Positions 1 through 64,000 are shown, numbered from the stretch's first letter. The stretch: DNA of 64,000 nucleotides from Candidatus Spyradenecus sp. (GCA_051884775.1 JBJEVY010000070.1:2033-66032), one strand, 5' to 3'. Numbers and translations are program-made. The notes: a model not told the origin generated them from the letters alone.

Positions 1-1
1 T

Positions 2-1483
2 TACGACCGCCAGCGGCGCGAGCTGGAGGAGGCCCCGGTGGACCTGTTGGTGGCCACGCCCGGGCGCTTGAAGGATTATATGCGCAGCCACATTGTGGAC
101 CTGCGTCAGGTCGATACGCTGGTGATTGACGAGGCCGACCGGATGCTCGACATGGGCTTCATCCCCGATGTCCGCGCCATTGTCAACCGCCTGCCCGATC
201 GCGACCACCGCTGCACGATGCTCTATTCCGCCACGCTCAACGAGACGGTGATGAACCTCGCGGCCATGTGGATGCGCGACCCGGTGCGCGTGGAAATCGA
301 GTCCGAAAGCCTCGCCACCGACACCGTCAACCAGATTGTCTACATCGCCCGCAGCGAAGAGAAGTTCAAGCTCCTCTACAACCACCTGGCCCACAACCCC
401 GATGCGCGGACGATCATCTTCTGCAATCGCAAGTTCTCCACCGAACGCATTGCCGAAAATCTCCGCCGCCGCGGCATCCCCTGCGAGGTGCTCTCGGGCG
501 ACGTCAACCAGGTCAAGCGCCTGAAGATTCTCGAAGCCTTCCGCGCCGGCTCGGTCCGCACCGTGGTGGCCACCGATGTGGCTGGGCGCGGCATCCACGT
601 CGATGACATCGCCTTCGTCATCAACTACGACTTCCCCTACGAGCCCGAGGACTATGTCCATCGCATCGGCCGCACCGGCCGCGCCGGCCACACCGGCACC
701 GCCATCTCCTTCGCCGATGAGGACGAGAGCTTCATTATCCCCGACATCGAAAAGTACATCAACGAACCGCTCAAGTGCTCGATGCCCGAGGAGTGGATGT
801 ACGCCGAGCTCCCGCCGCCCGCCGCCCGTCAGCGCCGCGACCGCGCCGAGCGCAAGCCCCGCCCCGAAGCCGAAACCGCCACGCCGGCCCCCGAAGCCGA
901 GCCTGTGAGTGCCCCGGAAGCCCCTGCCTCCGAGGCCCCCGCACCGGTCGAAGCCCCTGCGCCGGTCGAAGTCCCCGCACCGGCCCCGGAAACCCCGGTT
1001 GATCCGGTTACTCCGGAGGCCCCTGCGCCCGAGGTTGCTCCAGAAGCGCCGGCCCCGGAGCCCCAGCCCGCTCCGGCCGCCGAGGCTAAGCCCGAGGTCG
1101 CCGAAGCCCCGGCTGAAGGCGAGAGCGCCAAGGCCGAGACCGAGCTCCGCCCCGAGCGCGAGCCGCGCTTCAAGCCGCGTTCCCGCCACGATCGCGAGCG
1201 CCGTAAACGCCAGCGCGATCGCGAAGCCGCCGCCAAGCGCGCCGCCGGAATTGTCGAGGAGAAGCCCGCCGCGCGTCCCGAGCGCAAGCCGCGCCCGGAG
1301 CAGCCGCGCAACGACCGCCCGCCGCGCCGCCCCAAGCCCGTGGCGCAGCACTGGGCCCGCACCCAGGCTGACGGCCCGCGCGATGGCTCCGAGAGTCACC
1401 ATGCCGCCCCCACGATTGCCCGGCCCATCTACGCCCCCGGCAAGCGCGGTCCGGTGACCGCCGAGTGGACCCCCGGCCAATAG
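2..1483 (+). CDS. DEAD-box ATP-dependent RNA helicase, 5'-partial (starts outside the window), with a long Pro/Ala/Glu-rich then Arg/Lys-rich low-complexity C-terminal tail
   Basis: Frame 2 translates VDLLVATPGRL, DEAD, SAT and HRIGRTGR helicase motifs before the first ATG in the track. The tail has PEAPAP-type repeats followed by an RK-rich segment. Stop at 1481-1483. Confidence 0.85.
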   Translation, partial: YDRQRRELEEAPVDLLVATPGRLKDYMRSHIVDLRQVDTLVIDEADRMLDMGFIPDVRAIVNRLPDRDHRCTMLYSATLNETVMNLAAMWMRDPVRVEIESESLATDTVNQIVYIARSEEKFKLLYNHLAHNPDARTIIFCNRKFSTERIAENLRRRGIPCEVLSGDVNQVKRLKILEAFRAGSVRTVVATDVAGRGIHVDDIAFVINYDFPYEPEDYVHRIGRTGRAGHTGTAISFADEDESFIIPDIEKYINEPLKCSMPEEWMYAELPPPAARQRRDRAERKPRPEAETATPAPEAEPVSAPEAPASEAPAPVEAPAPVEVPAPAPETPVDPVTPEAPAPEVAPEAPAPEPQPAPAAEAKPEVAEAPAEGESAKAETELRPEREPRFKPRSRHDRERRKRQRDREAAAKRAAGIVEEKPAARPERKPRPEQPRNDRPPRRPKPVAQHWARTQADGPRDGSESHHAAPTIARPIYAPGKRGPVTAEWTPGQ

Positions 1484-1502
1484 GCCCGGACACTCCCATT
1501 CA

Positions 1503-1545
1503 GACAACAAAGCGCGGTCTCTCCCCGAGGCCGCGCTTTGTTGTC
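1503..1545 (+). terminator. Long perfect hairpin downstream of the helicase gene, putative terminator (15-bp stem gacaacaaagcgcgg / ccgcgctttgttgtc)
   Basis: Inverted repeat read directly. The 3' flank is not U-rich, so this is a structural call only. Confidence 0.4.
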
Positions 1546-1633
1546 TCCTACGACTTCGGGGGCTTGTGCTATACTGGGGGCAATCAGGGCGCGTGTGCGC
1601 CGGCGTGAGAAGAGAAGAAGGCGTTAGGAGTTG

Positions 1634-2032
1634 ATGATGAGCCGCTGGAAGATTTTGGGCGTGGCGCTGTTGGGCGCGGCACTGCTGTTTGCGAATGGGT
1701 GCATTTGGACGCGCGCGAAGGTGAATGACGCGGCGGTCTGCGAGCGCGCCAAGGCAATTGTGCCGGGGCAGACGCGCGCGGAGCAGTTGCCGGCGGTGTT
1801 GGGGGTGGTGCCGAGCTCGGTCATTCCATTGAAGGATGGGCGCCAGGTCTTGGTCTTTGCCTACGGGGACGCGAAGACCGAGGGCGTTTCGCTGATTGTG
1901 GTCACCTTTACCAAGACGAACTCGGCCTTCTCGGCGGTCTATGTGCTGGTCAACGCGCAGGGGGTGGTTGAGCGGGTGCAGACAGCGCCGCAGCAGGAGC
2001 TGGCCTGGGAGACGTGGCCCTTTGGGGCATAA
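1634..2032 (+). CDS. Small lipoprotein (signal peptide plus lipobox LFANGC)
   Basis: N-terminal hydrophobic segment followed by a Cys lipobox. Preceded by an aggag RBS. Start choice among TTG1631/ATG1634/ATG1637 is uncertain. Confidence 0.55.
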   Translation: MMSRWKILGVALLGAALLFANGCIWTRAKVNDAAVCERAKAIVPGQTRAEQLPAVLGVVPSSVIPLKDGRQVLVFAYGDAKTEGVSLIVVTFTKTNSAFSAVYVLVNAQGVVERVQTAPQQELAWETWPFGA

Positions 2033-2044
2033 GGAGGGGCAACG

Positions 2045-2485
2045 ATGGTTGCGCAGACTGTTTTGCCCGCGCTGTGTCGATGCTTGGTGCTGACTGCGTT
2101 GGCCGCATGGGGAGCCGGGTGCACATGCTCGCGCGTGCGAATCAATGAGGGGATTGAGCAACTCGACAGCGCGTGGATTATCCCGGGGCAGACGACCTTT
2201 GAGGAGGTCATCACGCGCCTGGGGTTGCCGCCGCCGGCGGGGAAGGTCGATGATGTGGCGCTCTACCTCTCCGACGACCTCCTCCACTGGGTTTCGACCG
2301 ACACCTTTACCGCCAAGCTTGAACTCGGTTACCTCCTCACGCCGCTCTTTGAGCGCTCGCGCACGGTGGTGGCGCACGACCTGATGATCTGCTTCGATGA
2401 GCGCCGCGTGGTCTCGCGCCTCTCCCGCACCGCCCGTGAGGGGCAAAGGGTCCGCCTGCTGGAATATCGGGAGGCAACCCCATGA
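2045..2485 (+). CDS. Small lipoprotein (lipobox WGAGC)
   Basis: Signal peptide then a Cys lipobox. ggagggg RBS 6 nt upstream of the ATG. Confidence 0.55.
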   Translation: MVAQTVLPALCRCLVLTALAAWGAGCTCSRVRINEGIEQLDSAWIIPGQTTFEEVITRLGLPPPAGKVDDVALYLSDDLLHWVSTDTFTAKLELGYLLTPLFERSRTVVAHDLMICFDERRVVSRLSRTAREGQRVRLLEYREATP

Positions 2486-2862
2486 AGTGGCGCTTGAGCC
2501 TGCTACTCCTGCTCGGCGCGCTCGGCCTCTGCGGCTGCATCTCCCGGCGCTCGGGCTACGCAGCGAGCAACGCGGAGCTTCGCCTAGGAATGACCTACCG
2601 CGAGGTCGTGGCGCAGCTCGGCAATCCCTCCTATGTCCGCGCCTTGCCCGAGGGCACCGAAGCGCTCTGGGCCGGGATGGCCACCTCCGGCAGCGAGTTC
2701 TCCCTCAAATACTACGGCGCGCCGCTCCTCAAGCTCGGCCGCACCCGCAGCCAAGCGATTGGCCGGCGCATGCGATTTGATGCCGCCGGGCGCCTAACCG
2801 CCTCCACCCCCACCGGCACCGGCGAGCCCGCCTGGGGCTGGCTCCCCTTCGGCAAAGAATAA
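2482..2862 (+). CDS. BamE/SmpA-OmlA-like outer-membrane lipoprotein
   Basis: Lipobox LGLCGC. LRLGMTYREVVAQLGNPSY resembles the BamE (SmpA_OmlA) motif. Start ATG overlaps the upstream stop (ATGA). Confidence 0.5.
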   Translation: MKWRLSLLLLLGALGLCGCISRRSGYAASNAELRLGMTYREVVAQLGNPSYVRALPEGTEALWAGMATSGSEFSLKYYGAPLLKLGRTRSQAIGRRMRFDAAGRLTASTPTGTGEPAWGWLPFGKE

Positions 2863-3127
2863 CCCCCGCCGAACGCCCTGTTTCCACTTGCCGCCCCGGG
2901 CCCTGTCGCCTTGGGGACCGACGGTTTCCCGCGAGCAAGCTCGCGGGCACGCCGGGGGGTGCCGCCTTTGGCGGACACCTTCACCTCCCCCGCCTTTGGT
3001 GGACACCTTCGCCTCCCACGCCACGCACCCGGGCCTACTTCGCTTTGGACTCGGGCCTATCTCGAGGTGGCCTCGTGCGAGGCGGGGGCCGTGGGGCGGA
3101 TTTTTTGCGGGGAGCGTAAAAAAGTGC

Positions 3128-3156
3128 TTGCATTGGCGGGGCGAGTTTGGCATAAT
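3128..3156 (+). promoter_or_regulatory. Sigma70-like promoter for tRNA-Gln: TTGCAT, 17-nt spacer, CATAAT with upstream TG
   Basis: Hexamers and spacing read directly. Nearly the same spacer sequence (GGGGCGAGTTTGG CATAATG) recurs at the rpsP promoter. Confidence 0.5.
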
Positions 3157-3176
3157 GTGCCGCGTTTTCCGTTCAT

Positions 3177-3250
3177 TGCCTCATGGTGTAACGGTAGCAC
3201 AACTGACTCTGGATCAGTTTGTCAAGGTTCGAATCCTTGTGAGGCAACCA
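3177..3250 (+). tRNA. tRNA-Gln (anticodon CUG), CCA encoded
   Basis: Cloverleaf folded by hand. Acceptor stem tgcctca/tgaggca, anticodon stem actga/tcagt with loop cTCTGGa, T-arm caagg-TTCGAAT-ccttg, 4-nt variable loop. Confidence 0.85.
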
Positions 3251-3308
3251 GTAGAGAGGCTGTGGGGTGCGCTCCGCGGTCTTTTTTGTTGTTAGAGGAG
3301 GCCGAACG

Positions 3309-3791
3309 ATGGTCGAGGACCTGTTGGAGATTTTGCGTACGAACGCGAAGGAGTCGCCCGAGACGATGGCGAAGATGCTAGGGGTGGAGCTTAGCGAGGT
3401 GGAGCGCGCAATTTCCAAGCTGGAAGCGCGGGGGATTATCCGCGGCTGGCAGGCGATTATCAACGAGGACTTGGTGCCCCAGGAGCACGTGACGGCCGTC
3501 ATTGAAGTGCGCGTGACGCCCGAGCGCGAGGGCGGCTTCAACCGCGTGGCCGAGCGAGTGGCGAAGTTTGACGAGGTGGAGGCGGCCTATCTGATGAGCG
3601 GCGGCTACGACCTGCTGCTCTTTGTGAGCGGGAAGAATCTGTTGGAGGTGGCGCGCTTTGTGAGCGAGAAGCTCTCGACCATCCACGGCGTGCTCTCCAC
3701 GGCCACCCACTTCCGCCTGAAGACCTATAAGCAGAGCGGCGTGCTGATGGCCAAGCCGAGCGAAGAAGAGCGTCTGGTGGTGAGCCCATGA
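3309..3791 (+). CDS. Lrp/AsnC family transcriptional regulator
   Basis: N-terminal HTH plus C-terminal RAM-domain pattern (MVEDLLEILRTNAKES...YDLLLFVSGKNLLEV). RBS gaggaggccgaacgATG. Upstream in-frame extension in the ORF track rejected. Confidence 0.85.
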   Translation: MVEDLLEILRTNAKESPETMAKMLGVELSEVERAISKLEARGIIRGWQAIINEDLVPQEHVTAVIEVRVTPEREGGFNRVAERVAKFDEVEAAYLMSGGYDLLLFVSGKNLLEVARFVSEKLSTIHGVLSTATHFRLKTYKQSGVLMAKPSEEERLVVSP

Positions 3792-4960
3792 GCGACCCGC
3801 GCCACCAGTATTTGGCCCGGCATATTGTCGACCTGCCCAAGAGCGGCATCCGGGAGTTTTTCGACATTGTGAGCACGCGGCAGGGGGTTATCTCCCTGGC
3901 AATCGGCGAGCCGGACTTCGATACGCCTTGGCACATTCGCGAGGCGGCGATGTTTTCGCTCGAGCGCGGGGCCACGCACTACACGGGCAACGCCGGCTTG
4001 ATGAGCCTGCGCGAGGCGATTGCCGCCTACGTCAAGCGCCGCTTCGGGGGGAACTACAACCCGGCGCGGGAGGTGTTGGTGACGGTGGGCGCCTCGGAGG
4101 GGCTGGATGTGGCGCTGCGCGCGATCCTGAACCCGGGCGATGAGGTGCTCTATCACGAGCCGTGCTTCGTCAGTTACGGTCCGGAGATCGCGATGGCCCA
4201 CGGCGTGCCGGTGCCGGTGGAGACCCATGTGGAGGATAACTTCCGCCTCTCGGTGGCGGCGTTGGAGGCGAAGGTGACGCCGCGCACCAAGGCGCTGATT
4301 GTCAACTTCCCGAACAACCCGACCGGCGCGGTGCTCGAGCGCGAGGATGTGGAGGCCATCGCCCAGTTCGCGTTGAAGCACGACCTCTTCTTGATTTCCG
4401 ATGAGATCTACGCCGAGCTCACCTGGGGCGGCAAGAAGCATGTCTCCTTCGCCTCGGTGCCCGAACTGCGCGATCGGCTGATTTTGCACCACGGCTACTC
4501 CAAGGCCTGGGCGATGACGGGCTTCCGCATGGCCTATGTCTGCGCGCCGGAGTGGGTGATGGAGACCATCCTCAAGATTCATCAGTACCAGATTATGTGC
4601 GCTTCCACCGCTTCGCAGTATGCCGCGTTGGAGGCGATGCGCCAGCCCGAAGAGGATATGGCCCCGATGCTGCGCGCCTACGAGCAGCGGCGCAACTACC
4701 TGCGCGCGGCCTTTGCCGAGGCGGGCATCCCGATGCACAACCCCGCCGGCGCCTTCTACGCCTTCCCGCAGATTGCCAAGTTCGGCCTCTCGGCGCGCGA
4801 GTTCGCCGTGCGTTTGCTCGATGCCGAGAATGTGGCCGTGGTGCCGGGCACTGCGTTTGGCGCGTGCGGCGAGGGCTTTGTGCGCTGCTCCTACGCCACG
4901 GGAATGGAACAACTCAAGGAGGCGGCGCTGCGTATTGGCCGCTTCGTCAAGACGCTGTAA
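3788..4960 (+). CDS. Class I/II PLP-dependent aminotransferase (aspartate/aromatic-type)
   Basis: NPTGAV and YSKAWAMTGFRMAY (PLP-lysine region) motifs. 4-nt ATGA overlap with the lrp-like gene suggests translational coupling. Confidence 0.85.
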   Translation: MSDPRHQYLARHIVDLPKSGIREFFDIVSTRQGVISLAIGEPDFDTPWHIREAAMFSLERGATHYTGNAGLMSLREAIAAYVKRRFGGNYNPAREVLVTVGASEGLDVALRAILNPGDEVLYHEPCFVSYGPEIAMAHGVPVPVETHVEDNFRLSVAALEAKVTPRTKALIVNFPNNPTGAVLEREDVEAIAQFALKHDLFLISDEIYAELTWGGKKHVSFASVPELRDRLILHHGYSKAWAMTGFRMAYVCAPEWVMETILKIHQYQIMCASTASQYAALEAMRQPEEDMAPMLRAYEQRRNYLRAAFAEAGIPMHNPAGAFYAFPQIAKFGLSAREFAVRLLDAENVAVVPGTAFGACGEGFVRCSYATGMEQLKEAALRIGRFVKTL

Positions 4961-4969
4961 GGAGTGACT

Positions 4970-5908
4970 ATGGCCCCCTTTGCCCCGAAATCCGCCCCGC
5001 GCCGTCCCGCCTCCCAGCCGCCGCGCGTAGGGGCCGTGCCCACCGCCAAGCCGAAGATTGCCATCGTCACGCGCGATGAGGAGGGGCTTGCGCTGCAGGA
5101 CTTCCTCTCGGCCCGGCTGAAGGTGACCAAGCGCGCGGCCAAGGCGATGATTGATGCGCGCGTGGTGTGGGTGAACCGCAAGTTGGTGTGGATTGCCCGC
5201 CACACCTTGCAGCCCGGGGACAAGGTGGCCTTTGTGGTGCAGAAGAGCACGGGGGCCAAGCAGGACAAGAGCGCCGAGGCCCGGCCGCACATCCGCATCC
5301 TCTGGCAGGATGAGTGGTATCTGGCCGTCGACAAGCCCGCCGGCGTGCTCACCCAGGGGCGCAACTCGGCCGAGGAGATCCTGCGCGAGCAGGAGCACAA
5401 CAGCGCCATTGCCGCCGTGCACCGTCTGGATCGCGAGACCTCCGGCGTGATGCTCTTTGCCAAGAGCGCCGAGGCGTTGGACGCGGCCATCGAGATGTTC
5501 AAGACCCACCGGGTGATTAAGTTCTATGCCGCGCTCGCTGCCGGGGGCATCGAGCGCCAAGCCTCCACCCTCACCGAGACGCTCGATGGCGAGCGCGCGG
5601 TCACGCACGTAAAGAAGATGCAGTCCAATGCCGAGGCCTCCTTCCTCTCCCTGCGCATTGAGACCGGCCGCACCCACCAGATTCGCCGCCACCTCGCCGG
5701 CATCCGCCACCCAATCATTGGCGACCGCCAGTATGGCGTTAAGCAGGCCAATGACCCGCGGTTGCTCTCGGTGACCCGGCAGATGCTCCACGCCTCGGAG
5801 CTGGAGCTCCCGCACCCGATGGTGCTCGGTCAGCACATCAAGGCCCACGCCCCCCTCCCTGCCGACTTTCGTTCGGCCCTCAAGCTCTTTGGGCTGGGCA
5901 AGCGCTAG
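4970..5908 (+). CDS. RluA-family 23S rRNA/tRNA pseudouridine synthase with N-terminal S4-like domain
   Basis: HRLDRETSGVMLFAKS catalytic motif plus an S4-like segment. The ATG at 4970 is better spaced from the aaggag RBS than the GTG at 4964. Confidence 0.8.
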   Translation: MAPFAPKSAPRRPASQPPRVGAVPTAKPKIAIVTRDEEGLALQDFLSARLKVTKRAAKAMIDARVVWVNRKLVWIARHTLQPGDKVAFVVQKSTGAKQDKSAEARPHIRILWQDEWYLAVDKPAGVLTQGRNSAEEILREQEHNSAIAAVHRLDRETSGVMLFAKSAEALDAAIEMFKTHRVIKFYAALAAGGIERQASTLTETLDGERAVTHVKKMQSNAEASFLSLRIETGRTHQIRRHLAGIRHPIIGDRQYGVKQANDPRLLSVTRQMLHASELELPHPMVLGQHIKAHAPLPADFRSALKLFGLGKR

Positions 5909-5924
5909 CGAGCGCGGCTCAGCC

Positions 5925-6115
5925 GCGCGTGAAGTGGCGCGCGCTGCGCGCCGTGAGGAGTTCGCTCCGCTCACGCGAAGTGCGCCTAACGGCGCGTTTT
6001 CCAGTTGCTATTCACGCCGCGAAGCAGCACCTCTCGGCGCGCAAGGCGCGCCACCCTCGCGCGCGGCTTTGCCGCGCACCTCACGCCGCCTTTGGCGGCA
6101 CCTCACGCGAGCGTA
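5925..6115. repeat. REP-like palindromic repeat cluster (CGTGAAGTG / GCGTGAGGTGCGCC family)
   Basis: Motifs cgcgtgaagtg, cacgcgaagtgcgcc and cacctcacgc recur here and at 10340-10450, 19661-19775, 20058-20173 and 63755-63850. Confidence 0.5.
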
Positions 6116-6122
6116 GCGAGCT

Positions 6123-7316
6123 TCAGGCCTCCGAAGGGGGCACTACTACATTGAAACCCAGGATCTCCAGCTTGCGGAGGAGGGTGGAAGAGGGGTGAGA
6201 GAGGACGAGGGTGGTGCCGTTGAAGAGGCGGCGGAGGGGGTAGTTTTTCCGTTGGAAGTCGAAGGCTTCGCGGCGGCCGGCTGCAGTGTCGGCGAAGGCT
6301 GCGCGGAAGCGAGCGCTATCGGCCTCAATATCACAGGTCGCCTTGACCGCTTCGCGGAGGATGGCCTGGTCGGAGAAGTCCTCGCAGTTGAGGCGGAGGG
6401 AGGAGACAGGGGCATCGGGATAGGCGGGCAGACGGCCAACCGGCTTTTCCAGGAAGTCGCAAGCGGCCTTGTAGACGGCCCAAGTGCCGTTGGCCTTACC
6501 CTCAAAGGCGTGGCCAGCGATGTGGGGGGTGGTGAGGGTGGCGAGCATGGCCAAGCCGGGCTGGTAATCCGGCTCGCCCTCCCAGCAGTCGATGGCCGCG
6601 TCAGAGAGTTGGCCGGTGGTGAGCATCGCGGTGAGCAGGGCGTTATCGCAAATAGGGCCGCGGGCAAAGTTGAGCAGCACCGCGCCGGGCTTGACCTGGC
6701 GGACCACGGGGCCGGAGAAGAGGCCACGGGTCTTATAGGGGCCCTCGTTGGTGAGCGGGGTGTGGAAGGTGATGACATCGGCCTGGCGCAGGAGCTCCTC
6801 GTAGGAGACGAAGTCACGCGCTTGCCAATCGCCGGCATCTTTGCGCGGCGGGTCGCAGCAGAGGGTGTTCATCCCCAGGACCTCCTCGGCAAAACGCTTG
6901 ACAATGGAGCCGACGTGCCCCACGCCAACAATGCCCAGCGTGCGCTTTTCCCAGGAGATCTGCTGCCGCTCGGCAAAGGTTAGGAGGGCGGCGACCACGT
7001 AGTCTGCCACGCTCTCGGCATTGCAACCAGGGGCGGTGGCCACGGTCACGCCCAGGCGCGAAAGGGCCTCGAAGTCCAGATGGTCGGTGCCGGCCACGCC
7101 GCTGCCCACAAAGCGGACAGGGGTGCCCTCGAGGAGCGCGCCATCAATCCGGCAGGTGGAGCGGACGAAGAGAAGGTCGCAGTTGGCCAGGTCTTCGCGC
7201 CGGATGTTGCGCCCATCGATGGCGCGGGCGCGGCCAAGGCGGCGAAAGAGTTTGTCGCCCAACAGGAGATTGCGATCGTAGAGAATGCGCGGTTTTGGGG
7301 AAGCGGGTTCAGCCAT
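6123..7316 (-). CDS. pdxB: Erythronate-4-phosphate dehydrogenase (D-2-hydroxyacid dehydrogenase family)
   Basis: The N-terminal half (PRILYDRNL...LFVRSTCRIDGALLEGTPVRFVGSGVAGTDHLDFEA...GIVGVGHVGS) parallels E. coli PdxB segment by segment (recalled). NAD-binding GxGxxG present. Confidence 0.65.
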   Translation of the reverse strand: MAEPASPKPRILYDRNLLLGDKLFRRLGRARAIDGRNIRREDLANCDLLFVRSTCRIDGALLEGTPVRFVGSGVAGTDHLDFEALSRLGVTVATAPGCNAESVADYVVAALLTFAERQQISWEKRTLGIVGVGHVGSIVKRFAEEVLGMNTLCCDPPRKDAGDWQARDFVSYEELLRQADVITFHTPLTNEGPYKTRGLFSGPVVRQVKPGAVLLNFARGPICDNALLTAMLTTGQLSDAAIDCWEGEPDYQPGLAMLATLTTPHIAGHAFEGKANGTWAVYKAACDFLEKPVGRLPAYPDAPVSSLRLNCEDFSDQAILREAVKATCDIEADSARFRAAFADTAAGRREAFDFQRKNYPLRRLFNGTTLVLSHPSSTLLRKLEILGFNVVVPPSEA

Positions 7317-7341
7317 AGTCAGAGCCTCTGGGACGGCGCGG

Positions 7342-8232
7342 TCAACCGAGCGCCGCGACTTGTTCGGGGGTAATCGAGTAGCACTTGCCGCACATGTGGC
7401 AATAGATATCGGTGGGCTTGCCGGCGGCCACCATCGCCGCGCGCTCCTGCGCCGGCAACGTGCGTAGCATCGCCAGGACGCGCTCGGCCGAGCAACGGCA
7501 GCGGAAGCAGACGGTGTGGGTCTCGGGCTCGCCGGCGGGGTTAAGCCCCAGGCGCTTGACCAGTTCGGGGAGGGTGATACCGGTGTAGAGCCAATCCTGC
7601 ATCAGGCGCCAATCGAAGCACTTGGCCAGGCGGTCGTAGGCCTCCTCGGTGGCTTCGGGCGCAAAGTCGCACATCACGGCGTGGGCGCCGGCCACATAGC
7701 CCAGATTGCCCGAGGCCTCCAACTGGCAGAGGGCGCGCCGCTGCAGGGAGGAGTTGAAGTACTCTTCAACCAGGTCGGTGATGGTCAGGCGGTCGGGGAA
7801 GGTGAGGTCGAACTGCGCCACGGAATCCCGCTGGCCGGGGGCCGAGCGCACGATGGCGCAGAAGGCCTTATGGCCGATGGCGCGGTCGAAAATCACCTCG
7901 CTGGATTCGGGCGAGTCATCGAGTTGGGGCAGAACCTTTTGGCGCGTGTAGCCGCGGATTTCATAACCATGGGAGCACTCCAGCATCGCCCCGCCGAGCT
8001 GCCCCTCAGGCAAGTTCACGCGCAGGGAGATCCGCTGCCCGGGCGCGTCAAGCAAGGTGCCGAGCAGGGCCATCGCGCCAACCAGTTCAGCCTGAACGAT
8101 GCCGGCGATGGGCCCGCACAGGTGCCCGCGTTCCAGCGCACGGGCGGTATCGGTGACATTCGCGAGCGTCAGGCGGACCCCCACTTCAGGGTCGTAGACC
8201 GACGCAATCGAGTCGAGAGAATTGAGAATCAT
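7342..8232 (-). CDS. hslO: Hsp33 redox-regulated chaperone
   Basis: Hsp33-length protein with C-terminal zinc centre CFRCRCS...CHMCGKCY (CxC...CxxC). Confidence 0.8.
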   Translation of the reverse strand: MILNSLDSIASVYDPEVGVRLTLANVTDTARALERGHLCGPIAGIVQAELVGAMALLGTLLDAPGQRISLRVNLPEGQLGGAMLECSHGYEIRGYTRQKVLPQLDDSPESSEVIFDRAIGHKAFCAIVRSAPGQRDSVAQFDLTFPDRLTITDLVEEYFNSSLQRRALCQLEASGNLGYVAGAHAVMCDFAPEATEEAYDRLAKCFDWRLMQDWLYTGITLPELVKRLGLNPAGEPETHTVCFRCRCSAERVLAMLRTLPAQERAAMVAAGKPTDIYCHMCGKCYSITPEQVAALG

Positions 8233-8246
8233 AGGCTAGGCACGAG

Positions 8247-9284
8247 TTATCGATAGACCTCTTCGGCCCATTCGTAGGGCTCGGAGTAGGGCTGCTCAAA
8301 GAGCGTTTCGAGCATAAAGCGCAGGATGCGCTCGCCGCTGAAGAGCGCGTGATAGCGGCGGCGCCCGGCGGCGGCAATGGCGCGGCGGCGCGCGTCATCC
8401 TGCTGCACGGCCAGGAGCTGCTCAACCAGGTCGGGCACATCGTGGAAGAAGAGGGCCTCCTCGGGCGAGAAGAAGCGCTGCATCTGGTCGCCATCATAGA
8501 TTGCCGTGCAGATGCCCGAACCCATCAGGTGCGCGATGCGGTCCGAAGAGTACCACTTCATCCCGAAGTAGCGGTTGATGTTGATGCTCATCTTGGCGCT
8601 AGCGAGCAGGTCGTCGTAGGCCGCCCCGCCCACCACCGGTGCGCGGCCATACATCCCCACAATGTCAAAGCGCAGGGGCTGCCCCTCCAACGCCGCCTTC
8701 AGCCGGCGGATGAAGTCCAGCCGCGGATCGCCCTCGCGCGGCTGACCGGCGTAAAAGAGGTCGCAGGCGAAGTCTTCGGCCGGACGAAGGCTGTTATCAA
8801 GCGTCTCGAGGGCGGTATCGGCGGGGTTAGGCATATAGGCCACCACGTTGCGCCCGGTAACGAAGGGCTTTAGGTATTCGGCCCCGGCGGTGGTGGCGAA
8901 GAGCGCATCGCAACTCTCCATCCGCGCGCGCATCTGCTCCTGCGGGTGCGCGTCGCACATCGGGTCCACATTGAAGTGGGCCATTCGCACATTCGGCAAG
9001 GCGCGGCGGATGGCCGCGAGCGTCTCGTTCTCCACATAGTCACAGTGGCCGATGAGAATGGCATCAGGGCGGAAGTTCTTGGCGCACGCGAGCAGCGTCT
9101 GGTTCATCTTCCGCTTGCCGAAGGGCTGAATCCCCAGGCAAAGCAGCCGCGCCATATCGCGGTCGGAATACTCGCAGAGTCGGTGATTTCCGCGCACGGC
9201 GCCGCACGCGAGCGCGCGCCCCGGCCCCATCCGCAGCTTTCCGTAGCGCCGAATCAACAAGTTGTCTAGCAGTAGAATCCGCAT
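8247..9284 (-). CDS. CgeB-like / DUF3880-type glycosyltransferase-family protein
   Basis: Weak family-level resemblance only (central Rossmann-like pattern, C-terminal GT1-like segment). Function unknown. Confidence 0.4.
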   Translation of the reverse strand: MRILLLDNLLIRRYGKLRMGPGRALACGAVRGNHRLCEYSDRDMARLLCLGIQPFGKRKMNQTLLACAKNFRPDAILIGHCDYVENETLAAIRRALPNVRMAHFNVDPMCDAHPQEQMRARMESCDALFATTAGAEYLKPFVTGRNVVAYMPNPADTALETLDNSLRPAEDFACDLFYAGQPREGDPRLDFIRRLKAALEGQPLRFDIVGMYGRAPVVGGAAYDDLLASAKMSININRYFGMKWYSSDRIAHLMGSGICTAIYDGDQMQRFFSPEEALFFHDVPDLVEQLLAVQQDDARRRAIAAAGRRRYHALFSGERILRFMLETLFEQPYSEPYEWAEEVYR

Positions 9285-9302
9285 CTCATCCGCTCCTTAT
9301 GC

Positions 9303-10316
9303 TTAGCCCACTTCACCTACCGCTTTCGCGCCCTCTGGCGTCCAACGCGGCGAAACCAACAGATTATCCAACAGCGTCTGCTCGCGCTTCGGCTCCGACC
9401 AATCCCGCCCCGTTGCCCGCACCGCCGCGCTGCCCATATTCAGCTTATACCGCTTCGCCGGGTCCAGCGATTCCGCCCGCACTGGGATCCCCTCGCGCGA
9501 AAAGCCCACCCACGTCCTCCAACGCGCGTGCTCGGGCGCTTGCCACAGGCTCGGGTAGCGGCGGAAGAAGTCCGGCACCTCCGCCATCGGCGGCAAGACC
9601 TTCGCCCACGCAATCGGGCGCGAGGCGATGTAGGCGGCAATGTCAAAGAACCCCTTCCGCCGCTGCTGGGCAAAGGCCTCGCACGGATCCACGCCATAGA
9701 GATTGGCGCCATTCCAGACCCCGTGCTGCGGATCGATGAGGTAGTAGTAGCGGTTCATCATCACCCCAAGCTCGAAGTGCAGATGCGCCCGCGCCAGCGG
9801 AAAATCCGGCGTGTGCCCCATCACCCCCAAAGGCGACCCCGCCGCCAGCTGCTGCCCGGCCCGCAGCCCCTCGGCAAAGCGCCGCAAGTGCGCGTAGAGG
9901 GTGTAGACCTCCCCAAAGCCCGCCACCGGGTGCGTCATCACCACGTAGTTCCCGTAGAGCGACTCGTTCAGCGCCTGGCGGTTCACATACACCACCAGCC
10001 CCGCCGCTGCCGCCCGGACCACATCCGTGGGGTCCCGGTCCCGCCGCCACGGCTGCACCGGCGCGATATCAATTCCCTCGTGAAAGCGCGGCGACCCATC
10101 GGCATACTTGCGCGTATTCCCGAACATCCCACTCTCCGGCCGCCCCGTCCCCGTGTCCATAAAGACCCCCTGGCGCACCGAGCCATCCAGCACCAACTGC
10201 CCCGTCGGCGGCTGAAGCACCAGCCGCCCCGCCGGCACGCCGCCCCCCCGCGCCGCACCGCTCAAAGCCGCCGACCCCAAAAGCGTCAAAAACTGCCGCC
10301 GCCGAATCTCACTCAT
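9303..10316 (-). CDS. M23-family metallopeptidase with Tat-type signal peptide
   Basis: RRRQFLTLLGSAALSGAA twin-arginine signal. HEGIDIA and HLHFEL (HxxxD / HxH) M23 motifs. Start taken at MSEIRRR (10316). Confidence 0.65.
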   Translation of the reverse strand: MSEIRRRQFLTLLGSAALSGAARGGGVPAGRLVLQPPTGQLVLDGSVRQGVFMDTGTGRPESGMFGNTRKYADGSPRFHEGIDIAPVQPWRRDRDPTDVVRAAAAGLVVYVNRQALNESLYGNYVVMTHPVAGFGEVYTLYAHLRRFAEGLRAGQQLAAGSPLGVMGHTPDFPLARAHLHFELGVMMNRYYYLIDPQHGVWNGANLYGVDPCEAFAQQRRKGFFDIAAYIASRPIAWAKVLPPMAEVPDFFRRYPSLWQAPEHARWRTWVGFSREGIPVRAESLDPAKRYKLNMGSAAVRATGRDWSEPKREQTLLDNLLVSPRWTPEGAKAVGEVG

Positions 10317-10463
10317 ACGTCCACAGCATACCACATTCCTGCTTGTGCGCGCTAGCGCGCGAATGAGATGCGCCTACGGCGCGAGAGGTGGAGGCAAGCC
10401 GCCGTGAGGTGGCCCTCCGGGCCGAGAGGTGCGGCTGCGCCGCGTGAGTGAAGGGGGATGACC

Positions 10464-10568
10464 GGACTACGGCGTGGTTGACCTCGAGAGACGGCGTGGT
10501 CGACCTCGAGAGACGGCGTGGTCGACCTCGAGAGACGGCGTGGTGCGAAACCCACCACGCCGTAGTCC
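10464..10568. repeat. Four tandem ~22-nt repeats (CGGCGTGGTCGACCTCGAGAGA) bracketed by a 15-bp inverted repeat (ggactacggcgtggt / accacgccgtagtcc)
   Basis: Read directly. Intergenic, between divergent M23 and NfeD genes. Confidence 0.8.
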
Positions 10569-10591
10569 ACGTGCCACCCTCCCCCGCGCGC

Positions 10592-10740
10592 GTTCACCGC
10601 CCACCGTTCTCCGTTCTCCGCTCACCGTTCACCGCTCACTGTTCACCGCTCACTGTTCACCGTTCACTGTTCACCGTTCTCCGCTCACTGTTCTCCGTTC
10701 ACTGTTCACCGTTCACCGTTCACCGTTCACTGTTCACCGC
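10592..10740. repeat. Heptanucleotide microsatellite (GYTCWCY)n, about 21 units
   Basis: gttcacc/gctcact/gttctcc units in perfect 7-nt register. Lies just upstream of the AT-rich putative promoter of the nfeD-SPFH operon. Confidence 0.85.
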
Positions 10741-10808
10741 CCCCACACACGCGCACGCGCATTGGTACTTTTATGCTATAGTATATGGCAGTTGAAAGGA
10801 GGCGCGCG

Positions 10809-11240
10809 ATGGATACGCTCTTTACATTTTGGCTGGTGTGCGGCCTGGTGCTAGTGCTCTCGGAGCTGGCGGTGCCGGGGTTCGTGATTTTCTTCTTCGG
10901 GATTGGAGCGTTGGTGACGGCGGGGGTGCATTGGGTGGTGCCGGCCTTGCCGCTGGCGGGGCAGTGTTTGGTCTTTGTGGTGGCCTCGTTGCTGACGCTG
11001 TGGTTGCTGCGCAAGCAGTTGATGCCGGGGCGGCGGACGCAGGAGGTGGAGGCCGAGCCCGACAACGAGCTGGTGGGCGCAACCGCGGAGGTGTGCGAAG
11101 CAATTCGCCCGGGTGTGCCGGGGCGGGTGCTCTTGCGCGGGGTGACGTGGACGGCCGAGGCGGCGGAAGCGCTCGAGCCGGGAGCGACGGTGCGGGTGGT
11201 GGCGCGGCAGAATATCACTTTACGGGTGGCGCGGCTGTGA
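10809..11240 (+). CDS. NfeD-family membrane protein (partner of SPFH/stomatin)
   Basis: Two TM segments plus a C-terminal OB-like soluble part. GGAGG RBS 7 nt before the ATG at 10809. Immediately upstream of the SPFH gene. Confidence 0.7.
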   Translation: MDTLFTFWLVCGLVLVLSELAVPGFVIFFFGIGALVTAGVHWVVPALPLAGQCLVFVVASLLTLWLLRKQLMPGRRTQEVEAEPDNELVGATAEVCEAIRPGVPGRVLLRGVTWTAEAAEALEPGATVRVVARQNITLRVARL

Positions 11241-11277
11241 GGCCAAGGACCCATAACACGAAAGAAAGGAACTGGTT

Positions 11278-12201
11278 ATGCCTGGATTAATCGTAGTTGG
11301 CGTGCTCATTATCGTGGTGCTCGCGGTGCTCTTCAAGACGGCGATTGTGGTGCCGCAGCGTTCGGCGTATATCGTTGAGCGGCTGGGCAAGTATGCTTCA
11401 ACGCTCGAGGCGGGCTTCCACATCCTGGTCCCCTTCATCGACCGCGTGGCCTACAAGCGCACCCTCAAGGAGACCCCCATCGACGTGCCGCCGCAGAAGT
11501 GCATCACGCGCGACAATATCACCGTGGATGTCGACGGCATCCTCTACTTGCAGGTGATGGACCCGGTCAAGGCCTCCTACGGCATCGATAACTACCTCTG
11601 GGCCTCCACCCAGTTGGCCCAGACGACGATGCGCTCGGAGATCGGCAAGCTCGACCTCGATGCCATCTTCGAGGTGCGCGACTCCATCAACTCGGCCATC
11701 TGCGGCGCGGTCGACAAGGCCTCCGACCCCTGGGGCGTGAAGGTGACGCGCTACGAGATTAAGTCCATCACCCCCCCGCGGACCATTCAGGACGCGATGG
11801 AGAAGCAAATGCGCGCCGAGCGCGAGAAGCGCGCGATGATTGCCGAATCTGAAGGTGAGCGCCAGGCGAAGATCAACCGCGCCGAGGGCGACAAGCAGGA
11901 GGCCATCGCCCGCTCCGAGGGTGAGAAGACCCGCCGCATCAACGAGGCCGAGGGCCGCGCCCAGGAAATCCAGTTGGTGGCCGAGGCGACCGCGCGCGGC
12001 ATTGCCTCGATTGCCCAGTCGATCAGCACCAATGAGGGCGGCACCGAGGCGGTGAACCTGCGCCTGGCCGAACAGTATCTCACCGAGTTCGGCAAGCTGG
12101 CCAAGGAGGGCACCTCGATGATCCTCCCGAGCAATCTCACCGACGTGGCCTCCGTGCTCAAGGTGGCCACCAGCGTGGTCCAGAAGGCCGGGCAGAAGTA
12201 A
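11278..12201 (+). CDS. SPFH/band-7 stomatin-like protein (QmcA/YbbK-like)
   Basis: N-terminal TM, band-7 core, C-terminal coiled-coil region rich in E/R/A (AEREKRAMIAESEGERQAKINRAEGDKQEA). Confidence 0.85.
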   Translation: MPGLIVVGVLIIVVLAVLFKTAIVVPQRSAYIVERLGKYASTLEAGFHILVPFIDRVAYKRTLKETPIDVPPQKCITRDNITVDVDGILYLQVMDPVKASYGIDNYLWASTQLAQTTMRSEIGKLDLDAIFEVRDSINSAICGAVDKASDPWGVKVTRYEIKSITPPRTIQDAMEKQMRAEREKRAMIAESEGERQAKINRAEGDKQEAIARSEGEKTRRINEAEGRAQEIQLVAEATARGIASIAQSISTNEGGTEAVNLRLAEQYLTEFGKLAKEGTSMILPSNLTDVASVLKVATSVVQKAGQK

Positions 12202-12893
12202 TGCCCGGCGCGGCGGCAGCATCGGGGACATTGGCGGAGGTCTATGCCTTCGCCAATCCCGCCTTGTTGGACGAGGCGCTGGCCATCCCCCACCCCAATC
12301 GTCTAGGGGCCGACAATCAGCGACTAGAGTTTCTGGGCGATGCCGTGCTGCAGATTTTGGCCTCCGAGCAGCTCTACGCGCATTACCCGGCGTGCGACGA
12401 AGGCCGGCTGACGGCCATGCGCATTCAGTTGGTCTGCGGACGGGCGTTGGCCGCGCGGGCGGAGACCTTGCCAGGCTTCTTGGAGGCACTCGCCGAGGCG
12501 AACCTGGGGCGCAGTTGGCCGCAGAAGGCGGTGGCCGATGCCTTTGAGGCCTATTTTGGCGCGGTGTGGTGCGATGGCGGGCTGGAGGCTGCACGCACGC
12601 TCTTTGCCCAGCTCTATGGCGAGGCGGCGCTGGAGAGCGTTTCGGGCGCCACCGACACCACGGCCAACCCCAAGGGCGAACTCATCGCCTATGCCCAAGG
12701 TCGCCACCTGCCCCTGCCGCGCTTCTCCCTGATTGGGCGCGAAGGGCCCGGCCACGCGCCTACCTTCCATTGCAAAGTGCGCTTCTGCGAGCAGGTCACC
12801 GAAGGGCGCGGCCCCTCCCGAAAGGCCGCCGAAGCCCAAGCCGCCCAGGCGATGCTCGACGCCCTCCTCCCCCAAGCGAAAAAGACAGTATGA
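12201..12893 (+). CDS. rnc: Ribonuclease III
   Basis: RNase III signature ERLEFLGDAVL. C-terminal dsRBD (NPKGELIAYAQ...PTFHCKV). Confidence 0.85.
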   Translation: MPGAAAASGTLAEVYAFANPALLDEALAIPHPNRLGADNQRLEFLGDAVLQILASEQLYAHYPACDEGRLTAMRIQLVCGRALAARAETLPGFLEALAEANLGRSWPQKAVADAFEAYFGAVWCDGGLEAARTLFAQLYGEAALESVSGATDTTANPKGELIAYAQGRHLPLPRFSLIGREGPGHAPTFHCKVRFCEQVTEGRGPSRKAAEAQAAQAMLDALLPQAKKTV

Positions 12894-13735
12894 CCGATTA
12901 CGAATTGCTCGATAGCGGCCGCGGTGCCAAGCTCGAACGCTTTGCCGGCGTCACCCTCTCCCGTCCCTGCGCCCAGGCGGTCTGGCAGCCCTGCACGCCC
13001 AAGCGCTGGGCGCAGGCCGATGCCACCTTCGATCGCGAGGAGGGCAACCGTTGGCACGGGCGCAGCCGTCTGCCCAAGCAATGGGTGCTGACCGTCGATG
13101 GCACGCGCTTCAACCTCTCGGGGACCGACTTCGGCCACCTGGGCATCTTCCCCGAGCAGCGCGCACAGTGGGCGTGGATTAAGGCGCAGGTGGCCGCCGC
13201 CCGGGAGCTGCGCACCGAGCGGCCGCGCGTGCTCAACCTCTTTGCCTACTCGGGCGGCTCGACGCTCGCGGCGGCGCTGGCCGGGGCGGAGGTCTGCCAC
13301 GTGGATGCCTCGAAGGGGATGGTGCAGTGGGCGCGGGAGAATGCCGAGCTCAACGGCCTGAAGGAGCACCCCATCCGCTGGATCGTCGATGACGTGCACA
13401 AGTTTATGAACCGCGAGCTGCGGCGCGGACGGCAGTATGAGGGGATTATCCTCGACCCGCCCACCTACGGCCGCGGCGGCAATGGCGAAACCTATAAGAT
13501 CGAGCGCGACCTGCCCGAGACCCTCCGCCTCTGCCGCGCCCTGCTCAGCGAGCGGCCGAAGTTTCTCCTCCTCTCGGCCCACACCCCCGGCCACACCCCC
13601 ATCGTGCTCGGCAACATCCTCACCCAGGCGATGCGCAGCCTGGGCGGGAGCATCGAGACCGGCGAAATGTGCCTGACCGGCGCGCCGGAGGTCTTTCCCC
13701 TCCCCTCGGGCGCCTATGCCCGTTGGCAGGCTTAA
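12890..13735 (+). CDS. Class I SAM-dependent RNA methyltransferase (RlmI/PF10672-like)
   Basis: VLNLFAYSGGSTLAAALAGAEVCHVDASK SAM-binding region. ATG overlaps the rnc stop (ATGA). The upstream in-frame extension (12566) overlaps rnc and was rejected. Confidence 0.6.
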   Translation: MTDYELLDSGRGAKLERFAGVTLSRPCAQAVWQPCTPKRWAQADATFDREEGNRWHGRSRLPKQWVLTVDGTRFNLSGTDFGHLGIFPEQRAQWAWIKAQVAAARELRTERPRVLNLFAYSGGSTLAAALAGAEVCHVDASKGMVQWARENAELNGLKEHPIRWIVDDVHKFMNRELRRGRQYEGIILDPPTYGRGGNGETYKIERDLPETLRLCRALLSERPKFLLLSAHTPGHTPIVLGNILTQAMRSLGGSIETGEMCLTGAPEVFPLPSGAYARWQA

Positions 13736-13758
13736 CGCAACCAGGCAGGCGGCAGGCG

Positions 13759-15225
13759 ATGGCACGGCGGCGAGGCAAGTGGATTTGGGCGGCAGTGGCG
13801 GGGCTCTGGGCCGCGGTGGCGGGCGCGGAGGTCACGCTCCGGCCGGACTACACGGAGATTGTGGTGCCGCCGAACATTGCCCCGCTGAACTTTGATGTGC
13901 TCGGCGCCGAGCCCGGCAGTCGAGTGACTTTGAGCAATGGGCGCGTGACCGAGCACTTTGGCACGCAGGTCCGCCTGGGGGAGCGCTTCTGGCGCGAGCT
14001 CTTGCAGGCCGAGGCCTATACCATCACCGTAGAGGCGCCCGACGGCACGGCGCGCTTCTGCGCCACCAACACCGTCGCCCGCGAGGCCATCGACCCAGTG
14101 CTGGCCTACCGCCTCATCCCGCCGAGCTACGAGAACTACCGCCGCGTGGGGCTCTATTGGCGCGACCTAACCACCTTCGCCGAGCATCCGCTCTACACCA
14201 ACACCCAATCCTCCACCAAGCAGTGCGTCAACTGCCACACCTTCAACCAAGGCGATAGCGAGACCTTCCTCTTCCACCTCCGCGCCGAAAATCCCGGCAC
14301 CATTATCTATCGCGGTGCCGATGACCCCGGGCGCAAGTGCAACTTCAAGGGCGGGCCCTTCTTCTCCTCGGGCGTCTATCCCGCCTGGCACCCCTCTGGC
14401 CGCTACATCGCCTTCTCGGTCAACGACACGATGCAGTGCTTCTACTACGCCAACCCCGACAAGATCGAGGTCCTCGACACGCGTAGCGATATGCTCCTCT
14501 ACGACCTGGATCGCGATGAGGCCCTCCCCATCGAGACCACCCCCGAGCTCTTCGATTGCTTCCCCACCTGGTCGCCCGACGGTCTGACCCTCTACTCCGT
14601 CGCCGCCGAGCCCGGCTTCCAATCCATCCCCGAGGAGAAGGAGGAGCGCTCGCGTCAGGCCATCTCTGGCTACACCAACCTCTGTTACAACCTCATCTCG
14701 CGCACCTTCGACCCCGCCGCGCGCACCTTCTCCAAGCCGCGGATGGTCATCAACGCCTCCAAGGAGGGCCGCTCCATCACCCTCCCGCGCGTCTCGCCCG
14801 ATGGCCGTTGGCTCGTCTTCACCCTCGGCCCCCAGGGCGTCTTCCACATCTGGCACCGCCAGGCCGACCTGTGGATGCTCGACCTGCGCGAGCGCGCCTT
14901 CCGCCCCCTCACCGAGATCAACTCCAACAACGTGGAGAGCTACCACACCTTCTCCTCTAACGGCGCCTGGATGGTCTTCTCCTCCCGCCGCGACGACGGC
15001 GCTTACACCCGCCCCTACTTCACCCACTTCGACCCCGCCTCCGGCCGCTTCTCCAAACCCTTCCTCCTCCCTCAGGCCGACCCCGCCCACCACGACCGCC
15101 GGATGCTCTCCTACAACGTCCCCGAGTTCGCCAAGGGCCCGCCCGGCCGCTCCCCGCGCGAAATCCGCCGCCTGGCCGAACAGCCCGCCAAGACCGCCAA
15201 CTTCCCCGAGCAACCCGCCCCCTAA
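13759..15225 (+). CDS. Secreted hypothetical protein with TolB/PD40-like beta-propeller repeats
   Basis: Signal peptide MARRRGKWIWAAVAGLWAAVAGA. WSPDG and VSPDGRWLVF repeats. Start moved to 13759. Confidence 0.45.
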   Translation: MARRRGKWIWAAVAGLWAAVAGAEVTLRPDYTEIVVPPNIAPLNFDVLGAEPGSRVTLSNGRVTEHFGTQVRLGERFWRELLQAEAYTITVEAPDGTARFCATNTVAREAIDPVLAYRLIPPSYENYRRVGLYWRDLTTFAEHPLYTNTQSSTKQCVNCHTFNQGDSETFLFHLRAENPGTIIYRGADDPGRKCNFKGGPFFSSGVYPAWHPSGRYIAFSVNDTMQCFYYANPDKIEVLDTRSDMLLYDLDRDEALPIETTPELFDCFPTWSPDGLTLYSVAAEPGFQSIPEEKEERSRQAISGYTNLCYNLISRTFDPAARTFSKPRMVINASKEGRSITLPRVSPDGRWLVFTLGPQGVFHIWHRQADLWMLDLRERAFRPLTEINSNNVESYHTFSSNGAWMVFSSRRDDGAYTRPYFTHFDPASGRFSKPFLLPQADPAHHDRRMLSYNVPEFAKGPPGRSPREIRRLAEQPAKTANFPEQPAP

Positions 15226-15236
15226 GGAGTCCTGCC

Positions 15237-16364
15237 ATGTCCTCCAAACCGCTCAAGATTCTCCAGATTCTCCCCTCGCTCGACGATGGCGGGGTGGAGC
15301 GCGGCGTGGTCGATTCCAACCGCCGCTACGTCCAGGCCGGCTGCGAAAGCTGGGTCATCTCCGCCGGCGGCAAGCGCGTGGCCGAGATTGAGGCCGATGG
15401 CGGCCACCACCTGACGCTCGAGGTCAAGAGCAAGAATCCCCTCTCGGCCCCCTGGCGGATGCTCCAACTCCGCCGTGCGCTCCGCCAGCTCCGCCCCGAC
15501 CTCATCCACTACCGCAGCCGCGTCCCCGGCTGGCTCACCCTCTGGGCCAACCGCGCGCGGGACCTGCGTCTGCCCACCGTCGCCACCCTCCACGGCCTCA
15601 ACCACCCCTGCTTCTACAGCAGCGTGATGGTGCGCGCCGACCGCGTCATCTGCGTCTCCTCCGCCGGGCTCGCCTTTGCCCAAGCAAACTACCCGTGGGT
15701 CGACCCCGCCCGCCTGGCGGTCATCCCCCGGGGTGTGGATGTGGCACGCTTCGACCCCGACCGCGCCGACCGCACCTGGATGGCCGCCTTCGCCCGCGAG
15801 CAGGGGCTGGAAGGCAAGTTCGTTGTCTCGGCCATTGGGCGCGTTTCGGCGCTCAAGGGGGTGGACATCCTCATCCGGGCGGTGGCCAAGCTCCACGCGC
15901 AGTGGCCCGAGCTCACGGCCCTGGTGGTCGGCGGGCCCCAGCGCGGCCAGGAGAGCGTCTACGCCAACCTGCAGAGCCTGGCGCGCGAGCTGGGCGTGGC
16001 CGAGGCCGTCCGCTTTGTGGGCAGCCAGCGCAATATTCCCGAGATTGCCGCCCTCTCGCGGGCGGTCTGCTCCTGCAATGTGAGCAAGCCCGAGAGCTTT
16101 GGGCGCACCGTCGCCGAGGCCCTGGCGATGGAAACGCCCGTCATCGCCGCAGCCCACGGCGGCGTGCTCGACATTGTCCGCCCCGACCGCGATGGCTATT
16201 TGGTCCCGCCCGGGGACGTTGAGGCGCTAGCCGAGGCCCTCCTGCGCCTGCGCTCGGCCGCCTTCACCGGTCTGCGCGAACACATCACCGCCACCTTCAC
16301 CGCCGACGTGATGGCCGAGCGCACGCTGGCGCTCTACCGCGAACTCCTCGCCTCTCGCGCCTAA
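15237..16364 (+). CDS. Glycosyltransferase family 4 (GT-B, WaaG-like)
   Basis: Typical GT4 C-terminal ESFGRTVAEALAMETPVIAAAHGG (E-x7-E region). Confidence 0.75.
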   Translation: MSSKPLKILQILPSLDDGGVERGVVDSNRRYVQAGCESWVISAGGKRVAEIEADGGHHLTLEVKSKNPLSAPWRMLQLRRALRQLRPDLIHYRSRVPGWLTLWANRARDLRLPTVATLHGLNHPCFYSSVMVRADRVICVSSAGLAFAQANYPWVDPARLAVIPRGVDVARFDPDRADRTWMAAFAREQGLEGKFVVSAIGRVSALKGVDILIRAVAKLHAQWPELTALVVGGPQRGQESVYANLQSLARELGVAEAVRFVGSQRNIPEIAALSRAVCSCNVSKPESFGRTVAEALAMETPVIAAAHGGVLDIVRPDRDGYLVPPGDVEALAEALLRLRSAAFTGLREHITATFTADVMAERTLALYRELLASRA

Positions 16365-16367
16365 CCC

Positions 16368-17309
16368 ATGGCCCTGCCCCTCTCCCTCTCAACCACCTAC
16401 TTCGCCGGACGCCACCAGCCCCCCGAAGCCAAGGCCGCCGAGGCGCGCGCCCTCGGTTTCGACGCCCTCGAGCTCGGGTACTTCATCCGCGAGACGGAGC
16501 TAGCCGCCTGGGAGCGCGCCCTCGCCGCCGAAGGCCTCGCCGTCACTAGCCTCCACGCCTTCTGCCCGATGCCCGTGGGCATGCCGCAATTGGGCCCGGA
16601 GCTCTTCTCGCTCGCTTCGCCCGACAAAGCCGAGCGCGAGGCCGCCCTCCGCGCCACCGAGCGCTCGCTCCGCTGCGCCCAAGCCTTCGGCGCCCAGGCC
16701 ATGGTGATGCACGGCGGGCGCATTTCCCTGCGCGAGCGCGGCCTGCTCTTCGGCTCCAAGCCCTACCACTCACGGCTGGAGCACGCCTTCCGCGCCTCTC
16801 GCGGGCGCCCCGACCTCGCCTTGGCCGAGTATGAACGCGACCTGCGCGAGGAGGCCGCCCCGCGCTATCTCGATGCCCTCTCCTTCTCCCTCGATGCCCT
16901 CCTGCCCGCCTTCGAGGCCGCCCGCATCCCCCTCTGCTTCGAGAACCTGCCCGGCTTCGAGGCCTTCCCCGACCCCGCCGAGCTCGCCTTCCTGCGCACC
17001 CGCTTCCCCTCCCCCTGCCTCGGCGCGTGGTACGACATCGGCCACGGCGAGCGCAAGGCCCGCGTGGGCGATTGGCCCGTGGCCGAGACCCTTCGTCTGA
17101 CCGCCGACTTCACCTTCGGCGTGCACATCCACGATGTCTGCGGCCTGCTGGAGGATCACCACGCCCCCGGCGAAGGCGCGGTCGACTTCGCGGCCCTGCG
17201 CCCCCTCCTTGCCCGCCCCGAGCTCCTGCGCGTCTTCGAGCCTGCCCCCGCCATCGCCCCCGAAGCCGTCCGCGCCGGCCGCGAGCTGATTGCCGAGCTC
17301 TTGGGATGA
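16368..17309 (+). CDS. Sugar phosphate isomerase/epimerase (xylose-isomerase-like TIM barrel)
   Basis: Family-level pattern only (ALGFDALELG...HGG...HIHD). Confidence 0.55.
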   Translation: MALPLSLSTTYFAGRHQPPEAKAAEARALGFDALELGYFIRETELAAWERALAAEGLAVTSLHAFCPMPVGMPQLGPELFSLASPDKAEREAALRATERSLRCAQAFGAQAMVMHGGRISLRERGLLFGSKPYHSRLEHAFRASRGRPDLALAEYERDLREEAAPRYLDALSFSLDALLPAFEAARIPLCFENLPGFEAFPDPAELAFLRTRFPSPCLGAWYDIGHGERKARVGDWPVAETLRLTADFTFGVHIHDVCGLLEDHHAPGEGAVDFAALRPLLARPELLRVFEPAPAIAPEAVRAGRELIAELLG

Positions 17310-19633
17310 CAGAGGCCCCTGACGCAGACCGTCGCAGTACGCGCCCTGTCGACTGTCGACTGTCGACTGTCGACTCCGCCTCCTCTATCATCTTCCCTTA
17401 CGCGCTTGTTGCCCTCGAGCGCGTGCCCAACCAGCTCTTCACCTACGCCATTCCCGAGGGGATGGAAGTGGCCGTCGGTCACAAGGTCATCGTCCCCTGG
17501 CAGCGCGTCTACCACGCCGGCTACGTGGTGGCCCTCACCGACACCCCGGGCTTCACCCCCAAGGCCCCCCAGCCCGCCGCGCAGCAGGGTGACCTCTTTG
17601 GCGAGGCGCCCACCCCGCGCGGCATCCGCCCCATCAGCGAGGTGGCCGATCCCCTCCCCTACTTCTCCGAGGGCACCATCCGCCTGCTCAAGTGGATGGC
17701 CGACTACTACGACGTGGGCTTCACCCTCGCCCTGCGCAGCGCCCTCCCCGCCCCGGTCCGCGAACACGGCTCGCACGCACGCGAGTTGCTGATGGTCGCG
17801 CCCATCCTCCCCCCGCCCCCCCACCTGCCGCCCCTCTCCAAGCGCCAAAAGGCCCTCTACGAGGACATTGTCCGCGTTGACGGCGGGCGCCTGACCCAGC
17901 TCTGCACCGAGTTCCGCACCACCCCCGCCACCGTGCGCAAGATTGCCGAGCTCGGCTACCTCCGCTGCGAGCGCGAGGTCATTGCGCGTAGCCCCCTTGC
18001 CGGCCGCCGCTTGCTCCCCACCCGGCCAATGCCCCTCACCCCCGCGCAGGGCGCCGCCCTCCAAGCTATCCTCGCGGCCACCAAGCCCGTCCTCCTCTTC
18101 GGCGTCACCGGCTCGGGCAAGACCGAGGTCTACATGCAGGCCATCGCCGCCGTCCTTGCCGAGGGCCGATCGGCCATCGTCCTCGTGCCAGAAATCTCCC
18201 TCACCCCCCAGACGGTCAACCGCTTCGCCGCCCGTTTCGGCAAGGGCGTCGCCGTCCTCCACAGCGCCCTCAGCGATGGCGAGCGCCACGACGAGTGGCA
18301 CCGCATCCGCCGCGGCGAGGCGCAGGTGGTCGTCGGCCCGCGCTCGGCCGTCTTCGCCCCGGTCCGCAAACTCGGGCTGATGATTGTCGATGAAGAGCAC
18401 GATAGCGGCTACAAGCAGGACGAAAGCCCCCGCTACAGCGCCCGCGATGTGGCCGTGATGCGCGCGGTCATCGAGGGCGCCCGCTGCGTCCTCGGCTCGG
18501 CCACCCCCTCCCTCGAGAGCTGGCACAACGCCACCGAGGCCGGCAAGTACACCCTCGTGCGAATGCCCGAGCGCGTCGGCGGCAGCACCCTCCCCACCGT
18601 CTACACCATCGATATGTGCCAAGCCGGCAAGCCCGGTCAAGGCACCCCTATCTTCAGCGAACCGCTCATCGAGGCCATCCGCACCCGCCTCGCCCGCGGC
18701 GAGCAGACCATCCTCTTCCTCAACCGCCGCGGCTACGCCCCCACCTTCCAGTGCCAAGCCTGCGGCGAAATGCTCCGCTGCCCCCACTGCTCGGCCAAGC
18801 TCACCTACCACGCCAAGGATGACACCCTCCGCTGCCACCTCTGCGGCTTCTGGCGTCGCCCCCCCGCCGCCTGCCCCGCCTGCCACGCCCCCGGCTTCAA
18901 GCAGCTCGGCTTCGGCACCCAACGCGTCGAGGCCGCCCTCCACGCCATCCTCCCCGCCGCCCGCATCATCCGCATGGATGCCGACTCCACCTCCCGCCGT
19001 CATAGCCACGACGAACTCCTCTCCGCCTTCCGCGCCAAAGAGGCCGACATCCTTCTCGGCACCCAGATGATCGCCAAGGGCCTCGACTTCCCCAATGTCA
19101 CCCTCGTCGGCATCCTCGCCGCCGATCGCTCCCTCTCCATCGCCTACGACTTCCGCGCCGCCGAACGCACCTTCCAGCTCATCGCCCAGGTCTCCGGACG
19201 CGCCGGCCGCGGTGACCTTCCCGGCGAGGTCTACGTCCAAACCTTCCTCCCCGACCACCCTGCCATCCAAACCGCCTGCAACTGCGACTACGAGGCCTTC
19301 GCCCGCGAAGAGCTCCTCGACCGCCGCGCCCAGGAGCTCCCCCCCTACACCCGCCTCGCCTGCCTCACCTTCACCGGCCCCGACGAAGCCACCGTCGCCG
19401 CCCGCGCCCAAGCCGCCGAACGCCGCCTCAAAGCCTACCCAGGCCTCGACGTCTCCCCCGCCATCCCCTCCCCCCTCGAACGCAAAGAGGACCGCTGGCG
19501 CTGGCAACTCCTCCTCCGCGCCCCCTCCTCCCGCCTCATCGCCAAAGCCTGCGCCCACGCCTTCCCCAAAGACACCCGCCTCGACCCCACCTGCCGCCTC
19601 CTCGTCGACATCGACGCCGTCTTCCTCTCCTAA
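17306..19633 (+). CDS. priA: Primosomal protein N' (replication restart helicase)
   Basis: N-terminal 3'-binding domain aligns to E. coli PriA (ALVALERVPNQLFTYAIPEGMEV). Walker A GVTGSGKTEVYMQ, DEEHD, and Cys-rich zinc region CQACGEMLRCPHCSAKLTYH...CHLCG. Start uncertain: an in-frame (TGTCGAC)x4 repeat sits between the ATG at 17306 and the conserved N-terminus. Confidence 0.85.
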   Translation: MTEAPDADRRSTRPVDCRLSTVDSASSIIFPYALVALERVPNQLFTYAIPEGMEVAVGHKVIVPWQRVYHAGYVVALTDTPGFTPKAPQPAAQQGDLFGEAPTPRGIRPISEVADPLPYFSEGTIRLLKWMADYYDVGFTLALRSALPAPVREHGSHARELLMVAPILPPPPHLPPLSKRQKALYEDIVRVDGGRLTQLCTEFRTTPATVRKIAELGYLRCEREVIARSPLAGRRLLPTRPMPLTPAQGAALQAILAATKPVLLFGVTGSGKTEVYMQAIAAVLAEGRSAIVLVPEISLTPQTVNRFAARFGKGVAVLHSALSDGERHDEWHRIRRGEAQVVVGPRSAVFAPVRKLGLMIVDEEHDSGYKQDESPRYSARDVAVMRAVIEGARCVLGSATPSLESWHNATEAGKYTLVRMPERVGGSTLPTVYTIDMCQAGKPGQGTPIFSEPLIEAIRTRLARGEQTILFLNRRGYAPTFQCQACGEMLRCPHCSAKLTYHAKDDTLRCHLCGFWRRPPAACPACHAPGFKQLGFGTQRVEAALHAILPAARIIRMDADSTSRRHSHDELLSAFRAKEADILLGTQMIAKGLDFPNVTLVGILAADRSLSIAYDFRAAERTFQLIAQVSGRAGRGDLPGEVYVQTFLPDHPAIQTACNCDYEAFAREELLDRRAQELPPYTRLACLTFTGPDEATVAARAQAAERRLKAYPGLDVSPAIPSPLERKEDRWRWQLLLRAPSSRLIAKACAHAFPKDTRLDPTCRLLVDIDAVFLS

Positions 19634-19660
19634 CCCGCCAGAGGCCCGCCTAGCGGCGAT

Positions 19661-19775
19661 GCGGGCTGCGCCCGCGTGAGGTGCGCCTGGCGGCGCGTGA
19701 GGAGGCGGCTACGCCGCCGTGAAGTGCGGGCTGCGCCCGCGTGAAGTGGGCCGCGAGGACGCGGCCCGTCAGAAC
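19661..19775. repeat. 115-bp intergenic repeat, copy 1 (REP-like, GCGTGAGGTGCGCC units)
   Basis: Near-identical second copy at 20058-20173, differing at a few positions. Confidence 0.85.
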
Positions 19776-19942
19776 TTGCTTCCAGCGTTGCCCGTTTTGA
19801 CGGCCGCCGTCCTCGGCGGCCAGTCAGCGTCTTGCCCCCGGCGCGTATGGACGGGCTTGAACCCCGAACAGGCAAAGGGGCGAGGGGAAAGTTATCGACA
19901 GGGGCTGTCGATAAGTCCCCCCTTGGACCGGGGTCAAAGTGC

Positions 19943-19999
19943 ATCCGCCCCGGGTTGACCTCGAACCCGGGCCTACCTCGAGGTCAACCCGGGGCGGAT
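19943..19999. repeat. Perfect 22-bp-arm palindrome atccgccccgggttgacctcga / tcgaggtcaacccggggcggat; smaller hairpin ttatcgacag-ggg-ctgtcgataa at 19892-19914
   Basis: Read directly. The cccgggttgacctcgRacccgggcc core recurs at 50337-50362. Confidence 0.8.
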
Positions 20000-20057
20000 A
20001 AAAATGTAAAGCCTTCCGGGTCCAAAATGGGATTGGGGCAAAACACCACCCGGGGGT

Positions 20058-20173
20058 GCGGGCTAACGCCCGCGTGAGGTGCGCCTGGCGGCGCGTGAGG
20101 AAGCGGCTACGCCGCCGTGAAGTGCGGGCTGCGCCCGCGTGAAGTGGGCCGCGAGGACGCGGCCCGTCAGAAC
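20058..20173. repeat. 115-bp intergenic repeat, copy 2
   Basis: See copy 1. Confidence 0.85.
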
Positions 20174-20409
20174 CTGCACCGCCCGGGGGGCTTGGGGGAC
20201 CACCCCCAACGGCCCTTGCGGCAACGCGCGGCAGCGCGTTACCGCTGCGCGTGCCCGGCAGCCCCCGTGCCCCCCCCCGTTCCTGCCTTCAGCGGAGGTG
20301 CCCGCAGGGTGCCTCCGCCGGGGTGGAGCGCACCGCGCTCCCGAGGTGCAGGGCGAGCAGCCCTGCCGCGGGGGTGCGGGGGCGAGCAGCCCCCGGGCGC
20401 CATAGCGCG

Positions 20410-20430
20410 TCTTGGGCTTGTGCTATAATG
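20410..20430 (+). promoter_or_regulatory. Extended -10 promoter (TGcTATAAT) 7 nt upstream of the trmH-like ATG, suggesting a leaderless mRNA
   Basis: cttgTGcTATAATgcggcccATG read directly. The same CTTGTGCTATAMT block occurs at 1563-1577. Confidence 0.45.
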
Positions 20431-20436
20431 CGGCCC

Positions 20437-21216
20437 ATGAGCGAGATGGATTTAGAGAAGCCGTGGCGGGACACGTACAAGCGGGTCTTGGCGTTGGATG
20501 CGCATTGGGAGCAGCCGCGTTTTCGGGCGGCGCGGATTGCGGAGTTGCGTCACTTTTTGGAGACGCGGTGTGCGCAGGTGCCGCATTTGGGGCCGTTGGT
20601 GCGGTTGGTGCGCGAAGGGATGACGCGGCAAGATCTCTATGCGCTCATTGTGCCGTGCGAGCGGGAGCTCAAGCGGGTGAAGGTGACGGATGTGGAGATC
20701 CTTTCGCAAGATTTGCGGGCGGAGGAGGCGGTGGCCGAGCGGTTGCCGCTGACGGTGATTGCCGATCAGTTCCGCTCGGCGATTAATGTGGGGACGCTCT
20801 TTCGGGTCTGCGATTGCTTTGGCGTGCAGGAGGCGGTGCTCTGTGGGTATACGCCTGCGCCCGATGATGGCCGTGCCAAGCAGGCGGCGTTGGGGGCGGA
20901 GGCGTGGGTGCCGTGGAGTCGCGCGGAGCGGACGTTGGAGGCGGTGCGCGCGCAGCAGGCGAAGGGGGTGCGGGTGATTGCGTTGGAGACGGTGCCTTCG
21001 GCGGTGCCGTTGGAGGCGTGGGCGTGGCAATTTCCGTGCGCGGTGGCCTTGGGGAGCGAGCGCTTTGGGTTGGATCCGGATGTGGTGCAGGCGTGCGATG
21101 GGGTGATGCGCATCCCGATGTTTGGGCGGAAAAACTCGCTGAATGTGGTGATGGCCTTTACGTTGGTGGCCCACGCGGCGCGGTGCGCCTTTGAGCAGCA
21201 GCGCCGAGCCCCTTGA
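20437..21216 (+). CDS. SpoU/TrmH-family RNA 2'-O-ribose methyltransferase
   Basis: SPOUT-type C-terminal motifs (VIALETVPSAVPLEAWAW...ALGSERFGL...MRIPMFGRKNSLNVVMA). The upstream part of the track ORF translates a REP element and was rejected. Confidence 0.7.
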   Translation: MSEMDLEKPWRDTYKRVLALDAHWEQPRFRAARIAELRHFLETRCAQVPHLGPLVRLVREGMTRQDLYALIVPCERELKRVKVTDVEILSQDLRAEEAVAERLPLTVIADQFRSAINVGTLFRVCDCFGVQEAVLCGYTPAPDDGRAKQAALGAEAWVPWSRAERTLEAVRAQQAKGVRVIALETVPSAVPLEAWAWQFPCAVALGSERFGLDPDVVQACDGVMRIPMFGRKNSLNVVMAFTLVAHAARCAFEQQRRAP

Positions 21217-21236
21217 GGGACGATAACCTGGCAGAG

Positions 21237-21395
21237 CCGACAGCGGACAGCCGACAGCGGACAGCCGCTCCCGCGACGGGCGGACTGATGGCCTAATGGG
21301 CACATGTTTCCACGGCTCAGACGGGCCTTTCACCACAAGCGCCAGCGCGATGGCATAGCTCCTTCGCTAACGCTACGGACTTGTCCGCTGTCGGC
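21237..21395. repeat. MITE-like element, copy A: (GACAGCG/CCGACAG) heptamer run, ~100-bp core containing ACGGCTCAGACGGGC, then the inverted heptamer arm (cttgtccgctgtcggc)
   Basis: Arms are reverse complements. The homologous copy at 57629-57767 shares the GCGACGG..GGACT and ACGGCTCAGACGGGC core blocks. Confidence 0.7.
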
Positions 21396-21443
21396 TAACC
21401 TTCCCCCTGAGGCGGCATGAGGCGGCAAAGCGCAAAAAAGGCT

Positions 21444-21472
21444 TGCACCCGGGGGCGAGTTATGGCATAATG
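21444..21472 (+). promoter_or_regulatory. Promoter of the rpsP operon: TTGCAC, 17 nt, CATAAT
   Basis: Spacer ccgggggcgagttatgg is almost identical to the tRNA-Gln promoter spacer tggcggggcgagtttgg. Confidence 0.5.
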
Positions 21473-21559
21473 CGCGCTCACTTCATCCAAGTGATGTATT
21501 GGAACCGAACCGACTTGCGCGTAGGGTAGCGACACGTGCAGGTCTTGGAGAGCGAAAAG

Positions 21560-21811
21560 ATGGTAAAGATTAGATTGCGTAAGACCGGGTGCAACCGCGT
21601 GGCGACCTTCCGTGTGGTGGCCTGCGATTCGCGTAGCCCGCGTGACGGTAAGTTTCTCGAGATCCTCGGCTGGTACGATCCCCGCAAGGAGACGCTCGAG
21701 CAGAAGTGCGGCTTGAACCTCGAGCGCGTGGCCTATTGGAAGAGCCAGGGCGCCCAGGTCTCCGAGACCGTGGCTTCCCTCATCAAGCAGGTTCAGAAGG
21801 CCCAGGCCTAA
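21560..21811 (+). CDS. rpsP: 30S ribosomal protein S16
   Basis: MVKIRLRKTGCNRVATFRVVA... canonical S16. Upstream extension in the track rejected. Confidence 0.9.
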   Translation: MVKIRLRKTGCNRVATFRVVACDSRSPRDGKFLEILGWYDPRKETLEQKCGLNLERVAYWKSQGAQVSETVASLIKQVQKAQA

Positions 21812-21835
21812 CCCTGCTTCGGGAGGACGTTTGCG

Positions 21836-22516
21836 GTGCCCTTGCGCATCGATGTGGTGACGGTTTTCCCGGGGATGCTGCAAGGCTTCTTCGGGGAGAG
21901 CATTCTGCGTCGGGCCGTGGCAATGGGTGCCGCAGAGCTCCACGCCGTGGATTTGCGCGACTTTGCGCACGATCTCCGCGGCACGCTCGATGACAAGCCC
22001 TACGGTGGCGGCGCCGGGATGCTGATGAAGCCCGAGCCCCTCGTTGAGGCCGTTGAAAGCCTGCGCAGGCCCGAGACGCATGTCATCGCGATGACCCCCC
22101 AGGGCGCGCCCTTCCGCCAGGAGGCGGCGCGGCGTCTGGCCAAGGAGAAGCACTTGGTGTTTCTCTGCGGGCACTATGAGGGCATGGACGAACGAGCCCT
22201 CGAGCGCCTGGCCGATGAGCAGCTAAGCATTGGCGACTATGTGCTCACCAATGGCGCGCTGCCGGCAGCGGTGGTGGTCGATAGCGTGGTGCGCTTGCTC
22301 CCCGGCGTCTTGGGCGGCGGGGCGGAGGCCACCGAGCGGGAGTCCTTCTCCAATGGACTCTTGGAACAAGCCCAGTATACGCGCCCGCCGGTTTACCGGG
22401 GTCAGCGCGTGCCGGAGGTCCTCCTCCAAGGCGATCACGCTCGCGTTGAGCAGTGGCGCCAAAACCAGATGATCGAGCGCACGGCCCGGCATCGACCAGA
22501 TTTGATACAGCATTAA
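21836..22516 (+). CDS. trmD: tRNA (guanine37-N1)-methyltransferase, GTG start
   Basis: MPLRIDVVTVFPGM...GGGAGMLMKPEPL...LCGHYEGMDERA TrmD motifs. Confidence 0.9.
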   Translation: MPLRIDVVTVFPGMLQGFFGESILRRAVAMGAAELHAVDLRDFAHDLRGTLDDKPYGGGAGMLMKPEPLVEAVESLRRPETHVIAMTPQGAPFRQEAARRLAKEKHLVFLCGHYEGMDERALERLADEQLSIGDYVLTNGALPAAVVVDSVVRLLPGVLGGGAEATERESFSNGLLEQAQYTRPPVYRGQRVPEVLLQGDHARVEQWRQNQMIERTARHRPDLIQH

Positions 22517-22525
22517 GGAACAACC

Positions 22526-22879
22526 ATGATTGCGAAAGCCCTTGAAAAAGTGAACGCCCTGACGGCCGAAACGCACACCAAGAAGTGCCCGGAATTGGCC
22601 ATTGGCGACATCGTCCGCGTCTCCGTGCGCATTAAGGAAGGCGATAAGGAGCGCACCCAGGTCTTCGCCGGCGATGTGATCGCTCGCGATGGCTCGGGCA
22701 TCACCGAAACCTTCACCGTCCGCCGCATCTCCTTCGGCGTGGGTGTTGAGAAGGTCTTCCCCTTCGCCTCGCCCGCCATCGAGAAGATCGAGGTGACCGG
22801 CCACGCGAAGGTCCGCCGCGCGAAGCTCTACTACCTCCGCAGCCGCACCGGTAAGGCCGCTCGCCTGCGCGCTCTCTAA
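22526..22879 (+). CDS. rplS: 50S ribosomal protein L19
   Basis: Canonical L19 sequence. Completes an rpsP-trmD-rplS operon with no rimM between rpsP and trmD. Confidence 0.9.
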
Positions 22880-23185
22880 GCCGCAAGCGCGAAGCGCTAC
22901 ACATCCACACAAACGCCGCAACTCGCCAGGCAAAGCGCCTGTGCGAGTTGTGGTGTTTGCGTGGGCGTGTGATGACGGAGGAGCGCGGACGGAGGGACGG
23001 TGCGCGTTCCGCGATGGACAGACTGGCGGTGCAAGGTGAGCGGGCGGCCTTGCTAACGCCGCTGAGGGCGGGGCTCCACCGCCTGCGCCAGGTCACTGTC
23101 ACCTGTCAGGTCATGTCAAACGCGCGCGCACGGCGCGCGGGATTGTGGTATACTGCGCGTGTTTCGTCTTTATTAAAGGAGTTCT

Positions 23186-26100
23186 ATGACCAAGCGTATG
23201 CGAGTGTTTGTGGCCGCGTTGTTAGCGGCTGGGTTGGTGTGGGCTTTGCCGCCGATGCCGGAGGTGTTGGACCGGGCGGCGGCGTTGGAGAAGGTGGCGG
23301 CGGCGAAGGCTGAGGATGCGCCCAATGCCAATGCCTTGACGATTGCCCAGGCGCACTATGTGCAGTATGAGGCCGATGGCTCGGAGACCTCGTGGTTCGA
23401 CTTCTGGTGCAAGGCGTTGACCGAGGCCGGAGCGGTGGAGCTGCGCGACCTGCCGGTGTGGTACAAGGAGGGCTTCTCGGAGGCGGAGATTCAGGTGGCG
23501 GAGGTGGTCCGCCTCGATGGCACGGTCGAGCCCATTGACATTGCCAAGAACACCAGCACCGCCACGAGCAACAGCAGCAACGCATCCAATATCTACGACG
23601 ACAAGGCCAAGCGCCTGGTCCTGACCGTGCCTCGTCTGGAGAAGGGCGAGACGCTGCATGTGGTTCTAGCCCAGCACATCTACCGCCCGCGCATTCCCGG
23701 CACCTACTCCGATGTGGAGCTCTTTGAGAGCACCGAGGCGCCGATGCCCTACGCTTCGCTGACCATCCTAGCGCCGAAGGAGCTGCCGCTCAAGGCCACG
23801 GCCCTGATTGACGAGGTGCCCGGCACCGTCACCCAGAGCAAGGAGACGCGCGCGGATGGGCGCGTGCTCTACCGTTGGGTGGCGCGCAATGTGCCCCAGA
23901 CCTTCCCCGAAGAGAATATGCCCGAAGAGAGCACCCAGCTGCAGCGCGTGCTGGTCTCCACCTTCAGCTCCTGGGAGGAGCTCTCGATGTGGTATTGGGA
24001 ACTCTGCGTGCCGCACCTGAAGACGACTCCGGCCATCGAGGCCAAGGTCAAGGAGTTGACCGAGGGCAAGAGCCGCGAGGAGCAGATTTCGGCCCTCTTC
24101 GGCTTTGTGGCCCAGGGCATCCGCTATATGGGCATCATCGCCGAGGACACCGCGCCGGGCTACGAACCGCACGACGTGAGCCTGACCTTCGACAACCGCT
24201 ATGGCGTCTGCCGCGACAAGGGTGCGCTGTTGGTGGCGATGTACCGCCTGGCCGGCTTCGAGGCCTTCCCCGTGCTCATCAATGCCGGCTCCAAGCGCGA
24301 TAAGGAGGTGGCAATCCCCTACTTCAACCACGCCATCGTGGCCATCGACCTGGGCAACCGCAACTACAACCTCGTCGACCCGACCGACGACACCGCCCGC
24401 GCCGAGATGCCCGGCTACCTGAGCGACTGCACCTTCCTGGTCTGCCGCCCCGAAGGCGACACCCTGCAGGTCACGCCCGTGCCCTCGCCCGAGGAGAACT
24501 GCCTGCGCATCGCCACCGAGGGCGAACTCGATGCCGCCGGCACCCTCACCCTCTCGGCCACGCTCGACTTTGGCGGTTTGAACGACACCGCCTACCGCCC
24601 GCTCTTCGTCAAGCACCCCATCGAGCGCATTCGCGACCGCTTTGACGGCATTCTCAAGCGCATCCTCCCCGGCGCCAAGATTGCCGAGCTCTCCTTCACC
24701 CCGGCCAACCCCAAGGACATCTCCCAGCCCCTGCAGGTCAAGCTCTCCGCCCAGGTTCCCGGCTATGCCCTGCCCGACGACGCCGGCCACACGATGGTCA
24801 CCCTGCCCTTCCTCTCGCGCGGCTTCGGGATGATTAACTTCCTCTTCGATGGCCTCGCCCAGCCCACGCGCAAGTACGACTGGGTCATCTCCGCCCCCTG
24901 CTCGGTGCGCGAGACGGTCAAGCTCCGCGGCTTTGACTCCCTCGGCCAGAGCGCCCTCCTCCCCGAAGACCCCATCTTCAAGAGCAACGGCGCCTCCTAC
25001 GACGTCACCTGCAAGCGCGATGAGCAGACCGGCGAGCTCACCCTCACCCGCGCCGTCGAACTCACCCAGAAAACCTACACCCCCGAGAATTACCAGGCCC
25101 TGCGCCGCTTCCACGAACGCGTCCGCCGCCAGGAGTCCGTGCGCCCGCTCTTCACCAAGCAGACCGGCCTGGAGGAGGACGCCATCGTCCTCAAGCGCCT
25201 GGACTTCACCACCCTGAATGCCGATGGCACCCGCACCCGCCGCCAGATCAAGGATACCCGCATCCTCACCTTCCAGGGCAAGCGCGCCAATGGCGAGGTA
25301 AAGCTCAACTATGTGCCGGCCTTCCAGAAGCTCACCCTCGCCGCCGCCGAGGTCCGCACCGCGCAGGGCGACCTGGTGTGCGTGACCGAGAAGGAGCGCA
25401 ACACGATGGACGTGGATGGTGCGGCCCTCACCCCCCGCTACCCCACCGCCAAGCAGCTGGTCATCTCCCTCCCGGCCATCGAAGTCGGCGCCACTAGCCA
25501 CCTCGATTGGGAAATCCACTCCACCGATTCGCGCCCCTTCTGCGAGACGGTCACCTTCGGCGCGGCCTACCCCACCGAGGAGCAGACCTACACCCTCACC
25601 CTCCCGACCGAGCTCGCCGGCAACCTGCGCGTGGCTGAGCGCAACTTCGGCGAGGCGAATGTCGAGCGCAGCGTGGTCACCAACGGCTCCAACGTCACCT
25701 ACAGCTGGACCCTGCGCCACCTGAGCGCCCTGCACAGCGAGGGCAACACCCCCGCCGCCGAGCTCTTCCGCCCCACCCTCCACCTGGCCTTGCGCGAAGC
25801 CGCCGCCCACCGCGTCCTCCCCGGCCTCATCGACCAGGCCCGCGCGCAGGTCAAAACCGGCTCGACCGCCGCCCGTGCCGCGGCCAAGGCCCTCGCCAAG
25901 GAGGCCGATTTGCGTGACCAGGAGGCCAAGCTCCGCGCCGTGCAGACCTTCCTCGCCCGCCGCATCCGCCCCCTCGGTCCCGCCTGGACCGCCCTTCCCT
26001 TCGGCACCCTCTCCGCCCCCGACGCGGTCCTCGCCGATGGCTATGGCAACCGCCTCGACCGTCTGCTCCTGCGCCAAGCAATGCTCGAAGCGCTCGGCGT

Positions 26101-26989
26101 GGAGAGCGAGCTCGTCTTTGCCTCCAGCGCCTCCCTCGCCGAGGCCTTCGCCTTCCGCGAAACGCAGGCCGCGCGTGAAGTGCCGCGTTGGACCCGCTGG
26201 GTCGCCCCCTACCTCCGCCTGGCAGATGGCCGCCTGGTGGGCGATGAGGGCGAGTTCGACGAACCCGGCGCCACCGCCCTCTCCTCGCGCGCGCTGATGA
26301 CCCAAGCCGGGCGCATCCTCTACGAGCAGCCCGAGGCGCTGCGTAGCCACTCCGAGAACACGCTGCGTATCGTCCTGCGCGAGAATGGCGATGCCACCCT
26401 CTCCACCGAGACCTTCACCTGGGGCACTGCCGCCGGCGCCACCCGTCAGGCCCAGCGCGATATGACCCCCGAGGCCCGCCGCCGCAACATCGCCGCCATC
26501 GCCGACGCCCTTGCCCCCGGCGCCACCCCCGTCAGCGAATATGTGGTGGATACGGCGGCCTACCCGGTGCGCACCCGCCTGGCCGTGGAAGCCAAGGCCT
26601 ACGCCACGCGCCAGGGCGACCTCCTCAGCCTCCCGGTCCCGCTCGCCACCACCCTCTACGGTCTGCGGGGCACCACCCGCCGCAACCCCATCTTCCAGCC
26701 TGAAGTTGCCGGCACGGTCCGCACGGTGGATCTGTGGTTGCCCAAGGGCTCAGAGATCGTCTCCAAGCCCGAGCCCTACACTCACACGCTCCCGGGCGGC
26801 GGCACGATTGCCCTCACCTGCACCACCGAGGTCCTCCCCGTCACCGGCATCGTGCGCCTGACCTACACGGCCACCTACAGCGCCACCCCGGCCCTCCTCG
26901 ACCGCTGGTTCTACCCGGCCCTCACCGAGCTGGACCGCCGCCTGAACGCCCCGGCGATGGGCACGCTCGTCATCCGCTTGGGCAAGTAG
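23186..26989 (+). CDS. Large secreted DUF3857 / transglutaminase-like cysteine-protease-fold protein (1267 aa)
   Basis: Signal peptide. Transglutaminase-core-like segment GVCRDKGALLVAMYRLAGFEAFPV...NHAIVAIDL...DPTDD (candidate Cys-His-Asp). Own promoter TGgTATACT and aaaggag RBS upstream. Confidence 0.55.
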   Translation: MTKRMRVFVAALLAAGLVWALPPMPEVLDRAAALEKVAAAKAEDAPNANALTIAQAHYVQYEADGSETSWFDFWCKALTEAGAVELRDLPVWYKEGFSEAEIQVAEVVRLDGTVEPIDIAKNTSTATSNSSNASNIYDDKAKRLVLTVPRLEKGETLHVVLAQHIYRPRIPGTYSDVELFESTEAPMPYASLTILAPKELPLKATALIDEVPGTVTQSKETRADGRVLYRWVARNVPQTFPEENMPEESTQLQRVLVSTFSSWEELSMWYWELCVPHLKTTPAIEAKVKELTEGKSREEQISALFGFVAQGIRYMGIIAEDTAPGYEPHDVSLTFDNRYGVCRDKGALLVAMYRLAGFEAFPVLINAGSKRDKEVAIPYFNHAIVAIDLGNRNYNLVDPTDDTARAEMPGYLSDCTFLVCRPEGDTLQVTPVPSPEENCLRIATEGELDAAGTLTLSATLDFGGLNDTAYRPLFVKHPIERIRDRFDGILKRILPGAKIAELSFTPANPKDISQPLQVKLSAQVPGYALPDDAGHTMVTLPFLSRGFGMINFLFDGLAQPTRKYDWVISAPCSVRETVKLRGFDSLGQSALLPEDPIFKSNGASYDVTCKRDEQTGELTLTRAVELTQKTYTPENYQALRRFHERVRRQESVRPLFTKQTGLEEDAIVLKRLDFTTLNADGTRTRRQIKDTRILTFQGKRANGEVKLNYVPAFQKLTLAAAEVRTAQGDLVCVTEKERNTMDVDGAALTPRYPTAKQLVISLPAIEVGATSHLDWEIHSTDSRPFCETVTFGAAYPTEEQTYTLTLPTELAGNLRVAERNFGEANVERSVVTNGSNVTYSWTLRHLSALHSEGNTPAAELFRPTLHLALREAAAHRVLPGLIDQARAQVKTGSTAARAAAKALAKEADLRDQEAKLRAVQTFLARRIRPLGPAWTALPFGTLSAPDAVLADGYGNRLDRLLLRQAMLEALGVESELVFASSASLAEAFAFRETQAAREVPRWTRWVAPYLRLADGRLVGDEGEFDEPGATALSSRALMTQAGRILYEQPEALRSHSENTLRIVLRENGDATLSTETFTWGTAAGATRQAQRDMTPEARRRNIAAIADALAPGATPVSEYVVDTAAYPVRTRLAVEAKAYATRQGDLLSLPVPLATTLYGLRGTTRRNPIFQPEVAGTVRTVDLWLPKGSEIVSKPEPYTHTLPGGGTIALTCTTEVLPVTGIVRLTYTATYSATPALLDRWFYPALTELDRRLNAPAMGTLVIRLGK

Positions 26990-27000
26990 CCCCGCGCGCC

Positions 27001-28080
27001 ATGGCCCGGCCCTGCTGCATCCTTGGTGTCGAAAGCTCGTGCGACGAAACGGCCGCGGCCGTCGTCCGCAACGGCACCGAGGTCCTCTCTTCGGTCATCT
27101 ACTCCCAGGTGCCGCTCCACCAGCCCTATGGCGGCGTGGTGCCGGAGATTGCCTCGCGCTCGCACATCGAAAAGATCCGCGGCATCCTCGAGCAAGCCCT
27201 GGCCGAGGCCTTCCCCGGTGAGGCCGACCCCTGGGCGCAGGTCGATGCCATTGCCGCCACGCGTGGTCCGGGCCTGGCCGCCTCGTTGCTCGTGGGCTGG
27301 ACCGCCGCCAAGGGCCTTGCCCTCGCCCTGGGCAAGCCGCTCCTGCCCATCAACCACATGCACGCGCACCTCTGGTCGGTCTACCTCGACCACCCCGAGC
27401 GCTTCTCGCCGGACAACTACCCGCAGCTGGGCCTGGCCGTGAGCGGCGGGCACACCAGCTTCGTTGCGTGCACCTGCGCGCCCGAGGGACAGCTCGCCTA
27501 CCGCCTCCTCGGCCAGACCATCGACGATGCCGCCGGCGAGGCCTTCGACAAGGCCGCCAAGCTCCTCGGCCTGGGCTACCCGGGCGGCCCGGTCATCGAC
27601 CGCCTGGCGCGCACCGTCACCCTCGCCCCCGGCGAAAAGCCCATCCCCTTCCCCCTCGGCCGCGTCAGCGCCGAGCAGCCCCTCCCCGAGGGGCTCAGCC
27701 CCGAGCTCTGCGTCAGCTTCTCGGGCCTCAAGACCGCCCTGCTTACCTACGTGCGCAAGCACCCGCCCCAGAGCGAAGCCGAGGTGGCCAAGATCGCCTT
27801 CTCCTATCAAGAGGCCATCGTCGCGGCCCTCGCGCGCCGGGTGGAGCACGCCCTGGCCACCGGACGCTACCGCTCGCTCGCCCTCGGCGGCGGCGTCTCC
27901 CTCAACGGCCGCCTGCGCGCGGCCCTCACCCCGCTCTGCCAGCGCGCGGGCATCCCCCTGCTCTGCGCCGAAGCGCGCTACTGCGGCGACAACGCGGCAA
28001 TGATTGCCGGCGTGGCCCCGCGCGAAGTTGCCCACCCCACGCCCCTCGAGCTCGATATCGACCCCTCTTGGCCGATCTAA
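27001..28080 (+). CDS. tsaD: tRNA N6-adenosine threonylcarbamoyltransferase
   Basis: ILGVESSCDETAAAV, HMHAH and GGGVSLN Kae1/TsaD motifs. Confidence 0.9.
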   Translation: MARPCCILGVESSCDETAAAVVRNGTEVLSSVIYSQVPLHQPYGGVVPEIASRSHIEKIRGILEQALAEAFPGEADPWAQVDAIAATRGPGLAASLLVGWTAAKGLALALGKPLLPINHMHAHLWSVYLDHPERFSPDNYPQLGLAVSGGHTSFVACTCAPEGQLAYRLLGQTIDDAAGEAFDKAAKLLGLGYPGGPVIDRLARTVTLAPGEKPIPFPLGRVSAEQPLPEGLSPELCVSFSGLKTALLTYVRKHPPQSEAEVAKIAFSYQEAIVAALARRVEHALATGRYRSLALGGGVSLNGRLRAALTPLCQRAGIPLLCAEARYCGDNAAMIAGVAPREVAHPTPLELDIDPSWPI

Positions 28081-28096
28081 TCCCGGAGGTTTCCAG

Positions 28097-29620
28097 ATGC
28101 TGAAGAGAGCCTACGCCGCCGCCGTCCTCGGGATTGGCGCCAAGCCTGTTGAGATTGAAGTCCACGCCGTCCCCTCCGAAGATCCGCGCACCCGCGTGGT
28201 CGGCTTGCCCGATGCCGCCGTCAAGGAGAGTATCGACCGCATCCGCGCGGCCCTCAAGAACTCCGGCCTCAAGCTCCGCCCCCTCAACCTCACCATCAAC
28301 CTCGCTCCCGCCGACCTCCGCAAAGAGGGCCCGGTCTACGACCTGCCCATCGCACTGGCCCTCGTCGCCGCCGGCAGCGGCCTTAATATGCCCGCCCTCG
28401 AGCAGATCCCCGCCCTCGGCGAGCTCGCTCTCGGCGGCGAAGTCCGGCGCGTGCGCGGCGTCCTGCCCATCGTTCTGGCCCTCCGCCAAGCCGGCTTCAA
28501 ATATGTGATGGTCCCCGAGCCCAACGCCGATGAAGCGGCCCTCGTTGAAGGCATCGAGGTCTGGCCTGTGCGCTCCCTCACCCACGCCATCACCCTCCTG
28601 ACCGGCGGCGAGCCCCCGCAGGTCCGCCCCTGCGCCCAAAACCTCCTCGCCCACGAGGCCCCCGGCGATGACTTTGCCGATGTCAAAGGCCAGCTCGCCG
28701 CCCGCCGCGCCATCGAAGTCGCCGTCAGCGGTGGCCACAACCTCCTGATGATTGGCTCGCCCGGCTCGGGCAAGACGATGCTCGCGCGCCGAATCCCCTC
28801 CATCCTCCCCCCGCTCACCCCCGACGAAGCCCTCGAGGTCACCGCCATCCACTCCGTTGCCGGCACCCTCAAGGAAGCCGTCATCACCCGCCGCCCCTAC
28901 CGCGCCCCCCACCACACCGTCTCCGACGCCGGCCTCATCGGCGGCGGCACCCACCCCACCCCCGGCGAAGTCTCCCTCGCCCACCGCGGCGTCCTCTTCC
29001 TCGATGAACTCCCCGAGTTCCACCGCCGCGTCCTTGAAGTCCTCCGCCAGCCCCTCGAAGATGGCGCCGTCACCATCGCCCGCTCCGCCGGCACCCTCAC
29101 CTTCCCCGCCGACTTCATGCTCGTGGCCGCCATGAACCCCTGCCCCTGCGGCTTCGCGGGCGACCCCAAGCGCGCCTGCCGCTGCCCCGAAACCGCCATT
29201 CGCAACTACCGCGCCCGCGTCTCAGGCCCCCTCCTCGACCGCATCGACCTCCACGTCGAGGTCCCCGCCGTCCCCTTCGAGGCCCTCGCCAACGCTGCCC
29301 CCGGCGAGAGCTCGGCCACCATCCGCGAGCGCGTCCTCCGCGTTCGCGCCCTCCAAGCCGAACGCTACCGCGCCCTCCCCAACATCCGCTGCAATGCCGA
29401 CCTCCCTGCCGGCAAACTCCAGACCTTCTGCCCCCTCGAGCCCGCCGCCCAGACCCTCCTGCGCTCGGCGATGGACGAGCTTGCCCTCACCGCCCGCGCC
29501 TATACCCGCATCCTCCGCGTGGCCCGCACCATCGCCGATATGGCCGGCTCGGAGGTGCTCACCCAAGCCCACCTCTTTGAGGCTATCCAATACCGCGCCC
29601 TCGACCGCGCCCAGTGGTAG
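28097..29620 (+). CDS. YifB/ComM-family Mg-chelatase-like AAA+ ATPase
   Basis: N-terminal Lon-like domain, Walker A GSPGSGKTM, FLDELPEF Walker B, C-terminal Mg_chelatase_C. Confidence 0.85.
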   Translation: MLKRAYAAAVLGIGAKPVEIEVHAVPSEDPRTRVVGLPDAAVKESIDRIRAALKNSGLKLRPLNLTINLAPADLRKEGPVYDLPIALALVAAGSGLNMPALEQIPALGELALGGEVRRVRGVLPIVLALRQAGFKYVMVPEPNADEAALVEGIEVWPVRSLTHAITLLTGGEPPQVRPCAQNLLAHEAPGDDFADVKGQLAARRAIEVAVSGGHNLLMIGSPGSGKTMLARRIPSILPPLTPDEALEVTAIHSVAGTLKEAVITRRPYRAPHHTVSDAGLIGGGTHPTPGEVSLAHRGVLFLDELPEFHRRVLEVLRQPLEDGAVTIARSAGTLTFPADFMLVAAMNPCPCGFAGDPKRACRCPETAIRNYRARVSGPLLDRIDLHVEVPAVPFEALANAAPGESSATIRERVLRVRALQAERYRALPNIRCNADLPAGKLQTFCPLEPAAQTLLRSAMDELALTARAYTRILRVARTIADMAGSEVLTQAHLFEAIQYRALDRAQW

Positions 29621-29653
29621 CGCGCTGCCGCGCGCAGCCGTTAGCGATTAGCG

Positions 29654-29734
29654 GCTAGGCTAGCGATTAGCTGTTAGCGGCTGGGCTAGCGATTAGCTGT
29701 TAGCGGCTAGCGGTTAGCGGATGGCGACATGGGG
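29654..29734. repeat. Tandem repeat of TTAGCG-based units (tagcgattagcKgttagcggctRggc x3), followed by GC-rich palindromes (gcgagcgcgc-aac-gcgcgctcgc)
   Basis: Read directly. Lies between comM and the rhuM islet. Confidence 0.8.
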
Positions 29735-29871
29735 GCTTCTCGCCCCCACCCCCTCGGGAGCGCAGGGCGCTCCTCCCCGCCGCGAGCGCGCAACGCGCGC
29801 TCGCTTGTCAGTTCCCCCTGGGCCAAAATTATGGTATACTCTTGCTAACCTAGTTGACTTTGGAGAATACC

Positions 29872-30930
29872 GTGACGAAGCAAAACACCCCCCCGATGGC
29901 CGGAGACTTATTACCTGTTCGCAATTCAACGGCGGAGTTTTTGACCTTTGCCCGCGAACACGGGGCAAACACCATCGCCGTTCGCTTTCAAGATGGCATG
30001 CTGTGGCTGACGATGACAGGCATTGCCGCCCTCTTTGAGGTGGATAAATCTGTTATTTCGAGACACTTATCAAACATCTTTGCCGCGCAGGAGCTCTCGG
30101 AAGCGGCAACTGTTGCAAAATATGCAACAGTTCGTCAGGAGGGGGCCCGGCAGGTGGAGCGGCAGCTCGACTACTACAACCTAGAGGCCATCATCGCCGT
30201 GGGCTATCGCGTCAATTCCACCCGGGCAACGGAGTTCCGCCGGTGGGCAACGGGCGTGTTGCGGGACTTCTCGATGCGCGGCTATGTCATCGACCGCAAG
30301 CGGATGGAAAATGGCACCTTCTTGGGCGAGGACTACTTTGAGCACCTGCTCTCCGAAATCCGCGAGATCCGCCTGAGCGAGCGGCGCTTCTACCAAAAGA
30401 TCACCGACATCTACGCCACGGCGATGGACTATGACAAGCATGCCGAAGAGACCCGCAGCTTCTTCGCCAAGGTCCAGAACAAACTTCACTATGCCGTTCA
30501 CGGCCACACGGCAGCCGAGTTGATTTGGGAACGCGCCGATGCCCGTCAGGAACATATGGGCCTCACCACCTGGGAGAAGGCCCCTGAGGGCAAAATCGTT
30601 AAGGCCGATGTGGGGATTGCCAAAAACTATCTTACGCGCGAAGAGCTTGAGTCGCTTGGCAGCATTGTCAATGCCTACCTTGACCTGGCCGAACGGCAGG
30701 CCAAGAAACAGATTCCGATGACCATGGCCGATTGGGCCAAACACCTCGACCGCATCCTGCTGGCCACTGGCGATGAGCTGCTCACCCGTGCCAGTGAAAT
30801 CTCAATGGAGATTGCCCAGGCCAAGGCCGAATCCGAGTTCGACAAGTTCCGCGTCCAGCAAGACCTCGCCTATCAGAGCGACTTTGATCAGTTGCTCAAT
30901 GAGGTAGCCCCCTCTCTCGCGGGGCGTTAG
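29872..30930 (+). CDS. RhuM-family (virulence-associated) protein in a low-GC islet
   Basis: Resembles the RhuM family (Salmonella SPI-3) in length and N-terminal pattern. Visibly AT-richer than its surroundings. GTG at 29872 preceded by ggagaa; TTG at 29854 is an alternative start. Confidence 0.6.
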   Translation: MTKQNTPPMAGDLLPVRNSTAEFLTFAREHGANTIAVRFQDGMLWLTMTGIAALFEVDKSVISRHLSNIFAAQELSEAATVAKYATVRQEGARQVERQLDYYNLEAIIAVGYRVNSTRATEFRRWATGVLRDFSMRGYVIDRKRMENGTFLGEDYFEHLLSEIREIRLSERRFYQKITDIYATAMDYDKHAEETRSFFAKVQNKLHYAVHGHTAAELIWERADARQEHMGLTTWEKAPEGKIVKADVGIAKNYLTREELESLGSIVNAYLDLAERQAKKQIPMTMADWAKHLDRILLATGDELLTRASEISMEIAQAKAESEFDKFRVQQDLAYQSDFDQLLNEVAPSLAGR

Positions 30931-31526
30931 GCCTGCCGATAGAGCTCCGGGTGGGCGCGAAGATAGGGCACGATAGCGGCCGGCAGGGCAGCCGGGATCT
31001 CCCCTGCGGCAAGGGCGGCACGGAGATTGGTGCTCGAAAGATCGAGCAGCGGACCTTGCAGCCGGTGGGCTAGCAGTTTGGGAGAGAAGGGGTGCTCGGG
31101 GGGCTCAACGCCCGGGCGGTCAAAGGCGATAAAGTGGCAAAGGGTTAGCAACGCCTCCGGGTGGTGCCACTTGGGAAAGGAGACCACCGAGTCCATCCCG
31201 AGAATGAACCAGAAGTCGGCCTGCGGCTCGGCGGCGCGGAGGGCGCGGAGCGTGTCGACGGTATAGACGGCACCCGAGGGATAACACTCGCGCAGGTCGA
31301 GGGTGAGGTGTGGATAGCCGGCGAGCGCGAGGCGGAGCATGGCGCAACGGGCATCGACCGGGGTCGCCCGGCGGCTTTTGAGGGCCTGCTGGGCGCAGGG
31401 CATCAGGCGAACTTCATCCAGGGCGAAGGCTTCGCGAGCGGCTTCGGCCAGGGCGAGGTGGGCGCGATGGACGGGGTCGAAGGAGCCCCCGAGCAGGCCG
31501 ATGCGGCGCGCGGGCTGAGCCATCAC
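30927..31526 (-). CDS. nadD: Nicotinate-nucleotide adenylyltransferase
   Basis: GGSFDPVHRAH (HxGH) motif. Overlaps the rhuM stop by 4 nt and the upstream rodZ-like stop. Confidence 0.85.
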   Translation of the reverse strand: MMAQPARRIGLLGGSFDPVHRAHLALAEAAREAFALDEVRLMPCAQQALKSRRATPVDARCAMLRLALAGYPHLTLDLRECYPSGAVYTVDTLRALRAAEPQADFWFILGMDSVVSFPKWHHPEALLTLCHFIAFDRPGVEPPEHPFSPKLLAHRLQGPLLDLSSTNLRAALAAGEIPAALPAAIVPYLRAHPELYRQA

Positions 31527-32554
31527 TTGAAGTAGGGCGCGGGCGGTTCGCCGAGCGAGCGGGGTGTAAAGGCCTTGGGGGCCGTTGTACCCGAAAGGCC
31601 AACTTCAACCTCGGCCGCTTCCGACATCCGAAAGACGTAGCGGAAGGCGAAGACAAGCCCGGTGACAATCAGCAGCCCCACAAGCATCGCGCTCATCTGG
31701 GCAATGCGGCGCGGCGTCAAGAAGGGGGCGGACTCGGCATCCAACCGGCGGACCTTGGGGCGCGTGATCAGGCGGATAAGGGCATTGACCGAGCCCACCA
31801 TCGCCTTCCCGGCCGAGAGCAAGGTGCCGAGCCAAGGGCTTGTGGGGTCTTCGACCGGGTGTTGCGGGCCGAAGATGGCGCCTTGCGGCCCGGGCATGGG
31901 GGCGCGGACCGGAAGCGCCTGGCGAATGGCCGTGCGCGGCTTGGGCGCGCTCTCCGGCATGGGCGCAGGGGCCGGCGCGGCGGGCTGGCGCGGGAGTTCA
32001 TCCCCGCGCAGCGTAAAGGGCTCCTCGGCAGGTTGTGCAAGGGGAGAAGGTGGGGTATCGACCGGCGGGATGTCGGCGCTCTCCGGGACCGGGGAGGAGG
32101 CCGTGTCGGTCGAGACCGGCGGCATCTCAGGCTTGGGGACTGCGGTGGAGAGCGCTTCGGCAGAGGCAACAAACTTGTGCCCGGTGGAGACATGAATGGC
32201 GGCGGGGTCTTCCTTCGGGGGAAGGGTGCGATGGGCGCCGGTGTGGATGGGCTCGTGGGGCTTCTCGGGGAGGCCTCGGACATTCGGATGGGAGACCGGG
32301 CCGAGGTCACCGCCGCGCCCTTCGGCAGCAATGAGCGCATTGTAATCGGCTTCAAGGGGCTTGGAATCGATGCCCAGTTCGCGGCAGTAGTTCCGAATGT
32401 AACCGCGGCCGTAGGCAGGGGCAACGATGCGCTTGAGATTCTCGGTTTCGAGCATCTCAACAAAGCAGGTGCGCATATTCATCCGCTCGGCGATATACTC
32501 GCGTGTCCAGCCGTGTTCCAAACGTTTCTGCTTAAGGATTTCACCAAATGCCAT
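31523..32554 (-). CDS. RodZ-like HTH (XRE-type) membrane protein
   Basis: N-terminal HTH (FGEILKQKRLEHGWTREYIAERMNM), Pro-rich linker, one TM helix (MLVGLLIVTGLVFAF). Confidence 0.5.
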   Translation of the reverse strand: MAFGEILKQKRLEHGWTREYIAERMNMRTCFVEMLETENLKRIVAPAYGRGYIRNYCRELGIDSKPLEADYNALIAAEGRGGDLGPVSHPNVRGLPEKPHEPIHTGAHRTLPPKEDPAAIHVSTGHKFVASAEALSTAVPKPEMPPVSTDTASSPVPESADIPPVDTPPSPLAQPAEEPFTLRGDELPRQPAAPAPAPMPESAPKPRTAIRQALPVRAPMPGPQGAIFGPQHPVEDPTSPWLGTLLSAGKAMVGSVNALIRLITRPKVRRLDAESAPFLTPRRIAQMSAMLVGLLIVTGLVFAFRYVFRMSEAAEVEVGLSGTTAPKAFTPRSLGEPPAPYFK

Positions 32555-32575
32555 AGCTGCTCTCCTTGGTGGGGC

Positions 32576-35386
32576 CTAGCACTCGGGCGCGTCGAGGCTA
32601 GCGGGGTCAAAGTCTCCCAGGTCGGGGATATCGGCGGCGGCCGGGAGGGCCTCGTCGGTCGGTTCGTAGGTAAAGTCTTGGGATGCGGATGGTTGCGGCG
32701 CTTGCTCGGGGGCGGCGGCCTCGGTGGCGAGGCGCTCCTCAAGCTCGCGCTGGGCGAGGGCATTGAGGTCCACCAGGATTTCGCGCGAGCCGCCAGCCTT
32801 GCCGCTGGGGCCGATGATACCGCGCTCTTCGAGCATATCGGTGATGCGCCCGGCCTTGTTATACCCAATCCCCAAGCGGCGCTGAAGGGCGGAGGTGGAG
32901 AAGCGGCCATTCTGGCGAATGTATTCAAGGGCACGCTGGTAGAGGCCCTCATCGCTCTTGTCATCCCCGGGGGCAAGGCTGGCGGCCGCGTTGTCGAGGG
33001 GTGCGGCGGATTCGGGGACGAACTCGGAGATAAGGGAGGAGACATCGTCCTGCGGCTTGTCTTCCTTGATGCGGTCGATGGTGTCGGCCAAGACGTGATC
33101 GAAGGCCGGACCGGCTTGCTCCTTGATGAAGTTGCAGATACGGGCAATCTCGCCATCGCTGACCCAAGCGGCCTGGGAGCGCTCGGGGGCGCGCCCACCG
33201 CGTGCCAAGAGCATATCGCCCTTGCCGATGAGATTCTCGGCGCCGACTTCATCAAGGATGGTGCGCGAATCGTTGCCCTGGGTCACGCGCAGGGCGATAC
33301 GGCCGGGAATGTTGGCCTTGATCGTGCCGGTGATGACGTTGGTGGTGGGGCGCTGAGTGGCGATGATGAGGTGGATGCCGGCCGCGCGCGCCTTCTGGGT
33401 GAGCGAGGTGATGGGCGGCTCAATGTCGGACTTCACATCGAGCATCAGGTCGGCGAGCTCGTCGATGACGATGACGATGTACGGGAGGCGCTGGATGGGG
33501 TTGTTGCGATCGGGGAGCGGGGCCTCAACGCGGCGGTTGTAGTCGGAGATATTGCGCACGCCGTAGGTCTGAAGTTGCCGATAGCGGCGATTCATCTCCA
33601 TCACCGCCCAACGCAGCACAAAGACCACCTTCTTGGGCTCAACAACCACGGGGTTGAGCAGATGCGGCAGGTCATCGTAGGCCGTGAACTCCACGCGCTT
33701 GGGGTCCACCATAATCAGGCGCAACTGGTCCGGCCGCCGGCACATCAAGAGCCCCACGAGCATATCGTTGACGGCCACGGACTTACCCGACCCGGTGCCG
33801 CCGGCCACCAGCAGGTGGGGCATCTCGGCCAGATCCACAATCAAATCGCCGCCCGTGGCGAGCTTGCCCAGCGCCAGGGGCAGGGCCATCTTGCGCTCAG
33901 CCTGGAGCCAGGCATCGCCCTCAAGCACTTCGCGCAGCGTAACCGATTGGCGGACCGTGTTGGGCACTTCAATGCCCACCACATCGCGCCCCGGGATGGG
34001 GGCCTGGATGCGGATGCTTTCGGCGCGCAAGGCCATCAGCAGGTTGCTCTCGTAGGTCTTGAAGCGCTCGAGCTTCACGCCCGGCGCGGGCATCACCTCA
34101 AAGAGCGTCAACACCGGGCCGCGGATTTGCCCAACCACCTGCGCAGCAATGCCAAACTGCTGGAAGACGCTCTCAATGGCGTTAATGGCCAGCTGCAGGT
34201 CATCGGCATCCTTGGCGCGCGGCGGGATGGGATCGAGCAGATCGGTCGAGGGCATCGTGTAATCGGGCACCGCAGGCTCGGCAGGCGCATCGTTATCATT
34301 GGCGGCGATAGCCGGACCGGTGACGGCCTTGAGGGGCGAAACGGGCTTGAGCGCAGCCGGGTTGTCCCCACTCAGGGTGAAGGGCGGCTCTGGCGCTGGA
34401 GCCGGCGCAGGCGGAGGAGGCGGGGGCGGAGGAGGCGGGGGCGGCGGTGCCGGTTTCGGCTCGGGGGCGCGCGGGCGCTCACCCAGGGCAAGCTGAACCT
34501 CGTCCTCCTCGCGCTGGGCGTAGGCGTTTGCACTCCAATCGGCCCCACCCTCGACTTCGGGGGCTGCGCGGCGGGCGAGGAGGTCGCGCGGGTCGAGCGT
34601 TTCGGCGGCGGCCTCGGCCTTGCGGCGAAAGAGCGCAGTGACAAACCCGCGCAGCGTCTTGGCCTCGGGGGCGGACGGCGGCAGCACGGCAGCCTGTTGG
34701 CGCTCGGCAAGCAGGGCGCGCTTGGCCTCCTCTTCGCTGCTCAATTCACGCTGCGGCTCGCGCGGCATGGTCAGGCGCACGAGCAGCAGGAGCGTGTTGC
34801 GCACGCCAACAACGAGCAGGGTGAAGACGAGCGTCAGCACCCAGAGTAGCAGTTGCAGACCAAAGGAGCCCAGCAGCGGGCGGAGGTGCTCGGTGACAAT
34901 CCACTGCCCAAACGCGCCGCCGGCATTGGGGCGCAAATTGAGGTCGGCCAAAAGGGGAATGGTGGCCCCCGTGTCGCCGCCGCAGACTTGGAAGAGGCAG
35001 GCGAGCGTGACATAGAGCCCCGCCATCCAAAGCACGCGCAAGCGGAAGAAGCGGACGCGGCCATGGAGCAGGAAGCCGGTCAAAAGGGCCAGCAGGGGGA
35101 AGGCCGCGTAGCGATAGGCCAATCCGGCCAACCCGTAGCCATAGAAGGTCATCCACGCGCCCAGTTTGCCCACGCGGTTCATCACCAGACCATCCGGCGG
35201 CGAAGGCGGGTTGCAGAGCCAGGAGACATCGCGCCAATCGTAGGTCAGCATCGCCACCAACGCCACCACCCAGTAGAGCGCGCAGAGCACCCCCAGAACG
35301 CGCCGGTGCAAGACGACCCGTTCGGAGACCACGCCTGGCTCCTCTAGCGGTTCAAGCGGCCGCATCTGCTGCCCTCTCTTGGCCAT
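32576..35386 (-). CDS. ftsK: DNA translocase FtsK/SpoIIIE
   Basis: N-terminal polytopic membrane domain. Pro13 linker. Motor with Walker A GGTGSGKS. C-terminal gamma domain (winged helix ...RRLGIGYNKAGRITDMLE...). Confidence 0.9.
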   Translation of the reverse strand: MAKRGQQMRPLEPLEEPGVVSERVVLHRRVLGVLCALYWVVALVAMLTYDWRDVSWLCNPPSPPDGLVMNRVGKLGAWMTFYGYGLAGLAYRYAAFPLLALLTGFLLHGRVRFFRLRVLWMAGLYVTLACLFQVCGGDTGATIPLLADLNLRPNAGGAFGQWIVTEHLRPLLGSFGLQLLLWVLTLVFTLLVVGVRNTLLLLVRLTMPREPQRELSSEEEAKRALLAERQQAAVLPPSAPEAKTLRGFVTALFRRKAEAAAETLDPRDLLARRAAPEVEGGADWSANAYAQREEDEVQLALGERPRAPEPKPAPPPPPPPPPPPPPAPAPAPEPPFTLSGDNPAALKPVSPLKAVTGPAIAANDNDAPAEPAVPDYTMPSTDLLDPIPPRAKDADDLQLAINAIESVFQQFGIAAQVVGQIRGPVLTLFEVMPAPGVKLERFKTYESNLLMALRAESIRIQAPIPGRDVVGIEVPNTVRQSVTLREVLEGDAWLQAERKMALPLALGKLATGGDLIVDLAEMPHLLVAGGTGSGKSVAVNDMLVGLLMCRRPDQLRLIMVDPKRVEFTAYDDLPHLLNPVVVEPKKVVFVLRWAVMEMNRRYRQLQTYGVRNISDYNRRVEAPLPDRNNPIQRLPYIVIVIDELADLMLDVKSDIEPPITSLTQKARAAGIHLIIATQRPTTNVITGTIKANIPGRIALRVTQGNDSRTILDEVGAENLIGKGDMLLARGGRAPERSQAAWVSDGEIARICNFIKEQAGPAFDHVLADTIDRIKEDKPQDDVSSLISEFVPESAAPLDNAAASLAPGDDKSDEGLYQRALEYIRQNGRFSTSALQRRLGIGYNKAGRITDMLEERGIIGPSGKAGGSREILVDLNALAQRELEERLATEAAAPEQAPQPSASQDFTYEPTDEALPAAADIPDLGDFDPASLDAPEC

Positions 35387-35806
35387 TTATTCGCTCTCCG
35401 TAACCAACGAAAACTTGTTCAGGCGTGCTCGGCGGAGCACCTTGATAACATCCATAATCCGCCCATAGGCCTGCGTTTCATCTCCGCGAATGTGAGCGGC
35501 CACCTGCGGGTTCTTCTCAACGGCTGCCGCCGCGGCCTGATAGAGCTCCTCATCCGAGACCTCCTGCTGGCCCAGGAAGAAGTGACCATCGGCGCGGATG
35601 GTGATGTTGAGCGGCTGATCGGTGGGCAGCGGATCGCCCGTGGCGGAGGGAAGCTTGACGGTGATGCCGTTCTGCAGCGCGGGGAAGGTGATAATAAAGG
35701 CAATCAACAGCAAGAAGGTCATGTCCAGAATCGGCGTCATGTTGATCTCGCTGTGGATCTTGCGCTTTCCCCGCGCCCGGGCTCTGGAGAAGCGCCGCTT
35801 TAGCAT
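35387..35806 (-). CDS. ExbD/TolR-family biopolymer transport protein
   Basis: MTPILDMTFLLLIAFIITF single TM plus a periplasmic domain. Confidence 0.8.
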   Translation of the reverse strand: MLKRRFSRARARGKRKIHSEINMTPILDMTFLLLIAFIITFPALQNGITVKLPSATGDPLPTDQPLNITIRADGHFFLGQQEVSDEELYQAAAAAVEKNPQVAAHIRGDETQAYGRIMDVIKVLRRARLNKFSLVTESE

Positions 35807-36549
35807 ACGCCTCCCTTTTCGGATGCGGCGTAGTTCAGCGAGAGTTTGCCGATGAGCTCTTCGCCAAAGCCTTCCAGTTGCACGGTGAAGGCTTCAAGCT
35901 TAGCCTGCAGCACGTTATAGGCGATGGTCGAGGGAATCGCCACCACCAGCCCCACCACCGTGGTGAGCAGGGCCGAAGAGATACCCGGCGCAAGCTCGGC
36001 AATATTCGCGCTTCCACTCGCGGCCATAGCCTGGAAGGCCAACATCACGCCCCAGACGGTGCCAAAGAGCCCGAGCAGCGGGGCCGAACTGGTCACCACC
36101 GCCAACGCGGTCATTCCACGGTTGAGGATAACGGTCTCTTCATCCGTGGCATGGGCGCAGGTGCTTGCCACCAATTCCATCTGCGCGGGGGTCAGCGTGG
36201 GGCAGGCCGTCGCATCCTGCTGCAGGAGGAGCAACTGCCGGCGCGGGATGAGCTTGACAAAGCGCTCGGAGGTCCGCCGATAGACCGTCTCCAAGGGCGA
36301 AGCCTCAAAGGCGTAGCCCTTGTCGCAGTAGAGCGTGAGAGGGTCGTCCTGGCGCGCAAAGTCATCGGCAAAGCGGCGAGAGCGAGTATTGATGGCCCGC
36401 AGCGCGCTGAACTTGCCCAGGAAGACCGCCCACGAGCCCACGCTCATCACAATCTGCGTAATCACGATAAGCTGACCGCAGAAGTCCGAATCGACAAAGG
36501 CCTGAATGGGCCCGCCGACCATTGCGAAAAAGGCGCACGCTCCAATCAT
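35800..36549 (-). CDS. MotA/TolQ/ExbB proton-channel protein
   Basis: Three TM helices with the conserved C-terminal TM pair. Start overlaps the exbD-like gene. Confidence 0.8.
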   Translation of the reverse strand: MIGACAFFAMVGGPIQAFVDSDFCGQLIVITQIVMSVGSWAVFLGKFSALRAINTRSRRFADDFARQDDPLTLYCDKGYAFEASPLETVYRRTSERFVKLIPRRQLLLLQQDATACPTLTPAQMELVASTCAHATDEETVILNRGMTALAVVTSSAPLLGLFGTVWGVMLAFQAMAASGSANIAELAPGISSALLTTVVGLVVAIPSTIAYNVLQAKLEAFTVQLEGFGEELIGKLSLNYAASEKGGVC

Positions 36550-36553
36550 TGCC

Positions 36554-38266
36554 TCAGATCCTCTCGGGGGTGGGGATGCCCAGAAGCGTCAGGCCGCCAC
36601 GCAGGACCTTCGAGACCGCGCTGCACAGGCCAATGCGGCTATCGCGCACCGCTTCGCTCTCGGCCTTGAGGACAGGCGAGCTTTGGTAGAAGCTGCTGTA
36701 GAGCTGGCTGAGCTGATAGAGGTAATCGGCCAGGATGCTGGGCTTGCAGAGGTCGCCCGCGCGCTGGACGGCGTTGGGGAACTGCAACAGGTGCAGGGCC
36801 AGGGCCTTCTCGGCATCGGTGCCCAGCGTGATGGGCTGCTCGGCGGGGGCCTTGCCCACGGTGGCGCGATACTTCTCCAACAGCGAGTTCAAGCGCGCGT
36901 TGGCGTATTGCAGGTAGGGGCCGCTGTTGCCTTCCAGCGCCAGGGCCTTATCCCAGGTGAAGACAATCATCGTGGTGGGGTCGTGCGAGAGATCGGCATA
37001 CTTGATGGCACCAATGCCGATGGCTTCGGCCAGGGCGGCACGCTCGGCTTCGGACCAATCGGGGTGGCTCTCGTCGACAATCTTCCGGGCGCGGGCGGCC
37101 GCTTCGTCCAGGAGCGTTTCGAGCTTGATGACGTTGCCCTGGCGCGTGGAGAAGGTGCCTTCGGGCAGGCGCATTAGGCCGAACCAGACGTGCTGCAGGA
37201 GCGTCTTGCCGCAGAGCCCAAGCTTGCCGCAGATGTGGAAGAATTGCTTGAAGTGCAGCTGCTGGCGCTCGTCGGTGACGTAGATGATGCGCGCGGGGTC
37301 AAACTCCTCCACGCGGCTCTTGACGGTGGCGATGTCGGTGGTGGTGTAGTTGAAGCCGCCATCGCGCTTCTGGACAATGGCCACCTCCAGCCCCGCGTCC
37401 TTGAGATCAACAATCCAGGCCCCTTCGCTCTGCGTGGCCAGACCTTGGGCACGGAGGGCCTCGACGGTCGGGCCGAGAGTCGGCTGGTAGTAGCTCTCGC
37501 CGCGGTACAGATCGAACTTCACCCCGAGCCGCGCGTAAATGCGACCGAACTCCTTGAGCGAGATCTCGATGAAGCGCTCCCAGACCGCGCGGTTTTCCGC
37601 ATCACCGGCCTGCAACTTCACCAGTTCCTCGCGGCAGCGGTCGAGCCACGCCGGGTCATCCTTCGTGCGGCCGTAGCTCTGCACATAGACCTTCTCGAGC
37701 AGCTCAACGGTGAGGTTCGCGCGCTCCTCGTCGGTCAAGAAGGCGCGGTAGCCCATAATGAGGATGCCGAACTGCGTGCCCCAGTCGCCCAGGTGGTTAT
37801 CGGCAATGACCTCATAGCCCAGCGCGCGCAGAATGCGGTCGATGGCGTTGCCGATGACCGTCGAGCGGATGTGGCCGATGTGCATGGGCTTGGCCACGTT
37901 GGGCGAGGAGTAGTCGATGACCACCTTCTCGCCCGCGCCGCGCTGCGCCACGCCCAGCTTGGGATCGGCCGCCAGGGCCGCCACGCCGGCGGCCACCGCC
38001 TTGCGCGAGAGCGTCAAGTTGATAAAGCCCGGCCCGGCCACCTCGGCCTTCTCCAAAATCTCCGGCAACGGCAGCGCCGTCACCACGGCCTGGGCCACCT
38101 CGCGCGGGTTCTTGCCGGCACGCTTGGCAATGCCCATCGCGTCATTGCACTGCCAATCGCCAAAGCGGCTATCCTTCGAGGGCACCACCTTGCCGCCGCC
38201 GCACCCGGGCACCACCTGCTCAAAGGCTGCTGCCAACCACGCCTTCGCCAAACCTTCGCAATCCAT
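36554..38266 (-). CDS. argS: Arginine--tRNA ligase
   Basis: HIGH motif (MHIGHIRSTVIGNAI). C-terminal DALR anticodon-binding domain. Start taken at MDCEGLAKAW; the R/S-rich upstream extension was rejected. Confidence 0.9.
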   Translation of the reverse strand: MDCEGLAKAWLAAAFEQVVPGCGGGKVVPSKDSRFGDWQCNDAMGIAKRAGKNPREVAQAVVTALPLPEILEKAEVAGPGFINLTLSRKAVAAGVAALAADPKLGVAQRGAGEKVVIDYSSPNVAKPMHIGHIRSTVIGNAIDRILRALGYEVIADNHLGDWGTQFGILIMGYRAFLTDEERANLTVELLEKVYVQSYGRTKDDPAWLDRCREELVKLQAGDAENRAVWERFIEISLKEFGRIYARLGVKFDLYRGESYYQPTLGPTVEALRAQGLATQSEGAWIVDLKDAGLEVAIVQKRDGGFNYTTTDIATVKSRVEEFDPARIIYVTDERQQLHFKQFFHICGKLGLCGKTLLQHVWFGLMRLPEGTFSTRQGNVIKLETLLDEAAARARKIVDESHPDWSEAERAALAEAIGIGAIKYADLSHDPTTMIVFTWDKALALEGNSGPYLQYANARLNSLLEKYRATVGKAPAEQPITLGTDAEKALALHLLQFPNAVQRAGDLCKPSILADYLYQLSQLYSSFYQSSPVLKAESEAVRDSRIGLCSAVSKVLRGGLTLLGIPTPERI

Positions 38267-38285
38267 CGGCTCTCTCTCGCTTTCC

Positions 38286-40006
38286 TTACTTCTTGAACGA
38301 ATCCTTGAGCGTGACCGTGCGGTTGAAGACCGGCACGCCGGGCTTGGAGGCGTGAACGTCGGGCGTAAAGTAGCCCGTGCGCTCGAACTGATAGTGCTCG
38401 CCCGGGGCGGCCTGCTCCAAGAGCGGCTCGCCATAGGCCTGCACCACGCTCATGCTGTTGGGGTTGAGCGCGTCGAGGAAGTTCCCGCTCGGGCAGGCCA
38501 TCGGATCCTCCAGCGCGAAGAGGCGGTCGTAGAGCCGCACCTCGAAGGGCTTGCCATACTTCACGCTCACCCAGTGGATGGTGCCCTTGACCTTGCGGCC
38601 GTCGGCCGGGTTGCCGCCGCGGCTTTCGGGGTCGTAGGTGCCGTGGATCTCCACCACATTCCCCGCCGCGTCCTTGACCAGCGAGGTGCAGGTGAAGAGG
38701 CAGAGGCCGCGCAGGCGCACCTCGTTGCCCACCGTCACGCGGAAGAACTTCTTGACGGGCACCTCCATAAAGTCATCGCGGTCAATCCACAACTCGCGCG
38801 TGGCGACGATGCGGCGCTTGCCGGCGCTCTCGTCCTCGGGGTTGTTCGGCACCTCGGCCACCAACTCCTCGCCCTCGGGCAGGTTGTCGATAATCACCTT
38901 CACGGGGTTGAGCACGGCCATCCGGCGGGTGGCGATGCGGTTGAGGTCGTCGCGCACGCACCACTCCAAGAGCGCCAGGTCGGTCAAGGACTTATACTTC
39001 GAGATGCCCGTGCGCTCGCAGAGGTCGCGGATGGCCGCGGCCGTGTAGCCACGCCGACGCATCCCCGCCACCGTCGGCATCCGCGGATCGTCCCAGCCAT
39101 CGACCACGCCATCTTCCACCAGCTGACGCAGGAAGCGCTTGCTCATCACCGTGTAGGTGAGGTTCAAGCGGGCGAACTCGCGCTGCTGCGGGCGAATGGT
39201 CTTGCCGCCGCGCACCACCAAGCGCCCCTGCTCGGCCAGGCGGTCGATGACCCAATCGTAGAGCGGACGGTGCACCTCGAACTCCAATGTGCACATCGAG
39301 TGGGTGACCCCCTCGAGCGCGTCCTCGATCGGGTGGGCGAAGTCGTACATCGGGTAGCAATGCCACTGGGTGCCGGTGCGGTAGTGCGGCAGGTCGACAA
39401 TGCGGTAGATGACCGGGTCGCGGAAATGGATGTTGGGGGATGCCATGTCAATCTTCGCGCGCAGGCAGTGCGACCCCTCGGCAAAGGCCCCCTCGCGCAT
39501 CTTGCGGAAGAGCGCCAAGTTCTCCTCCGGCGAGCGATCGCGGTAGGGCGAGAACTTGCCCGGCTCGGTCGGCACCCCGCGATAGGCCTTCCACGCCTCC
39601 TGCGAGAGCTCGCAGACGTAGGCCTGGCCGCGCTGGATCAACTCCTCGGCAATCGCCCACATCGTCTCGAACATATCGCACGCGTAGTAGAAGCTATCCC
39701 ACTGGTAACCCAACCAGGTGATGTCCCGCTTCAACTGCTCCACGAAGTCCTCGCTCTCCTTGGAGGGGTTCGTGTCGTCCATCCGCAGATGGCACCGCCC
39801 GCCAAAGAGCTGCGCCATCCCAAAGTCCACCCACACCGCCTTCGCGTGGCCAATGTGTATCCACCCATTCGGCTCGGGCGGAAAGCGCGTCACCACCGTG
39901 CCGTCATTCTTTCCCTGCGCCAAATCCTCTTCAATCCACTGCCGCAAAAAGTGACGCGCGGTATCCAACTCCGTCTCCGCCGTCGCCGTCTCGTGCTTCT
40001 CTGCCA
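38286..40006 (-). CDS. glnS: Glutamine--tRNA ligase
   Basis: RFPPEPNGWIHIGHAKA (HIGH) and VMSKR (KMSKS) motifs. GlnRS-type C-terminal beta-barrel anticodon-binding domains. Confidence 0.9.
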
Positions 40007-40114
40007 TACGATAAACCATCCTTCGTAGAAACAAACGCCCATAGTATACCACATTCCCACGCACCGCGCGTGCGGGGCGCGCACTCAGCTACAGCTGTGA
40101 CTGAGGCGCAGAGG

Positions 40115-42133
40115 TTATCTATTCGTAAGCGCTTGGCGTAGAGCGTTGTGCCACTCGAGGGGGTCGCCGGCTCGATGGAAGTGTTCCTCAAAGCGGGCAT
40201 AGAGCTCGCGATAGGAAGTGGAGCCCAGAAGTTGACGCAGCATCTGCGTGTCGAGGGGGATTATCTTCATCCCGGGGCACTTCTGCGTGCAGTCGCTGGC
40301 GCGGTAGTAAACTTGCGCCTTGCGCATACGAAAGTCAGAGATGACGTTGGGGTTGAGGTGGGGGGCGATAAAGGTACAATAGGCCTTAGCGTGATCCGGG
40401 CTCGCCAGGAGGTATTCGCCCAGGTGCCGCGAGACCGGCTCCATCTCCATCCGCCGCTGAGCGTCTTTCTCGGCAAGCGTCACTTCAATCAAGAGCTGGT
40501 GGCGTGGATAATAGGGCGGATTGGCTTCGTAGTGCCACACGATGTCCGCTTCGCCACCACCTGCGTGCGTCTTGGGCATAAAGTCAGCCCCCAACGAGAG
40601 GTTCATATAGTCCAGCACCTCCCCGGTTTCGCCGCTGATGTAATACCACGCCAATGCCACGATGTACTCAAAGAGCGTCGGCAGGTCGGCTTCCTGAGTG
40701 ATGAGCTCTTGAACCGCTTTGTCGTGTTTCCGGTCCTCGACCATCTCGAGGAGCTCGCGGACGGTCTCGATGGGGAAACGATGGTGCAAGAGCGCCTTGA
40801 AGCGTGCGTAGCGTTCGGCCTGCAGAACGGCCCGAATGCCACCGGCATCCCGTAGTTTCTCAGTCGATAGCCCTGTTGCTTCAAGGACGAGCTCGGTCTT
40901 GCTCGGGAGCGGTAGCGGAATGAGGTCCGCCAAAGGCACATCTTGCTCGAGGAGATGACAGGGCGCGAAGGCCTCCCGGTCAAGCCAAGAGGCAATGTGC
41001 TTGACGAAGACGCTTGGCAGTAAATCGAGGTAAACGCGCTCGTCGGCAAAGACGACGACATCGGCGAGGCGGAAGTAGCGCTTGTTCAGGTCGGCATAAT
41101 CGTGCAAGGTTGCCTTGGCCTTCAAGAGCTGCATCAGCTCAAAGAAGCGCTTGCGGAAGTCCGCCTCGGTGGTTGCTTGAAGGATGGCCAGGTCGGCACG
41201 CCACCCCTCGGTCAACTGCTTGCGCTTCCCACTGAGGCCAAAGACTTGCTTCCACTCTCGACTCAGGTTACACACCTTGACGGCCTCGAGGAAGGCACTC
41301 AGTCGTTCCTCTGTCACGCCCCTGAAGACAATCTCGTGCAATGTCGTGAAGATGCCTAGGTAGGCCTTATCGTAGCGCTTATCGCCATCCGCTCCGCTCT
41401 TACGGTTCATCCCCACTTGGCAGATAAGGCGTTCATCCACCTGCTTGGCTGTTAAGAAGAGTGCGAGCGCCTCCTGATAGTTCTCCATCCCCATCAAGAC
41501 CTTGAGAATCTCGGCATCGATGTCGAACGATTGTCCCGCCGCGCGAGATCGATTGATGGCACCGACAATCTGGGACAAGCGGTTAGGATTGACGCACAGC
41601 GGCAGCAGATAGACGAACTCCTCCTGCGTGAGATAGCGCTTCCCCTGACTATCTGGCGCAACCTTATTCAAGACATCGAGCAACACGACAAAGGGGCGAA
41701 TAGACGAAGCGGCCTCCTTGTTTGTAGCTTTAAGCAATTGCAGGAAGTAGCACGCGCAGTCCTTTGCCAAATCCAAGAGGTCCTCGGGGGCAATGGCGAA
41801 GTCCTGCGCCTCTGAAATGGCCCAAAGGCGTTTCCCCGCCTCGGTCAGTTGGCGTTTCTCCGTCAGGAGCCCCAAATCCACCAAGCCCGAAGTCTTCTCG
41901 CGCGCGTCCTTGTCCGGCCGCGAAGCAGAGCCCTCGACAAGGCCTTGCTGCTGGAGCACCGTGTAATAGGCGGTCTGTACGGAGCAGTCAGACCAGCCCT
42001 TTGTCAACTTCCCACGGCTCTCCCAAAAGTCGTGAAGGTATCGCAGTTGCAGCTCGATGTCCCGGTTGATATGCTTTGTCCGGAAGCTGGTGGTTCCCAT
42101 GGACCAGCAGAAACTCTTGTAGGCAAGCGCCAT
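40115..42133 (-). CDS. Type IIS restriction endonuclease, AlwI/PleI/N.BstNBI family (RE_AlwI)
   Basis: C-terminal region aligns with the N.BstNBI catalytic end as I recall it (HAGGGEADIVWHYE...IEVTLAEK...MEMEPVSRH...CTFIAPH...KIIPLD), including a PD-(D/E)XK-like motif. Lies 12 nt downstream of the two-domain adenine MTase. Lower GC than neighbours. Confidence 0.6.
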   Translation of the reverse strand: MALAYKSFCWSMGTTSFRTKHINRDIELQLRYLHDFWESRGKLTKGWSDCSVQTAYYTVLQQQGLVEGSASRPDKDAREKTSGLVDLGLLTEKRQLTEAGKRLWAISEAQDFAIAPEDLLDLAKDCACYFLQLLKATNKEAASSIRPFVVLLDVLNKVAPDSQGKRYLTQEEFVYLLPLCVNPNRLSQIVGAINRSRAAGQSFDIDAEILKVLMGMENYQEALALFLTAKQVDERLICQVGMNRKSGADGDKRYDKAYLGIFTTLHEIVFRGVTEERLSAFLEAVKVCNLSREWKQVFGLSGKRKQLTEGWRADLAILQATTEADFRKRFFELMQLLKAKATLHDYADLNKRYFRLADVVVFADERVYLDLLPSVFVKHIASWLDREAFAPCHLLEQDVPLADLIPLPLPSKTELVLEATGLSTEKLRDAGGIRAVLQAERYARFKALLHHRFPIETVRELLEMVEDRKHDKAVQELITQEADLPTLFEYIVALAWYYISGETGEVLDYMNLSLGADFMPKTHAGGGEADIVWHYEANPPYYPRHQLLIEVTLAEKDAQRRMEMEPVSRHLGEYLLASPDHAKAYCTFIAPHLNPNVISDFRMRKAQVYYRASDCTQKCPGMKIIPLDTQMLRQLLGSTSYRELYARFEEHFHRAGDPLEWHNALRQALTNR

Positions 42134-42145
42134 CGGCGGCCTCCG

Positions 42146-44221
42146 TTAGTAGTTGATGACCAGGATTTCGCGTGAGGTGCCGCGCTGCTTGCGTTGGTAA
42201 TTGGCGTTGGAGTAGTCGCGCTGGACTTCGATGACCTTATAGTCGGCGGCGTGCTGCGCCAACCAATTCAACAGCAGCGCGTTGGTCCGGCCGTTGCTGT
42301 GCGTTACATTGGAGAGGGCGAAACGGCAGCCAGCGCGGTGCAGGCGGTCGAGCAACGCTAAGAGATCCTGCTCGTCCTGCTCGGTCCAGCCGCCATTTTC
42401 GTTGTAGGAGGCGGTCGTGACAAGATAAGGCGGGTCGGCATAGACAAAGTCGCGCGGACCTAAAGCGGCCAAGTCCAGCTGCCGGAAGTCTTGGCACAAG
42501 AAGTCAATCGTGCGCGTGTGCAGGCGGTCGATGAAGGCGCGCAGCTTCTCCTGCATTTTGGCATTGAAGTCACGCTTCCCCACGGGCAGGTTATATTCTC
42601 CCTTGGCATTGAAGCGGATTTGGTTGTTGAAGCCATAGACGATTAGCACATACAGGGCGATAGACTTCTCGGGCGTGCCGTCGGCCAAGGTGGCGTAGTG
42701 CCGCCGCAACGCCAGATAGGGCTCCTTGTTGAAGGCCCCGAGCCCCTTGGACGAGTTACCTCCGTAAGGTTCATAACCGTTGCGTTCGCTATCCGACAGC
42801 CCAAAGCGCGCGATCACCTCCCGCACCTGTGCGCTGAACTGCTCGGACGAGAGCGCCTTCATCGTCTTGAAGAGCGCAATCAACTGCGCGAGCGAGTCCA
42901 CGCAGAGAACCCGCTTCGCCGGGACATTGACCCCCACATTGCAGCCGCCGCAGAAGAGGTCGACACATGTGTCAATCTCACGCGGGAAGTGCGGGAGCAA
43001 CTGATTGAGGATGCGGAACTTGCCACCGGTGTAGTTCAGCGGCGAGGAGACCCACGCCAGCTCCGAGCGGCACTTGCACAGGAAGATGCGCTCGACGTTA
43101 TCCTCCCGGCTGGACTTGCCGGCAGAGAAGGCCTTGTGGCTGCAGTGGAAAACCATTACCTCGCCCTTCGCGCGCAGGGTCCGCAGGATGGCCTCATCCG
43201 AAAGCTTCGCATTCGAGCGCTCGTTACCCTGCTCGGCCATATTGTTGTAGGTCAGCACCAGGTATCGCGCCTTGACATTAGCCACCAACTCGGCAAAGGC
43301 ATCCTCGGCCTTCTGCGTGCAATAGTCGCTCTTCAGGGCGCTCCGGTCCATCTTCCGCGCCACCCCCACCACGCTTGGCTTCTCCCACCGCGCCACATTC
43401 TCCAGCACATGATAGGCATCGCTATACTGCCGGCTGTTGTAAGGCGGGTCCATAAAGAAGACATCCACCTGCCCCAACTGCGGGGCAAGCACGTTGGCAT
43501 CCAGGTTAAAGCACTGATTATCCGCATAGGCGCACTTCGGCGGCACCGGCAAACGCAACTCCAAGTGCTTCTCAAAGGCCGTGTGCTTGCGATAGGCGTC
43601 GTAGTGCCCCACTGTGTTGGCAATCTTGTCCATCGCGTAGAGCAACGAGGCAATGAGCAAGGCCCGCTCACGGCCATTCACCTCGCCGGCGGCGTAGCGC
43701 TGCTCGATGTCCTCGCGAATGTAGCCAATGCGCCGGCAATCCTCGGCCGAAAAGTAGGTGTCGGCAAAGTGCTCGCTCATATAGTTTTCGCCCGGCTCGG
43801 TCAGGGCGTTATACCCTTGGAGCAACCGCGCCACCTTTGCCTCGTCGTAGGCTTCGCCCGAGAACCAGGCCACGTGGCAAATGTAGTTGCTGTAGAGAAT
43901 GTCGTTGGTAATCAGGTGCTTGTCGCTAAACGCCGAAGCCACCGACCCCGTGCCAGCAAAGATGTCAACGAAGCTCTCCACCCCCTCGCAATGCGTCTCG
44001 ACAATCCGCCGAATCTCCTCTAGCAGCCGATACTTATTCCCCAAATAGCGGCGATTGTAGATGTAGACCTTCTTCAACGGCACTGCTTCCACTCCCTCCA
44101 CAGGGACAGACTCCACCACCCCGTCGGCGAGCCCCGTCGCACCAACAGCTAGCAATTCAACGCAAAATCCTCTCCGCGTAACGCTCCTCATAACACCTTC
44201 ATTGTACCACAAGACACCCAC
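42146..44221 (-). CDS. Fused two-domain D12-class (Dam-like) N6-adenine DNA methyltransferase, typical of Type IIS R-M systems (M.FokI-like architecture)
   Basis: Two complete Dam-like halves, each with SAM-binding F-x-G-x-G and DPPY motifs (FFMDPPYNSRQYSD and VYADPPYLVTTASYN). N-terminal ~45 aa uncertain. Confidence 0.75.
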   Translation of the reverse strand: MGVLWYNEGVMRSVTRRGFCVELLAVGATGLADGVVESVPVEGVEAVPLKKVYIYNRRYLGNKYRLLEEIRRIVETHCEGVESFVDIFAGTGSVASAFSDKHLITNDILYSNYICHVAWFSGEAYDEAKVARLLQGYNALTEPGENYMSEHFADTYFSAEDCRRIGYIREDIEQRYAAGEVNGRERALLIASLLYAMDKIANTVGHYDAYRKHTAFEKHLELRLPVPPKCAYADNQCFNLDANVLAPQLGQVDVFFMDPPYNSRQYSDAYHVLENVARWEKPSVVGVARKMDRSALKSDYCTQKAEDAFAELVANVKARYLVLTYNNMAEQGNERSNAKLSDEAILRTLRAKGEVMVFHCSHKAFSAGKSSREDNVERIFLCKCRSELAWVSSPLNYTGGKFRILNQLLPHFPREIDTCVDLFCGGCNVGVNVPAKRVLCVDSLAQLIALFKTMKALSSEQFSAQVREVIARFGLSDSERNGYEPYGGNSSKGLGAFNKEPYLALRRHYATLADGTPEKSIALYVLIVYGFNNQIRFNAKGEYNLPVGKRDFNAKMQEKLRAFIDRLHTRTIDFLCQDFRQLDLAALGPRDFVYADPPYLVTTASYNENGGWTEQDEQDLLALLDRLHRAGCRFALSNVTHSNGRTNALLLNWLAQHAADYKVIEVQRDYSNANYQRKQRGTSREILVINY

Positions 44222-44308
44222 CTCTATCTACTTTCACACAGACTTCCAAGGTCCGTGAGGCGGAGGTTCGCGGGCGAGCGCGGGGGCGAGCTGTGGGGGC
44301 GGGAGGCC

Positions 44309-44338
44309 AATAAAAACCCCGCGGGTTTCCGCGGGGGA
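44309..44338 (-). terminator. Rho-independent terminator of the giant repeat-protein gene (hairpin ccccgcgg-gttt-ccgcgggg followed by UUUUUAUU on the minus strand)
   Basis: Hairpin plus T-run read directly, immediately 3' of the stop at 44363. Confidence 0.7.
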
Positions 44339-44362
44339 GGAATGATATATATGGAATGAGAG

Positions 44363-47300
44363 TTAAGGCTCCAGCTTGACGGTCAACTTAATCGCCTGCT
44401 CGCCGGTTGCGAGCGGGAGACACGGCGCTTGCGCCGGGACGATGGTGCATTGACCGTTCGTGAAGGTGGGGGACTTGAGGGCGTAGGCCGCAACCTTCTC
44501 GCCATTCGCGTAGAGGTTGAGGGTGCCATTGAGGCGACCGGAGCGGGCGGTGGCAGCGGCGCCGGAGCCCTCCTTAAGGCCGATGGTGACGGAGGTCAAC
44601 GGAATCCCCTCGGCAGTCACATTGCCGGCGGTAATGGCCTCGATACCGAACTCATAGGCGTAGGTCAGCGCGGCCGAAGAGGCCTCGTCAGCCGAGAAGG
44701 CCAGCGCGGCATTCAATAGCCACGCCTTCTCCGCCACATCGGCCCGATCCTCCTTCGATTGATCCTGCGTCACCAATGCCGCCGAGCCATTGAGCACCAA
44801 CGCCGGGTCGAGCACTGCCAGGGTCGTCTTGGTCCCCCCAAGCTCGGTCTCCACAGTATCCAGGCGAGCGACCACATCGCCATTGGCCGCCGCAAGGTAG
44901 GCAGAGCCCGCCTCGGTCTGCGCATTGGCCAACGCCTTGGCCCCGTCCAACGCGAGCGTGTGGGTGACCGTGCCAGCCTCCGCATCTGTCGCCGTCGAGA
45001 CCGGGTTCGCCTGAGTTGCCTCGGCCACAATCGCGTTACCTGTCTCCGAGCCCGCCGTCTGCGTCACCGACTGCACGGTTTCGCCCTGCTTGAGGTTGAT
45101 GGCCAACCCCGGCGAATCCGAGAGGTTCGTCGCATTCCCGGCGTTATCCTTCGTGACAATCGCCAAGTCCGAAACTGCGCCCTCGGCCTCAACCGTCAGC
45201 GTTGTCGTCGGTTGCTCGGCCGCAACCGTCGCCGCGCCCGAGTTCCCCTGCGAGGGACAGTAGGTCCCCGCCGGGTCATACGAGCCATTGCCAATCGCCG
45301 CCGGAACGGTACCGCCCGCTGCTGCCGCGCCAGCCGTGGCCGTAATCGTTGCCGTGGACGCAACGACAATCTGCCCGCCGTGCTGCGCGTGGTGCCCGCC
45401 GCCGATGGCCGAGGCGCCAGTACCGCCCACCGCCACCACCTGCGCGGTGCCGGAGAGGGTGATATTCGGGAAGTTCATTGGCGTGCCATACTGGATGCCA
45501 TTCTGGGCCCACGAATCGTGACCGCCACCAATGCCTGCGCCACCCTGGCCGCCATAGGCCCACACCTGCGCGCTGCCTGTAATAACCACTTGGTCGGGAT
45601 AGGCCCCGGCCGCCACCGAAGTGTAGGCGGGATAGCACGGAATGCGCCCGGAGCCAATCGCCGCGCCGGTGGGGCTATTGCACAGGGTCGGCGAAACGGC
45701 TGTGTAGGTGCCGCCCCAGTAGGCATAGGTTCCGGGGCCGGCGTTGACTGCGAGCACCTTGGCACTCCCACCAATAGTCACATTCGCTCGGTTGGCATAA
45801 CCGCCGCCAATCGCCGCGCCATCGGCAAGGTATCCCGAGACGTCCGTGGTGTTATCCGCGCCCGAGTAGACCGTCAACCCCACCGCCTCGGCAATCACCT
45901 CTGCCGCGCCATTGATGATAATTTCGCCTGACCCGAGACCGTAATTGCCCGAGCCAATAGCCGCCACAGAGGACTGTCCGATAGCCGTCACCTCCGCATC
46001 GCTGATGTAGATGCTCTCGACCGAGGCACGATAGGCCCCGCCGATGCCACACCCATTCGGCGAGCCCTTGGCAATCACCTTCGTTGCCGCGCCGGTAATC
46101 GAGATGGTCATCTCGTCCACCGCCGCCGTGCTGCGCCCACCGTAGGTGCCGATGCCCGCACCAAGCGCTGAGTTCGAGTTATTAAAGCGTTCGCCCACGG
46201 CAGCCCACCCTTGCTGTTCAGCCGTCACCGTGCCTCCGGTGATGTTCACAGCTGTAACGCCAATGCAGAAGCCGGCACCAATCGAAGCACCGTAATCCTT
46301 CGCCTTGGCAATCACCGTGCCCGAGGCGATTGAGATGGTGCCTCCGCGCGTATAGAGGGCATAACCCGTGTTGATATAGCCACCGCCGCCGATGGCCGCA
46401 GCGGCATAGCCGCCCAAGGCCGTGATTGTGCCCGTGCCTTGCAGGATAATATCGCCGGGTGCGTAATAATAGTATCCACCAATGGCAGCGGCCCACTTAT
46501 TTCCGGAGGCATCCACCACAAGGTCACCATCGCCCTGAATCGTCAGCACCGTTGTGCTTCCATAGACGCAAATACCGCCCGTAATCGCATTACTTCCCTT
46601 CAAGGTCAAGGCGCATGTGCCCGAGATATAGAGCGGCTGGAAGTGTGCAGTCGAAGCCGAGACCAGCGAAACCCCATCCAAGGTCACTTCTGCGTCCCAT
46701 TCACTCGACACCAACGAATAGTTTGCAGGCGTTGAGAGCGTCTTCCCATTGCCCCGCAAGGTAATCACTTGTGGCAAGGTGACATCATCCTCGATTGCGC
46801 AGTCTGCAACCAAGTCCACCGTATCTCCCGAGACGGCAGCTTCAACGGCTGCAGCGAAGGTGTCATAGCCCACCGTGCCGATGCGGGCGACGGCGGTATC
46901 GGAGAGGTGAATGGTGATGACGCTTTCGGTGGTGGAGGCGGTGCCATTGCCGACAGTATCCGCCAAGACCTTATTGCCGCCTGCGTCCGAGCCGATGGTA
47001 ATGGTGGAGACGCCCGTCTTACCCGTGCCACCGATGGCCGAAGCAGTGGCTCCATTGGTCGTGGCCGTAACGGAAGCCTCGCTATCAATGGTAATCGAGC
47101 CAATGGTGATGCCGAAGGTCGTAGCCGAACCGGCACCAATCGCCGCCGCGGAAGTTGAAGAAGCAACGATATTGGTTCCCGCGCCAGAGATGGAGATGCT
47201 GTCAGTGGCTGCCGTCTCAGCGTTAGAGACATTGGCGTAGTTCGCACCACCACCGATGGCCGAACCCGAATCTGAAGCCGCGACGATATCACCACCCTCA

Positions 47301-49813
47301 ATCGTGATGGTACCGAAGCAGGCATTCTGCCCGCCGCCAATGGCCGCACCAGCTGCATCATTCGTTAGCGTCATCAACGCGAGCCACGCCTCGGCTGTGG
47401 TCTCGTCCACCCCCATCTTGGCGGTCACCGTCGCCTGTTCAGGTTTAACATTGGTCGTCGCAACAATAGCTGGAGAGCCACTCATGGTGATTGTGGGCAC
47501 CACCTTCCCCTGTGAACCGGTGCCAATTGCCGCGCCAGCAGAGCTGTAAGCCAAAATCTTTCCACCCAAGAGTTGAATATCCGCCCCCGTGCCTGCGCTG
47601 TGCCAGCCCGTGCCGATACCTGCGCCGTTAAGACCAATGGCTACCACTGTACCATCTGTCACTTTGATTGTTCCGGAGGCCCCAGCCAGGCGTCCGCCGC
47701 CAATCGCAGCTCCGGAGTTCGAAACAGCGAGCACCGTACCCGTGCCAGCAAATGTCATAGCGCCGCTGCTCTCCCCTGCATCACCACCAATTGCCGCACC
47801 CTGCATCGCTCGGGCATCCAACGAACCCGTTCCCGTAAGGGTCAAACCACCGCCGCTCGGGACCTTAAGAGCCGCCGCCGTATCGTTCGCCGTGAGCGTG
47901 TTCGCACCCGTCAAAGTCACCGTTACACTCGAAGCGGGCAGGACCAATGCAGAATAGCCCTCTGTCGGCTTAATCGTCACATCCGAGAGCGTAACATCTC
48001 CTGCCGCTGCCACGGTGAGATTGGTGGCCACACCCTTCAACACCGTACCACTAGGAATGGAGAGTCGAGCCACTTCGTCATCGACCACCGTCACGCTCCA
48101 ATTCTCAGGAAGCACGCTGTTCGCCGTCAAGTCGGCTAGGTCAAACGCCTCTGCGGTCAATGTTTTGGGGAACTTCCCCGCTTCCTCGGCCTTGGTCGTG
48201 GTCACCGAAGCAAGCGGCGTGTAGGAGGCCACATTCTTGACTTCCGGAAGCGTCACCACATTCCGCCCCACGATGGCGACCGTTCCGTCGCACGCGTCAT
48301 TCACCGTCAGCGTCATTCCCGAGGTGCCGGAACGCTGGGCAAGCGTCATCGTGCCGGTGAAAGACCCCACCGTCAGACTATTGTTGCCCTCCACCTTGAA
48401 AGAACCCGCACATGTAATCGCCTTAAGATTGGCCCCATAGTCGTCACCCTCCGGGAAGACTAGTTCCGCGCCATCTGGCAATGCAACCGTCACATCGGCA
48501 TTCGCCCCTTTCAGGATAACCGCCTTATCGGTCGTCTTCACCGTAACGCTATCCCCACTCACCTCAACGGCCTCAGAGGGGGTTGCACTTTTATTCGCCA
48601 AATCAATAATCACGGCTCCCAAGATTCCCATGGGCGTGTTACCGCCGCGCGTATCCACACTCGCCGTCTCCGCCACCTCTAACGTGCAGGTTGAGGTCGA
48701 TGCCTCCACGCCATTACCCGGGCCAATCGCATAGGCTGCACCCGTTCCTGCCTGTGCCACCACCGTTGCTGTATCCGCGATTTTAATCGTTCCACCATCG
48801 GTCGAGCCCTTCGTGCCGGCTGAACCGCCAATCGCTACGCCCTTATCCGACGCAATCGCCGTTACCTGGGCAGTTCCACCAATCGTGATGTCCGGTGCAT
48901 TGTACGTCGAGCAATTCGCATTTTCGTTTGCACCTGCACCTATGGCTGCCGCACCAGGCACTCCCTCTGCCGAGATTGTCGCCGTCACCACCGCCGTGCC
49001 GTCAATGACAATCTTTGGCGTACGAGCCGACTCTCCGCCACCAATCGCTGCCGCACCGTAGGAACTGCTTGCCGTTACGGTACCTCCGTGAATTGCAATC
49101 GTCCCCGCTGCAGCTGTTTGTGCAAGCCATCCCGAACCGATTCCAGCCCCTTGGCAACCGATGGCTGTGATAACACCTCCGTTAATCGTGACATTGCCAA
49201 ATCCCAATCCATCATAGAGGCCATGCCCAATCCCCGATGCGCCGCCTTTAGATGTACACGCTGCCTTCAATTCGCCTGTACCACCCTCAATAATCAATGT
49301 GCCACCAGCGGGAACAGTAATGCCGGCATGACATGAATGATTGGCGCTACTCGAAATCGAATAACTGCCGGTAAAGGTGTTTTCCGTTCCATCAGTCAAG
49401 CGAAGCGTCACCGTATGGTTATCTGTGTAAAGCGTGTGGACATTAAGGCCGCCAACGCCGGCGGTGTAGTGTCCCGAAGGCTCAACCGTCACGCCATCCA
49501 AGGTAAGGGTGATGTCTGCCCCAGCTTTCAAACCAAACGCTGTCGCAGACCCCGTGAGCGTAAGGTCTGCCCCAATCACCAAATGGCGAACCTCCACTTT
49601 GGTCTTTTGAGAACCCAGTTCATAACTTGAATACTCATAGGTTGCGTTTGGGACGGTATCGCCATTCAACAGACGAACCGTTTGTCCGCTTCCTGTAGCG
49701 GAGAAGTAAGAGGTGTCAACCTGACCAAGGTCGAAGGTCGTCACCTCTGCGGCCTGCACAACGAGGCAGGCTGTGGCGCATAAGAGCGCGGAGAGTAAGG
49801 TCTTGGGGCTCAT
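44363..49813 (-). CDS. Giant secreted Gly/Ala/Thr/Ser-rich repeat protein (~1816 aa), beta-helix / Hep_Hag-like adhesin repeats (GAAIGGG, GAGIG units)
   Basis: Signal peptide MSPKTLLSALLCATACLVVQAAE. ggagga RBS. Dozens of degenerate x-AAIGGG/GxGIGxG repeats. No recognisable autotransporter barrel or sorting tag at the C-terminus. Confidence 0.7.
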   Translation of the reverse strand: MSPKTLLSALLCATACLVVQAAEVTTFDLGQVDTSYFSATGSGQTVRLLNGDTVPNATYEYSSYELGSQKTKVEVRHLVIGADLTLTGSATAFGLKAGADITLTLDGVTVEPSGHYTAGVGGLNVHTLYTDNHTVTLRLTDGTENTFTGSYSISSSANHSCHAGITVPAGGTLIIEGGTGELKAACTSKGGASGIGHGLYDGLGFGNVTINGGVITAIGCQGAGIGSGWLAQTAAAGTIAIHGGTVTASSSYGAAAIGGGESARTPKIVIDGTAVVTATISAEGVPGAAAIGAGANENANCSTYNAPDITIGGTAQVTAIASDKGVAIGGSAGTKGSTDGGTIKIADTATVVAQAGTGAAYAIGPGNGVEASTSTCTLEVAETASVDTRGGNTPMGILGAVIIDLANKSATPSEAVEVSGDSVTVKTTDKAVILKGANADVTVALPDGAELVFPEGDDYGANLKAITCAGSFKVEGNNSLTVGSFTGTMTLAQRSGTSGMTLTVNDACDGTVAIVGRNVVTLPEVKNVASYTPLASVTTTKAEEAGKFPKTLTAEAFDLADLTANSVLPENWSVTVVDDEVARLSIPSGTVLKGVATNLTVAAAGDVTLSDVTIKPTEGYSALVLPASSVTVTLTGANTLTANDTAAALKVPSGGGLTLTGTGSLDARAMQGAAIGGDAGESSGAMTFAGTGTVLAVSNSGAAIGGGRLAGASGTIKVTDGTVVAIGLNGAGIGTGWHSAGTGADIQLLGGKILAYSSAGAAIGTGSQGKVVPTITMSGSPAIVATTNVKPEQATVTAKMGVDETTAEAWLALMTLTNDAAGAAIGGGQNACFGTITIEGGDIVAASDSGSAIGGGANYANVSNAETAATDSISISGAGTNIVASSTSAAAIGAGSATTFGITIGSITIDSEASVTATTNGATASAIGGTGKTGVSTITIGSDAGGNKVLADTVGNGTASTTESVITIHLSDTAVARIGTVGYDTFAAAVEAAVSGDTVDLVADCAIEDDVTLPQVITLRGNGKTLSTPANYSLVSSEWDAEVTLDGVSLVSASTAHFQPLYISGTCALTLKGSNAITGGICVYGSTTVLTIQGDGDLVVDASGNKWAAAIGGYYYYAPGDIILQGTGTITALGGYAAAAIGGGGYINTGYALYTRGGTISIASGTVIAKAKDYGASIGAGFCIGVTAVNITGGTVTAEQQGWAAVGERFNNSNSALGAGIGTYGGRSTAAVDEMTISITGAATKVIAKGSPNGCGIGGAYRASVESIYISDAEVTAIGQSSVAAIGSGNYGLGSGEIIINGAAEVIAEAVGLTVYSGADNTTDVSGYLADGAAIGGGYANRANVTIGGSAKVLAVNAGPGTYAYWGGTYTAVSPTLCNSPTGAAIGSGRIPCYPAYTSVAAGAYPDQVVITGSAQVWAYGGQGGAGIGGGHDSWAQNGIQYGTPMNFPNITLSGTAQVVAVGGTGASAIGGGHHAQHGGQIVVASTATITATAGAAAAGGTVPAAIGNGSYDPAGTYCPSQGNSGAATVAAEQPTTTLTVEAEGAVSDLAIVTKDNAGNATNLSDSPGLAINLKQGETVQSVTQTAGSETGNAIVAEATQANPVSTATDAEAGTVTHTLALDGAKALANAQTEAGSAYLAAANGDVVARLDTVETELGGTKTTLAVLDPALVLNGSAALVTQDQSKEDRADVAEKAWLLNAALAFSADEASSAALTYAYEFGIEAITAGNVTAEGIPLTSVTIGLKEGSGAAATARSGRLNGTLNLYANGEKVAAYALKSPTFTNGQCTIVPAQAPCLPLATGEQAIKLTVKLEP

Positions 49814-49888
49814 CGTCTTTCCTCCATAGGTTTCGGGTCCACGCATCCAAGGCTGCGCAACCTACTATCATCGTCCAATGACACCCCT

Positions 49889-49916
49889 ATAATACTACCC
49901 CCCCCCAACAAGTCAA
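49889..49916 (-). promoter_or_regulatory. Putative promoter of the giant repeat-protein gene: TTGACT, 16-nt spacer containing a G9 homopolymer, TATTAT; A9 tract further upstream
   Basis: Minus-strand reading: cTTGACTtgttGGGGGGGGGtagTATTATagg, about 75 nt upstream of the ATG. An A-run (49931-49939) sits 14 nt upstream of the -35. Confidence 0.5.
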
Positions 49917-50216
49917 GCCCCGCGTGAAACTTTTTTTTTGAACAGGGCAAGATATGTGGAAGATGCGCCGAGCGCGAGCGGTGGAAAGCAGGGTGCAGCC
50001 ATGGACAGCACCGAACGCTTGCGGACTAGCGCGGAGGCTTGTGGTGGGCTAGCGCGGAGGCTGCTCGCCCCCACGCCCCTCGGGAGCGCAGAGCGCTCCA
50101 CCCCGGCCGATGCGCCCTCCGGGCACTTCGGCTATAGGCACGCCGAACGGGGGCTGCCAGGCCCACCCAGCCCTACCCCTGCCGCGCCCTTTCCCCGACC
50201 CCGCCCCGGGGCCGAT

Positions 50217-50460
50217 TATTAACCCTGAGGGATAATGCAATTAACCCTTAGGGTTAATTCAATTAAGCCTTAGGGATAATTCAATTAACCCTGAGGGATA
50301 ATGATTCCGCCCGGGCCGGGTTCGCCTCGAGGGAGGCCCGGGTTGACCTCGGACCCGGGCCGGGTTCGATAATTAACCCCACGGGGATAATTCAATTAAG
50401 CCCGTGGGGATAATTCAATTAAGCCCACGGGCTTAATTCAATTAAGTCCGGGGCTTAATG
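50217..50460. repeat. Two arrays of four tandem 22-bp units. Each unit is a 19-bp palindrome (ATTAACCCTnAGGGTTAAT type in array 1; ATTAAGCCCnnGGGnTTAAT type in array 2) plus a TCA linker. The arrays flank a GC-rich core with its own 15-bp direct repeat (cccgggccgggttcg)
   Basis: Read directly. No spacers between units, so this is not CRISPR-like. Confidence 0.85.
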
Positions 50461-50655
50461 GTTCCGCCCGGGCCGAGCGGGGGTTTGGGGGCCTGCCCCC
50501 AACGGCCTCTGCGGCGACGCGCGTCAGCGCGCCGCCGCTACGCGAGCCAAGGTGCCCCAAGATGCCAAAAGCCGACGTGCCCAAAGGGCGCGTCGGCCGG
50601 GGTGGAGCGTCCCACGCTCCCGAGGGGTGTGGGGGCAAGCAGCCCCCATCAAACA

Positions 50656-52290
50656 TCAGAGGCTGTGGGGGGTGGGCTTAGCGGGGTCGAGAGCCAAGTC
50701 AGCGGCTTCGGCAGCGAGGTCAGCGAAGGGCCGCTTATGCTTGGGGTGGATATTGTTCGCTTCGCCGAGTTTGCGCGAGAAGGTATCAAGATAGATGGCG
50801 TTGGGGGTGGCGGCGCAAACCTTCGCCTGGAGCTTGCGATAGGGTTCCCAGGGGCGATTCATCACGGGGAGGCCGACCATCAGGAAGGGGACCTTGTCGT
50901 TTGGCCGCAGGCTCTCAATCACCGCGCGCAGGGTCTCCTCCATATAGGCCTCCTCGAGGGGGGCATCCTTTTCGCCGCCGATGGCGACCGAGGCGTTGCT
51001 CTCGCCCTGGTACCACAGGACGCCGGTGAGCGGCAGGTGGCGGATGCGCGCAATCGCGCAGTTGTAGAGGCGGTTGACCTCCCACCCCACCGCTTCCTGA
51101 CGCAGGCGGTTGGGATAGACCTGCTTGCACCAGGTGCGCGGATAGTCCTCGTTCTGGTCCAGCGGCTTACGGTTGGTGACAATCTTGCTCAGGCGCGGAT
51201 ACTTGGGCGAACCATCGGGCTTGACGGCGGCCATCACGTCCGCGGCCAGGAAGGACTCGGTGGGGGCGCCACCCACGCCCACGAGCAGGAGGGCGATGGG
51301 CTTGCCCGAGGCGCGGGCGCGGCGGTTGGCAAAGGAGATGGCCATCGCGCTCCAAATGCCAGCATTCTGGGGCGTGATGCGCTGCCAGACCCCGCTGACG
51401 TAGTCCCAGAGCCAGATTTCGTGGGTGGCGGTCTCGGCGGCCTCTTCAGCGGCGGCGGTGCAGCGGTTGAGGGGCCAGAACATGTTGGATTGGCCGGCGC
51501 AGAGCCAGGTTTCGGCCTTGCCCTCCAGCCCCTCGGGGAGCGCGACGGGGCCGGGCGTGGGCCAAGGGAGGGCCCAGCCTTGGCTATTGGCGATGCGCTC
51601 GCGCGCGGCCTTGGCGCGGTCGACCTTCCCAGGCTTGAGGACCTCGGCCGTGGTGATGGCGATGAGGGCGGCGCCCTGGGCGTTGGGGTGGATCTTATCG
51701 GGGAAGAAGGTGGTCACATAGGGCTTGAGGGGCGTCTCCATATCGATGGCCACGGCGTTGACCTCGGCGGCCACCGCATCAAGCTCGCGCTGCATCAGGA
51801 AGGGCTCGGGGCTGCGGTAGAACTTCTGGCCGGGCGAGAGGGGCGAGAGCTTGGTCCAGATGTAAAACTTGGGCTGGGAGGGGAGCGCCTGATAGTCGGC
51901 CAAGAGCGCCAGGTAGTCCTTGCGGAAGGTGCCCGGAGCGCGGCGTTCGGTCTTGAGGAACTCGCCGCAGTCGTTGATGCCCAGATTGCAGATGACGATG
52001 TCCGGCTGCCAAGCCAGGGCCTCCTGGTGCTCCTTCATCGCGCGATAGGCGCGCTTCTCCTTGCCGCGCCAGGAGTGCTGGTAGATGCCGCGGCCCGGGT
52101 TGCCGAAGTTGCGAACCTCGTAATCACTCCCCAAGAGCGCCTGCAACTTGACGGGATAGGACTCTTTTTCGCGCGCCTTCAGTCCCGTGCCGAAGGTGAT
52201 CGAGTCGCCAATGCACGCCACCTTCACCCGCTGAGCCCACGCCCCCGCCGCCAGCACCACCGCCAACAAAACCAACACCAAACGCTTCAT
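50656..52290 (-). CDS. Secreted two-domain carbohydrate esterase: SGNH/GDSL hydrolase plus sialate-O-acetylesterase-like (SASA) domain
   Basis: Signal peptide. GDSIT (GDS motif) near the N-terminus. GQSNM motif in the second half. Confidence 0.6.
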   Translation of the reverse strand: MKRLVLVLLAVVLAAGAWAQRVKVACIGDSITFGTGLKAREKESYPVKLQALLGSDYEVRNFGNPGRGIYQHSWRGKEKRAYRAMKEHQEALAWQPDIVICNLGINDCGEFLKTERRAPGTFRKDYLALLADYQALPSQPKFYIWTKLSPLSPGQKFYRSPEPFLMQRELDAVAAEVNAVAIDMETPLKPYVTTFFPDKIHPNAQGAALIAITTAEVLKPGKVDRAKAARERIANSQGWALPWPTPGPVALPEGLEGKAETWLCAGQSNMFWPLNRCTAAAEEAAETATHEIWLWDYVSGVWQRITPQNAGIWSAMAISFANRRARASGKPIALLLVGVGGAPTESFLAADVMAAVKPDGSPKYPRLSKIVTNRKPLDQNEDYPRTWCKQVYPNRLRQEAVGWEVNRLYNCAIARIRHLPLTGVLWYQGESNASVAIGGEKDAPLEEAYMEETLRAVIESLRPNDKVPFLMVGLPVMNRPWEPYRKLQAKVCAATPNAIYLDTFSRKLGEANNIHPKHKRPFADLAAEAADLALDPAKPTPHSL

Positions 52291-52580
52291 CGTCGCATTC
52301 TCCTTTCAATCGCCGCGCCCTAGGCCCGACTGCTCTCTAAACCTCTAGCCGGACAGCCTGGTAGCGGGCCAGCACTTGATTGCACGCCAGTGCCACTTGG
52401 TGCTCGGCGAAGGAAAAGGGCGCAAGCGCAAAGTCAGGATCCGGCACCTGGCGCCGTGCCGGAAGGGGCCTGACATCCAGTAGCGAGCACGCACCGAAGC
52501 AGAATTGTTGTAGCTTCCGATTCATTGTGTTGCTCCGTTTTGGGGATCAACCCGCCCCCGCGCGGGGGGCGGGAAAGACA

Positions 52581-53612
52581 TTAGAGCACGTGGACGACCT
52601 TGTGGCCGGGGTTGACGCCGCCGATGACGACGGGCTTCTCACCGGCTTCTTCCAAGGCCTTGAGGGTGGCCCCGGCATCGGCCGTGGAGACGATGAGGAT
52701 GAAGCCAATGCCCATGTTGAAGACGCGGTACATCTCCTCCTTGGCCACGCCGCCCTTCTCGCCGATGAACTTGAAGACCTGCGGCACCTCCCAAGCGGCC
52801 GAGTCGATGGTAACATCAACGGTCTTGGGCAGGACGCGCGGGATATTGTCGTAGAAGCCGCCGCCGGTGATGTGGGCCATACCGTGGATGTCCACGCCGG
52901 CATCCATCACCTTGAGCACCGGCTTGAGGAAGCTCTTGTGGACGGCGAGGAGCGCATCGGCGCAGGTGGTCTCCGTGCCCGGGAGGAGATCCTCGGGCTT
53001 GAGGCCCTCCTGCTCGAAGATGACCTTGCGCGCCAGGGAGAAGCCATTGGTCTGCAGACCGCCCGAGGGCAGGCCGATGAGCACGTCGCCCACCGCAATC
53101 TTCTCGCCAGTGATGACCTTATCCTTCTTCACCTGGCCCACGATCGTGCCCACGAGGTCGTACTCGCCCACCGGGTAGAGACCGGGCATCTCGGCGGTTT
53201 CGCCGCCCAGGAGCGCGCAATTATTCTCGGCGCAGGCCTTGCACAGGCCCTTGACCACATCGTTGAAGATGGCCGAGTCGAAGACCGAGGCGCCGATGTA
53301 GTCCAGGAAGAAGAGCGGGGTGGCGCCCTGGACGAGGATGTCGTTGACGCAGTGGTTGACGATGTCCTGCCCAACGGTGTCGTGGCGGCCGGCCATCGCG
53401 GCAACTTTGAGCTTGGTGCCCACGCCATCGGCGGAGGCCACGAGAATCGTGTCGGCCCCCGGCGACTGGAAGAGCCCGCCGAAGCTGCCGATGCCGCCGA
53501 TCACACCGGGGGTGACCGTCTGCTTGACCATCTGCTTGATGGTCTCGATGCCGCTCATCTTCTTATCGATATCCACGCCGGCTGCGGCGTAGGCGCTGTT
53601 CTGCTTATCCAT
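52581..53612 (-). CDS. purM: Phosphoribosylformylglycinamidine cyclo-ligase (AIR synthetase)
   Basis: Canonical PurM sequence throughout (AGVDIDKKMSGIETIK...VASADGVGTKLKVA...HITGGG). Confidence 0.9.
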   Translation of the reverse strand: MDKQNSAYAAAGVDIDKKMSGIETIKQMVKQTVTPGVIGGIGSFGGLFQSPGADTILVASADGVGTKLKVAAMAGRHDTVGQDIVNHCVNDILVQGATPLFFLDYIGASVFDSAIFNDVVKGLCKACAENNCALLGGETAEMPGLYPVGEYDLVGTIVGQVKKDKVITGEKIAVGDVLIGLPSGGLQTNGFSLARKVIFEQEGLKPEDLLPGTETTCADALLAVHKSFLKPVLKVMDAGVDIHGMAHITGGGFYDNIPRVLPKTVDVTIDSAAWEVPQVFKFIGEKGGVAKEEMYRVFNMGIGFILIVSTADAGATLKALEEAGEKPVVIGGVNPGHKVVHVL

Positions 53613-53654
53613 AGTTTCGTCTGTCTTTCTGCTCTAGGATGAAAGGGAAAAGGG

Positions 53655-64000: not shown

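Follow-up and report, generated by a model that had tools for sequence, protein, structure and literature searches.

The window, the 64,000 nt analysed here, belongs to a MAG of Candidatus Spyradenecus sp., an uncultured gut bacterium of the Lentisphaerota (PVC group). Its minus strand carries a giant gene (44363..49813; ATG at 49813, stop codon at 44363) for a secreted beta-strand-repeat protein of 1816 residues, a 100% match of equal length to the NCBI 'beta strand repeat-containing protein' P0001. A Sec-type signal peptide (MSPKTLLSALLCATACLVVQA/AE) forms its N-terminus, and its sequence contains repeats of the AIGGG type. An intrinsic terminator on the same strand (44309..44336), CCCCGCGG-aaac-CCGCGGGG followed by TTTTT, begins 27 nt past the stop codon and consists of an 8-bp all-GC hairpin (44336-44317) and a run of five T. 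Because of this terminator of its own, the giant gene was considered monocistronic. The gene downstream has its own promoter-like site, TGgTACAAT.

On sequence comparison, the 1816-residue protein is related to the class of proteins defined by Pfam PF18889 (Beta_helix_3), but stays outside it by the curated cut-off: its match scored 22 bits (E = 2e-4), below the gathering threshold of 27 bits, and it is thus not a member. A profile built from four members of its own family reached many PF18889-carrying proteins, with E values down to 1.8e-55. Sequence searches of NCBIfam and PDB with the giant protein returned nothing at threshold. An AF2 model of residues 1001-1816 had a mean pLDDT of 58, with about 470 residues modelled confidently, all of them in all-beta repeats, and the protein was modelled as a right-handed parallel beta-helix; Foldseek found no match for it in the PDB. 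The predicted fold resembles the passengers of adhesins, and lyases and tailspikes match it equally well. With Vag8, EtpA, UpaB, pertactin, SRRP, Cthe_2159 and tailspike depolymerases the likeness is one of fold, with no membership at the sequence level.

The preliminary description had called the product an adhesin-like surface protein. The signal peptide and a beta-helix fold like that of adhesin passengers speak for this, but the fold is equally like that of glycan lyases. 'Adhesin-like' is therefore a fair description of the predicted protein at the level of its fold, as a resemblance only. The product may be exposed at the cell surface. No autotransporter barrel, TPS domain, LPXTG motif, dockerin or SLH anchor was detected in it, and Pfam, NCBIfam and the neighbouring genes revealed neither the C-terminal beta-barrel nor the N-terminal TPS domain with TpsB partner that mark type V secretion. 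According to Pfam, the neighbours of the giant gene are a restriction-modification (R-M) pair and a GDSL esterase. A phage origin of the gene was considered and rejected, as it had no relatives in IMG/VR.

Ahead of this gene, a near-consensus promoter with a 16-nt spacer made up mostly of nine G had been proposed, and direct reading of the minus strand at 49880-49945, cAAAAAAAAAgtttcacgcggggcTTGACTtgttGGGGGGGGGtagTATTATaggggtgt, bore it out in exact letters and coordinates. The -35 hexamer TTGACT (49916-49911; 5/6 against TTGACA) and the -10 hexamer TATTAT (49894-49889; 5/6) enclose tgtt, a G9 homopolymer (49906-49898; C9 on the plus strand) and tag, that is 4 + 9 + 3 = 16 nt, 9 of which belong to the G9, the proposed slippage-prone element. 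An A9 tract (49939-49931) lies 14 nt upstream of the -35, as had also been described, at about -57 to -49 from the putative transcription start site (TSS). Placed about 7 nt downstream of the -10, this TSS would fall at ~49882 and yield a 5' leader of ~68 nt (49814..49882), with a Shine-Dalgarno sequence GGAGG (49825-49821) 7 nt ahead of the ATG. In a consensus scan, the pair TTGACT/TATTAT was the sole site with 10/12 matches in 49500-50800; the whole window, on both strands (128 kb of strand), held three such sites against 0.83 expected from Markov-1 simulations. Rfam recognized no RNA family in the candidate promoter region, its only matches in the window being two tRNAs. The two hexamers would, by their sequence, form the promoter of the giant gene in vivo.

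The sigma-70 rules used here are those of E. coli and may not hold in Lentisphaerota, so the other promoters of the window were taken as reference. Extended -10 sites of the form TGnTAtaaT occur 12 times in the window, with few exceptions directly ahead of a gene. One architecture is common to the three strongest promoters, those of the tRNA at 3177 (3115-3156, plus strand), of rpsP at 21561 (21434-21471, plus strand) and of the tRNA at 55746 (55797-55759, minus strand): an A6-7 tract, 2-4 nt, a -35 of the type TTGCAY/TTGCCT (TTGCAT, TTGCAC and TTGCCT were the words found), 17 nt and TGnTAtaaT. In sequence terms, the strong promoters of this lineage combine an A-tract, a -35 starting with TTG and an optimum of 17 nt, and A-tract, TTGCAY, 17 nt and TGnTAtaaT together amount to a first sketch of its promoter grammar. 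The claim that 17 nt is the optimal spacer was supported by the two tRNA promoters and the rpsP promoter, which use exactly this length; since these three share both traits, a 17-nt optimum and an UP-like role of the A-tract are credible in this organism, as far as promoter sequences can tell. For the A9 ahead of the giant gene the UP-like assignment stood in part: A-tracts precede the -35 boxes of the lineage, but this one is displaced by 14 nt from its -35. Its unusual position and the difference between TTGACT and the lineage word TTGCAY are points against the interpretation that we prefer below. The -10 of the giant gene is preceded by TAg and lacks the TGn extension used by most promoters of this genome. 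By established sigma-70 logic, such a promoter would be expected to rely on its -35 and to respond to changes in spacing. A G run as a conserved promoter element of the lineage was discarded as an idea: at least three G were found in the spacers of 11/12 TGn sites, but at 65% G+C chance alone predicts about half.

A separate observation from the same promoter survey concerned translation starts. At several genes the ATG follows the -10 by just 7-9 nt without a Shine-Dalgarno sequence, which suggests leaderless mRNAs. By the spacing from -10 to ATG, candidates are the SpoU methylase (20421-20430), a metalloenzyme-family gene (55532-55515) and the R-M methyltransferase (44209-44191). If the latter is leaderless, its start would be the ATG at ~44191 (681 residues) and not the GTG at 44221.

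A search of 5.8 billion protein clusters found no more than three relatives of the giant protein, with 35-39% identity; the remaining matches were distant PF18889-type repeat proteins. The genes of the three relatives lie on six contigs (L001-L006), which come from ENA, NCBI and Logan. All six carry, ~64 nt ahead of the ATG, the sequence gcAAAAAAAtgTTGCACagatG(8-10)t(t)ggTATCAT/TATTAT, which reads in parts A7-tg-TTGCAC-agat-G(8-10)-t(t)gg-TATCAT/TATTAT. This is the architecture of the tRNA and rpsP promoters (A-tract, TTGCAC, 17 nt, TGnTAtnAT) with a long G run added in the spacer. When the upstream DNA of the window and the orthologues was aligned with MAFFT, only the A-tract, a TTKCAC word, the G run, the -10 and the Shine-Dalgarno sequence could be paired, and the distance from promoter to ATG was kept at 64-75 nt throughout. 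In the MAFFT alignment the window's A9-g-TTTCAC stands opposite A7-tg-TTGCAC in the orthologues, which suggests, from the sequences, that the original -35 of the window was displaced by ~13 nt, with TTGACT taking over. The TTTCAC right behind the A-tract (49923..49928, minus strand), which is 29 nt from the -10 and out of register, would be a relic of the TTGCAC-type -35 of the lineage. Two further ideas about the promoter region were dropped: a G-quadruplex role of the tract, as inspection by eye showed that the G4 runs beside it in the window are not conserved in the orthologues, and a tie to AlwI methylation (GGATC), as no GGATC was seen by eye in the core-promoter stretch.

The length of the G tract differed between the contigs. 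For protein P0004 it was G9 in L001 (ENA) and L003 (Logan) and G8 in L002 (an NCBI MAG); for P0002, G9 in L004 (ENA) and G10 in L005 (Logan); and for P0003, G8 in L006 (ENA), all of these being lengths in assembled consensus sequences, some of which may go back to one and the same set of reads. L001 and L002 aligned over 6827 nt with 0 mismatches and a single gap, in the tract, as did L004 and L005 over 7298 nt. Runs of A7 and G6 in the same alignments showed no indel. Two larger stretches of L002 are also missing from L001, one of 64 nt (after position 2584) and one of 52 nt (after 9410, where a PilM-like ORF is truncated). Assembly noise at the homopolymer may be the source of the length differences among the six contigs.

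All seven alleles, that of the window and those of the six contigs, have spacers of 16 or 17 nt, and none has a tract length that would clearly be 'off'. In DNA of the L001 type the tract is followed by ttgg, so that G8 makes 16 nt and G9 makes 17 nt; in DNA of the L004 type it is followed by tgg, and the same spacers result from G9 and G10. That the sublineage without one T shifts its range up by one G (G9/G10 against G8/G9) suggests selection on spacer length, as judged from these alleles. The 16/17-nt states alone fit volume control better than a strict on/off switch. In E. coli, an extended -10 relaxes the dependence on the -35 and on spacing. The effect of tract length may thus be modest at the orthologous promoters, since they have such an extension (TGg). 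More distant beta-helix relatives had no G tract in their upstream DNA; one of them, in a Lentisphaerae MAG, has TGaTATAAT ~45 nt ahead of its ATG.

The orthologous giant genes themselves are mosaic, with ends that are 93-99% identical and middles that are rearranged or replaced. The proteins measure 1703, 1954 and 2279 residues, and the flanks of the locus are 91-99% identical. Exposed, diversifying proteins typically show such mosaic structure and length variation. In L006 two ORFs, of 436 and 1954 residues, take the place of a single gene, with a junction near 1636-1916, which could reflect a frameshift, a recombination event or a mis-assembly. The orthologous genes are preceded by MFS and galactokinase genes and followed by Amuc_1102-, PilM- and Amuc_1100-like genes. 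Further copies of the locus were found neither in GTDB species representatives nor in JGI metagenomes, both searched with protein and DNA patterns, nor in IMG/VR, and blastn of 49700-50700 gave no match among PLSDB plasmids. Neither P0001 nor R.AlwI nor a spurious 73-residue ORF in the promoter region led to a contig when looked up by exact protein, and the sources searched contained no second copy of the window's own tract at 49898-49906.

The G9 had also been described as the only homopolymer of its length in the window. This is incorrect: a second run of nine, C9 at 20270-20278, lies in GC-rich repeat DNA between priA and the SpoU methylase gene. It is outside any promoter spacer, ~150 nt upstream of the -10 (TGcTATAAT) of the SpoU-type methylase gene, and may serve as an internal control for homopolymer sequencing error. 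G/C homopolymers up to length 8 are about three-fold rarer in the window than expected: 34 runs of at least 6 were observed against 74 expected, 8 of at least 7 against 23, and 2 of at least 8 against 6.9, where both of the latter are runs of 9 and no run stops at 8. Among A/T runs, the A9 alone reaches 8 or more, and the sole other one of at least 7 (55791-55797) is the A-tract just upstream of the -35 of a tRNA promoter.

Taken together, the locus is a well-supported candidate for promoter-spacer phase variation or volume control. The preliminary description had read it as a phase-variation candidate, and the orthologues strengthen this reading, as they keep G8-G10 in the spacer and otherwise identical contigs differ in the tract. 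The G9 would be a simple-sequence 'contingency' tract in the sigma-70-type promoter spacer of a monocistronic giant beta-helix gene. Slipped-strand mispairing during replication would add or remove one G, which would alter the distance between -35 and -10 (15, 16, 17 or 18 nt) together with the rotational register of the hexamers, and thereby the rate of transcription initiation. The assembled G9 state (16 nt) is one base short of the 17 nt of the strongest promoters, which G10 would restore. We give a probability of about 0.6 to this reading, in which slippage in the G tract shifts the spacing and modulates transcription, more likely in a graded way (16/17 nt) than strictly on/off. Under it, the window's own tract would vary in length, and its length would alter expression.

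A real promoter with a static tract is an unlikely alternative. The tract would then be no more than an exceptionally long form of the G-rich spacers that are frequent in this GC-rich lineage, without switching at a meaningful rate, and G8, G9 and G10 would be sequencing or assembly noise or slow strain drift. Other promoter spacers of the window hold G4-G6 at a similar position (1567, 3148, 21463, 55532), a C9 is also present in non-promoter DNA, the states are limited to 16/17 nt, and the two larger indels between L001 and L002 look like assembly differences. Set against this is that runs of at least 8 G were kept in two lineages with proteins only 35-39% identical, although G/C runs of 7-8 or more are depleted about three-fold and the surrounding promoter DNA is otherwise unalignable between the window and the orthologues. 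Moreover, the tract is the sole small difference in 6.8 and 7.3 kb in two independent pairs. As far as is known, runs of at least 8 G are intrinsically slippage-prone in every bacterium tested. Tracts of 8C and longer have been taken as phase-variable (PMC13293289).

Transcription could also start elsewhere, by read-through from the GDSL-esterase gene or from another promoter in the 840-nt upstream region, in which case the hexamers would not be a promoter and the tract would be part of a leader RNA or inert. We consider this quite improbable. It is true that the -10 of the window lacks the TGn of the 12 other promoter-like sites, that the TSS at ~49882 was deduced from this -10 and that the minus strand showed nothing like a terminator from the GDSL gene to the tract; G repeats in regulatory leaders are also known, for example as the sRNA target of H. 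pylori tlpB (PMC4235727). However, 10/12 matches are as rare as given above (3 against 0.83 expected in 128 kb of strand), the orthologous site copies the A-tract/TTGCAC/17 nt/TGnTAtnAT of the tRNA and rpsP promoters base for base, the ATG always follows at a similar distance (64-75 nt), and no Rfam family matches at the site. A coincidental or mis-assembled homopolymer between two hexamer-like words is barely credible. The window is a single MAG consensus and the Markov-1 model predicts about two G/C runs of at least 9 per 64 kb, equal to the number observed, yet by our own estimate the odds that one of two such runs falls wholly inside one of three 10/12 spacers are ~10^-3, and six independent orthologous contigs from ENA, NCBI and Logan have the same feature.

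Switching by homopolymers in promoter spacers is a textbook mechanism in a few cultured pathogens. In van der Ende et al. 1995, porA expression was reportedly high with G11, medium with G10 and absent with G9. In Bordetella pertussis fim2/fim3 and Haemophilus influenzae hifA/hifB, promoter repeats switch an adhesive surface structure on and off. Switching by a spacer homopolymer is documented for porA, fetA and opc, where the tract makes the spacer 16, 17 or 18 nt long and spacings near the optimum of 17-18 nt lead to high, intermediate or low expression (PMC4235727; PMC13293289). Like porA (poly-G) and fetA/opc (poly-C) of Neisseria meningitidis, the present locus has a G/C tract in the range of ~8-12 nt in a sigma-70 spacer ahead of a gene whose product is exported or located at the surface, and the G9 of the window indeed has the length, at least about 8 nt, and the location between -35 and -10 of the homopolymers at these loci. 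The occurrence of adjacent tract lengths in otherwise identical DNA, here at the orthologous contigs and in assemblies only, is a further likeness. The differences are that the organism belongs to the Lentisphaerota, that the product is an 1816-residue beta-helix protein and not a porin or receptor, that the promoter grammar of the lineage includes an A-tract and usually an extended -10, and that only 16/17-nt states were seen.

The repeats of fim2/fim3 (poly-C) and hifA/hifB (TA, between -35 and -10) likewise alter the spacing of promoter elements. The fim tract, however, sets the distance between the site of an activator (BvgA) and the -10, whereas our locus has no known activator. The hif repeat is a dinucleotide common to two divergent promoters, whereas the giant gene has a single unidirectional one; the hif system is cited as reference 37 in PMC4235727. 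In Akkermansia muciniphila, also a gut bacterium of the PVC superphylum, long G/C runs were predicted to mediate phase variation of surface-related genes (PMC3048395), and the orthologous loci adjoin genes like Amuc_1102, pilM and Amuc_1100. The Akkermansia tracts lie in coding regions (translational switching) and are a prediction from one genome, whereas the present tract lies in a promoter spacer and comes with a comparative length polymorphism. This prediction was the only relevant match of the literature searches for the PVC group, and searches for Lentisphaerota together with phase variation returned nothing relevant. What is new is thus most likely the occurrence of a known type of switch in a phylum without a described case, as far as literature searches show. 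If confirmed, uncultured gut commensals would share this stochastic strategy and apply it to a giant secreted beta-helix protein, metagenome reads would offer a ready marker of population heterogeneity within hosts, and the protein family with its four members would stand out as a likely determinant of interactions with host, phage or glycans.

The giant gene is part of a strain-specific island of 10.5 kb (40070..50610), inserted between the GDSL esterase and GlnRS and delimited by comparison with a related strain. Its G+C content is lower, with 0.54-0.66 per 1 kb inside, mostly 0.57-0.62, and ~0.63-0.67 in the flanks. Besides the giant gene, its promoter and an upstream region of 840 nt rich in repeats, the island holds an R.AlwI-like endonuclease (40115-42133) and a fused double D12 methyltransferase (42146-44221), both assigned by Pfam. 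In the related strain (L010, gut metagenome ERR2597525), the GDSL/SASA esterase is directly followed by GlnRS, ArgRS and MotA; we regard 40070-50610 as strain-specific because the homology of this contig to the window stops at 50611 and restarts at 40069. Two contigs (L012, L013) have an element with DUF2924 and a large serine recombinase at the island site, another (L017) has a different neighbour there, and contigs with three other members of the GDSL cluster (P0080, P0081, P0083) lack the island. As related strains show an empty site, a recombinase element or another neighbour, the site looks like an integration hot spot; no att-like or flanking direct repeats were found at the island ends. 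The only contig with the strain's exact GDSL protein, L007 (Logan SRR30616791), corresponds to window 54919-50607 and stops 49 nt past the GDSL stop codon, before the promoter and at most 4 nt from the island junction 50610/50611. Perhaps only some of the cells in SRR30616791 carry the island; alternatively, the repeat may have broken the assembly.

In the upstream region, inverted repeats of 85 nt (50056-50140 and 50563-50647; 85% complementary) enclose two arrays of palindromic 22-23-bp units, four of ATTAACCCTnAGGGWTAAT (50218-50303) and four of AATTAAGCCCrnGGGGATAATTC (50371-50459), 300-540 nt upstream of the promoter. At the orthologous loci, a different palindromic unit of 23 bp, GACCCTTATAGGGTCTC, makes up arrays of variable copy number 600-850 nt upstream (L001 2060-2300, L004 1930-2230). 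These arrays could act as operators or as iteron-like sites, or belong to a MITE. Four copies of a REP-like intergenic element, GGGGTGGAGCGCnnnGCGCTCCCGAGG, are present in the window (20320-20346, 29752-29778, 50078-50104, 50599-50625) against 0 expected from shuffles, and two of them form the inverted-repeat arms upstream of the giant gene. In a more far-reaching version, which we rate as rather improbable, promoter with G tract, palindromic arrays and giant gene would form a portable 'contingency cassette' that moves among gut bacteria of the PVC group and landed here with an R-M system in a hot spot. The tract would then act as a two-state (16/17 nt) rheostat on the strongest promoter type of the lineage, possibly with a protein bound to the palindromic arrays, by analogy with spacing control of the nadA/NadR type. 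If true, simple-sequence contingency loci would be a general strategy of immune or phage evasion in uncultured commensal Lentisphaerota and no longer a speciality of pathogens.

Short tandem arrays also fill other intergenic regions of the window, with heptamers (CGTTCAC x21, AGCGGTT x12.7, AGCGGAC, GCTGTCA) and 22-nt units, at 10591-10739, 29636-29720, 57628-57658, 57738-57768, 10469-10544 and 19660-19748. Since such arrays abound, those upstream of the giant gene are not unique. Another very long ORF, of 1907 residues (57763-63486, minus strand), has an ABC1/atypical kinase-like domain and a weak match to TCAD9 (ternary-complex-associated domain), and is preceded by a TGgTATACT site at 63589.
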